Assembly: GCA_035221665.1 (NCBI GenBank)
Contig: CM069163.1
Span: forward strand, 22,072,001 to 22,136,000
Direction of reading: 5' to 3'
Length of the DNA: 64,000 bases
Source: Okamejei kenojei
Taxonomy: Eukaryota
In this document: piece by piece, positions 1 through 64,000 of the stretch
How positions within the stretch are numbered: position 1 is the stretch's first letter
Layout: every line of letters begins with the position of its first letter
Program-made: the position numbers and the translations under genes
Notes under the pieces: generated by a model
The model's input: only the letters and a program-made list of their open reading frames with translations
What the model was told of the DNA's origin: nothing
Database searches by the model: none

Positions 1-1599
1 TCTTTTCCTATCACTTATGACCAGGGTTTCGGCATGAGGTATTGACATGTTGTGTTGAGGTTGGGAGAAATTTCTCCACTGAGGATGAGGTATTTGGAAT
101 TTTCTATCCCAGAATACTTTTGATAATATTCAGGACATAATGAGAATCAGGGGATGCAAGGATAGGGTTGGGAAATGCAGATTAGCCATCATTTTACAAA
201 ATGGTGGGGTTTATTCAAGGGACAAGATGGTTTATTTCTGTTTTAATATCAATAACCAGTTTAACATAATCCAACTGGCATTCTGCCCTTTGTTGAGCCA
301 CTGAATATGAGGAATATGATGGTCATGACCTTACCTTAATCAGACAACCACTTATAGATGTGCAGATCTGTGGATAGCATCACAAATTAGGAAACGTGAG
401 CACAGTGCATGTCCCTTTGGACATTGCCAACTATAATTGCAAGTGAAAATAGAACTTGCTGGATATACCCAGCTGATCAGACAGCATCAGTGGAGGGGGA
501 AATAATATATATTTCAGATCAGTGAGTGCATGAAAACTAGGAAAAGTCAGAATTCAAATTTGTCGAGAAGGTGGGAGGAACAAAGGCCCATAAAGGGGTC
601 GAGACCAAAAGACTGTGAATGACATGAGTGGTGGTGCATCCGACTGGGAGAGGTCAGGGAAGGCTAGTGAACAGCTAATTGGTCTGAAGATAGGAGGAGG
701 AAATAAATGAAATGAAATAATGGCGGAATTATAATACACAAAATACTGCAGTTTCGGGAAATTTGAAATTTAAAAAAAATGCAGGAAGTACTCAGATCAG
801 GCAAAGATTGTGGAAATAAACTTATATGGAAAGTTAGAACATCGGAACAGCCCTTCTGTCCACACTGTCCGCATTAAACCTTAAACTAATCTCCGTGCTT
901 GAATGTAATTCATACCCCGCCATTCTCTGTGCCAATCTCAAAATCTCTTAACTACCACTATTGTACCCGCCTCCACCATCATCCCCAGGTGTGCAACGAT
1001 ACAATTACGGTGCTTGCTGTCTGCAATTGTTGAATTCAGTTCAATGCTGATTCATGATAGTTCAAACATACTTGATCAAAAGGTGAGAAGATCTTCCTCG
1101 AGCTTAAATTGGGTTTTGTTAGCTCAATTGTAAAGGGGTCAGAGTGATATTGGGATGAAAAATTCAAACAACAGAAACTGAATGTTCATGATCACCCTTG
1201 GCGACTGAACAGAATGTTCTGCATTGGACTCGCCAATCTTTGGCTTCTACAATGTAAAGGAAACATCACATTGAGCACCTTAGCTTTTACCCTCTATTCG
1301 TGTTGTTGCTGGTGTGACACTCACCATGTTAATGGTTTCATTCCTTTTTGTCCATCAAATGCAACATCTAATCCGCTGGGTTTTCCCACCATTTGTTTTT
1401 AGCTCCGTTTTCCAGAAACTGCAGTATTCTGTGTCCCATAATCACAGCACGTTTCTCTCTCCGTGGATCTCATCCATGTTATTCTATTTACTTCTCCAGT
1501 TGGATCAGCTGTGATCATTTATCATACTGCAATGAGAAAAGATTGATTAATAATTTGGTAGTTAAAGGATCTTTGGGGAAGAGTGATCATAATATGATA

Positions 1600-2545
1600 T
1601 CTATCTACATTACTATAAAACTCTGATCTTGGATGTTTACTTGTGGGTTTGCTTGCAACTTTTTCTTTGATTCACATCTCCTCGAAACCCCGACACGGTA
1701 ACGGTAAAATGTTTACATATTCCGGTAAAATCCCCTCATCTGAATTTGATTCATTATTTCCCGGGTTTTTTACTAAAATTGTTCACCAATCTGACATTTT
1801 TTAAATCTAACGTGCTGAAGCGAGCTGGATGACGTCACAATGCCTCTGAACCTCGTGGCAAGCTGCTCAGAATTTTCCAGGAGTGACGTCACCACCCTCC
1901 CCCCACCCACCCCCCGGTTCTTCAAAAGACGCAGAAAGAACGAGCAAGTGGGCTCTGTTCTGCAGATTCCACCGGCTTCCGAAGGCGCTTCCAAGACTTT
2001 CCGAGCGCTTCAGAGGTCGACGCATGCTAGCCTCGTGAGAGCTGCCGATAGCTTTTTACTAGAGTCGGGCCCTGTACTGGAGGTCTCTCTCTCTCTCCCC
2101 GGGCTCTCTCCGCTTTTCGCAGCACCCTCACTCGCCCGGGTTCCCCTCCTCCTCTCCACCCCTCCCCCCTTCCTCCTTTCCCCCCTTCTCCCCGTCCTCC
2201 CTACCCCCTCCTCTCTCCCCCACTGCTCACTCCCCTCCCCTCTACCCACCTCTCTCCCTCCCCACCTCCTCCACCCCCTCTCCACCCCTCCCTTTCCGCC
2301 CTTTCTCTCCACTCCTCCCACCCTCCCGCTGTACTCTCTCTCCCTCCCCCCCTCTACTTTCTTTCCTCCCTTCCTCGCTCCCTCCTCTCCCCTCCCCCTC
2401 CTCTCTCTCCCTTCCCCCATTCCTCCCACCCTCCTCTCTACACCTCTTCTCTCTCCCCCTCCTCTCTCCCCCACTCTCCTCTCTCAACCCATCGCCCTCG
2501 CTCCCCCTCCTCTTTCCCCTCCCTTCCCCCCCTCTCCTCTCATCG
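1600..2545 (+). mobile_element. Non-autonomous Helitron-like element (5' part), inserted in a CR1 remnant
   Basis: Starts TCTATCTACATTACTATAAAACTCTGATCTTG; a similar start occurs at 45304; CR1 endonuclease motif LGKSDHNMI lies immediately upstream; no 3' CTAG end recognised. Confidence 0.5.
2083..2542 (+). repeat. C/T-rich low-complexity tract
   Basis: About 460 nt almost entirely pyrimidine on the + strand. Confidence 0.95.
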
Positions 2546-3210
2546 GACAAGGTACATGGAAGGCTGCTTTTGAGGGTCAAATCACATGGGAGCCAGGGAG
2601 AGCTAACCAAGTGGATAGAGATTTGGCTTCATGGAGGAAAGCAGGAAGTGATGATGGAAGATTGATTTCCTGACTGGAGGCCTATGATTAGTAAGATGCC
2701 TCTGGGAATCAGTGCTGGGCCATTTGCTGTTTGTGGTTTATATCGATAATTTAGATGAAAATGCACAAGGCATTATTAGTAAGTTTGTAGATCATGTCAA
2801 AAGTTACAGCAGGATCTTGTTCAGGCAAGGATTTTATTCCTTGGAGTGCTGGAGATTTAAGGGTGATCTTATAGAGGTGCATAAAATCATGAGGGGAATA
2901 AACTGGGTGAATGGACAGAGTATTTTACCCGGAGTTGGGGGATCACGAACCAGAGAACATAGGTTTAAGGAGGGAAGGGAAAGACTTAATAGCAACCTGA
3001 GGGGAAATTTTTCCCACACAGAGGGTTGTGGGTTTATGGAATAAGCTGCCAGATGAGGTAGTTGAGGAAACAACATTGAAAAGGCATTTGGACAAATACA
3101 TGAGTAGGAAAGTTAATCAAATACAGCAGGTGGCACTAGCATAGATGGGGCATCTTGGTTGGTTATGTGTAAGTTGGGCCGGAGGGGCTGTTTCCATACT
3201 GGATGACACT
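2545..3210 (+). mobile_element. CR1 LINE remnant (RT C-terminus and 3' UTR)
   Basis: LFVVYIDNLD...ISKFVD; YSLECWRFKGDLIEVHKIMRG. Confidence 0.85.
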
Positions 3211-3839
3211 AAGGTAGTTTTCTGTAAGATTGCGTCACAGGGCCAATGAGGAAACTTACCCTGGCCAATGTACAAGTCCAGTCCAATTCTATCTATATGA
3301 CACTTGCACAAGCATCCATCAATCTCTTCCCGCAGCTGTATTGACTCACTCCATGTCAACAGCTGTCTTGATTCTCAGTTCCACTTTACCCTTTCCCACA
3401 TCTATACTTTCAACAAAAGACATTTGTCCCTTCAGATATCAAAGGGGACATTCTTCAACAACTTCTGAATTCTAATATTCCTCCAGATTTTTCTCTCATT
3501 TCATTTTCCTCTGACCATTCTCTTTCCCTCTCAGTCCCACCCCTTGCTGCATTTTCATTATCCCTTCAATTCTTCACTGATTGTGAGCAATCCATCTGAG
3601 GTTGGCCGGAGGTCTTCTAACCTATTTGTCGCTAAACTTGCAGTGGCTGCTTCCTGAGAACCAACTAACAATTTCAAAACAGCTGACAGTCTGAACCAGC
3701 TGACAGTCTGAGGGTCTCAACCCGAATCGTCACCCATTCCTTCTCTCCAGAGATGCTGCCTGACCTGCTGGGTTACTCCAGCATTGTGACAAGGGGAGTG
3801 GTTTGACAAACTAACCTCTACCTCACAAAGCCAACTCTG

Positions 3840-5270
3840 ACACTTCCTCTTAATTTTTCTGGACCTTGCCTGACCATCAGACCTTCATCTGCCTGGTCCC
3901 TGAGCTAATGTTCTCAGATATTCTCTCTACAACCCCCAGCTTTGAAGTCCCTCATCTTTACACAGCCTATTTCTACCTCCTCCCCAAATGCAGAAGTAGG
4001 ATTGTCCCGGTAGACCCATTGTTTCAAAATGGTTCTTGTCCTACTGAACTTATTTCCTCTTAGCTTGACGCCATTCCTTCTTTCTGGTTCAGTCCTTTCC
4101 CACTTCCATCCATGATATGTCTGGTGTCCTCCACCACTCTAACAGTTTTCTCTTTTCTCATAAGGTATTCATAAATGTCATTACTTCTGTCATTTATCAC
4201 ACTACATCTGAGAAGGATTTCATTCTGTTCACCCAGTTTCTCAGGCTCTGTCATATCTGTATGATGACAAGATTTTCCACACATGAAATCGATGATGTTA
4301 TTCTAGTTTCTTCTTTCCATAGATGGTAGGGATCTCAATCGCATCTCCCCCATCTCTCACACTTCTGTTCTCTGCCACAGCTCCCACCCCGGAATATCTA
4401 ACATTGCCTTTGTCCTTATCTTCCACCCGTCCACATTCAACATATCATCCTCTAATTTCTGTCAACAAGATTCCACCACCAGAAACATTTTCTCCTCCCA
4501 ACATTCAAGAGGAACTGTTCCTTCCGTGACTACCTGGTTGCTCTTTCATTTCCACAAATAATCGCATTACCACACCACCTTCCCATGAATCTGCACTTAC
4601 CCTTGTACCTCTTCCAGGGGACCAAATAGTTCTTGAAGCGAAGCAATAGTTCATTTGCTCTTCTTCCAATTTAACCATCCATTCAATGCTCACAGTTTGG
4701 TGTCCTCGATGATGGAGAAACCAATTATAGGCTGGATAACAGTTTTGCTGAACATGTTTCTCCCGTTTACAAGGGACCCCCTCATCTTCTAGTTGCTTGT
4801 CAATTTAATTCTCCATCCAACTCCCCAATACTTTTTCAATGAAGCCCAACAGAAGCCTAGGGACAGCACCTCATCTTCCATCTAGGCATGTTGCAGCCCA
4901 TTTGACTTAATATTACATTTCAAATTTTCAGAGAGTCAGCCCAATTCATCCATGCTGACACATAACTTGCCCTTTTCATGGAGAGTCTTGCACACAAGTT
5001 TGTGTTATTTTGTTTTTTTACCCTCATCAATCATTTCCCCCATTAATGTACCAATAAGACACCTGAAACTATTGTGACTGGACAATCTTGTCTCCACCTT
5101 TCAGGGACATTCCCTTAGTTCTTTTCACTCCTCCTCCTCTCTGTAACTTGAAACACCTGTTTCTCACGTCTTTCAGTCTGATGAAGGGTCGCTGACCCAA
5201 TTACTATCTCTCTTTCTATCACCAGAGATGCTCCCTGACCTGTTGAGCTTTTCCATTATTTTCTATTTTT
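3840..5270 (+). mobile_element. Degenerate Penelope-like element (RT/GIY-YIG region and 3' end)
   Basis: Decayed FTC-SSNL..I.CS...GET..L...FAEH pattern near 4650-4755; decayed CTGATGA core at 5178. Confidence 0.65.
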
Positions 5271-7248
5271 AATTATACTTGCTTGAATCCTAATGCCACC
5301 TTTGAGATTCAGAGATGGGAAAATAAGTTTCGCAGAACAGAATAGCGGGAAGATGTGTAATCAGCAGGATCGATCAAATGGTAAAGGGATCATCATCTGA
5401 GGCAAAAAAAGGTGGTAATGGAGCAAGTAAGGACGTACAAGATGGGTTTGGATCAGGCTCAAGTGGTTATAACCAAATGGTGACAATTCTTTCCCCCCCC
5501 CCCCCCCCCCCCCCCCCCCCCATAGATGCTGCTTGGCCCACTGAGTTCCTTCAACAGCTTGTTTTTTTCCCTCCAGTATCCAGCATCTGCAGTCTCCTGT
5601 ATTTCCAAGTTACCAGCACCTGCTTCCTAAAAGATGGAGCAGTGGTATAATCTGAAATTGTTGAGTCACATGTACCTTAACCAGTAAATGTGACAATAAA
5701 CTGACCTCGAAACATTGAAATGCTCTGAAGAAAATGCGCAATCGAAGTACAGGTTGCTCCGCCTTAAACGTTCAAGTTTAAAACAAACAGCATAGTCTTG
5801 TTCGGTAGCCCCTTGCGATTTAGGATTGGCATGTTTCAACTTCATTTTTGCAGGTCCCAAAGTGATTGGTGAGGTCAGTGTGAGAAATGACCGACAAAGA
5901 TGTAGCATAAAGTGGCCGGTACGCCTCTTCTACTATTTCCGATGAGTTTCTATGCTCTCGATTAACTGAACTTTGAGGTTCTCAATAAAATCCCAACTTT
6001 GAGCAGTGAGGTGCCAGGGATTCCCCGGCCAGTGGAATGTAACACTTTTTCCAAGGAGGTTTTGAGCACATCCTTGAATCACTCCCATTTTTGCTCGGTA
6101 ATCTCTTTCTATGGCAGGACTCTAATGAACAGGCCATTCTCTCCATCTCAACCATTGCTCTCTATCTCCCAATTCCCTTAATTTTAAACTTGAATTCAAT
6201 CTTAAATTAAAAGACAATATCTGATCATTTTATTTCTGCTGCTCAAGAGGTTGTGCACAAATATGCAACAAAGAAATTCATTGTTCTGTTTCAGGACATA
6301 TGGCAATAACACTCTGGACTCTAAACTACATTACATTTCACTGCACCTTATGGTGCATGTGACAAATACATTTGAACTTGCCCCATTTCCTATGTTAGTA
6401 TAACGATTCAAATTCAAAATACTTTGTAGGTTAGAAAGTCCTTTTAGGCCTAAGGGAGGTTTGGAAAGTTGCTGCAGCAAAGCAAGACTTGGGATTTTAT
6501 TTCTCTTCACTCATAAATAACATGCACTGTAAGTACTTAAGAAAGGTCGTCCTATTGAACAGCATGTCAATTAACAGATTCTTTAACAAATGTCAGAGAA
6601 TACATGACATCTAATTTGCAGCAATCAACCACATTCTGCGAGAATGTGACTCACAGATGAAGCGGTGCAAACTGATATGAGTTTCACATCCTTGTAATGC
6701 AAGAGGCAAGCTTGTAAAAGGTGTTGGACAGAACAGACAGTAACATTCTCAACCACCTTCAAACTAATTTAACACCACTGTCCAACAGATTCTATCTTGG
6801 AATAGCATACTTCCTGATTCCGTGCCCACAAGATCTTGTTCCATCAGCAAGTTTCACATCAAGCTATTGGCCTTCACAGATTAATTATATGGCTCTATTT
6901 TTTGCAATAATGTCATTCTTAGTGCTTTTTCGTGGGCTGTCTGTCCTCTTGCATTCATTCATATTGTGCTTTTAATGTAGTAAAACATCCTAAAACATTT
7001 CACAGGAGCATTGTCGAACAAAATTTGGCAGTCACATAAGGAAAGAAGTAAAATACATTTTTACTACTATCTACTGAGGCTGTCAGTGGGGAAAAAACGT
7101 CAAGGGAAGTAACCTAAACCTTAGTCAAAAGATTAAAAAAATGAAAATGGTGGAAATACTCAGCATCTGTGGGAATAGAAACAGTCAACGTTTCAGGTCG
7201 AATTCCTTTAATCAAAATTGAAAAGACAGAAGACACTTGCAAAGTTCG

Positions 7249-8111
7249 AGTGGGGGCGCCGTCGAGTATGGCTGCCCAGCCTGCAGCTGTCCGTCCTTTC
7301 ACCCTTTTTTATTTTGTATCATGTTAAAAGTTTGTTTTTGGAGGTCTAATCTTTTTTATGTGGGGGGGGGGGGGGGGGGGGGGGGGGGGAGAATGGAAAC
7401 TGTATTTCTCGGTCCCTACCTGGTCGGAGTTGCGGCTTTTCTCCGAGCCATATCTTCGCCCCTTCCTCGCGGCCTACCACCTGGACTGGAGCGGCGTATC
7501 CTGCCGGGACCGGCCAGAATCTTCAGCTTCGGCGGCGGCGCAGCGCTGAAGCACCATCACGGAGCGGGCGATGCCTTACCCCGGGTCGCCGTGGGGTAAG
7601 CTCCGGAGTGCTTAGACCACCGACTCCAACATCACGGAGCAGTGGAGTCTGCGGAGCATCCAGCCGCGGTGTCGCTGAAGTTTAAACACGGCGGAGCATG
7701 GGATCTCTCGCAGAGATCGGCAGTGTCGGAGCTCCAACCAGCACGGCCTGTGGACTTCAGGAGCCGCGGTCTCTGGCAGCAAGCGGCCGTTCCAGACACT
7801 CCAAGCCGCTGAAGAGAGTCCTCAAGATGCCGGAGCCTCATCATCCGGCGAGAGGGCCTGAAACATCGGGCCGCTGTTGCGGCAACTGCGGAGGCCTCAA
7901 ATAGGCCCCGACTACGGGGTGAATAAGAATGGACTGGACTTTGTTGCCCTCCCTCACAGTGGAAACCATTGTGTGGGGTGTTTTAATGTTTTATGTTAAA
8001 TTCTTCTTTAATGTGGTGCCTTACTTTTATTGGTGTGCTGCAAATGGCAACTCAAATTTCACTCCACCAGAAATGGTGTATGTGACAATAAATGTCCTTT
8101 GTCCTTTGTCC
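7249..8111 (+). mobile_element. GC-rich non-autonomous retroelement with LINE-type 3' tail
   Basis: Ends in hairpin + TGACAATAAA + (TGTCCTT)n; same architecture as 59682-60522. Confidence 0.65.
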
Positions 8112-9181
8112 AAAGATGCAGGAATTGGGACAAGCTGTAAACAAGGTCTTCTGGTGAATGAGTGAACAGGGGCAGTTTGTTGAGAAACTTAAGACAAAAG
8201 AACCTGGACACAAAATGTAGGAGTTGCTAAATGCAGAGCAAGAGGGTAAGTCAAGCAAGGCAGGCCAGGCATGTCATCTACTCAAGAGTGGAAAAAAAAA
8301 AGTGAGCCAACAATACACATGGATGACTGACAGACTGAGAACTCCAAGAAGTACCTTGAGGAACAGCACCTCTCCTTTCATCACCTAGGCAGGTCGCTGC
8401 CTTCTGGATTCAATATTGAAGTCTCCAACTTCAGGCTAGTTGATTTTTCCTTTTCAGTTCTAATGAAGAGGTTCCAACCTGAAGTGTTAACTGTTTAACT
8501 CCCCACAGATACTGCCTGATCTACTAAGCATTTTTTGTTTAAGTTTCCAGTATCTGCAGTTCTTTTCCCCCAACTTTAATTTATGTTGCTGGTGTGTGGC
8601 AATTCAGATTGAAATGTTGAAAGATTCTGCTTGGAAACAAGCCCTTCAGCCTGGGTGTCTGGAGCTGAGGCAGCAGCTCTACCATCTGCACCATTGTGCC
8701 GCCCTTCTGAATTTACAAGGAGCTTTACACCAGAGTATCCTAAATAGATTTTTTACACTTAAACATAACTATGCATCCCTTCTTAGAACTTTATTCGCCA
8801 CATCATTCTTAGAGATCTTGCATCCAAATTTGAAAACGTAACCTCTAATTAAATTCACATTCTTCCCGCTATTGAGGGCGCATTGCCGATACTCACATTT
8901 CTGAAGCTGAACATTGCAATATCTCCACAAAAGTTGTTGGGAAAAGTGATAATGGATGCAGTTTCATCAAAATATACATCTGAGGGAAAAAATGGAACAT
9001 TGTGACTGTGAAAGACTTAAAAGAAGCATCTTGGCAACAGAGTGAAGAATTAGGCCAACATTTAAAATAATTTTATTTGACAAAATACAGCATTGACATC
9101 ATGTGATATTGATATTTCCTGAAGATAAAACCATTTTATCTTGTACTGCACAGTAACCATTGACTTAAAATGGCTTGCATT

Positions 9182-9187
9182 TTTATT
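9182..9187 (-). terminator. Polyadenylation signal AATAAA (a second one at 9072-9077)
   Basis: Plus-strand tttatt about 115 nt downstream of the predicted stop. Confidence 0.55.
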
Positions 9188-9302
9188 CACTGTAAACCAT
9201 GGTATCTCTTGGCATACTCAATTACATTTTCTATATGTATATTTTTATATTTAGAGTAGATATTATATTTACAAACAAAAACAATGTAAAGCTGCATTAA
9301 AT

Positions 9303-9330
9303 TCAGCCGCTCCATCCTCTGGTGAAGGAC
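9303..9330 (-). CDS. NUP214: Probable NUP214 terminal coding exon (~36)
   Basis: tgtctctgcatgcAG acceptor, phase 2, (Q)SFTRGWSG-stop, compare human ...FGGWRS; followed by AT-rich UTR with AATAAA. Confidence 0.7.
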
Positions 9331-10656
9331 CTGCATGCAGAGACACAGTATCGAGGCAGAATTAAACAAATTTGATCATAACATCAGACATCAACGAGAA
9401 GCTTAACAATGGACTCAAATTAGTTATTCATTCATGCGGCAGTGATATTTCAATGATTTTATGAAAATAATTATTTCATAACCCTGATGTTATTTTTAAT
9501 GTTTTAGATCACAAACATCATTTTTGAAACTCCCAAGCCTATTTCATGCTGTTTATTTCTTGTGAAACTTTCTACAGTAATGTGTGATATCTCATTTCGG
9601 AGTAAACTGGCTTCAGTTACATGGAAAGATGAGATAAACTGCTGATGTTCTTCATGGAACAGATACAGCAAATGAGATTTTATAAAGGTGTTCAAAGTTG
9701 CAAGGATTTTTGGAGGAAGGCAGGCGGAATGAAAGATAGCATCAACCATCTGGTGTATAGAATCAAACATAGTTCCCAGTCAAAGAAATCAATATCAAGC
9801 CTGCCCAACATCCAGTCAAGTAGTCACTTGGGAGAGGCAAAGGATAATGAGGGTAATGGGGATGAGCTAGCAAGAGGGTAGGAAGATTCATGTCCTTTTA
9901 AGAATAACACTCAAGAAATTCCAAATCAAGCATCCCAAAGTAATCAGTGGCAGTTTATGAAAATCAGCCAACACATTTTTGTAATCAAGTCCCTCTCCGG
10001 TGAAAACTCCAGAATGATATTCACCCACAGCACAGGAGTCCTGCACTGTCAGTAGTGTTAGCGAAAATGAGTTGGTCAACATGGACTTGGTGGGGCAAAT
10101 GGCCCTTCTGGATGATATATCTCCCTATCTAAGGGTTTCCTAAATTTGGTAGATGGTAAATACTGTATAACATTGAAAGGGCACACCAGAATCCCAGTAA
10201 CTTCATGTACATATTGTTGTAAAACCTTAGCTCTGTGGAAGCACATAGTTCAATTTTAATATTACTTCCCTTTTATAAAGCTCACTCACTTTCAGAAAAC
10301 ATTGAACAAAGTTGGCAAAAACAAACGATGGTGTTTTATTTCATTTGACAGTCACAATGTACTGCATTTTGGTGATCCAATAAATTATGCCTCTCCTAGT
10401 TTACTCCTTAAATTCTTCACTGGAAGGACAGTGGACCTTTGGTATTAATTAGTTGTAAGGAACTTAGCTGAAGAAAATTAGCTGTGATATTTCCACAACT
10501 TCCAAAATATGATAGCATTTCTTTCATTTTGTCATATCCATGACAAAGCAGGAAGCTGCAATTTAAAAAAAAAAAATCCAGTTACAATGAATAATTTTGA
10601 ATGGAGTACATTCCATTTTATAATGGAGGTGTTTAATAGAGGCCCCGACGACATCT

Positions 10657-10960
10657 TAGTTTAGAGTTTAGAGATGCAGCATGGAAACAGGCTCCATGGA
10701 TCAGAGTCCACACCAGCCATCGATTACCCATTCACACGGGCTGTTATCCCACTTTCTCATCCACTTCCTACACAATGTGGGAAATTTGCAGGGACCATAT
10801 AAGCTACAAACCTGCACGCCTTTGGGATGTAGGAGGAAACTGAAGGAAATCCACGCAGTCACAGGGTGAACATTTAAACGCCACAGCCAGCACCCGAGGT
10901 CAGGATCAAACCAGGGTCACTGTTGCTGTTGGGCAGCAGCGCCACCAGCTGTGTCAGCCC
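10657..10960 (-). mobile_element. tRNA-derived V-type SINE
   Basis: tRNA-like head, V-domain-like core, CR1-like tail GCCTGTTTCCATGCTG + (CTAAA)n. Confidence 0.75.
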
Positions 10961-13431
10961 TGCTAAACAGTTTGCTTTTGTCTTGCTACAAATATTTCCT
11001 GCTACTTTATACTGTTTTTATCTGGAAAGGCATTTTTACCAAACCAAATTACTGATTTTCTGTCAATCTATCACACATCAGTTCTGACTGCATGATACAA
11101 TTGAAGCACCGTGCACCATAGAATGTGCAAAAGGTTTTCAAAAATTAAGTTTGAACGGATGTTATGTTTATATTATCATGTTATTATTATGCATACAATA
11201 TATTCTGACGATGATCTATTGGGACGATACAAAGTCAGTCTTTTGAGACAATATAGAGGAAGAGCAACAGCCACGCAGATCTTATATTATTTGATATACA
11301 CAATGAGCTATATAATTTAATTAATTTATGCATATCTTTTGATTTGCTGCCAAGATCTCCCAGTGGGGGCATCATCAATTATTTTATATTCTTTGGTATC
11401 AGGGCATCTTCATAGTCAGCATTTATTGCCCACTCCCAATTCCCATTGGTAAAGTGATGATAAGCCGCTGCCTTTAACGGCTGCAGTCCTTCAGGTAAAG
11501 ATATTCCCACAGTCCTGTTGGGCAGGGAGTTCCCAGCCATGATGAAGGATCCCAGTCTGGATGATGCAGACTTGGAGAATGTGTGCATGATGATGTTCCC
11601 ATGCACCTGCAGCCTTCAGCCTCTGGATGGCAGAAGTCATAAAGCTGCAAGTTGTTTTTGAAGTGTAATGCCTTTCATAAATGATACAAACTGCAACCAC
11701 ACCACATAATTTGTGAAGGGAGTTATTAAAGGGTACCAATCAATCAGGCAACTGAATGGGATTGAGCTTCTTGAGAGTTGTTGACATTCATTCATGAAGG
11801 CAATTGGAGACTATTCCATTGCACTTCAGCCTTGTAAATTGTGGAAGGACTTTAAATGTGAGGAGGTGATTTCCCTGTTACAGGATACCCAGCATCTGAC
11901 CTGTTGTACCAAAATACATTATAGAGTTGACCATATTTTTCAGAATCAGGCCCTTTGATCTAACTAGGGCACGAGACCGCAGATGTTAGAAGGAATCTCT
12001 CCTCAACTGTACCAACCTATCGCTAGGCTGCTCACACTTCATTCCTTCCCCTTTAAAGCGGCTACTTCCTGTCAACTCCAAGTCCAGATGAAGGATCTTG
12101 ATCCTCAACGTTAACTGACCATTTCCCTCTAGAGATTGTGCCTGACCCGCTGTTTCTCCAGGTGCTCTCCTTTTTATGGGTATGAGCATTCTCCAACCTC
12201 ATATCATCCTCCAACACAATAAATACGATGAATCCCGGAGGAAAGGTTAATGGGAAGAATAAAGTCACCAGCTGCAATATCGCAGAATTACTGAACTTAT
12301 CAGAATCACGGTGAGAGGGAACATAACAATATTGATTTTACCAAAATGCAAAAATAAATATTTGAATTATAAATCTCAGCACTGAGTTATGAAAGGGCAA
12401 ATGTAATTGCTTGATTTGCATTACAATACACACATCTCAGTTCTATGTACTGGTTCAACGCGGCTAGATCTGATTACTTGGTTTAGGTAAAACATACCAG
12501 TGTGCATCAAGCCAAAGGGAATTGATCCCATTGTATAAGGCATTGTATTAACTACTATACAAAGCAGATGGCCCATGGCAGTTGATCACTGTGAGAGTAA
12601 GTCATTGGAACCAAGTGATAAATAGAATTACAGCGTTAAAAATTAAGTGCAATAAAATATAGATCCAAAGACTGTTATAATAATGTAATTAAAATATTGG
12701 TGGGATTCCTTGCCACTTGCACCAAAACTGGTAAAGCAATTTTAATATCAATTTTAAATTGACTTTGGCTATTTTACTTCACACCCACACTGCTACAGTG
12801 GAAGCTACCAACTTTAAATCAATTTAGTAGCACTTGGTTAATGGATTAAATCACAAGATCCAAATAGCTGCCGTTGTTTGAAAGAAATACCTGCCATCTC
12901 AAACAAAGCAAAATTACTTGGACAAAGGGCAGCAGAGTTCTGATGTGAAAAAAATCTGCTATTCAAACGGACAAGAGAAAAATCATACTCAATTCTAAAT
13001 GATAACCATACAATCAAAATCAAAATGGACATGAATAATAGATACATCCAATCAAAACTTTGAAAGAAAATGTACTCAAGTGTTTATTTATTCAGATGTT
13101 AACACCCTGGAGATTTAAATACAAGAAAATGATATTAATTATATTAAGTGTTTAGCCTTCCATCTGTTCATAGTTTGTATAATAAAGTAGGTTCCTCAGC
13201 TGATTAATTCTTTATTGCATTTGTTACAACGAAACAATCCTCTTACAGCAAAATAACAGATACGCAGCTCATCAAAAACAAGTCAAAGCATCTGATGTAA
13301 AACTGGGCAAAATGTCTTTTAGCCCGTAAAGGCTTGGTCATATTTTGTTTTGTAGGTCCAGCTTGTTCGTATGTTAAATCGATCCAGGTTCTGGTATCAG
13401 TTAGAAATGACCTTTCAGCCTCATTACTTAC

Positions 13432-13462
13432 TGATCTGTGGGTCCAAAACCACTTCCAAACC
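13432..13462 (-). CDS. NUP214: NUP214 31-nt penultimate exon (~35)
   Basis: ttatttttcAG / GTAAGT; GFGSGFGPTD; phase 1-2. Confidence 0.85.
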
Positions 13463-13695
13463 CTGAAAAATAATGAAACATATAAGAAATTAGTCTTGTC
13501 TTGAACATTTTTATCCAATCACTCAGATGCAAAAGGAAGAAAAGCTTGTATTTTGAGATCACTTTTCGCAATCTTTGGATATCCAGAAAAGTTTTACAAG
13601 TGTGAACAATTTCATTGCAGGAAAACACAACAGTCACCAGGCACATATGCTCGCACAAGCAATCAACAGTCAAATAAATAATTTGGTATCATCCA

Positions 13696-15569
13696 ATGTT
13701 CATTTATCGTAGTGAGCGTAATTATGCACAAATCGAGAAAGCAGCCCTTGGTATCAACTTTGGAATCAAGAAGTTCCATCAGTATCTGTTGGGTGGGAAA
13801 TTCACCTTGGTTTCTGATCATAAGCCACTTCTTGCAATTCTTGGTCTGCAATACCAACAATGGCAGCCTCGAGGATGCAGCGTTGTGCAGTTCTCCTGTC
13901 ACAGTATGACTACAGTATTGAGTACCGCAGCTCAAAAGAAAATGCTATCGCTGATGCATTATCGCATTTGCCTCATGAAGAATCAGATGTGGGCACAGAA
14001 GGTGCTATCTACGTCACAGCTGTGGACAATGACTTTCCAGTCAGAGCAGCAGCAATTGCTGCTGAAACTCAAAAGGACACAGTGCTAAAACAAGTATATG
14101 AACAAACTTTGAGTGGAAGGTCAGAAATAAAACCATGTACTAATAAACTAAAATGTTATCACAATAGACGACATGAACTGTCATGTGAGAAAGGGTGTAT
14201 TAAATGGGGTCAGAGTAGTGGTGCCCAATTGTTTAAGACAAAGATTACTTAAAGAACTCCATAGTGAACACACAGGAATTGTGGGAATGAAGTCTACAGC
14301 CAGAGGTTGCATGTATTGGTCAGGATTGGACAATGACATGGAAGCAATGGCAAGCAAATGTAGCACCTGTCAAGAGTTGTAAAAGTAGGCCTGCCCAAAC
14401 CCCTTTGCAGACATGGTCTTGGCCTACCAGACCGTTTCAGAGGGTTTGTGCGGATTTTTGTGAACACAGGAATAATAATGTTCTTGTTTTGGTAGATAGC
14501 CACTCAAAGTGGATTGAGGTGGTACATATGGGTACAAACACATGGATTACTTGCAGAGCTTGTCTCTGACAACAGCCTCCAATTTCGTGCTGCACTGTTC
14601 AAAACTTTCATGAAGCTAAATGGTATCATGCATACCTTAGTGCCAACTTACCATCCAACATCTAACGGCACAACCGACAGGTCAGTCAGGATAGTTAAAG
14701 CAGCTCTCAAGACACAAGCTCTTGAAGGGAATTCAAAATTCAGTATGTCACAGGGGCTAGCTAGTTTCTTACTGAAATATCATACCACGCCACAATCTAC
14801 CACAGGGTATAGGCCAGCTGAACTCATGAAAAGAATGTTCAGAATTAGACCGAGTTTGGTTCTATCTAACCTATCTCCTACGGTTAAACCCAAACAATCT
14901 GATCAGAAACATCATTATGGTGGAAGTCAAAAAGAACATAGGTTCAAAACACATGGTCAGGTTCGTGTTCTCAGCCTCCCTTACAAAGCAAACACATACG
15001 AGGTGGGAACAGTAGTTGAAGTGTGTGGAACCAGGAGGTACTTGGTCGAAATTGGAGGACATATTAGAAGTGTGCACATAAACCATATGATCCCAGCAAG
15101 GGATTAACCGGTACAAGAGCAAAGCATAGATAAAGTAGCAGATCTGTCAGACTCTGGCATTATTCCAAGTTCAGATGTAAGAGCAGAATCTCAAAAAAAA
15201 AGTAGAGACAAAGGTAAATGATCTTGAACTTCCGACTCTCCTTTCGAACCACAACCCGACACTCCCCCTAAACCACTCAGGAGATCAGAAAGAGTGCGTA
15301 AACCAGTCATCAGATTAAATATATAAAATTATTCTTGTTTGTCTAATTTACAAGTTAGTTTACTTTCTAAGGAGAGCGCAGTGTATTGTATATAATGGTA
15401 ATTATAACTTTTAAGAACCGTACTAGAATGGTATGATTTGTGCCATGTGATATATTATATATCTTATCAGTCTCGTGAATATGTGCGAGTATGCGGAGTG
15501 TACTTTTGTAGAATAAAGACCCACACTAGCATGCTGAAGCCATAATATCTTGCATGTTCCATTTTAACA
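13696..15569 (+). mobile_element. 5'-truncated Gypsy/Ty3 LTR retrotransposon: RNase H, integrase, PPT and 3' LTR (15382-15569)
   Basis: [21 protein letters not shown]2C2 motif (LHSEHTG...C..C), LVSDN, YHPTSNG; frameshifted; purine tract then TG...AACA LTR containing AATAAA. Confidence 0.92.
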
Positions 15570-16254
15570 TGATAATCTTGATTGACTCGGCCCACATCTC
15601 AACTCACTCCTTGCTGATGTACTCTAGACCATGTTTCACTTGAGTAGATAATTTTAATGAACTCTACAATCACAGCTATGAGATTACTTACGAAGCTGAG
15701 GAAGTGTCTTAAATCACACGAAGCCCTATAGTGACCAGTGTTTGCCAAAAAATATTAGCACCTGATTAGATAATACAATATTCATATACTCCTCCTTTAC
15801 AAATACTTTGTTGTCTTGATCATTCCCATGTCTTGACTCTATATTTAGAGATAGATAGCTGCGGTCTCTAAAGCTCCTGTTTCGAATGTTCCACAACTGT
15901 AACTGCATTGTGAGCAGCCATGGCCCAAAATATTGGAATTATTTCCTTCAACCTCCTTCGCTTCTCTTTCCTCTTTTATAATGCCCATTAAATGCTTTCT
16001 CTTTCAGCAAGCCTTTGCTCAACAATCCTAACATCACCTTGTATTGGGATTGAACAGGTTGACGAATAAGTGTAGAAACTTCAATGAATGCCCTCTCTGT
16101 TTTAGTCTTTAGCATTCCCTTTCTTCTGCTCCAATCAGCTGAAATTTCCAGTGTGTTCCTGTCCCTTTCATTCAATCAAACATAAGCTGTGACCCATTCT
16201 ATTCTAGAAAGCCGAGCACAAAATCTAAATCATAATCATGTATAGTTTTTCCGC

Positions 16255-16480
16255 TGACTGGATAGCGCGCAACGAAAAAGCTTTTCGCCTTTATCTTGGT
16301 ACAATTGACAATAAACTAAACTACACCAAAAAAGCTATTAACATTTCTGACTGTACTTCCTGACTGAACTGCCATGTTCTGAGAAAGTAGTCAGAAATGT
16401 TAATAGCTTTTTGGTTTAGTTTATTTTCAATTGTACCAAGATAAAGGCGAAAAGATTTTTCGTTGCGTGCTATCCAATCA
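16255..16480. repeat. Inverted repeat, ~95-bp arms with ~36-bp spacer
   Basis: 16255-16352 is the near-perfect reverse complement of 16389-16480. Confidence 0.92.
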
Positions 16481-17043
16481 ATTACAATCAAACCGTCCAC
16501 AAACTACAAATACAAACATAAAAATTGGAATAACGTTTAGTGCAAGATAAGGTCCAATTAATGATCGTCCTAGAGTCTTCAATGAAGTAGATAGTAGCTC
16601 AGGTCCGCTCTCTAGTTGGCGATAGGATGGTTAAGTGTAAGTTGTCCTTGATTTTGCTGGTGGCCTTTATGGGATCTTGAAATGCACAAACTTTACTTTG
16701 TAATTCCAACTCTGACCGCTCACTTGGCAGGACTAATTCCCATTCTACGAATGCCCTGTTAAAGAGGACAAGACCTTAAAGAAGAATTACATTGGACAAG
16801 CAAGCTTTTTGTGTCTATCTTTCATTTAAACCAGCATCTGTTCCTTCCTACACACTTCACAAGGATAAGAAGTGTGTTACTCCAGCTCTGTGTGTCTATC
16901 ACAAGGATAAGAACCCTTGTTGTTAGCTGCCAAAACCCATCAGCAATGTTAATAGGGCTGAATGATCTGTTTTCATGCTGTAAAATGCTAAAATAGAACA
17001 CTATTCAAATTAAATTTCAGCCAAAAACCATAGGAACCCTTAC

Positions 17044-17186
17044 CTCCTCTGTTAGATCCAAAGCCCGAAAAGCCAGTCCCCTGTTGGCCAAAGCCAGGTG
17101 CCTGTTGGGGCACTGATCCAAAAGTTGCAGGACTGGATTGATTTGCTATGCTTCCAAATGACTGTGCACTGGGACTGCTTCCAAAC
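17044..17186 (-). CDS. NUP214: NUP214 FG exon (~34)
   Basis: [24 protein letters not shown]...GFSGFGS; phase 2-1. Confidence 0.95.
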
Positions 17187-18395
17187 CTGTGTGAAACAGG
17201 AACAATTATGTACAACTGAAGAGATATAGAAAGTGCGCTTGAATATTCAGTGTGAAAGTCTCAGTGCAATAGGACCATTAACCAGAAACATCAACTCTGT
17301 TTCTCTTTCTACACATGCTCCTGCTGAGTTATTCCAGCATTTCCACTGCCATTTTTGTCATGCTACATTAATATCTAACTCTTTGGACATCACTGACAAA
17401 GCCGGCAATTATTTCAGAGTCGAAGATGCTGAAGAACTGCCGACCTTTCTCTTGAACCAATGAAATTTATTTGGTAAAGGTGCTCCTGCAGTAATGTTGT
17501 CTTACACATCACGGGGTTTGCCCCAGTAACAATGAATAAATATACTTGCCAGACATGTATTACTGCCGGAGTCAGTAAGAGCCAGGAGCAATACCATGGC
17601 CTTCTAGGTGTCTGCTTAACCATCTGGTGGAGGTTGTTGGCCGTTTATGGAAGTGTTGCGCCACCGTAGCCTTTGAAATACCGGGCCGTGAAATTGCTAG
17701 AAAGTGCAGCCCACACAGTTTATCTCGCCAAATGCAAACCCAACTGAAAACTCTGCAATCATGAGCAAACATCCCAATTTCTGGTTTTATTAGTAAAGGC
17801 AAGGTCATTGATGAGATTGCTGAAGATCAAGGATTCTGCTCTATACCATTTCCTGAAAAGATGTCAAAGGCCAAGATGATTGCCCACCAACAGGGTCTCA
17901 CTTCATCTATCACCAGAATTATCTCACTGATGCCCTGCAACTATTTCTCCTTGATCCCCTGTACTACCCAATGTCAAATAATTTCACATTGGAGCAGTCT
18001 CTCTTAACTCTGGAACTTTGTTTCAATTTATATGAAGACTAAGGGCATAAACCGGGTCAGATGCAGATAAGCATTAAAAATAAAGTAATTGGCTATTACT
18101 GGATCTTCCATCACTTTGCTGATGAATGAGTGTAACCAATCAAACCAGTCAATGGCTAGGGTCCCACTGAATGCAAGCAGGACATAACTGGTCAAATCTC
18201 CACTTTGAGGAGTTACTGGTCATGCAGCTGTAGCGAATACATTTAACTTAGTGTAGCTAGTCCTTTTTAGTCCTCAGTATTACAGCTGAGATATTATCAA
18301 GGCTCTTGGCCTTTGCAATAGTGAGACACGAATTTGCTGAAAAGCACTTTCAACGCTACGGCAGTATTAAAGGAGGAAACAGCTGATTGTTTGAA

Positions 18396-18527
18396 GTCTG
18401 AAGAAGGGTCGTGACCCGAAATGTCACCCATTCCTTCTCTCCAGAGATACTGCCTGTCCCGCTGAGTAACTCCAGCATTTTGTGTCTACCTTTGATTTAA
18501 ACCAGCATCTGCAGTTCTTTCCTACAC
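18396..18527 (+). mobile_element. Short Penelope-derived insert with hammerhead motif, 16-bp TSD
   Basis: CTGAAGA-AGGGTC-GT-GACCC-GAAA-TGTC; flanked by cagctgattgtttgaa at 18380 and 18528. Confidence 0.8.
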
Positions 18528-21079
18528 CAGCTGATTGTTTGAAACAGATAACCTGTCATCAAACTTGAAAACCATGAAAAATAAACTAATTCAAAAGAAT
18601 CAGAACAAAAAAGAATGTGTTCAGTTAAAGAAAGATTAAGCTTCAGTTAAATTCAACCAATCCTTCATTCAGTTTATCACACTGATGTTGATTCCACAAA
18701 AAATTATGGTTCTCTTTGATTTTATTATCTCCCCTCACAAAGGATATTAACTTGGCTGTTCTTTCCAGTGGAGCTGATGAAGTTGCCACTGATATGAACA
18801 GGTTTTCCAGTTGTTCCCGGCGCTGTTTTATACAAACCAATCACCATCTCTCTTTCACAATTCTGGTGCACTTAATGACACTAATTTTTCAGCAGCGAGT
18901 TACAATGCACTGACCTCTACCTGCTTCTTGTTTTATTTAAATCTTATAATTTGCCCAGCTTTGGTGAACAGGATATTTTTTTGAAAAGTATCACATTTTC
19001 GGATGGATGTCAATTTTGTAATGATACCGAAAAATATTTGGCAGCTTCAGACTGCAGGTCTTTAAAATGCAGCTGGTTTGCTGTCTGTTCTTTGTCCAGT
19101 GGTCTCAATTGTTTCCGAATAGCACATGTAACCAATTGGCTCATCTGAAGACTGACCTTTGTGTTGTCAACAATTTCAAGAGAAAGCATGTGGATTGTTC
19201 ACACGGCGCTTCTGATTTACTGATGTATCTTGTCATCGGAGTCGATTCAGCCCACCAGGTCCGATCTACCTTTCACAGAATGGATCCATTAGTCCCATTC
19301 CCCTAATTTCTCCTGTAATTCTGCAACTCATTCTCCCTCCCATACTCATACATTCCCCAAATTTGGTTCTTTTGCTATTGACCTATTCTAAAGGCACAAT
19401 TTACAGCAGCCAATTAACCTAACAGCACATCTTTGAAGTGTGGAGGGAAACTGAAGCACGTGGCAGAATCCCACATACACTGGGAGAACAAGCAAACTCA
19501 ACAAAACAGAACCTCGGCTCAAGGTCAGACCCAAGACCCTGGAGCTGAGAGGCAGCAGTTCCTACTACTGTGCCCCCAGGCCATCGTGTGGTCATCATTG
19601 TCTTTAGCACTCACATGCTGAGATTAGGGGCATTGTGGAGCCGCTTTCTGCCGTTAGCTGTGAAATTGGAGGAACCGCTGACTGACATTTCAAGTCGGTT
19701 GTGATGTGGGGAAGTGTGTAGGTAAGAATTGAAAATTCATAAATCCAGTTCTAATAGTTCTGCAGTGTAAAAAATCTTGCTCCTGGAAAGCTCTTTTCAT
19801 GCAGAATACCAGGATGGAACTCCTGATGAATCAGGATGGAACGTCTGACCCAACAGTAATGAGAAAATTGCTGATTTTGAGTTTATTGATTGTGATGCAT
19901 GGTTCTTCTGCAGCGACTAATGCCTCTGGTCTAATTCTGCTTGATGACACTAATTCGACCTCCCTTAGGCGTAGAATGGAGATAAAAGCACACATGTTGT
20001 CAGGAGGATAAGGGAACTAGATTTAGCAATAGGAATGAACAGAATTGGCTGGCTGATGACTTCCTGAAACAGACCTAAAAATGTATTAGTATAAAGGAAA
20101 AGTTCCCTCTCTCACATATATTGAGGTATTGCACACAGGGAACTTACTTTTAAAGATATGCAATATTTTTTCGGGAACGATACATTTGCACAGAATATCT
20201 CATCAAAGGAATAGACTGCTAGGTCACTCAATGCATCATGCTTCTCCCATTTATTAGACCATAAACCAAAATCCAATTGTCCATGTAATAACCACAATTT
20301 GCAGTTGAACAGCATTATTACTGCTTGGTTATGTATATAGAATGGTTTTTGTACTGTGGTTCTGAGCGCAAAGTGGAGCAGTAGAGGTGTGTTCAGGATC
20401 CCAGCTTTCCAGTGTACTTTTTGTGAAGTTGTCCAACTTACTTTCCAGTAGAGGACCAATGTTTTCAAAGCCATCAAGAGCTATTCTGGAAGGAATATGA
20501 TTTTTTTTTGGAGTGGGGAACAGTAGGTCTTTAAAACTACCACCAAGTGAACAGAACCAGTTCTAATTGGATGGTCAGTATTTGTAATAGTTTTGAGACC
20601 AAGGTAAAATGAGAAAGACTAGGTGAATAAAATTAACTCAACGAGGGCCTAAAGGCAGACAAGGAAAAATAAGTGGCAAATGGGTTGGGATTTTTGGCAT
20701 CATATTCGGCACATTGTGGGCTGAAGGGCCTGTTCCTGTGTTACACTATTCTATGAACGATTCAGGGGTGATTGATGTATGATGCAGAAGCCAACCAATG
20801 CATAAAATAGAATAAAATATACATTTTATGAGACTTCTCTCAAGTCATGATAAATTCATGTAGGACTATGATTGCACATTATGCAATATGTCACTCAGAG
20901 AGCATATGCAGATACTCATTTAAGAAAGAACTGCAGATGCTGGAAAAAGCGAAGGAAGACAAAAATACTGGCGGAACTCAGCGAGTGCGGCAGCATCTAT
21001 GGAAAGAAGGAATAGCCAACGTTTTGGGTCGAGACCCTCCCTCCTTTTGCTCCCCCAACACCCAAAAATATTGGCTCAC

Positions 21080-21251
21080 CCAAACCCTCCAGCACTGGCA
21101 GCTGCTGTTCCTTCACCAAACACTTTGCCTCCTGAAGAAGTCATTGGAGATGCAAAACTTGGTGCACCACCGAACGCTGGTGATCCACCGAAGGATGGGC
21201 CACCCCCGAAGGCTGGAGGACTTCCAAACACTGGAGCAGCGCCAAAACTAC
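21080..21251 (-). CDS. NUP214: NUP214 FG exon (~33)
   Basis: [15 protein letters not shown]...[18 protein letters not shown] nearly identical to human; phase 1-2. Confidence 0.97.
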
Positions 21252-21659
21252 CTGAGCAGAACAGAAGAGCAAGATATCACGATGGAGGATTTACAAGACA
21301 TGATCATTCCATTACCAAACTATTCCATATAAAACAGTGGGGATGGCATGCGGCAGAATGAATGCTCTGGCACAGGCAGGATGATGGGAGGTAAAGAATG
21401 AGTTGTGGATGAGGTTAAAATGACCAGGGAAGTGTCAAAGGAAGAATCAAATATCTCAGGACTGGGATCTTGCGTTGACAAATTAAAAATATTCAGGTAA
21501 ATTATTTATTAAGCTAATTTGCTTTGGCTATTTCAAAAATATCAGTCAACAAGATTTTTCTCAATGATTTGATTAGAATTTGAATTCTATTATAGGCAGT
21601 GTCTTTCAAACCACTTTCCAATCCCAAGCAAAACAGAGCATTTCTCCAAGATGGTTGCG

Positions 21660-21935
21660 TGGAATACAGCGTGGAAACAGGACCTTCGGCCCATCAAGAC
21701 CATGCCGACCAGCAATCGCCCATACACTCGTTCAATCCTACACGAGGGACAATTTACAGAAGCAAATTAACCTACAAACCTGCAGTATTTAGAATTTGGG
21801 AGGAAATTAAAGCCCCTGGAGAAAACGCACTCAGTCACATGGAGAATGTGCAAAGTCTGTATCGGCAGCACCCATAGTCGGGAATGAACCCGGGTCTCTG
21901 GTTCTGTAAGGTAGCAACTCTACAGCTGCGCAACC
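21660..21935 (-). mobile_element. tRNA-derived V-type SINE
   Basis: Same head/core/tail as 50513-50792. Confidence 0.75.
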
Positions 21936-22032
21936 CTGGTCTTTCATTATATTCCCAAAAACACAGCCTCCTCTTCCATCGATCACCTTTTTGGAACATG
22001 CCACCATGCCTCAAACGACCCATCCTAATTAC

Positions 22033-22188
22033 CTGCAGGTTTTGGTGGACTGGAAAAGGAGCCAAATCCTTGGGCGGCAACACTGGATCCAGCACTGAAC
22101 GAGCCTGGAGACTTCTGATCTGATCCAAAAGTGGCAGGGTTAAATCCAAACGCCTTTGCACCACTGTTGCCAAACAGAGTGGCTGCAT
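22033..22188 (-). CDS. NUP214: NUP214 FG exon (~32)
   Basis: LFGNSGAKAFG...SVAAQGFG...SSPPK; phase 1-1. Confidence 0.96.
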
Positions 22189-23344
22189 CTGTAAAGAGCA
22201 TACACATCATCAGAGCTACAAATCAAACCTACTTGGCATCATTCTCCCAATTTATATCCTATCATACATTTTGTCCAACTGATTTCAGCAAATCTCACTA
22301 TCGGTTTGTGATTTAAGAGACAGGATAGTTTTGCTAGCTCTGGGCCTTTCCCCTTTTAATTTTATTGCTGAATGACAGGTACTTTAACACAGTAGGACTT
22401 TTTAAATGGGGAGTGAGGCCTAATGTGATAATTTGATTTTCACTGGATGAACTTACAATTTCAAATAGTTTTAAGCCCTAGGTTTCAGATGTTATCTGAA
22501 CGTTGGCGCTTCTATCAATATGAAAATACGTTAAGTGGCAGGCTAGAGTACTTACAGCCTTGAGACCAAAATATAATGGATCCAGAACCTTCTTTTTGTT
22601 TCTCTCTCCCTGCTGTCTGATCTGCTGAGTATTTCCAGTATCTTGTTTCCATTTCAAACTGCCAACATTAGCAGTTTTTAAATATTTTCAACTACAATGG
22701 GCTATGGGTAGACTACATGAATGGACAAAGATCTGGCAAATGGAGAGCACAATGCAGTTATATCAGATATTGTCCTTGTTGGTAGGAAGAATAAAAATGC
22801 TTTTCACCCAAGATGTGACAGGAACAGAGCTCTGAGATGCAGGGGATCCAAGTACCGCAATTTGCAGAAACTAATAGGTGGATACAGCAATTAATTACCA
22901 TTGTAACTTTATATTTCCCAGGAAATTGAACAGAAAATTATGCCTCACGTTTTATTTCATAGCGATTAGTCATGAAACCACATCGGAACACATTGTTTGC
23001 CTTATTTAAGCAGGTTAAAGTAATACAAAAAAAAAAATCAATGAAGATTTACTGTAATGGATCTAGAATGGATAAGTTGTCTTGAAAGGAAAGTTTGGAC
23101 GACCTGCACTTGCTTTATTTACTAGAATTTTAAAAGGTGGGACGGACATTTTTCAAATAGACAAGTTCCTGAGGGATTTTGACAGAGCAAATGTGGAGAT
23201 GATGCTTCCTCTTGTGGGAGATCCCAGAAGGGGTTACCGTTAAAAATTAAGAGATAACAGTCCATTCAATTATTTTTCTCAGTCGTCCAGGAGTCTTTGA
23301 AATTATTTTCCTCAGAGGACTGTGGAAGCAGCCTTTCAATATTT

Positions 23345-23580
23345 CATACGGTCACGAGGAGTCGAATTAGGCCATTCGGCCCATCAAGTCCACTCCGCCA
23401 TTCAATCATGACTGATCTATCTCTCCCTCCTAACCTCAAACCGTTCTCCTGCCCATAACCTCTGACATCTGTACTAATCAAGAATCTATCTATCTCTGCC
23501 TTAAAAAATATCCACTGATTTGGCCTCCACAACCTTCTGTGGCAAATAATTCCACATATTTACCACACTCTGACTAAAGA
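23345..23580 (-). mobile_element. CR1 LINE 3' fragment
   Basis: FKAEIDRFL + 3' UTR GATCAGTCATGATTGAATGGCGGAG...GGCCTAATTC. Confidence 0.85.
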
Positions 23581-25929
23581 GACAATGGCAGATGGATTCT
23601 AGATAAGGTGAAATATTATTTGGATAGGCAGGAATGCAGAGTTGAGGTTATGCTCAGGTTTAGCCATCATTTTATTGAACATTGGAGCAGGCTCAGAATG
23701 AAACAGTCTTTTCCTGTTCCTAATTTATATGCAAGATTGAAGCAGCATTACTAAATTATAGATTACTTGCCACTTTGAAATGAATTGAGCATCTCCAGTT
23801 TTCAATACTGTATCGTGGATTGACATTAGTGGTCATCCCCAAGAATGTCAATTGTAGGGAAAATCTTAGGGATTGTAACATCCAGTCCTACTAATCAACC
23901 GTTGGCAGCCAACATGGAAAATTGTCCAGTTGCAGTCTGTTCAAACTAACTCCCACCAAATTGGCCTCCTCTCAATCATGCACAAAGTGTCAATTCATGC
24001 CACACCAATGCCAACTTAGGGTTTTTCCATGACAACTTAGCACCAGAACTCATCATATTCTTGATCCAAACGTGGAATAGAGCTGTATTCCAGATGTGGA
24101 GTGAGAATGTCCGTCTTTGACCAAGTTTGACATGGAGAGCCATGTTATTGCCGTTGTCAATGGAGTCAGGCTTTATCCATGGGGGAAAATGATTACAGCT
24201 TTTGATGGGCAGAAGTTGCTCAGGGCATTATGTCGGAACTGACTATTTTCAGCAGCATCAAAGACCCTGCTTCCACAAATCTGAAATGGGAATGATTTTT
24301 GAGGTTGCACCATGCTCTACTCCATTCAGAATTTATTAGCAAATGATGCAAAACAAAAAAGGCCAAAGCTTTCCTTTCCTCAGAAAACAGCTGATCCTCC
24401 CAGACCCATTTTCAAGCATCAATCCCAAAACGACAACTCCCTTAACATTTCCAAACCTATCAATCTATCTTGAGCAGACTAACTGAGTCTCCACAACTCC
24501 TTTGGATAGAGAATTACAAAAGTTCACCCCCCCCTCCCATGGCAATTTTTCTTCTCATCTCTGTCCTGAATTGCTGACCCTACATTTTAAGGATGAACCC
24601 AAATTGTACATATCCCAAGAAACACAAGGATAGATTTATGCAAAAAGAAAAAGATTAGTAAAATTTAATGCAAGACATTGACACACTGAGATTGAAGAAA
24701 TTATATTAGTGACTAAGAGAAATTAAATACTTTGTTTCTGTCTTGATTAAGGACACAAAACCAATACCTGGAAATTGTGACGTTCTACAAGTCTTGTGTA
24801 AATGAAGCATTTAAATAAATTAGAATTTGAATAAAACTCTATTCATCTGAAATGCTCGGAACTTTGATAGTGCCAGACGAGCTGATTTTCCAGAATACTA
24901 TATGTTATTCTCATTAATAAACCAACCCACTTCAAAAACTTCCACTGCGGAATAACAAATTCACCTGTGAACCCAGTAAAGGAACGTAGGAACTAGGGCC
25001 CTGGTAAGTGAAATGGAGTGCAGGAGCCAAGACCTCACTAAGTGAGGCAGATGCTGAATAGCACACAGAGTATTACTGTATTTGTTTTAAAGTAGCACCG
25101 GAAAAATGAACAGGGAAAGAGAGTTGTTAAATCCATGGAATACGATGACCAGCATCATTGGAGTTTAAAAGAGGCCGCTATAGAAATTCTAGATATATCA
25201 GATGTCACCGTCCAAAATTCCACTGGAATTTAATTTGGGAAATTATGAGGTAATGCACTTTGGCAAGAAGTGTCAAAAGATGGATTATTTTTTAAACAGA
25301 GTGAGACTGCAAATGAGTGACATTCAGAGGGATCTGGGTGCTCCAGTGCATGGTTTACTAAATAAATGGGAGCCGAGTGAAGCATCCAAGAAAGGGTAAT
25401 TGACGAGGATTGATAAACCCACAACTTTTAATTTATATAGCATCGCTGATAAAAGTGGATGAGATTTAGCCAAGATTGCTGCCTTTGACAAATGTTTAAA
25501 TGGGTAGTCTCTAAAACATACAGAACAAGACACATGACCAAACCAAGTTACAAAACGTATAATTTTTCTCATTTTTCTCATGCTATCAGTTAAAAAAAAA
25601 CATTATTTCTGCAGCTATTTGCACAATGTCCAAAAGTGTAGTCACGGTTCAATATGAAACACAGCAGTCAATTTGTGTACAGACAACTGTTGCAAAAGGT
25701 TATGAGATAATGCCATAATAATTTATTTGATAATGTTAGTTGGAGAAATGCAGAAAAAAGTTGCCTGTTGCTTTAAATAATACAATATGACCTTATAAAT
25801 CCATTCCAGGTATGATTTGATTTAGTGTTTCATCTAAAAGATGGCACCTCAAACATTTAGCACATCACCTTAGAATTTGTCCTCAGATGGCTGGATTGGA
25901 AATTTAAGCCGATAACATTCAGAATTGCC

Positions 25930-26460
25930 TGAAGGACCCTCGGACAATCTTTGATCGGACTTTAACTTGCATTAAATTTATTCCCTTATCATCCATCTGT
26001 ACACCGTGAATGATTCGATTGTAATCATGTATTGTCTTTCCACTGGCTGGTTAGCACATAACAATAGCTTTTCACTGTACTTCAGTACATGTGACAATAA
26101 ACTAAACTGAACACTACTTCTACGGTTACTGATCTACACCTTCAATTGGGGATAAGTTTATAACCTCAATCTGGAACGTCTTATCCAAGTTAGTCTTCCA
26201 ACAACAACGTAACAAACTTGCAATATTTCGAGAGGTAGATTGAAGGGCTGGGTCGTACTCAAGCTGATGAGAGGACTGTTCAGTTGCCTGATAACAGCTG
26301 GAAATAAACTGTCCATGAATCTGGAGGTATGCATTTTCAAACTTCTGTACCTCTTGCTTAATGGGAAAGGGGAGAAGAGGGAGCGAACAGGGTGAGACTG
26401 GCCCTTGATTATGCTGGTGGCCTTGCTGAAGCAACATGAAGTGTAAATGGAAGGGGAGAA
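25930..26460. mobile_element. Rex/Babar- or L2-type LINE 3' end, split into opposite orientations
   Basis: Minus piece 26225-26460 encodes SHP..SLF..P.SKRYRSLK..TSRF..S.FP.VIRQLN; plus piece 25930-26110 is the 3' UTR ending GTGACAATAAACTAAAC. Confidence 0.75.
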
Positions 26461-26576
26461 TGTCCTCAAGCAAATTAATCAGATCAGTGTACGGCAGCTA
26501 AATGAACACACAAGTTCTGAATACCAACTCCCTCCCATGAACCATGCAAGTTCCCAAGACAAAAACTTTAACTTAC

Positions 26577-26712
26577 TTGGAGAGTCAACGGTTCCAAAAT
26601 TTATTTGGCCAAATGGATTTTTACCAGCTGCATCCAGGTTTGGCTTCCCTCCCAGTCCACTGAAGAATCCAGCCCCAGCAGCTGAAGAGCCAAAGACTGC
26701 TCCCTTAGGACT
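26577..26712 (-). CDS. NUP214: NUP214 FG exon (~31)
   Basis: [21 protein letters not shown] (human [20 protein letters not shown]); phase 0-1. Confidence 0.96.
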
Positions 26713-28162
26713 CTGTGGAATTAAGGAATAGTGATAATTCAGCAAACACCCCTTCCATCTTTTGACAAATTAATCTAGCAATAACATTTATACAGCAGAA
26801 ATGTTTATAGCCAAGAGATATCAACTGTTCAAAGATGCTCAAGTGCAATACTAATACTTCACACCGAGCAACAAAGTAATTTTAGAACAAATGGGCAATA
26901 ACTTAGAGACATGGGGCAGGAAGAAGGTAGAGATCGGAGAAATTGGGAGGGGTACTCCAGTGAAAAGGTTAAAGGCAGCTGAAAATTCAGTAGCCAAGCT
27001 TGGTACAAATAGATCAGAGGAGTGCCGAGTGCTTGTACTTGGGGAACTCAAATTCGTGAAGGATATTGTAAATTTGAGAAGGGGAAACCAAAGAGCATAG
27101 AGGAACCTGTAAAGAATGATGAGAATTTTCAAACAGTCATCGCTAAACCAGGAGCCAAAGTAGGTCATTGGTCACATAGTGTTAGGATACAGGAAATAGT
27201 TTTAAATGAGTTGCAATACATTAGGTACAGCAGAAAGCTCTAATCAAGATCTTCTCTTGCAACAACCCATCAGCAACACCAGCACAGCAAAGAAATAGAA
27301 CAGTAGTAAATAGGAAGACGCGCGGAAGTAAATAGGTTTCAGACACAATTGTATAAAAGACCACAAAATTATTTGACTTTATTATATGCCACATGGCTTT
27401 ACATTGCATCCACATATGCTTATGTTCACTTTAGACATATTGCAAGGGATACGAGAGGAGAAATCAGCAATTTAAACTTCAACCGTGTAGGAAGAAACTG
27501 CAGATGCTGGCTGACACCAAAGATGGACACAAAATGCTGGAGTAACGCAGCAGAACAGGCAGCATCTCTGGATAGAAGAAACTTCAACCGTGATCTACAT
27601 GATCAGTCTATTTGCTCATTATAGTTCTGTGATGGTAAAACTCTTGCCTAGTTAGCATTGCATCCCTTAAAATACAAATGCACACTTAATGAAGTGCAAT
27701 TCTCAGACTGAACACACTGCACTAAGTAATCTTATCTAGAGCTTTACATAATGAGTTCCCACCCTCCGCTGGTCTATAGTCTTAATTTTCTTTTAACGTA
27801 TCTACTACTTAACCTCTTTGGTACGTTGAAAGCCTTAACGTCTGAGCTATTTTTCATTTGCAAAAATGTTTTGCAAACCAATGCTGCCTGACCTGTTGAG
27901 TTACTCAAGCACTTTGTGTCTTTGTAAATCAGCATCTGCAGTGCCTTGCTTCTATGTTTCATGTCTAGACAATGAATGACAGATATGAGCCGAAATCTCT
28001 AATGTTAATCCCATTTCTCTCTAAAGTTGATGTCTGTCATTGATAAATTCAACTATTTACATTTTGTTTATAGATTTTCACCAATTATTTTCTGCTCAGG
28101 AACCTTGTGATTTGATCACCGCGATTCAACTTGGCTGGGTTTCAAAGTTTACAGATCTTTAC

Positions 28163-28224
28163 CTGACCAAATATGGCGCTGGTGCTTGCAGGCTGACCAA
28201 ACACAATCGGAGAACTACCAAAAC
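28163..28224 (-). CDS. NUP214: NUP214 FG exon (~30)
   Basis: GFGSSPIVFGQPASTSAIFGQ; phase 1-0. Confidence 0.92.
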
Positions 28225-28626
28225 CTAAGAGTGACAAGAAATGGTATTTCAGAGAGGAAATTCAATTCACAAAGGCAATATAAACTTAATTGCAAATGGT
28301 TGAAACACAGGCTAAAACTTGCTTAGTAATAAAGCCCTGCGCTTATTTGGGTTATTTACGATGTCATTCTTTTTTAATGGCATTTGGGTAGATATGAATT
28401 ATGCAGTTTAGAAGACAACCACAGCAGGTCTCTGAGAAAAAAATCCACTTCCTTAATATCCCCCTTCTCTCTCTCCCCCCAGTCTTGAAAATCTTTTCCT
28501 TATGGTAATTATTCCACTTCCCTTTGCAGCATACAATCGATTACCCTTTCAGACATTGCATTCTATAACATTAAGAATAATCAATATCAATCTTCAACAA
28601 TTATTTAAAATTATTGTCTGTACACC

Positions 28627-29236
28627 TCACTGTACTGGATTTTATCTTAAATTGCATGTTTTTGAAGTAGTGTTTGAACTTGTTTGACACAATTTCGTCA
28701 ATTCAGCAGTGAAAAAACAGTTGCTGAAAGGTTTTGCCTATTCACTCAGGAAGATATGTTCAACACTTCTATTAAATCCCCTGTAAACTTTGCTCCAACC
28801 TCAGCTTCTAAGGCATTGCCACAAACATTAAATTGTTCAAATTCCTGGTGCCATTCTCATAAATAATCTCTTCAAGGCCCAGATATCCTTCCTAGAATAA
28901 TGTTTACAACTGGATGCATCCACCAATAGTAAAGATGACATAGGACCTGTGCATTTAAATAAAATAAAATTTGCATTTTACTTCGGATTCTTCCTTAAGT
29001 AACATAAATCCAAACGTAACAGTGAACAAACTGAAAGAATATACACTATGGCTTGTGCTTTTGGACATTGATGCGTGTGAACTGTACCAACCTAGAAATA
29101 CATTGAAATATTTTGTGCTACAATATACCTTCCAGCAGATTTAAGTTTTTTCACTGCTGAATTGACGAAACTGAGCCAAACAAGTTCAAAAACTATTTCA
29201 AAAACATGCAATTTAGGATAAAATCCAGTACAGTGA
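28627..29236. repeat. Inverted repeat, ~105-bp arms with ~400-bp spacer
   Basis: 28627-28731 is the reverse complement of 29128-29236 with scattered mismatches. Confidence 0.9.
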
Positions 29237-29651
29237 CAATTTTGCCTCGTCTTTCTGAAGAGTTGAACCAAGGCTCGCTCTCGTGCTCTCTCTCTCTCGA
29301 AGAAGATTTGGAACGATGTTGCCTGGCCTTAAGGGCCTGACCGATAAGAAAGAGATTGTAATGACTCTACTCCTTGGAGTGCAAGAGGATGACAGGTGAT
29401 CTTATAGCGGTGTATAAGATTATGAGGGGAATAGATAGGGTAGATGCAGAGTAGGGAAAATCAAGAACCAGAGGACATAGGTTTAAGGTACGAGGGTATA
29501 GATTTAATAGGAGTCAAGGGGATTAAAAAAAAATATATATATATTTTTTAAACAGAGGGTCGCGAGTACATGGAGTGGGCTGCCAGATGAGGTAGTTGAA
29601 GCAGAAACTACAGTGACATTTAAAAGACATTTGGACAGGAAAGGTTTAGAG

Positions 29652-30075
29652 CAGCGTTTCTCAACCGGGGTTCTCTGGAACACAAGGGTTCCACGAAAGG
29701 TCGCTAGGGGTCCCGAGAGAAATAGTAATAGGCTAATCATGTGTAAATGCATTTTTGAGTCATTTCAAAATCTCGTGATGTTAACAGGGTTTATGTCATT
29801 TTTTGGTAATGATAAACTGTAGCAAGGCGTTCATCCATTCCACATACAATACACAAAACAGATTGCAGCAACACAGCCTTGGAATTTTACATTTTTAAAA
29901 AGCTCCTGGGTTTAATGTGCACTGCAGAACGATTGGAGTCGTTTATCACTTAATTCCTCCGAGACAAAAACGATTTGTTAACTGTCACAGTGTCACCAAT
30001 ACATCTATATTCATTCCTCAGTAAATATAATTGTGTTCTGACCTTCCGCAAGGGTCAAAAGGTTGAGAAACGTTG
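29652..30075. mobile_element. hAT-type MITE nested in a CR1 3' fragment (~29300-30178)
   Basis: TIR CAGCGTTTCTCAACC / GGTTGAGAAACGTTG; perfect 8-bp TSD gtttagag. Confidence 0.92.
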
Positions 30076-33000
30076 GTTTAGAGGGAGATGAGCCAACATG
30101 GGCAGATGGGACGAGTGTAGATGGGGCACATGGGCAAGCTGGGCCAAGGGGCCTGTTTCTGTGCTGTTAAGACTCTAAATTAGAGGCCTCCCAGGTGTTC
30201 CGCCTGTATTAATTTTCGATTAGCATTACGAAGATAGGTTGCTCAGTTGGAACTCTTTGGCTATTTGTGGCACTTTGCTGTGCTCAATGTACGAGTCGCC
30301 TATCCTACTAAACAATAACACCAAAAAGCTGTATTGGAATTGAGCAGATCTTTTAACATTCTGGGGTAATAAAGCTGAACAAAAATTGTGGCATGAAGAT
30401 CATAAAATGGTCAAAGTAACTCAGTTAAAATTCAAAGAAAGGAAGCACGAGGTGGAATTAGCCTTTTGCAGATCAGGAATTTAATGCTTTAAATCAGGAA
30501 AATGACCAAAGTTCCCATGCAAAATCGGAGACTATGAGAATAATGTAATGCGTGCTTGAAATGGAAAGGAATAAGGAATTAAAACAAATAAAAACATACT
30601 GATGCAATTTTTGCCCAAATAGGTTCTGCAACAAACTTAATAACCTGCCTGGAAGGTTCCTCAGCTTCCGAATCATATTCACCCTCCATGCCTTATCACA
30701 GTGCAGTTTAGGTCGACACATTCTGAGGAAACCTTGTGCATTGGCAAAGGGTATAATGATGTCCCAGATAGGTACTGCTGCATATTACTCCTGTGCTCAT
30801 GTCACAAAGCCCCAGGTCCTGTACCATTGTGCAAGTTCATTTGACACAGTTAATTCGGACAAATTACTTAGTGCTACCTCAGGACACACTCTGCACCATT
30901 TAGAAGTAGCAGAGAGTGGCAGGGCAAAGAATGCACCAAATGGGGTGAACATCAGGAACAGTGGGTTTGCAGGGGCATTATTGACCAAGCTGCCATAGTC
31001 CTCAAGGATGCAGCTACTAGGCTTGATCTGTGACAAATGGTGGGTGGAGAAGACATTAGAAAAGACAATTGTCTTCTTCCTTACAATCTATCAACTAAAT
31101 GAAGTCACTTTCATCATGTCAATTAAGGAAGATGCAGAAAAAGCTGTTCCAACTTAGGCACTTGGCACAAAATTATATTTCACCAGAGTATAATTTCATA
31201 ACTCAGAAAATTCCTGGGGGCAGATCATATTCCCAATTCAGCAAGCAGTGTAGAATGGCATGAGGAACATTATTAGTCATACTAAAGAAAACTTAATTAT
31301 GTTTGAGCACTGCTAAGCAGTGAAGGAGGATCTTGTGGATATAGTTACGCCATCTTACCATCATCATTTCAGATCAAAGTTCTGCAATCTAACCACATCC
31401 AACTAGTCATTTTCACCATGGGATGCACAATCCCTTACACCACTATCCCACATCAGGAGGGTGTGAGAGATTTCCAATTCTTTGACTGATCTCACAAATT
31501 TCCCTCCAACACACTAATTCATCTGCCGAAATAAGCGAGTTCGGTATTCCGAAAAACGCAAAGAATCATGGGATGTGTGAAATGTCATTCTTGATAAAGG
31601 AAAATATACAATATAAACTCTCTCTCCCCCTTTTCTTTTATTTCCCTCCCCCCCCTCCTCAGGTTCTTATAAAAATCTTACCCCTCTCACCTAAGCCCCC
31701 TAGATTTTTTGGTCCCAGCCAACTTTCCTTCCTCCCTTCAACACCACCTGTTCCCGTATCCACCATCCCTGCATCCTCCAATGACTTACCTTTACCCAGT
31801 TAGATTAATTTTGTTTAGGGACACAGCAGGGAATCGGCCCCTTCGGCCCACCAAGTCCAGGCCGATCACCTGTCAGCACTTGTTCTACATTATCTCATTT
31901 CTCATACACTCGCTACATACTCAGAGGCCAATTAACCTACATCTTTAGAATGTGGAGGAAACGAACGTTATATTGCACAGGGAGAAAATGCAAACTCCAC
32001 ACAGACAGTGACCCAGGTCAGGGTCGAACCCGGAGCTTAGAATTGGCCAGACATTCCCCACTACGTCCACATAAGCTCACAAAATAAACCACCACCAATT
32101 GGCGCATTTCACAGCAACATCATCAACATCTGTATTACAGGGCGTTTGATGCTTTGTAATATCTTGGTTCTGGCTTGTACCCCAAGGCCTTTCTCTTCCT
32201 GTGAATAATCTCCACCATCTGACATGTCATCAGCTCCGTCCAAACTCCGATATCAATGCCGCAAAATTGGCCCTCTCACGCACGTTGTTGTCATGTGCAG
32301 TTTGTGCACATCACATTGTCACTGCTGAGATTTCTGCTTGGACCAGTGAAGAAGGGAGAACTAGTGTCACTAACTCCAGTAGTAACTCAACAGCACTTGC
32401 AGCGCCGGAGACCCGGGTTCGATCCTGACTATGGATGTATACACGCAGCAGCACAGCTGCCGAGAATGTTCATCTTGAGTGACCTATGACTTGGGCTGCG
32501 CAGCTGAAACACCGAACTTGCTTATTGTCTTCACAGTAAATAACATCTCCTTCAACTCCACATCATTCTCCAGATCAAAGGAGATTTGTGGGCTACAGGA
32601 AGGAGTCTCTGTTTCAGTCCTACATGGGGGACGCTCAGTCACTTTTTCCAGCCCCTTGCTTCACACTTTTTACCTCCTCCTCCTCCTCTTGTCCTATGTT
32701 CTTAAAATAGACTTTTTCCAATTGTGCTTACTGAAAAAGTTAGTATAACAGTGTGGATTAAGCCAATGTGAGAAAAGAATAAAACCACTTAAAATCATAT
32801 CAATCATAGGTCAGATAAATCTGATGCACCATTTTCTACAATCAGTGCAAACCTTTTTTTTACATCTGTTCTCTTACAAGAACTATCCCATTGGTCTAAC
32901 TCCCCTCATTCATTTCCTATACATGTATAACTAGGTCTTGAAAATTACTAAGCGATTTCAGTCAGTCAACATTTCTGGTGATTAATTTTATATCAAAACA

Positions 33001-36000
33001 GCACAGTGTGAAAATATGCTTTGCATCACATCACGTCTGATTGATTTTGCCTATGTTCCCGTATTCATTTTGCCAATCAACCTTGATTGTCAAAAGAATA
33101 CCAATCTTTGGTAATACAATTTCATATTTAATTATATTGAATACAATTATTATATACAATCATTTAATACAATTATTAAATTATAAATTTACAATTAAAT
33201 ACAGTTTCTCCTATCCAGCCAAAACCATTCTCAATTTGAACTGGTTCATTAAATCCACTTCAAGCAGGGTTAGCTTCAATAAGGGATATTATTGTGGACA
33301 GGCACAATTAAGCCTTAAAACAAAAGTGCTGATGAGTGAAGTGAAATGGGTGGCGTTGAGGCCCTAGGCAGTATATTCTGAGATCAAATTTAATTTATTC
33401 AATTTGTTTAAGAACAAAAATAAGCATCAATTTTAGAGCTTTGTCTAGGTGTGTCCAGTCCAATCGGGTCAATTAATGAGAAAGTCTCTGACATTAGACC
33501 CAGTTCAAAGACAAACAATTGTGCTTGTTGGCCTGAGGATACTACTCCAGAAGCTCCTCTGATCAGTGTCTATGACTCAACAAACTTTAAGCTGTGTAAT
33601 CATTGACTTGTCTTCCAACACAAAGTCAGAATCATACAATGTGCCATTCAACACATCATGGTACGCAATTTAAAAATGTGCTATCTCATCTAATATCATC
33701 TTCCAAACGTTCTGCTACTGTCGGATATGGCCCTGGATGTACACATCCCTGTAAGATTTGTATCTTATGAAGGTTTCTGCCCCTACCATCCTCTGGGTAA
33801 AAATATTTAGCTTCCCTCCACAAATGCTTTAAATCTATGCCACCAAGTTTAAAACAAAAAACTATACTGCCAAGTTTTAATTTCTACCTAAGGAGAAATA
33901 TGCATCGCAACATTTTCTGCTCCTCAGTCAAGTCTCCCTTCAGCCTCCTCTGTTGCAAAGAAAACAACTTCAGCACATACAATCTTGCCTTAAAGCTAAA
34001 ACGTTTCCAGTCCTGGCAACATCCTCACAAATTTCATTAAAATAATGCTGGAAACAGTCAGGAAAAAAGAGAAAGTTAATGTTTCAGATCGGCGACCCTT
34101 CATTGTTTCTGATCCGATTGGATAGGTGTCTCAGACTTGAAACATGAACAATTTTAGTTTGCAAACACCTGCAGTTTTTTTGATCTTCATAAATCTCCTT
34201 TGCATGCTCTCCAGTGCTCTCATCTTTCCAGTGATGCAGCACCAGAGCTAGTGTAATACCCCGATACGGGTCGAACAAATGCTATAATGCTGTTCTAAAT
34301 TAACCTATCTGCTTTTGTACCCAATACCCTTTTAAAATGACTATTGACCTATTCCACGCCCACTCTATCTGGGCCTTTCATTATCCGATAGGTTTTAATG
34401 AGGACCCCCCCCCCCCCCACCCTCATATGTCTAAGCTCCAGTGAGTACAGGCCCAGAGCCATCAAAAGTTCCTCATACGTTAACCCAGTCATCCACAGGA
34501 TCTGTCTCATAAACCGCATCTGGACCCTCTCCAGCACATACTACATCATATGTGGCCAAATGAAAGCTACCATTGTATTTGCCTTCCTTACCAACAACTC
34601 AACTGCAAATTAACCATTTGGAAATACTACACCAGCAATTCCAAGTCCCTTTGCACCTCCAATATTGATATAGATCCTGTATAGATAAGGTGAATGGTCA
34701 TTTTTCCCCAGTGTAGGAGAGTCTAAAACTAGACACCAGAGGGCACAGGTGAAGGGCGAAAAGATAAAGACTTAAAGGGGACAAGGGGCAAGGTTTTTCA
34801 GAGGGTGGTGGGTATATGGAACAAGCTGCATGAGGAAGTGGTAGGTAAATTTACAATGGACAAATGCAGGCAAATGGAACGGACTATCTGAGCTAGGCAG
34901 CTATATAATTTTATGATTTTAATAAAAAGGTAAACCATCAGCACAGGGATGGCTTGTCATGTGACTCTTGAGCAGATTACCTTGACCAAATGAATATTGT
35001 GTCTGCAAGAGGAGATTAATGGCTGCCTCAAATCTAAATTGTTGAAGTTTCATTGACAAGTCTTTCAGGCATGTGATCAAATCCTCTCCAGAAGTATTGA
35101 CAGGATAAAGAAACTCTTGGAGTTGGATTCACATAGCATGGAAACAGGCCCTTAGGCCCAATTTGTTCATGCCGACCAAGATGCCCCATCTAAGGTACTT
35201 GCCCACTTTTGGCCCATATCCTTCTAAACCTTTCCTAACCATGTATCCACCTGAAGAAGGGTCTCGACCCAAAACATCACCCTTTCCTTCTCTCCAGAGA
35301 TGCTGCCTGACCCACTGAGTTACTCCAGCATTTTGCGTTTACCTTTGATTTAAACCAGCATCTGCAGTTCTTTCCGACACATGTACCTGTCCAAGTGTCT
35401 TTTAAGTACTAGTACAATTTAAATACTTTTAAATTAAAGTGTCTGCCTCAACTATCTCTTCTGGCAACTCATTCCATATACCTACTGTTCTGAGTGAAAA
35501 AGTTGCTTCTCGGGTTGCCATTAAATCTTGTACCGATCACCCTAAGCATATGCCCACTTGCTTTTAATTACCTACCCTGGGGAATTCAACTTATCTAATC
35601 CCCGCATGATTTTATACATCACTATGAGATCACCCTTCAGCCTCCTGCGTACCAAGGAATAAAGTCCTAGTCTGAGACCCTACAACTCAGTCCCTTCAAT
35701 CCTGGCATCATCCTTGTAAATTTTATCTGCAATCTTTACAGATTAATGTCATCTTTCCTATAGCAGGGTGACCAAAATTGAAAACTTACACTTGGCTCAC
35801 CTGAACTTTGCTTCCTCTGTTATTACTGCACCATGGATATACTGTATTTACATGTGCACACTAACAATTTGATATCACCCCTTAAGCAGAGGACCGTTGC
35901 CACTTAGAAGGCAGGCAGCAGAAGTGACAACACCCCGTATAGTCCTTAATCAACAACACTTTCACAGCATGATATAAAAGGAAAAGTGACTTTCCTTTTT

Positions 36001-36727
36001 GGCCATGCAGTGTAAAAATTAGTCAAGAGGCTTTTTCCTTGCAGGAAATAATAAATTGGTGTGGACAAGCTTACGATATAGAAACAAAACAGTCATGCTG
36101 CATCAAGGTTGGTTGCAGTTCAATCATTGATGATCTGCATTTGAACTTAATTTCTCAATCTTGCTTCCATATCAGTTTAAAATCTGGCAACCTGTTTGGA
36201 AAATTGACCTGCAGCTTTAGCAACATTTTTTTGGGGGTAGATCATGGGAAAAAAGAATTCCATACTTCCAATCATCTTTGTGAGGTGATGAATGATAGGA
36301 TACATTAATGCAATATTTCATTTGGCCGAAAAAGAACAAAACCGAAATTGCCGCTTGTGTGAAACACCAAACAATAAAACACAGAAACAGATAATTCAGC
36401 CAAAAAGTCTATGCTGACGATGATGCCAATCGAACTAGTCACATCCACCTCCATTCTGTATCCCACTATTTCCTGCTCAGTTAAGTCTTTCTTATTGTAC
36501 CTTAGATATTACACCCATCACCTTTCCTGACAACGTTTTGAGGCACATAACCCCAAATTAACATCTCTTTTAAACATCCCCCCCCCCCAACCCCCATCAC
36601 CTTATATTTATGCCCTCCAGCGTTTCACATTTTCATCCTCAAAAAAGGTTCTGACTGATTACTATCCATGCCTCTCATAATTCTACATCAATGATTATAT
36701 TGATGTTAAATCAAATTTATTTCTTAC

Positions 36728-38725
36728 CCGAAGGCTGAAAGCTGAAGCCAGATGCAACATTTGGCCTTGTGGTGGATCCAAAACTCGGAGTTGCAACAAA
36801 ACTAGAGGTATGTCCAAATGAAGGTGCACTTGGTTGCCCAAACATTGCTCCACTGCTATTAGTCTGCTGTCCAAATTGAAAGGAGTTGGCGTTTGCAACA
36901 CTACCGAAGGGACTGCCACTTATCCCAAGTTGTGCTGCAGCAGTTGGGTCACCAAAGCGTGGTTGACTTCCAAATGGTTCACTGCCAAAGCTGAACCCAT
37001 CAATAGTGGAACTAGCAGGTTGTTCCGAGTCCATACTACCAGTTTGGCCAAAGGTTGGCTTTCCAATAATGCTTGTTGAGCTTCCTCCGAAAGGAGTGGT
37101 GATGCTATCACTTTTGCTTGGTGAATGCACCACGATAGATAAAGATGTTGATGAAGTTGGTTGCTTAAACGGTGCATCCTTATTTTCAATCTGGGACAAT
37201 GAGGATGTGGGTGCGCTGGAGCTGATATGTGGAGATACCAATAGCGCTGCCAAGCTGCCATGGGAAGGAGGCTTGAACTGTGCTGTGCCAACATTGCTCC
37301 CCGACATAGTGGTAGATGGAGGAGTAACAGTAGAGTCTGCCAGAGCTAAAAACTGGCTGGATTCTTGTGCAGTGCTTCCTTCAGCTGATGCACCTAAAGA
37401 GACTACAGTTGGAGTGGCAGTGGAAAGAGTTGCATGTGTAGGTTGTGTCACAATACTTGGCAGTGAACTTGCCATTTCTGTGTTAATTGGTGTGCCTGCT
37501 GATGTCAATGAACCACTCTTTGGTTCCATTAATGATTTCTCAGAAGTGGTGAGATCACTACCGCTGGTTTCTTTCTTCTCTTCAGGAGTTGGCTGCTTTG
37601 AAGCGTCAGCAACAGTTTCAGTGTCGATAGCCAAGGAGCCCAATGATCCTATGATGGAACTTTGGGAAGAACTTGCTGGGGTAACAGAAGCGGCGCTTTG
37701 TCCAGAAGCTGCGCTCTGTGCAGAAGCAGCACTCCGTGCCTCACTACCGTGTGTAGAAATGGAAGTTAACTTACTGGATGCTGACTGCAAACTGCCATGT
37801 AAACTGGACGACTCGGCCCCGATCATAGGAACGGAGGAAATCAATGGATCAGATTGCTTGGAAGCACTGGCATCAACTGGCACGGCTGTTGTTCCTTCAG
37901 TGGAGTCTGATTTTGCCAATGGAAAAGCAGTCCCAAAGGGCACAGTAGCCGGAGTAGTCGCTGCCGTTTTAGGCGCTTGTGCAAAGGGGTAACTCCCCTG
38001 CAGAGGTTTATCCAATTTGGTGGCATCATCGGTCTGATTGACCACTAGACCAGAGAAACTGCCGATGGTGACCCCACCAGTGCTACCCTGAGAGAACATG
38101 CTTTCAGACTTGGGTGGTTGCAGCTGCTGGGCCACCTCAGGCTTGGGTTGCGGAGCCACCTCGGGCTTGGATGGCGGCTGATGAGGCAGGGCTACCTCTG
38201 GTTTAGCGGGCGGCTGCTGCAGTGGTGCCGGCTCGGGCTTGGATGGCATTTGCTGCTGCACCACCTCGGGCTTGTATGGCTGAGGTTGCTGGAGCTGTAC
38301 CTCTGGCTTGGGTGGCGGCTGCTGCTGCACTGGTGGTTCAGGCTTAGGTGGTGGCTGCTGCTCGGCTTCAGGCTTGGATGGTGGCATCTCAGACTTGGGT
38401 GCCGGCTGCTGAACTTTAGGTGCCTGAAACTCTAAGATGGATGATCGAGACCCAGATTTGGAAGGCTGGAGCTCAGTTTTTGGCTGCTGCACTTCAGTTT
38501 GGTCTGCTAACCCAGAAGCAGTAGGCTCCAGGGGTGTTCCAGTTAAACACAGGTCGTCTATTACCCGATCTGAACCCATACAGACACTACTGCTAGACGT
38601 AGAGGACCCAGATGCAATTGTTGAGCTAGGGGTGGATTTTGTGCTCCCAAAGGAAAAGGGAACGTCGGCCTCCAATGCAAAAGCAGGTTTGGTTCCACCA
38701 AAGTCTTTTGTGCTTCCAGTTGTTC
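36728..38725 (-). CDS. NUP214: NUP214 large exon (~29), Ser/Thr/Pro-rich with first FG motifs
   Basis: 1998-nt open exon; conserved IGSFSGL...QTDD and FQFGQQ...GAMFGQPSAPSFG...SGFSF; strong acceptor, GTAAGA donor. Confidence 0.95.
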
Positions 38726-38924
38726 CTGCAGAACAGAAAAAAAAAGGTTAGAGACATTGGACTGACAGAACCTTGGAACATTTAAATTAATAAAACACTC
38801 AAGAAAATCTATAGACATTCTTGAGCTTCCAATTCCGAGTACAAAATTACGTTTTCAGGAAAATAAGCCTTTGAAAATAAACTTTGAGGAAAACTTAAAA
38901 TGACAACGATAGGCCAGGACCTAC

Positions 38925-38986
38925 CCAGTGTGACGTCAGTTAAAGCATTTAATGAGGTGGTGCTAGGAGCTGTAAAATGAAACCCA
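38925..38986 (-). CDS. NUP214: NUP214 exon (~28)
   Basis: GFHFTAPSTTSLNALTDVTL (human GFNFG...); phase 2-1. Confidence 0.82.
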
Positions 38987-39260
38987 CTGTAAGAGAAAAA
39001 AAACAACATTAGAGAATGATTCCCAAATGCGAATGTATCCAACACTCATTTCAAAATGAGATCTGCAGCACCATATCCTCTGCTAAAGTGGGAGACTGGG
39101 ATCGCCGTCAATGGGAGTGGGAATCACTAATAATGCCTCATGACAAAGATAAGTTTTTAATAGTATGGTCATATTTTTAGAGGAGAAATCACCATAGCTG
39201 CCATGCGCACCCACACACAAATCAATCACCACTGGTCACTCAACACAAGGATGAATTATC

Positions 39261-39553
39261 TTAGTTTAGAGATACAGCACGGAAACAAGCCCTTTGGCCA
39301 GAGTCCGTGCTGATCAACGATTCCTGCACGCCAACAATATCCTACACATACCAGGGACAAATTACATTTATACCAAGCCAATTAGTCTACAAAGCTGTAA
39401 GTCTTTGGAGTGTAGGAGGAAACCAGAGATCCCAGAGAAATCCCACGCAGGGCATAGGGAGATCGAACAAACTCCAAACAGACAACACCCGTAGTCAGGA
39501 TCAAACCTGGGTCTCTGGCACTGTAAGACAGCAACTCTAGCTGTGCCACTGTC
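39261..39553 (-). mobile_element. tRNA-derived V-type SINE
   Basis: Head ACAGTGGCACAGCTAGAGTTGCTGTCTTACAG...GTTTGATCCTGAC; CR1-like tail. Confidence 0.8.
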
Positions 39554-39723
39554 CTATACATTCTGTACATTCACAAGATACGATAAGACGACCAACAGGG
39601 CCTTTTTATTAGCAAAATAGTCGGAATAATTAACTCACTTCAAATTTACCCAAGTTTCACCAAACATTCCATGTATATCACCGATATAAGGCATATACTC
39701 TCCAAATTTAAAAAAATACTTAC

Positions 39724-39817
39724 GAAGAAGCTCCTGGGAACGAGGAGATTTTATGAACCTGGTGACCAGGGGCTGCAGCAATAATATTTTCAGATTTCAA
39801 ACTTTGTGCTGGACCCC
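39724..39817 (-). CDS. NUP214: NUP214 exon (~27)
   Basis: tcctttttacAG / GTAAGT; open frame GPAQSLKSENIIAAAPGHQVHKISSFPGAS; supplies the phase 1-to-2 change needed between flanking exons. Confidence 0.8.
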
Positions 39818-42423
39818 CTGTAAAAAGGACAAATTCATTCAGTACATGTGACAATAATAACCAACATCAATAAATCAATACCAATACTAATAACAGCATG
39901 ACGTCCACAAAATAAAGCTCAGAGGGTTGATGTGAATTGTGATTTCACAGTACATTTGATTGTGAAGAGGCATCTATAATCCGATATCTCGGTTTATTTC
40001 AGAAATAGAACTGCCAGCCGAGAGAACGCAATTGAGACAATTTCTGTTTTCTATCTTTAAGTCTCAATCTTCTAGGCCAGGGTACACCCAGATGCTCTTT
40101 TGAATGCAATTAGGGCGAACCGAGTCCACCACTCTCTATGCACAAAATAAAGAATCAATAGGCTTAAAATAATTAATTACAGGAATCCAAAAAACTTGGG
40201 ATACGAGTGAAGCACATTTTGGGATGGGACAGGCATAGTATTTAGTAAATAAATGAGACAACTGATCCATATGGTAAATGTCTCCGATGATCAAGAATCA
40301 ACAGGTCAAGTACTTCCATGTATTTCCACATACGATAGAAGTTTGTCGGTAAATTAGGAATTTAAATTGCCCCAGATTGTAGGCAAATGGCATGGGGTGG
40401 TGGTTAATGGAAAAGCAAGATGAAAAATTGGCAGTGTAGATGAATACTTGAGGATGAGTGTGGACATGGTGGAAGCAGGACATGCTGCTTTGTTACAAGA
40501 CCGACTTTTCAAGCACATTAAGGGAGAATATCTTTAAATGCCGTTTAGTATTGTTTACATACATACAAACAATTAAACAAGCAAGAGGAACCCCCTCTCT
40601 TTTGTGGCATTCCCCTTTTATTCAGACAACTCCAGTCACCAAATGACAAAATACAAGTGAATGTCAATATCAAATTAAGAGAGAGAGAGCAGAAGGAACA
40701 GCAAGCTAATATTTTAAACTTAAATAGTGGCAATTATAAGGGTATGAAACCAAAGGTGAATCTGTAATTTAGGTCAAGGGATCAGTCAACTGAGATGCAG
40801 TTTTTCAGAATACAGTTTGATCAATTTTCTGGCACCCTCAGTTCCAGAGCCTTTCTGGACTAACAGAGGTCACGTATAAATGAAATACACCCCTGGCCGG
40901 CTAATGACACCCCTCCCGTGTTTATAAAGCACCACTGAGTGCCAGGAACTTAAATGAAATGAATATAAAACGTAAACGGAGTGTGAATGGAATGACCTGC
41001 TGACCCATCCCTGGCTCACACCATCTCCACGGCTGTTTAGAGCTCCGGCTTCAGACGCCACTCACGACTTGCAAGGTGCACCAGCAAGCCCTTCTTCACC
41101 CACCAAAAGGACACAAAGTGCTGGAGTAAGTCAACGGGTCAGGATCTGTGGAGAACACAGATAGGCGACATCAGGACCCTTCCTTCGACCAATTCATTCA
41201 CCTGAGTTACTCAAGCACTTTGTGTTTCAGTGTACATTAGTCAGACATTGGTCAGCTCTCAGCTGGAGTACTGCGTGCTGTTCTGGTCACGTGGGTGTAA
41301 GTAGGTTGTGGTAGTACTGGAGAGGGTGGAGAACAGATTCACCAGGATTTTACCTGGAAAGGGGCAGTTCATTTTTCAGCTGATCTGTTCTCCGTGCAGT
41401 AGAGGAGGTTAAGTGGGGACATGATTGGGGTATATTGGAGGATGGCAGGGTAGATTACAAGAAACATTTCTCCATATCATAAGTAGATAAAACTAGAAGA
41501 CATAGGTCTAGGGTAAGAGGTAGAGATTTAGAGGGAGAATGAAGGGGTCTTGACATAAGCAAGTTGGGGAGAGTGGCCTATTTCTATGCTGCACAATTCT
41601 GTTTCGAAAATAAAGCTAGCTGTGGGAATTCCTATTTAAAAACAACTCTTATTGAAAGCAATTCCAGGAAACTGTTAGTGAAAACAAAGTTAATAGATGA
41701 GTGGAGCAGGTATTATGCATTAGGTGTAAGAGTCATTGAACTATATAGCACAGAAACAGGCCCTTCAGCCCATCTTGTTGACCAAGTTGGCATACCAGGC
41801 TTGTTCCTTTTGACTGCATTTGGCCCACAGCACTCCAACACTAATTTTCTGTTGCAGTTAAGTCCCAACACTAATTTTCTGTTGCATTCACACATTGACC
41901 TCCATATGTAGCAATGTCACAAAACCTACCTTCAGCGCCTTTGATGGGGGGGGGGGGGATTAATATGCGGGTTTGCATCGCTTGTTGGAGAGGGATTTCC
42001 TCGGGCTGCTAGTCGAAGAAAAATCGATCGGACTTCCGTTCCCGTTATTTTAAAAATGTTTAAAAACGCTGGACAATTTAATAGTTGGATGAAAGTAAAA
42101 TGTGACTTTGAATGCCCTCAATGCCTACAATGTGACAGATCGTAATATCAGGACAAACAAAAGGTAAGTCGTTTATTTCACATATAATCTTGCTTCTTGG
42201 GGTGGTTTTAATCTAATTTTACAACGCAAAAATGTTATTTGGGGCCCATACGAACCGGCAGTGTCTTTGCCTGCCGATATAGGGTTAAAATTCACGGCAA
42301 CGGCAAAGTTCCAATCGATCGCATTCCAGAAACACCCACCTCCAAGATGATTTTAATTCTCATTTTATTTGGACAATCATGTCATAAGAGGATCTAAATC
42401 GTCTATATTTTGTGTTGTCTATC

Positions 42424-42602
42424 CATACCTGCCAACTTGTGAGAATGAAAAATCGGAATCCTATTAGTCTGACGTCAGTGAGGGCGGGGCACGTGACGTC
42501 AGTGAGGGGCGGGGCACGTGACGTCAGTAAGGGGCAGGGTACGTGACGTCAGTGAGGGGCGGGGTACGTGACGTCAGTGAGGGCGGGAAAGTGACGTCAG
42601 GG

Positions 42603-42641
<39 letters not shown>

Positions 42642-42898
42642 AGTGACGCCGAACGCCACCGTGGCGGGGCGGGGTTATGTGGCTGCGTGCTGACGTACAC
42701 CCGTGCGTGCCCCCATAAGCGGCGCAGGCGCGGTGCGCTCTCTCGCTGTCTCCTCGCCGCCGCCGCCGCCATGGGTCGCTTCCATCCCAATTCCGAATTC
42801 CAATTTTTTTCGGAATATTGAGGAAAAAAATCGGAATTCGGAATTGGGATGGAAAAATCGGAAGAATTCCGCCCAAATCGGAATGGTTGGCAGGTATG
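42424..42898. mobile_element. MITE with 13-bp TIR and 6-bp TSD
   Basis: CATACCTGCCAAC ... GTTGGCAGGTATG; tctatc on both sides; subterminal AAATCGGAA repeats. Confidence 0.9.
42470..42650 (+). promoter_or_regulatory. 24-25-bp tandem array of CRE + GC box + E-box/HRE cores
   Basis: TGACGTCA at 42470, 42494, 42519, 42544, 42569, 42592, mostly separated by GGGCGGG; function not demonstrated. Confidence 0.55.
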
Positions 42899-43379
42899 TC
42901 TATCCATAATCAATATTTTTATACTAAATATCCACAACAGTTTTAGCCACATGTATTGTGCAAAAAATAATAATTTTGATTATATTGAGAGTGGATGTTT
43001 CTAGATTAATTTATGGGAATTAAACATTAAATTCCTTCCATCTGGCATACAAGTTCATGACAGTGAGTTTTAAAAATGTTATATTGTGAATTCTTGTGTG
43101 AATGGGATTAGTTTGTTATTTGGATACTTAGGCTATTAAAAATATATCCTTTTCTTAAGAAATGGATATATGTTTAGATCTAGTAATTGAATTTAGATGA
43201 ATTTAACTGATTAGATGAATTTAATTGATGAAACGGATGAATATTAATTTTTTGTTGGGTATTTACTATTTGTTTTAGCGTTTAACTTTATCATTTCTAC
43301 CTTTTTTCTAAAACTGCAAATAATAACTTGTTTCTGTTAATGCGGTTCAGTGTTTTTTTTTCCTTTACATTTTAAACAG

Positions 43380-43724
43380 ATGTCTCCAAAGAAGAAATGC
43401 AAAATTGTCAATCCAATTGCCCAGCAAAAGAGACTGATTTAGACAGCATTCGCAGAGATTACCCGAATCTGGACTACTCCAAATGTGATGAACTGCAGGA
43501 CATTCTTAATGGGAAAGTAATGGGCAGAAAGGCATGTCATGCGTGGTTTGAAGAGCAAAAACAAGTAGTTTACAATGCCAAAATTGAAAAGTTGAGGAAA
43601 AACAAGGTGTACAGAGTTTCTTATTGGTTGCAATCTGAGGAGTATGAGGATGCTACGGATTAGAAATATGCCAATGTACCAGCTAGCAACTGATCTTCTC
43701 CATAAAGACTTGGTCTATTGCTAG
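43380..43724 (+). pseudogene. Disrupted terminal exon of a transposon-borne gene, Tudor/Spin-like C-terminus
   Basis: Polypyrimidine tract + aacAG at 43378-79; frame VSKEEMQNC...GRKACHAWFEE...VYNAKIEK...YRVSYW...; stop/frameshift near 43661, then MPMYQLATDLLHKDLVYC-stop. Confidence 0.55.
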
Positions 43725-44453
43725 AAATTGTAATTTATTTACCTATCTGTTACGGACTTATATAATACAATAATATTAAAGCTCTGATCTTGAGAATTTC
43801 ACATTTTTGAATTTTCAAGGCAGTCTGGGTGTTTATTACTATTTCCGTCACACCGGTCAATTTTGTAATTAGCTACAATTAGGTAACTAACCGATTATAT
43901 GCTTTAATTTCATTCAAGTAAGATGCTTTATATTAGTTTCAGAATGTATAATAACTGAAAAATTCATTCAGTTCTCTTAATTTTTAAGAGTTATGGGCTT
44001 TTGACTGTCCTCGATCACAGCTTTTGTGTTAAGTCAATGGAAAAGCAATAGGGAACAAGAATCTAATTTCCGAGTATGAAAATGGCCATAACTTTTTTTA
44101 ATACTGAAGATATGAAAGTGAATTAGTTGTCAAATTAAACTTGTTTTTATGCTTTATCTGATGGGATAAATTGCAGACTTGATTTTTAAAATTTTGTAAC
44201 ATTGCTACCACATGTCCCACTTCTTACATTGTTCCAATGCCTCCCAACATAAGCTAAAAGAAGAACCCCTCATCTTTTATATATGCAGCTGTCAAAACCT
44301 AAGATCTCATCTCACAAAACTTTTTTTTACCCAATCATCTCGAGCTCCTATTTTGTTCACCAGATAGCATAAGACTTGACTACCCACCCAACCCTCTTTA
44401 CAACAACTCATTTTCCCGAGAGGCGAGTGAAAGCAGACCATCAATCTCCTTAC

Positions 44454-44571
44454 CTGGGGGAGCAGTGAAGGTAAAACTTTTTATGGATGCTGAGGATAAG
44501 GAGGAATCTGTTGGCGTTGGTCCAGTTTCAGCAAATGGCACTGCAAATTCTTTCACACTTGTCTGAGATCC
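44454..44571 (-). CDS. NUP214: NUP214 exon (~26)
   Basis: GSQTSVKEFAVPFAETGPTP...SFTFTAPP; phase 0-1, GTAAGG donor. Confidence 0.82.
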
Positions 44572-45134
44572 CTGCAATTTTAAGTAGAAATGCCAACTTA
44601 GAAATGACGACCTACTGCAAAGTGCCAGTCTGATTGTCAGCGGTGCGCTCCTTGTTTCTTGTGCTAATAAATGGCGTCAAAATCAGAAAGTGGTGGACAT
44701 TGCCTTTGACCTTCCCATCATTGAAGGCATCTACAGGTAGCGCCGAGATTGAAGTGGCTGATGTGCAGATATGTAATCTGACCAATTGGTTCCAAGATTG
44801 CTTAGCTGCGTCTACAGCTTGCAGCTTTCACCATTTAGTACATATGCAGCTCATCGCTGCCACCATAACTTTAGGTTAGGTTGGTCTTGCTACCTGCATA
44901 CCTTTCTACATTCTCATTGACAATCAGGTCAATCCAATCATCCTACTGAAAGGCAAGGAGATTCAATGAACATATACTCAGCTTGCAGCTTGTAGATTGC
45001 AAGTGACCGCGTGTGAATGCCATATGCACTGCCCACCCCTGAACAAGCACTGTACAGACAGACAGTTGCCTGCCTGCTATCATAAAACACAAAAGATAGG
45101 TTTTTTAACATTAGTAAATAAATGGTAGCTTTAC

Positions 45135-45210
45135 CTGTTTGAGCTGGTCCGAGGGCACTTTTGTTAATTCCTGCTGAATAATGTCTGCATTTGCAGCTGG
45201 TGTAGAAGGG
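45135..45210 (-). CDS. NUP214: NUP214 exon (~25)
   Basis: ttctttcctcAG acceptor, CAG|GTAAAG donor; ends DQLKQ (human NQAKQ); phase 2-0 fits both neighbours. Confidence 0.82.
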
Positions 45211-45303
45211 CTGAGGAAAGAACAAACAGCATGAATTAACAAAACACCATACCTAAAATACCCATGAATAAAAAAGTGCAATCCTCACATCACTGCTATT
45301 TCA

Positions 45304-45830
45304 TCTATACACAACTAAAACTCTGATCTTGTGCTTTTCCAGTTTGCGCGGTCTTTCTAGTTGCGCAAAAAAGTTATGCGATAGCGTTACGATTTTTCAC
45401 CAGCTCACTCACAGTTCTCCTGTGCTGCGAGTGCACCAAGTTTCGCACCAATCGGCAGTCTATTGTAAAAGTTAGCACGGTTTAAATATCTTAAAAACCG
45501 CCAGTGCGCAGCTGAGTGCAGACATAGCGGCAGCCATCAGGAACAAGCAGCAGCTGGTGAGAGGGGAGGGAGTCCCACAGTAACCGAGCACATTTTGTCA
45601 GTGGTGCAAGCCTGAAGGGAGCGTTGTTCCCAGGGGCTACGACACGAGTCAAAACAACAGCCCAGTCAACCAGACCGCGCAGTAGGTGAAGCGCTCGCTG
45701 GGTGGGCGTCGGAAACTACGGCTGTATGCAGCCGGGGAGGTGGTGCGAGCCGGTGTGACGTTGGCAGGTACATCCACTATAAGAAAAATTCATTATAAAG
45801 TGGTCTATTAAAACATGGGTTTATTGTACT
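45304..45830 (+). mobile_element. Helitron-like 5' end plus GC-rich body, ending in a Tc1/mariner-like terminus
   Basis: TCTATACACAACTAAAACTCTGATCTTG start shared with 1600; ends ...GGGTTTATTGTACTG. Confidence 0.45.
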
Positions 45831-45903
45831 GTGGTCAAGAAGAGATTGCAGAAATTACACACAGACAACACTCAAAGTCAGGATCAAACCAAAGTTATTG
45901 GGA

Positions 45904-46008
45904 GTACACAAAATGCTGGAGAAACTCAGTGGGTGCAGCAGCATCTATGGAGCGAAGGAGATAGGCAACGTTTCGGCCGGAACCCTTCTTCAGACCCTTC
46001 TTCTTCTT
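45904..46008 (-). mobile_element. Short Penelope-derived insert with intact minimal hammerhead core, 14-bp TSD
   Basis: Minus strand GT-CTGAAGA-AGGGTTCCGGCC-GAAAC-GTT-GCC (45967-45993); caaagttattggga at 45890 and 46009. Confidence 0.8.
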
Positions 46009-46537
46009 CAAAGTTATTGGGAATTGGGAGAAAGCAGTACTACCTGGTATGTCCCTTTGCCATCACAAGTTGTGGTAGCAACACTACAGTCACCTCAATA
46101 CATTTGCCATCATGTCATCTCACTATCTACTCATGAGTTTATGCCTTCAATTATATAGCTATCAACCTTAATGAACACGTCAGATTATAGAGAACCAATG
46201 TTACGGGTAGTCTCAAAAATAACAAAAGGATATAAGATTAACAGCCATAACTACCGCTTGCACTATGGTTGCTTGGGAACATAGAAGACTACATATAATT
46301 TTAGACAATACCAGGGAAGGAAGTAGAATATGAGGAACAGTAAAGCTGAAAAGCGAGAGCTGTCACCAAACACAGCATTAGTGCTGAGCATTATGCAAGT
46401 TAATGAATCCAAGCTACAAGAATCAAAAATTGGCCAATGTAATGGCAATGTCCAGGTTAAAACATCACTGTGAATATTTATGTGAAACAAAGGTAATAAA
46501 GATAAAAGGTGGTAAAATAACTTAAATTGCCGGAAAG

Positions 46538-46660
46538 GGCGAAATGTTTTAAGAATGTTTAAAGTTTGAAGAAGGGTCTCGACCCGATACGTTGCCTTTT
46601 TCCTTCGCTCCATAGATGCTGCCTCACCCGCTGAGTTTCTCCAGCATTTTTGTCTACCTC
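46538..46660 (+). mobile_element. Short Penelope-derived insert, mutated hammerhead, 14-bp TSD
   Basis: TTGAAGAAGGGTCTCGACCCGATACGTT; aaattgccggaaag at 46524 and 46661. Confidence 0.8.
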
Positions 46661-46779
46661 AAATTGCCGGAAAGAGTATTTTTGAAAATGTGTAAATCGT
46701 GAAAGACAAATTTCAGCTGAGCATTGACATTAGCTTGTACTTCCTTCTATTTCTCCCAACCAATACGTATGCAACTCAC

Positions 46780-46864
46780 GTGATAACAGTTGACAGAATT
46801 GGAGGCTGAGTTGTTTCTTTCGGCACATTCTTCAGTGCAGCTTCTGCCAGGGTAGCACTTTGAA
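46780..46864 (-). CDS. NUP214: NUP214 exon (~24)
   Basis: QSATLAEAALKNVPKE (human TLTESTLKNVPQ); phase 1-2, GTGAGT donor. Confidence 0.88.
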
Positions 46865-47937
46865 CTACATTTATGAAGAGAACAAATCAAAGTAAAAAAA
46901 CATTAAAAGAAGTTTTCTAGTTGCTCATATTCCATATCAAAACATTATAATTATGAAAAATGTGATCATACATACTTAAATACCAATGACTTATTTTAAG
47001 TAATGAAGTTTAATATACAACAAATATGCAAGATATATTCTGCATCCTATGCCGTGATCTTCAACTATATACCGTTTCCTCTGGGCTTCTGGTCAGGCAA
47101 GATCTTTAATTTTTTTTAAGATTCCCCCAAATCCTCACACAAACCTTCTTTGAACCTTCCCCACTTAAACAGCCCAGAATTTCTCATTTGCCGATCTCGT
47201 AACGGAGTCAATTATCATCACTCCTTCACAAGTGAGTATTCATCCAGCTGGCAGCTTCATGAGCTTCCTTAACTCTCTTCTTTAGGATGGTCCTTAAAAC
47301 TCCCTAAATCACAAGGCAATATATTCTTTAGAGCATCAAGTTTTGTCAAAATGCCTTGGGTTTTAAATGAAATCATTATTGAAATAGTACATTTATGAAT
47401 CAAATTATTAAACGATTCACAAAGCCAACGGAGTGTAATTAGGGGCCCAATGCTGGAGATGTTGGGCTGTAGAGAACACGGTCATTAATTCACTTATCTT
47501 TCCGGTGAATTTGGAAGACCTGCAGTTACAGCACATTGGTACTTTTTCCAGTGGCTTGAAATCCCGGATGCCAAATTGAGGGTCCAGAGGCATCTAGGAA
47601 GCCAGATTTCACTGATGCCTGGTGAACACAGAGCTGTGCTCTGGTCTTGGGGTCACGATCTTCAAACTCAATGATTCAGTTTATTTTGATTTGCTTGTTC
47701 ATCCCATGAAGTGCAAGCTTGGGGGTCATTGATGCCTACCTGAAGGACAGGCTGTCTTTGATTTAAACAATTCAGCAAAAATATCCCACCGTATGATAGT
47801 GCAGATGAGGTCCAGAGTACCATACCTATGCTATACCCAAATAGCATCAAATTTTATCAGTGCAAACACAACCATGTTGAACGACCCAACCTCCCTCCCC
47901 AATAATGTCACGTTAGTAATAGTCTGCAGTTTTCTAC

Positions 47938-48066
47938 CTGGTGTCAGATTAGTCAATTGTCTCCGAACAGCTGCTTGGGCTGCTGCCTGGGCAGCGGGAA
48001 CACTGCTGATGGGCTTCTCGGGAACTATCACTCCTTGCTTCACCGTCTTGCCTGTTGGCCATGGAA
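47938..48066 (-). CDS. NUP214: NUP214 exon (~23)
   Basis: KTVKQG...AAQAAAQAAVRRQL (human KTVKHG...QAAAAAALRRQM); phase 1-1; acceptor position less certain. Confidence 0.85.
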
Positions 48067-48541
48067 CTGATGTAATGGACAAGTCATTGGTCAAATTAAT
48101 AAAACATGTAAAATGATCCAATTCATCAATATATCAACATATATTATTATATATCTTAATATATCTTAAATTTTAATAAAATATTAATAATTTAATTTTT
48201 ATTTATTTTTAATAAATTATTTTTAATAATCCCCTTATGTTTTCAAAGGTTCTAATGACACTTCTCATTGCATTGTTTGAAAGATTAGGAGGACTCTCTC
48301 CGAGCAGTAATATATATCAATCAATGTCATGTCGTGATAAACTAGAAACAATTATCTGATTATTTATTGCACAGCTTTTGTAAGATCTCTTGTGCTTAAG
48401 TTGTCCACCACATTTTCATGTGCCAATAACAACCTCATATCAAAAACTATTTTATTACCCTTAAAGTTTGGACTTTGAAATGGTGGAAAGTGCAATGAAA
48501 ACTCCTGATGTTCCTTCATGCACCTGTACTCTGCCACATAC

Positions 48542-48766
48542 CTGATGTGATAGGGGGCTGCACTTTGCCAAAGGGTGTTGACTGTGCGGTGATTAGTGCT
48601 GCTGTAAACGATTGTCGCCTTGCAATAGGGGAGTGCTTGAATGGAAGCTCCTCTGGTCCCTCAGTCTCAATAATTGCCTTTTCTGCACCTGGCAAGGCAG
48701 AGATGGTCTCGTCCTCCAACTCCTCATAACATTTGGGGGATAGAAATGCTGACCTGGACAAATTCG
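48542..48766 (-). CDS. NUP214: NUP214 exon (~22)
   Basis: NLSRSAFLSPKCYEELEDE...RRQSFTAALITAQSTPFGK; phase 1-1, GTATGT donor. Confidence 0.92.
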
Positions 48767-49526
48767 CTGTCGGGGAGAATAATATACATTTCCACAGATC
48801 ATTCTCCTCGAAATAAAAAGCAGCAAATATATTTTAGTACCAAACAGCATAGATGCATTTTTTCTTATTAACTCCATTGTTTGTTGTATTGTGCATAACT
48901 GTCAACTTGATTTTCCAGCAAAACACAGTATTTGCTATTTATAGTCATTTTAAGAAATTTCCATCCACCCAATGACCTTCTGTTGGATTTCCAAATACAC
49001 AATTGCAAAACTGCAATAAATGCTAAACACAAACTGTAACCCCACAAAGGGGACCAGGAGGGTCTATGTGCGCAAATTGATTAATCTGCATTAATTAAGT
49101 GCCTATGGTGATTTCATCTACATTACCTAAAAATCCTAGATGGACAAATCACCTATGTGCTAATTGATTATTGTCTACAGATCACTGCAGATCAGTGGCA
49201 TGGTGTTTACAAGCACTCAGGTACAAGTTCACATAAGATGCACTACACCATATTGGTCACAACCGTACCTTAAAGTGAAATTACACAAACAGTCCACCAG
49301 AATGAGGCAGAGCTTTTAAGTTATGGAAACTAACACATTTGAAGATGGTTATAACTCAGTGGCTGATGTCAATGAGTTTTAAATGGTGACATTATTAAGA
49401 GTTACCCACAAGCTCCAATGGCCTGTCAAGTTGAAAGGAACATCATTCCATTCTAATACAATTAAAATTTGTATCACAAGCCTCTTTTCAACCTCACTTA
49501 TGATTTTTCCAGAGTATGTGCCTTAC

Positions 49527-49610
49527 CTGGTGCAGTGGATCGTACGGGTGGGGTCTGTCTTTTTGAAAGGAAGTTCCGTAGTTGCGATTGCTTCATTGGT
49601 GATAGTTTGC
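49527..49610 (-). CDS. NUP214: NUP214 exon (~21)
   Basis: [27 protein letters not shown] (human [27 protein letters not shown]); tttcAG / GTAAGG; not in the ORF track. Confidence 0.96.
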
Positions 49611-50512
49611 CTGAAAATACATTATTTAAAAAACGTCAATGAAAGGCACAGCACAAAACTCAAGGCCTGAATGTCAATCCAAGTGCATTTACAATCACAT
49701 ACTCCTCAGTTCACAGAAGCATACAAGCTAGCGACCGAGTCCAAGTTGACATTGACAAAGCTTCTTCCCATTCTGTATTCTTGAGATCCAAAATGTTTTA
49801 AAGGTTACAATATTGTCAATTTCCACTACCTGTTCAAGTAGCACATTTCAGATAGTAATCAGTTTAAAAAACCTAATTGCTTGCTTTATTTTGCACATCT
49901 ACTCAAACCTGGATCGCACAGCTAATGGAAAGGTATGTTTTCTCACCAACTATTATTTTGAACATCTCCCCATTTCTACTTCTCCACAAAAGAAAATAAT
50001 TTCTAGCACCTGGAATTGGTCATCCATCATTCCATTGTCATAAATCTCTTCAGCAGCTACACCAAAGTCCAGGCATTTTTACCCCCAAGTGTCATGTTTG
50101 TAATTAGGCAGCATAATCTAACTTAGATCCAACCAGGTCCATGTGGTTTTTATACTCTGATGCCTCTGTTGTTAAGATAAAGGAGAATCCACATGCCTTT
50201 CCATAGATTAATGGAAGGTTTAATGACGTGCCAATATTTTTAAACTCCAGGAAAAGGCAGCACCTGATCAAATGATGCTTATGATCCGAACTCAATACTT
50301 AAAGAGCAGATACTTCTATTGGTAAAAAGCAAACTGCAGTAGGGACTCATCACATCCCATCACCTCACCTCTCTATATTGGCCATCGCCCCTCAACTCTT
50401 TCTGCCCAAAGGATCACAACCTAGATCCGAAATATCAACTATCCATTTCCCTCTATAAATACTCAACTGTAAAATTTGTGGTAGTGGGGGACTGCGATCA
50501 TTTTTTTTTAAC

Positions 50513-50792
50513 AGCGGCACAGTGGTAGAGATGCTGCCTTACAGCATCACAGCGGGTACGATCCTGACTACGGGGGCTGTCTATACAGTGTTTGTATGTT
50601 CTCCCCGCTATCTTCATGGGTTTCCCCCCGGATCTCCAGTTTCCTCCCACACTCGAAAAACGCACGCGTTTGCAAGTTATTTGGCTTGGTAAAATTGTCC
50701 CTAGTGCGTGTAGTGTCAATGGGCAGGGATCGCTGGTCGGCGCGGACACGGTGGGCTGAAGGACCTGTTTCCGCGCTGTTCATCTAAACTAA
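50513..50792 (+). mobile_element. tRNA-derived V-type SINE
   Basis: Box A/B-like head, GTTCTCCCCG...GGGTTTCC...CAGTTTCCTCCCACA core, CR1-like tail with (CTAAA)n. Confidence 0.82.
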
Positions 50793-51025
50793 ACGGTGCC
50801 TGACATTCCATTCCCACAGCAGCTCGTTTTTGCTCCAGATTCCAGCAGCCTTTTGTATTTCCAGTTCTCTTGATAAACCATGTGGGGTGCAGATCTTTAA
50901 ACATCTTGTCCATGGTGAAGGCAGCTACAGCATTTGTGATATTGCATGGATAAAAATATTATTCATACAATATCAAACATAATCACTGCCTCTATGAATA
51001 TGCCATAAAAGTTCAGATGATTTAC

Positions 51026-51111
51026 CTTGGGTGCTTGAAGACAGCTTTGGTGCTGTATCCAGAGTAGTTTTCACCAAAACGTTGCGAAGCATCTCCAGCT
51101 CTGAATTCCAG
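51026..51111 (-). CDS. NUP214: NUP214 exon (~20)
   Basis: WNSELEMLRNVLVKTTLDTAPK (human FDSDLESLCNALLKTTIES); phase 2-1. Confidence 0.9.
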
Positions 51112-52415
51112 CTGAAAGAAAAGTAACATGTGTATGAAATGGGACACATTAAATATATACTGTATGATTCAGATTTGGATTGGGACGTTAGTAAAGGTTC
51201 TGGACCGTCAGAGCCAACAGCCACAGAGGTCTCCACTGGATATAACCACCCCTCTGTATGTCTCAAGATTGCCAAACAGCATTTAAAACATTCTTCAAAG
51301 CTGACTCGGTAATCTTCGATGCCCAAAATTTAATATCAAATGTAACAACACTAAAGGGCAAAAAATAAGCTTCATCCAGAAATCAAAACATATCTAATGC
51401 TATACCTGCACGAATTGGGTCTGTGCTAAGATAAAAATACTTTCCCCAAGTCAGCAATCAACCTACAAAAATGACCTGAAGTCCTCTTCCTCACTCTGAT
51501 CACATTAGTTTTACTCTGCACGGACACAGATATAGTATATCTTGACAACTTCTGTCAAGGATAATAAAATCTGCACTTTCAAACACACAGCAATGCTGAT
51601 ATTGAAAAAGATCAAGAGGTTGATGGTCAACTATAACTGCAGAGCAAAGAAAAATATCTTCCATTCATCAATCTACTCAAAGTTAAGAGTTTCTCCTTGC
51701 TCAATTTATCAATGTATAAGCAAAGTTCAGAATTAAAAATACTGATGGCAATTCAAAAACGCTCAGAAACAAGAAAATCTCCATAGCAAACCCTCATGTG
51801 GGGCATTCTCCACTCTCACCGGTTGCCACTTCTGCCTGTTGGCCCGTCACTTTGTCCGCTCATTGTCCCTCTACCGCCTACGTGGTTGCAGCAGACAGTC
51901 TGCAATAATGGACACTATTCTTCCCCCCCCCCTAGTCCATTGTAACAGGTGTTTACTATGCCTTTCTTGATCTAAATGATTTATAGCTCGAGATCTTTTA
52001 AACAATAATCAAGTGTTATGATAGAGTAAAATTTAGAACTATCTGTGCATAACAAGATCACACAAATAAGAGATAGTAGCCAGTGGATCCATTTGACCAA
52101 GTCTGAAGATAAATGTGGTGCAGGACATTGGGAAGAGCTATACTTCCCTTCTTCCAAGTACAACTGTGCTATCCTGAAGAGGAAGTCAACATTCCTAACA
52201 TTGCATCTAAAAGGAAGCCTCGCTGATGGTGTAACATATCCCCAGGTTTCTGTTGAAACTGCCAAAGTATCCTCCATGTCTCTCGAGTAGGATTGAGACC
52301 ATCAACACTCAAAATTAGAGATGATTGCATCACAGTACAAGTCACAAGTGATAAATTAATGTAGCACCGAGAATCTAATACTTTGAATATTTTTTAACAA
52401 AAATGGAAAACGTAC

Positions 52416-52592
52416 CACTGATCACTGAGACATTTGTCATTAAGAATGCACCACTTGGAGGTCTGATTATATATGCGGAGATTCTGCAGGCTGCTGATCA
52501 GCTCATTAATCTTCTTATCCTGTTGGTTAATAATCTCATGATGACTGGCCAGTGCATTAAACAGTACTTCTCGCTCCGGTAAAAGCAAGTGC
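52416..52592 (-). CDS. NUP214: NUP214 exon (~19)
   Basis: [24 protein letters not shown]...[13 protein letters not shown]; phase 2-2. Confidence 0.95.
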
Positions 52593-53622
52593 CTGGGAGG
52601 AAACAATCAAAGTTTAGACAACAGTGAAGGTGAACCACACAATTGCTCCTCAATAACAATATACAAAGATTCAAATCCCCAGCAAATGTTGTATGGAACG
52701 TTGATGAGACCATAGAGTAATGCGCACAATTCCGACTACACATCTTCAAAAGGACAGTAAGGCACTGAGAAGATTCAACACAGGCTGTCATTCTCGAACC
52801 CAAGAACTCAGACCAAATATACATCTTGAGTCAACAGCTTACACCGTTTAATTAGCAAGCTAAATGAGGAAATGTTTCCTCCAAGGACAGCAGTAACTTA
52901 TTTTTGGTCAGCTGACTTGTCCCTAGAATTGGAACAAAACAAAATCACTGAGAGTGTTGTAATTTGGATGGGGATATGAACTGTAGCCATCAAACATGTC
53001 AGTAACTGCCTTGGAGAGGGTTTATGCCAAGATGTCAACGTGGCAGCATTTCTCCTCCTCCAATCTCCATGTCTTTCCAGCAATACTGGTATTCAACAGC
53101 ATGAAGATCTTTTTTTTCCAATTACGATATGATGGACGTAAATAGATATAAACGAGAAATAGTCACATTGGTGCACAAAAAAGATGAAGAAACACAAAAC
53201 TAGATATTGCTGAGTGTCTGGATCTTCCCTGACTCAAGGATAATTGCATTCATATAACTATTTACTTTAGTACAATATGCAATCACCATGTAAAAACAGG
53301 AAATGTAGTTGTCAATTTGTGTTCAAATGTCAATGGGTGATTGGACAATCAGTTTATTTTCCCCTGTATCCCAAGACAAATAAGTTCTCGCATCAAAACA
53401 GCATCACTTCATTTTTACTTTCACGAGGATGCACAGGTAGCCCCCTAATTTAAAAACATTGCCTACATCATCATCATCATCAAAAAGCAGTCGAGTCTCC
53501 AATAGCGCAGACCGCACTTAAGACTCCAGAGAGCAGATTTGAAAATGTCCTGACCCAGCGTCATTGCTGACAATGACTGTAAAGGTCAGGCAGGTTTCAA
53601 CGTCCACATTCAACCCTCTTAC

Positions 53623-53726
53623 TTGTGTTTCTTGTTCTTTTCCTGGTATTGCTCCCATTCCATATCCAGCACATCATTAACGTCTTGCACTGCAAACTTG
53701 ACGTATTGATGTAAACGACGAATTTC
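53623..53726 (-). CDS. NUP214: NUP214 exon (~18)
   Basis: [26 protein letters not shown] nearly identical to human; phase 0-2, GTAAGA donor. Confidence 0.97.
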
Positions 53727-54266
53727 CTGCCAATCAGAATGTTTATTCCAAATAAAATGTAGAGAACAAGGAAAAAAAATGCTTGGTAAATATAAAAGAG
53801 CTAACAATTAAACAACTTTTACATATTATTATTGAAAGGCACTTCTTATACAAATAGAAAAATCCTCCATATGATTCCATTCTAATGAGCCAAAACCATT
53901 CCTTTGAAGGCAAGTGGAACAGAAAATGTGTGCATCAAGCCACTCATCATTGTTTGGCCTCATCTATTTTAGAGTATTTTGTACAAATCTGGTACTGGAC
54001 TTTGTCAGTGATGTATAAGCCCCAATTAGAGTAGTGAATGTCAAGTTGAAGGAGTTTCGCAATGCAAAGAACATTGCAGAGAATTCATCTTCTCTGGTGG
54101 AGGGAATAAGGCAAAATCCAACAGTAAACAAACTTCTGTGGTTTCATAAATCATGCAAGGTGAAACATTACTCTTGCAAGTAGGTTTGCAACCAGACACC
54201 ATAACTGCTTATAAATTATCAAAAGAACTAGAAGCAAAATGAGGAGAGAATTTTCAGGCTGTAAGA

Positions 54267-54752
54267 CAGGGGTCGGCAACCTTGTTCTGCCTGGGGCCAG
54301 GACGTCAGTCTGTGAGCGGATGGCGGGTCACATCTACGTGTTCACACAGATCCCGACCCTAGTTACGGACATGGCGTGTGTACAGACCATTGCCTTGGCT
54401 CCATCCTGAAGGCGGTGGCTCAAATACTCACACTCACTCGACCCCAGCCTATTGACAACCCCGATCCCAACAGTGAAGCCCAGACACAGAAGGTGCACGG
54501 CCGTGCCGGCAGCTCTGTGCAGGATACGGTACAGCCAGAGCACGGCGCTCAGTCCCCGTTCGGGCACTTGGCGCTCCACAATCGCGGTCTCCTTGCATCA
54601 CCGCGCCTGGGCGTCTCGGGCCCAGTAGGTACCAGAGGTGAAGGAAGTCTGCGGGCCGGATGACTACGGGGAAAAAAAAAAATGCCTGCGGGCCGGATGA
54701 TTTCGGGCTACGGGCCACATTCAGCCTGGGGGCCATAGGTTGCCGACCCCTG
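54267..54752. mobile_element. hAT (Charlie-type) MITE
   Basis: TIR CAGGGGTCGGCAACC / GGTTGCCGACCCCTG; 8-bp TSD ctgtaaga / ctgtaagg. Confidence 0.92.
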
Positions 54753-55064
54753 CTGTAAGGTAACCAAGGAATACTCTCAGGATTTTATAGTAACAGAATT
54801 ATTTAATGGCCTTGATGTGAAGAAGGTGTTTTAGAGGGTGAAGGAGCAATTCCAAAACTGGAGACTATTAATATTGTTTCAGTAATTAACACATCAAACA
54901 GGAACGTTTGATAAGCTTCTTCACCCAGAGTTGGAATAATGTAGAAATGACCACCAGATGGAGGTGTGGAGACAAATGCCATAGATGTATCCAGGGGGGT
55001 GAAAGATGATCTAAAACACTCATCAAGGGATAAATGGATTGCACCTGGATTGTTGTGGCTGATT

Positions 55065-56255
55065 GCAGTTGAGGAACTAAACCTCAATGCCACCAATAGC
55101 TATGAAACGAAGCACCCCGAGGCCTTGTTCATAATAGTCAGGGCCTTCATTCAGGCCAACCTCAAGAGCGTGGTACCAAAACACTTAACACATTTTCTGC
55201 CCAATCAGAGGTCCAAACACCCTCTACCACTGCAACATAACCATTAACCTTACGCGCCATCCCCCAACTGCACCACCTGCAGAGCTTCCAAGTTTTGTCA
55301 GCGCATTTCAGTATTCTAGTACCTGAAAATCAGTATTTTGCTGAGGAAATCAGTATTGTTACACGGTACCATTTTGCTGAAAAATGTTTTTTTTTTTAAA
55401 TGTGCGGTCATACCCATGTAAGAATACAAGAACTTTGCTACCAATTGACGTCTTCTACGCCCCTTACTTGACGGTGCATTCAATTCCATCTCTTTGTATA
55501 CTGCTGTTTGAACGGCTGCTTCCTGTTTTTAGCACCAGATGATGATGTAGAAGCCAATTTGGAAGCCTCTCTCTCTTCCTTACTTTTTTCTCCCTCCCTC
55601 TCTCCTTCTCCCTTCCAGAACAGTCTGTGACCCATAGCGCTGTGGCCATTAAGCTATGTGTAAAGGCAATAGCGTTCCAGCTGGCAGCGCTATAATTAGA
55701 ACACATAATGGTGTTTGTTTAAATTCCCACACGCTAAACTGACAGCACTGTTTAAACCTGTAGCGGGACAGGCAGATCAAAATAGCTTACAAAAATAATC
55801 ATCCAGATCTTGAAATTTAAAATATTATGGCAGATTTAATCTGCTATAATTTTTAGAGTTACAGTATGGTTTTTTAATATCCTTGCATTTTTTAAGCAGC
55901 AAGATGAAACAGTCGGGCCGATTTTAAAAAAATCCGTATTTTACAAAGCAAATCCGTACATCCGTATTCTTATCGCATTTCCATACAAAATACGGAAAAT
56001 CCGTACTACTTGGCAGCTCTGCACCTGGCTGTGTTTCTACGCCCTGCTTACAAGCAGAAAATGAAGCAGGTGGATCCGTTACGGAAAGTCATGTATGCTG
56101 GTCTATGGAAACAGATGAGACTTTTTGTGACTGCTTTGAGTCGGCTGACTGGTCCCTATTGAAGGACTCGTGGCTAACTAAAATGCATATGCCTCTGTTG
56201 TCACAAATGTCGTCGGACAATGTTCCAAACGATGTTCAACGTTAGTCCACGAGAC
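55065..56255 (+). mobile_element. Rex/Babar LINE endonuclease-region remnant, interrupted by a MITE
   Basis: ETKHPEALFII..AF.QANLKSV.PK, resuming after the MITE as FLRPAYKQK...CWS.E...DCFESADWS. Confidence 0.7.
55280..56021. mobile_element. MITE with 6-bp TSD
   Basis: TIR CAGAGCTTCCAAG / CTTGGCAGCTCTG; perfect TSD cacctg; subterminal ATC(C/A)GTA repeats. Confidence 0.9.
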
Positions 56256-57119
56256 TGTACCATACAAAATGGAAAGGGTTTCATGAACTGGAGATTGTAT
56301 CTCAATGCCAGAACTGGGGTGTCAGGGGTTAATGGGGAGAAGGCAGGAGAATGGGGATAGGAGGGAGAGCTAGATCAGCCATGATTGAATGGCGCAGTAG
56401 ACTTGATGACCCGAATGGCCTAATTCTGCTCCTATCACTTGACCTTGACAAAATAAATTATAACACAGATCGCAAATCTTAATTAAGGTGCAGCCAACGT
56501 GATTCACCAAGTCATCAATCAAATTGCTGTACAAGATCTGGGAGGTCTCTCAGATTGTTTTATCCATGAATGCAAGACATGCATCTTGTTGTAAGTCAAA
56601 CTTCCATTCTAATTGTTTTCAGCACTTATTTACTAAATGATCAACTTACTTACTAAACGATCAAATGGTCAGTTGCATCATCTGAAAAAAGTGTGATGTA
56701 GAAATGCTTCCCTGACATCCAGGAGAAGTAATTCTCCAACAAAATAAAGGGCTAGCCAGAGTATCAAATCTTCTTACAGGATAAACTTCTACCAAAGATT
56801 TGTCTGGATTTGGATTGATTGGCAGCAAAGGAGATCATTCATTGCACCGTGTCTGTGCTTGCAATTTCTAAAAAACGCTTGTTTACTGTATGCTACTAAT
56901 ATTTATGAAATATTTATTTTTCCTTTCAAATACACGTCCAGTTCCCTTCCAGGCCATAATAAAAACTGTCCTCATTTCTACTTCTTAGGTCAGGTTGTCC
57001 GACAACAGAGATAAGAATGTAGGTCCCCTCCCAAAGCTGGATGAGAACCCATGGGATTTGTCTTAATGACTTAACTGAACATGACAGATTGATGTGAACA
57101 ACAGTAAAGAACAACAAAC

Positions 57120-57278
57120 CTTAAGCTGAGCTTCACTCTTCGGGTCAAGTGGCTTTCGGCGCAAAAGCTGGAGATAATTCTGATCTATGTTTCGTTGATT
57201 TTGCGTAGATGCATCTTCCACAGCAGCAAATCCTTCCAGCATCACAGTCTTCAGGATGCCAATATCTCCATGCAAGGA
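57120..57278 (-). CDS. NUP214: NUP214 exon (~17), coiled coil
   Basis: [23 protein letters not shown]...[13 protein letters not shown]; AG/GT boundaries, 159 nt, phase 0-0. Confidence 0.95.
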
Positions 57279-58092
57279 CTAATGGAGTGGAGGTGATGGG
57301 AAAGAAGTAAAAAAGGAAACAAATATATTAGCATAAAACCACAGCAAGCCAAGAGAACTCTGGGGAAAAGCAATTCTCCAGCAAAAAAGGAATAAAGAAT
57401 AGCAAATCTTCATAATATTTCCATTCAGTTTAGTTTATTGTCACATGTACTGAGGTACAGTGAAATGCTTTTAAAATCTTCGGTTAAATGCCTTCCAACA
57501 TTTGCTCCGTGACGAGAGATGCTTATTAGATTGCCTTCGGTACCAATGCAGAAAACAGACAACAAATTAGCAGAATCACCCTAGTTCATATAAGAAATCC
57601 TCAATAGAAGAGGGCAGAATCCCAGAATTTGACCCAGATCAAAGATTTTTTTCCTTCGACCCAGCTGTGGAAAGCTCAGACAGAAACAAGATATTTTAAC
57701 TACTCCATCCCCAACTGTCTGCTCCACATCCAGTGTTTGATCTGTGGCCGACGTTTGGTCTATCATTAAGTTAAGGTTTCCAAATTAAGATTCCCTAAGC
57801 AATGCAAATAGATCCGATCCCATCGTGGATTCCAGAATTATTTTAAAAACGATATTTATCAGCCTAGAGCAATAGAATAGCATTCTTGCGAGCACTAGAA
57901 AATCTGGGAGCATTACTAGAGCTGCCGCCAGAGGAGTGTAGGTAATGGATAGTGGTGATGTGCGGGTAAGAGAATGCAGCCAGTTGCAAGATGCAGCTGG
58001 CAGTCTAGATGCAGCCCAAATCACCAGTCGACGGTTATGAAAACGGAGCAGAAGATGGTGCGAGTTCTGTTAGTTTGCAAATGCTCTGCAGA

Positions 58093-58372
58093 CATGGTTT
58101 AAGAATAAGGGGTAAGCCATTTAGAACGGAGACGAGGAAACACTTTTTCTCACAGAGAGTTACAAGTGTGTGGAACTCTCTGCCTCAGAGGGCGGTGGAG
58201 GCAGGTTCTCTGGATGCTTTCAAGAGAGAGCTGGATAGGGCTCTTAAAGATAGCGGAATCAGGAGATATGGGGAAAAGGCAGAAACGGGGTACTGATTGG
58301 GGATGATCAGCCATGATCACATTGAATGACTCGAAGGGTCGAATGGCCTACTCCTGCACCTATTGTCTATTG
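58093..58372 (+). mobile_element. CR1 LINE 3' fragment
   Basis: HGLRIRGKPFRTETRKHFFSQRV..WNSLP + 3' UTR and TATTGTC tail. Confidence 0.9.
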
Positions 58373-59088
58373 TCAAACTATGAACGCAAGACGTACATCT
58401 TCCTGTTGGGAAATAAAGGATTGTTTTGTTTTCTGTGAATACAGCTTGTTCCTTGTTAAAATAAATCACACAATATAAAGTTTGTGGCCTGGATTGTTAA
58501 CGACAAACCAATATGCTATCATAGCTTGGGAACACAGATTCTTCAGTATTGATATCTAGGATGGCCATTTTAAATATCAATGTATCTTCGCTGCCCACCG
58601 AGAGTGAGCATTGCCCGGTTAGGCACTGGCACCTGCTGGATTACATCGTCATCTGAACAAATGTCCACAACGATGTCTGCATCACTTATGGCATGACAGG
58701 TTCTCATGTCTGCTAGGATGACAGACTGCCTGATATGCTCGATTATCTCCATCCACCTGGTCTAAAATATCAGTGTTAATGGCTGTTAATGTTGAAGCTT
58801 TCAAGGACCCCACAAAACTGGCACTTCTCACACAGCCTGTCATCTCCCTAGACTCAGCACCCATGAAAAAATTCCAACCTTTCCTCATAAGAACTACCAG
58901 GAATGAATCCACCAGTCTTAAACAAGAGGGCATGGTCACAAAATAAGTAGATAGTCAATTAAAACTAAGATGGTGGTGGTGCTTACATTAAACAACAAAT
59001 TAACTTTCCCTCATCTGATGTGGTTTACATTCAAATCACCAGAGCCACCAGCTCTGACATTATTGACAAATTAGCCGAGTTCACTTGC

Positions 59089-59238
59089 CTCAGTGGTCTC
59101 CTTGATCTCCAACAGGAAGGTATTAAGCGACTCTGCATCAAATTTCAGGTGAGCCATGTCCTTTGTGCTGCCAACCACAAAGTTAGCATTGGCTGTACGG
59201 GCCTTTAAATCATCCAATTCTTTCTGAAAAAGAGCAAT
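59089..59238 (-). CDS. NUP214: NUP214 exon (~16), coiled coil; followed by a GC donor
   Basis: IALFQKELDDLKART...NTFLLEIKETTE matches human IAHFQKELEELKART...HTFLLEIKETTE; tgtgcAG acceptor; donor GAG|GCAAGT. Confidence 0.95.
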
Positions 59239-59681
59239 CTGCACAAAGAGCACGGCATTAGCTTTCCAGGGATGACACTTTCCAAACAAGTTATTATTCA
59301 AGAATTTTTTTTTTTTTTTCCATTCACATTCTCAGGACAGAACATCACAAATGCTTAACTAAACTTTGGCTATTCTTTTTTTAATATAGAAGAACAGCCC
59401 CTCATATTCGAAGTGGATATTTTACAACCCAAAGGCATGAACACTGACTTCACTAATTTCAGCTAATCCATTCCTCTCCGTCTCCTTCTCTCCCCTTCTG
59501 CTCCACCCAAGTCCTCGCACCCCCTCCTCCACCCCCAGTCAAGCATGAGCGACTTATTTCCTCTTCCCCTTGACTCCATCCACCCATTACCCACACACCC
59601 ATCTCACTAGGTCCCCAGTCCCCTAACTCCATGGCTGCATCTGCCCATCATTCCTCCTTTACTTGGTTTCTCATCATATTC

Positions 59682-60522
59682 ATGGAATATGGAAACTTTA
59701 TTGTCATTCAGACCTTGTGGTCTGAACGAAATGTCGTTGCCTTGCAGTCATACATATAATAAAATAACAAAACACACAACAAACACAAATTTAACATCCA
59801 CCACAGTGAGTTCACCAGATACCTCCTCACTGTGATGGAAGGCAAAAGTCTTAAGTCTTTGTCTCTTCCCTTCTTGTTCTTCCTCTGCGCTGAGGCGATC
59901 CAGGCCTCCGATGTTGTAACCCCACCGGGTGATGTAAGTAAGTCCCGCGGCTGAACCGTGCTACGCGAACGGGCCGGTTCAAACTCCGCGGCCCTGGGTG
60001 GTCGAAGCTGCTGCCCTCCGGTCCAGCGGACACAGCTGTTGCCGCGGGAGCTCCGGAAAATCAGGTCACCAACCTGTGACCTGCGAGCTCCCGACGATGT
60101 TGTCCACTGGGCCCGCGGCTGTGCCTCCGAAGTCGCTGCTGCCGCCACCGGAATACTGCCACAGCTCCGAGTCGGGCTGCCGGAACGCCGGAATGCATGA
60201 ACCCGCCACAGCCCCGAAGTCGGCCAGCCTCGCGCTGGTAAGTCCTGGCTGGCTCTTCCTCCGGAGCCTCGAAGTCGGTCGCAGTTGGAGGCTGCCAACT
60301 CCGCCATTAGGTCTCAGCGCAGACGGAGACGGAGACGGGGGATACGACAAGAAAAGTTGCGTCCCCCGCGAAGGAAGAGACTAAAACGTTTCTCCCACCC
60401 CTCCCCCACACATAAACATAATAACTCAAATTAACATGCTAAAACAGGACAAGAAAACAACAAAAAAAGAAAAAGCAGACGGACTGCAGGCGAGCCGCAG
60501 CTGCCAAGGCAGCGCCGCCACT
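59682..60522 (-). mobile_element. GC-rich non-autonomous retroelement with LINE-type 3' tail
   Basis: Starts AGTGGCGGCGC; ends TTCAGACCACAAGGTCTGAA hairpin + TGACAATAAA + TTCCATA repeats. Confidence 0.65.
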
Positions 60523-60997
60523 CCACTCCTTTCATTTATAAACATTCATTTATGTGTAGCCTTTTTTTCCTTGTTTCATCAATAACCTCCCAGTTTCTGT
60601 CACTATCTCCAGCATCCCTTTCTGACCTGCCTCCATCTGCTACACCACTCCTCACCTGCATCTACCTATTGCTTGCCCCGCCTCTTTATAGTGGCTGTCT
60701 CCCCTCTTTCTCAGTCCAGATTAAGGGTCTCAACCAAAAATGTCCACTGTCCATTTCTCCCCAGAGATGCTGCCTGATCTATCGAGTTGTGGAAGTAAGT
60801 TTTTGCCCCCGATTCCAGCATCTACAGTCTCTGGTGTATATCTTATATTAATACCTCCTTGTGATTGATGAAGCTTCCTCCACTAAAGGTAACTAAATGC
60901 AAACTGCTGGATTTATAGATGAGCTGAGCATGTCTATGTTTTAAAAATCAGATAATTTGCACGAGATCCCATGAACAATGGGAAGATGTATTTTAGC

Positions 60998-62696
60998 ATG
61001 TATTCACCAAGGAGAAGGATATTGAACTCGGTGAGTTAAGGGGAAAAAGTAGAGTAGCTATGGAAACTATGAGATTCAAAGAGGAGGAAGTACTGACACT
61101 TTTGAAAAATATAAAAGTGGATAAGTCTCCAGGTCCTGACAGGATATTCCCTAGGACATTGAGGGAAGTTAGTGTAGAAATAGCAGGAGCTATGACAGAA
61201 ATATTTCAAATGTCATTAGAAACGGGAATAGTGCCGGAGGATTGGAGTACTGCGCATGTTGTTCCATTGTTTAAAAAGGGTTCAAAGAATAAACCTAGCA
61301 ATTATAGACCTATTAGTTTGACGTCAGTGGTGGGCAAATTAATGGAAAGGATACTTAGAGATAATATATATAAGCATCTGGATAAACAGGGTCTGATCAG
61401 GAACAGTCAACATGGATTTGTGCCTGGAAGGTCATGTTTGACAAACCTTCTTGAATTTTTTGAAGCGGTAACTAGGGAAATTGATGAGGGTAAAGCAGTG
61501 GATGTTGTCTATATGGATTTCAGTAAGGCCTTTGACAAGGTTCCCCATGGAAGGTTGGTTAAGAAGGTTCAATCTTTGGGTGTTAATGGCGGAGTAGCAA
61601 GATGGATTCAACAGTGGCTGAATGGGAGATGTCAGAGAGTAATGGTGGATGGCTGTTTGTCAGGTTGGAAGCCGGTGACCAGTGGGGTGCCTCAGGGATC
61701 TGTGTTGGGTCCACTGTTGTTTGTCATGTACATCAATGATCTGGATGATGGGGTGGAAAATTGGATAAGTAAGTATGCAGATGATACTAAGATATGTGGT
61801 GTTGTGGATAATGAAGTAGATTTTCAAAGTCTACAGAGAGATTTGGGCCATTTGGAAAAGTGGGCTGAAAGATGGCAGATGGAGTTTAATGCTGATAAGT
61901 GTGAAGTGCTACATCTTGGCAGGACAAATCAAAATAGGACGTACATGGTAAATGGTAGGGAATTGAGGAATGCTGTGGAACAGAGGGATCTAGGAATAAC
62001 TGTGCATAGTTTCCTGAAGGTGGAATCGCAAGTAGATAGGGTGGTAAAGAAAGCCTTTGGTGTGCTGGCCTTTATAAATCAGAGCATTGAATATAGGAGT
62101 AGGGAAGTAATGTTAAAATTGTACAATTGTTAGACCAATTCTGGAGTATGGTGTACAATTTTGGTCGCCTAGTTATAGGAAGGATGTCAACAAAATAGTG
62201 AGAGTACAGAGGAGATTTACTAGAATGTTGCCAGGGTTCCAGCAACTATGTTACAGAGAAAGGTTGAACAAGTTAGGTCTTTATTCTTTGGAGCGCAGAA
62301 GGTTAAGGGGGGACTTGATTGAGGTCTTTAAAATGATGAAAGGGATAGACAGAGTTGACGTGGATACGTTTTTCCCATTGAGGGTAGGGAAGTTCAAACA
62401 AGAGGGCATGACATGAGAATTAAGGGACAGAGGTTTCGGGGTAACGTGAGGGGGAACTTCTTTACTCAGAGGGTGGTGGCTGTGTGGAATCAGCTTCCAG
62501 CAGATGTGGTGGAGGCAGGATCGATTTTAACATTTAAGAGTAAAGTGGATAGGTATATGGACGTGAAGGGAATGGAGGGGTATGGTCTGAGTGCAGGTAG
62601 ATGGGACTAGGGGAAAACAAATGGTCGGCACGGACTGGAAGGGCCGAGAGGGCCTGTTTCCGTGCTGTAATTGTTATATGGTTATATGGTATATAT
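60998..62696 (+). mobile_element. Young 5'-truncated CR1 LINE; RT ORF 61060-62133
   Basis: KSPGPD, NYRPISLTS, QHGF..GRSC.TNL, DFSKAFD, GVPQGSVLGP, YADD; frameshift near 62125; TTATATGG tail. Confidence 0.96.
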
Positions 62697-63732
62697 GAAC
62701 AGACACCCTCTTTTAGTGCTGCTGGTTCAGCTGAAAATACAAGTCGGGGCTTAGTGAGAAATCTCTAGACTTTTTAAATGCTATAGGACCTCATGCATCT
62801 TTTTCTTTAAATAGTAAGCTGATGGGTTCAAAACAACTCCAAAGATGCAACTCCAAGCTGCTCCACGGCCCGTCATAAATTCTGCAAGAGACATGACACA
62901 GACTCCTGTGTGCTTTCAAAAGTGTATGAGAAGTAAATGATTCAGAAGAGTAGAGAGAACTACAGGATTCCTTGGCATTGTTTCAAAGAGATCAGCCAGA
63001 TTCCCTGAGAGTAATCCTCCCTCAAACATGAAATTAAATACCGAGTTGTAATGACAAGAGTCAAGTCAAGAGTTTTTAAAATTGTTACTACATGCAAAAC
63101 CCTTTGCTGTCCAAATTGGCTGCAACATTTAAGAGGACAACATTTGATTAGTACTTCATTGGCTGTTATATTTTGGGATACTCTATGATCATAAAATGCC
63201 AGTTCCCTTGCTTTAAAGAACAATTACTTTCAAAACTGCTCATTGCACTCAACAATATTGGAAGAGGCAAATAGACAGGATCCTTTAAGTAGGAGTAGTA
63301 AAGAGAATTCCAGCTGATGCGATTAACATCAGGAATGCATAGTACAGTTAGAGAAAGGCAGAAGCCACAGAGGCATAGAGAAACAAGGTCGCAGAGGGAT
63401 GTGAAAACAAGAATGGAGAACTTTTAAATCATGACATGGCCGGACCAGGAACCAACATTAATTAGCAAGCTGAAAGGTAAAGGGTGATGCAGCCTTGCTA
63501 CTAATTAGTACAAAACTGTATTGAAATGACAAAGTTATGACATTTCTGTGACTTGTACTGTTTCAGAACCTTACCGTTGATCTTTCCTCAGCAGATTAGT
63601 ATTTAGTCAACAAAAATGAAGAGAAAACTAAAATCATTGATAAAAGTATAAAATTGTCAGCTAATCAAATCAGAAAGAGACAAGTTAGTTGAATGGAAGC
63701 TTTACCCGATATTTCACACCTACTATTCTCAC

Positions 63733-63828
63733 CTCTTCCATGATTCCCATCATCACAGGGTCTAAAGTTGGCTGTTGTTGCATTTGCTTTTCCAGATCAG
63801 ATGCAGAAATCTTAGTCATTGCGGAGGT
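63733..63828 (-). CDS. NUP214: Nucleoporin NUP214 coding exon (approx. human exon 15); gene continues beyond the window
   Basis: ttttctcttaAG acceptor, GTGAG donor; TSAMTKISASDLEKQMQQQPTLDPVMMGIMEE resembles human DPVMAGIGEE; phase 0-0. Confidence 0.9.
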
Positions 63829-64000
63829 CTTAAGAGAAAATAATAAAACAATCTGCATTAGCACCTGTTGGTAAATTTGTGTTACATAATAAATCAGAAG
63901 CAATGATCACTGCGGCGGAAATCATTTATAGGAAATTAAAGCCGCTCTCTTAAGCTTTTCAACAACCCTGATTGCAGGGGAGCGATAGTTAAGACACTTA

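Follow-up and report, generated by a model that had tools for sequence, protein, structure and literature searches.

The element in the NUP214 intron

The window, the whole 64-kb stretch of Okamejei kenojei DNA that was analyzed, holds a NUP214 intron that contains a miniature transposon (MITE) of 475 bp. NUP214 lies on the minus strand, so the promoter cassette described in a first-pass annotation of this DNA is indeed antisense to it; the closest named homologues of this NUP214 are from one ray and four sharks. The intron border at 39833 was defined by tblastn and that at ∼44450 was read by eye from the splice donor. The perfect terminal inverted repeats (TIRs) reported for the element are present and measure 13 bp (42424 through 42436 and 42886 through 42898). 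They are bordered by a 6-bp duplication, TCTATC (42418 through 42423 and 42899 through 42904), which the annotation did not mention. Coordinates below are those of the window.

39834 to 44450, minus strand: NUP214 intron containing the MITE and an outer repeat
41908 to 44208, no strand: outer, older multicopy repeat that received the MITE insertion (defined from empty-site joints); its inverted ends measure 17 bp
42418 to 42423, plus strand: left 6-bp target-site duplication (TSD)
42424 to 42461, plus strand: native left end of the hAT element, comprising the 13-bp TIR and a single subterminal AAATCGGAA motif (42450)
42460 to 42599, plus strand: CRE/E-box/GC-box tandem array with a 24- to 25-bp unit, from the rps13 upstream promoter
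42600 to 42640, plus strand: poly-G run, not found in the host promoter and of variable length among copies
42641 to 42770, plus strand: rps13 proximal promoter and 5′ UTR
42771 to 42821, plus strand: rps13 start codons (MGR), frame shifted by an 8-bp deletion and reading into the transposon end; 16 codons
42780 to 42854, no strand: 32-bp inverted repeat
42804 to 42898, plus strand: native right end (transposase 5′ side of the partner element), with three AAATCGGAA motifs and the 13-bp TIR
42899 to 42904, plus strand: right 6-bp TSD

The outer repeat around the window copy also surrounds or borders several other family members (L134, L221, L237, L301, and L307), which reflects either preferential targeting or great abundance of this repeat.

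All six perfect CREs (TGACGTCA) attributed to the element were recovered, at 42470, 42494, 42519, 42544, 42569, and 42592 (spacing of 24, 25, 25, 25, and 23 bp). They fall within 130 bp; the whole 64-kb window has 10 occurrences of TGACGTCA against 0.45 expected, with a maximum of 3 in 100 shuffles. The E-box/CLEAR-like sequence CACGTGAC at 42490 and 42515 and TACGTG at 42540 and 42565 are likewise as annotated. The alternation of CREs with GC boxes holds in large part: GGGCGGG follows five of the six CREs, but the third unit reads GGGCAGG. The array is a single 24- to 25-bp tandem unit repeated 5.8 times, and its motifs are hence not independent events; the suggestion that it might be a minisatellite, offered in the annotation as an alternative, was right, and its length varies among copies. 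The G run is also present, although its length of ∼40 is peculiar to the window copy, the median being 12 among the 63 runs measured (6 to 37).

Between the G run and the start codon, residues 42641 through 42770 contain GC boxes, an A/T-rich CATAAG (42714 through 42719), a pyrimidine tract (∼42738 through 42755), and (GCC)n. By analogy with the ribosomal-protein promoters described in PMC554972, the pyrimidine tract may be a TCT-type start that serves as an initiator. The Kozak context GCCGCCGCCATGG begins at 42762 and places its ATG at 42771, in agreement with the annotation. The 16-codon open reading frame reported there exists, but it is just the rps13 start broken by the 8-bp deletion and running into the element end; the peptide is likely nonfunctional. 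A deep contig of sequencing runs X1 and X2 matches the window from 42736 through 42773 (pyrimidine tract, (GCC)n, and ATG) and then continues into what we take to be the start of profilin; the match is probably a low-complexity likeness.

Origin of the interior

Using the family model PF08069, an exon of the host gene rps13 was located at C18:50686931, with a matching ATG context 1.4 kb upstream (G000:C18:50685542). This locus has the same array, leader, pyrimidine tract, and Kozak ATG, followed by a GT intron; no TIR or element end was found nearby. Host exons 1 through 3 translate as MGRMHAPGKG...PSQI (RPS13) with GT-AG borders, and contigs of runs X1 and X2 contain the junction of exons 1 and 2 in spliced form. 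The window copy and host rps13 agree at 123 of 136 aligned array bases and at 130 of 134 leader bases (42641 through 42779). Most copies read MGRMHA after the ATG, the point at which the window copy has its 8-bp deletion. The interior is the rps13 promoter, 5′ UTR, and exon-1 start instead of the purpose-built signal cassette that had been proposed. The annotation was correct that this is a MITE with a portable promoter; what it missed is the origin, a host housekeeping promoter with the start of its first exon.

An older subfamily, of which 15 copies were examined, retains all of rps13 exon 1 together with the intron-1 donor, and the capture therefore took place at the DNA level. Cargo of this kind comprises the upstream array, the intron-1 donor of these 15 copies, and, in a sister subfamily described below, ∼2.5 kb of a CACNG intron. 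A retro-origin was ruled out by the upstream and intron sequence in the cargo. The genome also has a separate processed rps13 copy (L078, G000:C22:11742000), whose start codon is mutated and whose 5′ end lies inside the pyrimidine tract.

The host array has three perfect CREs in five units, and copies have 3 to 10, with one copy (L235, G000:C6:19737763) grown to 22. Comparison across copies, which the annotation had called for, gives 3 to 7 CREs in 44 simple copies and 5 to 22 in the 15 that keep the intron donor. With 3 in the host and 3 to 22 in the copies, the array is a minisatellite of host origin, and its length shifts in the copies. ATF/CREB, AP1, and Sp1 sites are described as ordinary in some vertebrate ribosomal-protein promoters (PMC554972), and the table entry for mammalian rpS13 in that source lists Sp1, AP1, and YY1 sites and an AUG in exon 1, which fits our reading of the cargo.

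Taken together, the sequence comparisons make it very probable that the element is a nonautonomous hAT transposon that encloses a near-identical rps13 promoter and first-exon start, captured and then multiplied. The rps13 piece was likely acquired by template switching during the repair of an internally deleted element, and a related transposase would then have raised the rps13-carrying element to several hundred copies. Junctions of four of the 15 donor-keeping copies (L067, L069, L243, and L247) have both the left-end base of the partner and the host base, a combination that speaks for transfer from the host gene to the element; junction microhomologies span 1 to 3 bases and are ambiguous.

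The assembly contains many small indels. The rps13 gene occurs twice within 60 to 75 kb on C18 (L075 and L076) with many indels, and another donor locus, on C10, is likewise found twice within 60 to 75 kb (L296 and L300, G000:C10), again with many indels and beside an N gap. These doubled loci are possibly uncollapsed haplotypes or an assembly artefact.

Transposase partner and family history

Five long elements have both or one of their ends in common with the MITE and encode a multiexon transposase, which is read in the opposite direction to the captured promoter. One of them (L307, G000:C6:65257710) is 4463 bp long, has a 6-bp TSD, and shares the ends of the MITE; L303 and L306 are 98 to 99% identical to it, and L303 through L306 are located on G000:C30. 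The window copy matches the autonomous partner at 36 of 38 bases of the left end and at 92 of 95 bases of the right end. The AAATCGGAA repeats in these ends would be the sites of transposase binding. No uninterrupted transposase frame was found in the five partner copies examined; all have stops or frameshifts, some of which are perhaps assembly errors.

The partner is assigned to hAT on the basis of its homologues and motifs. No hAT Pfam match was obtained for the two partner fragments scanned; a homologue 91 to 94% identical to the partner (P0004) matches PF05699, the hAT dimerization domain, above cut-off. With the repetitive middle left out, the best homologue is a named Diadema setosum (sea urchin) protein at 91 to 94% identity, and one unnamed protein is 95% identical to the latter; the best named fish match to the partner transposase reaches 55%. 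An arrival of the partner by horizontal transfer, perhaps recent, is likely from these identities and forms part of the proposed history.

The 13-bp TIRs and the dimerization domain of the homologue are features of the hAT superfamily, for which the usual TSD is 8 bp; 6 bp dominates in this family. Among 79 distinct full-length copies, 68 have a TSD of 6 bp, three of 7 bp, one of 9 bp, and seven have none. Moving the ends in by one base gives an 8-bp TSD in 2 of the 30 top copies, versus 27 of 30 with 6 bp, and the 8-bp alternative was rejected. A 6-bp TSD is the known exception that defines hAT6 (PMC12730594), and it is found here both in the 68 of 79 copies and in L307. The family resembles the hAT6 group (Kapitonov and Jurka 2007, as described in PMC12730594) in transposase homology and 6-bp TSDs, a putative placement made by these two features.

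The partner also bears on where the array came from. If the array were native to the transposon, as a transposase promoter or binding repeats, rps13 would have gained it by insertion, and the finding that copies have as many perfect units as the host or more is compatible with this. All three partner copies tested, however, lack CREs and GC boxes (0 of each), part of the cargo consists of rps13 codons and the intron donor, and the host rps13 locus has no element ends. We consider this origin highly improbable. The same counts remove the annotation's suggestion that the array is a set of transposase-binding repeats; a role as transposase promoter was rejected on the lack of CREs and GC boxes in the partner and on the cassette pointing the other way.

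A DNA search returned 1089 candidates, of which 40 were scored and nearly all proved full length. Pattern searches found at least 689 exact left ends of one variant and at least 44 of another. The exact core-promoter 20-mer occurs 446 times, up to two of these being host copies, which leaves at least 444 element copies. Leaders diverge from their subfamily majority by 0.4 to 1.4%, and judging from this low divergence the family is young. Other copies do carry the array, as the annotation required of a mobile cassette: the first 30 copies on contig 1, taken in order of position, all have at least two perfect CREs. Thirteen of these are simple, 6 have an inserted repeat, and 11 have other cargo, and CREs are kept even where other sequence was replaced. 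The Kozak ATG is retained in 17 of the 19 simple or inserted-repeat copies; it is present in all of the 30 best BLAST copies, a biased sample.

The subfamilies can be ordered. Host-like copies with the intron donor (21 pattern matches beside two host-like loci) precede copies whose left end is altered to match the AAATCGGAA motif of the right end; these are followed by copies that have the hairpin and lack the donor and then by copies with an inserted repeat and further cargo. In the window copy, the left arm of the 32-bp repeat duplicates, in inverted orientation, right-end sequence of the element itself, which results in a strong hairpin (z −7.6). In the younger subfamily, this arm replaced the remainder of rps13 exon 1 and the intron donor, and it is the commonest subfamily that has the duplication in place of the splice donor. 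Among the 44 older-type left ends, 17 have the array and 27 do not; with the 689 newer ends added, array-bearing copies outnumber array-less copies by ∼25:1, the counts of ends being lower bounds. In the array-less members L221, L211, and L248, a LINE 3′ end that includes its poly(A) is inserted close to the right end and appears to have moved along with them. A sister nonautonomous family of ∼870 bp (L181 and L318, G000:C1) has the same 13-bp TIR with different subterminal and internal sequence.

Sister subfamilies carry 5′ pieces of three further loci. The first is a CACNG2/3-type exon 1 with ∼2.5 kb of intron, for which 54 matches comprise 53 copies and one host locus on C22 (L216, G000:C22:22938752); in L081 and 52 others, the CACNG2/3-type (stargazin family) first coding exon is complete, retains its splice donor, and runs antisense to the rps13 array. 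The second is a 5′ piece from C6, with 20 matches (19 copies and one host locus). The third, derived from C10, is a CCAAT/GC promoter-like piece that includes a splice donor; it has 27 matches, two of them lacking element ends. Two earlier pattern searches for the C10 donor had returned only element copies; the possibility that this piece is the transposon's own promoter was excluded by the locus without element ends. A Pfam scan of 141 of 228 candidate frames in the C10 donor region found a candidate LHX3/4-type LIM exon ∼29 kb downstream on the same strand, and a scan of 143 of 239 candidate frames in the C6 donor region found a candidate GGACT frame ∼33 kb downstream, also on the same strand. 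The rps13 array and the C10 piece are fused in some copies, an arrangement that implies switching between family members.

What drove the ∼25:1 lead can be viewed in two ways. The cargo may be a neutral passenger, the success of the family being due to improved ends, namely the AAATCGGAA-matching left end and the duplicated right-end repeats. These changes mark the most numerous subfamily, and the donor-keeping copies, in which the duplication is absent, are few (21) and comparable in number to the array-less lineage. Against a neutral cargo, all four of the captured pieces derive from promoter-like or first-exon regions, and at least two CREs persist in 30 of 30 position-ordered copies even with the rest replaced. 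On balance we lean slightly toward the neutral passenger, as improved ends account for the lead at least as well as the cargo does. It is compatible with capture and multiplication of the rps13 piece as set out above and competes solely with the reading in which an open promoter shields the copies.

That reading holds that, in a horizontally acquired hAT element, the rps13 promoter would keep copies open and under-methylated, and this shield would have driven the ∼25-fold lead and would have placed copies close to other active promoters, leading to serial capture of the first exons of these, with hundreds of live promoters as the outcome, some of them firing into genes such as NUP214. We regard this full chain as unlikely.

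Promoter activity and known capture systems

In the annotation, the cassette was called signal-responsive, a label for which the motif names are the sole basis. A mobile promoter that is active, responds to cAMP or stress, and alters the wiring of host genes, in NUP214 by way of an antisense RNA, would be consistent with a real promoter whose core elements are intact in at least 444 copies, and more perfect CREs are usual in copies than the three of the host. Two runs that resemble RNA data also have contigs with element-specific sequence; these contigs show neither strand nor start, however, and intronic read-through accounts for them. Furthermore, the splice donor is gone from the commonest subfamily, the source of the cargo, rps13, is a housekeeping gene, and the DNA around sampled copies is ordinary (GC 0.43; CpG o/e 0.42; island-like in 3 of 44).

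The decay of CpG dinucleotides is mild in the captured leader. CpG transitions there amount to 24/2745 versus 15/3456 over 80 copies (odds ratio 2.0), compared with 11/662 versus 14/4619 over three copies of the partner body (odds ratio 5.6); this contrast is borderline (p ∼0.05), has three control copies, counts shared mutations repeatedly, and is diluted by assembly errors. By group, decay is not significant in the three rps13 groups (p 0.09 to 0.34), and p is 0.04 in the array-less group; no excess of CpG transitions was detected in the native right end, the CACNG cargo, or the C10 intron cargo. Weighing these points, we consider a signal-responsive promoter that rewires host genes unlikely. 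The chances that some copies initiate transcription appear evenly balanced, and it is rather doubtful that the window copy would do so strongly enough to affect NUP214.

The rps13 family has the features of a multicopy Pack-TIR: non-TE host sequence between the ends of a TIR element, a parental copy without element ends (G000:C18:50685542), distinct TSDs (72 of 79 distinct copies with 6 to 9 bp), and capture at the DNA level. It is a multicopy Pack-TIR amplified far beyond the animal cases of a published survey, which describes four multicopy cases among 100 animal reference genomes (Tan et al. 2021, PMC8277862). One of these is Pack-hAT-N8_XT, in which hAT ends surround a ∼300-bp GC-rich host 5′ piece (CAPSL 5′ UTR; PMC8277862). 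Distinct TSDs, a donor on another chromosome, and short junction microhomology are common to both (PMC8277862). Pack-hAT-N8_XT has three copies, whereas the rps13 family has hundreds (PMC8277862, whose supplements may give larger numbers). The rps13 family further differs from the animal Pack-TIRs described in that source in having an entire core promoter, cargo from four donors, and a transposase-coding partner with matching ends (PMC8277862). A literature search, with Repbase, Dfam, and the supplements of PMC8277862 outside its scope, turned up neither this family nor a capture of the rps13 promoter.

Capture of host sequence by animal cut-and-paste elements had been reported as rare and almost always single-copy, and promoter amplification on such a scale in vertebrates was previously known from Helitrons. 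In this family the donor can be named, a transposase partner is at hand, the subfamilies are ordered, and young promoter copies (3 to 22 CREs) lie by the hundreds in varied surroundings. These copies form a natural reporter series with which to ask if a CpG-island promoter of the housekeeping type remains active and free of methylation once moved, and whether captured promoters aid the spread of a transposon.

Rice Pack-MULEs are similar in being TIR elements with GC-rich gene pieces, many of them transcribed and lowly methylated (PMC5861414). They belong to the plant Mutator superfamily and their expression has been shown, whereas the rps13 family is known from its sequence (PMC5861414). HelibatN3 and other promoter-capturing bat Helitrons have brought a promoter, together with the 5′ UTR, first exon, and part of an intron, to around a thousand copies, and they share with the rps13 family a preference for the 5′ ends of genes and sequential capture (PMC4224331). 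Helitrons are rolling-circle elements without TIRs or TSDs, in contrast to the rps13 family, a cut-and-paste hAT family of a cartilaginous fish in which both TIRs and TSDs are present (PMC4224331).
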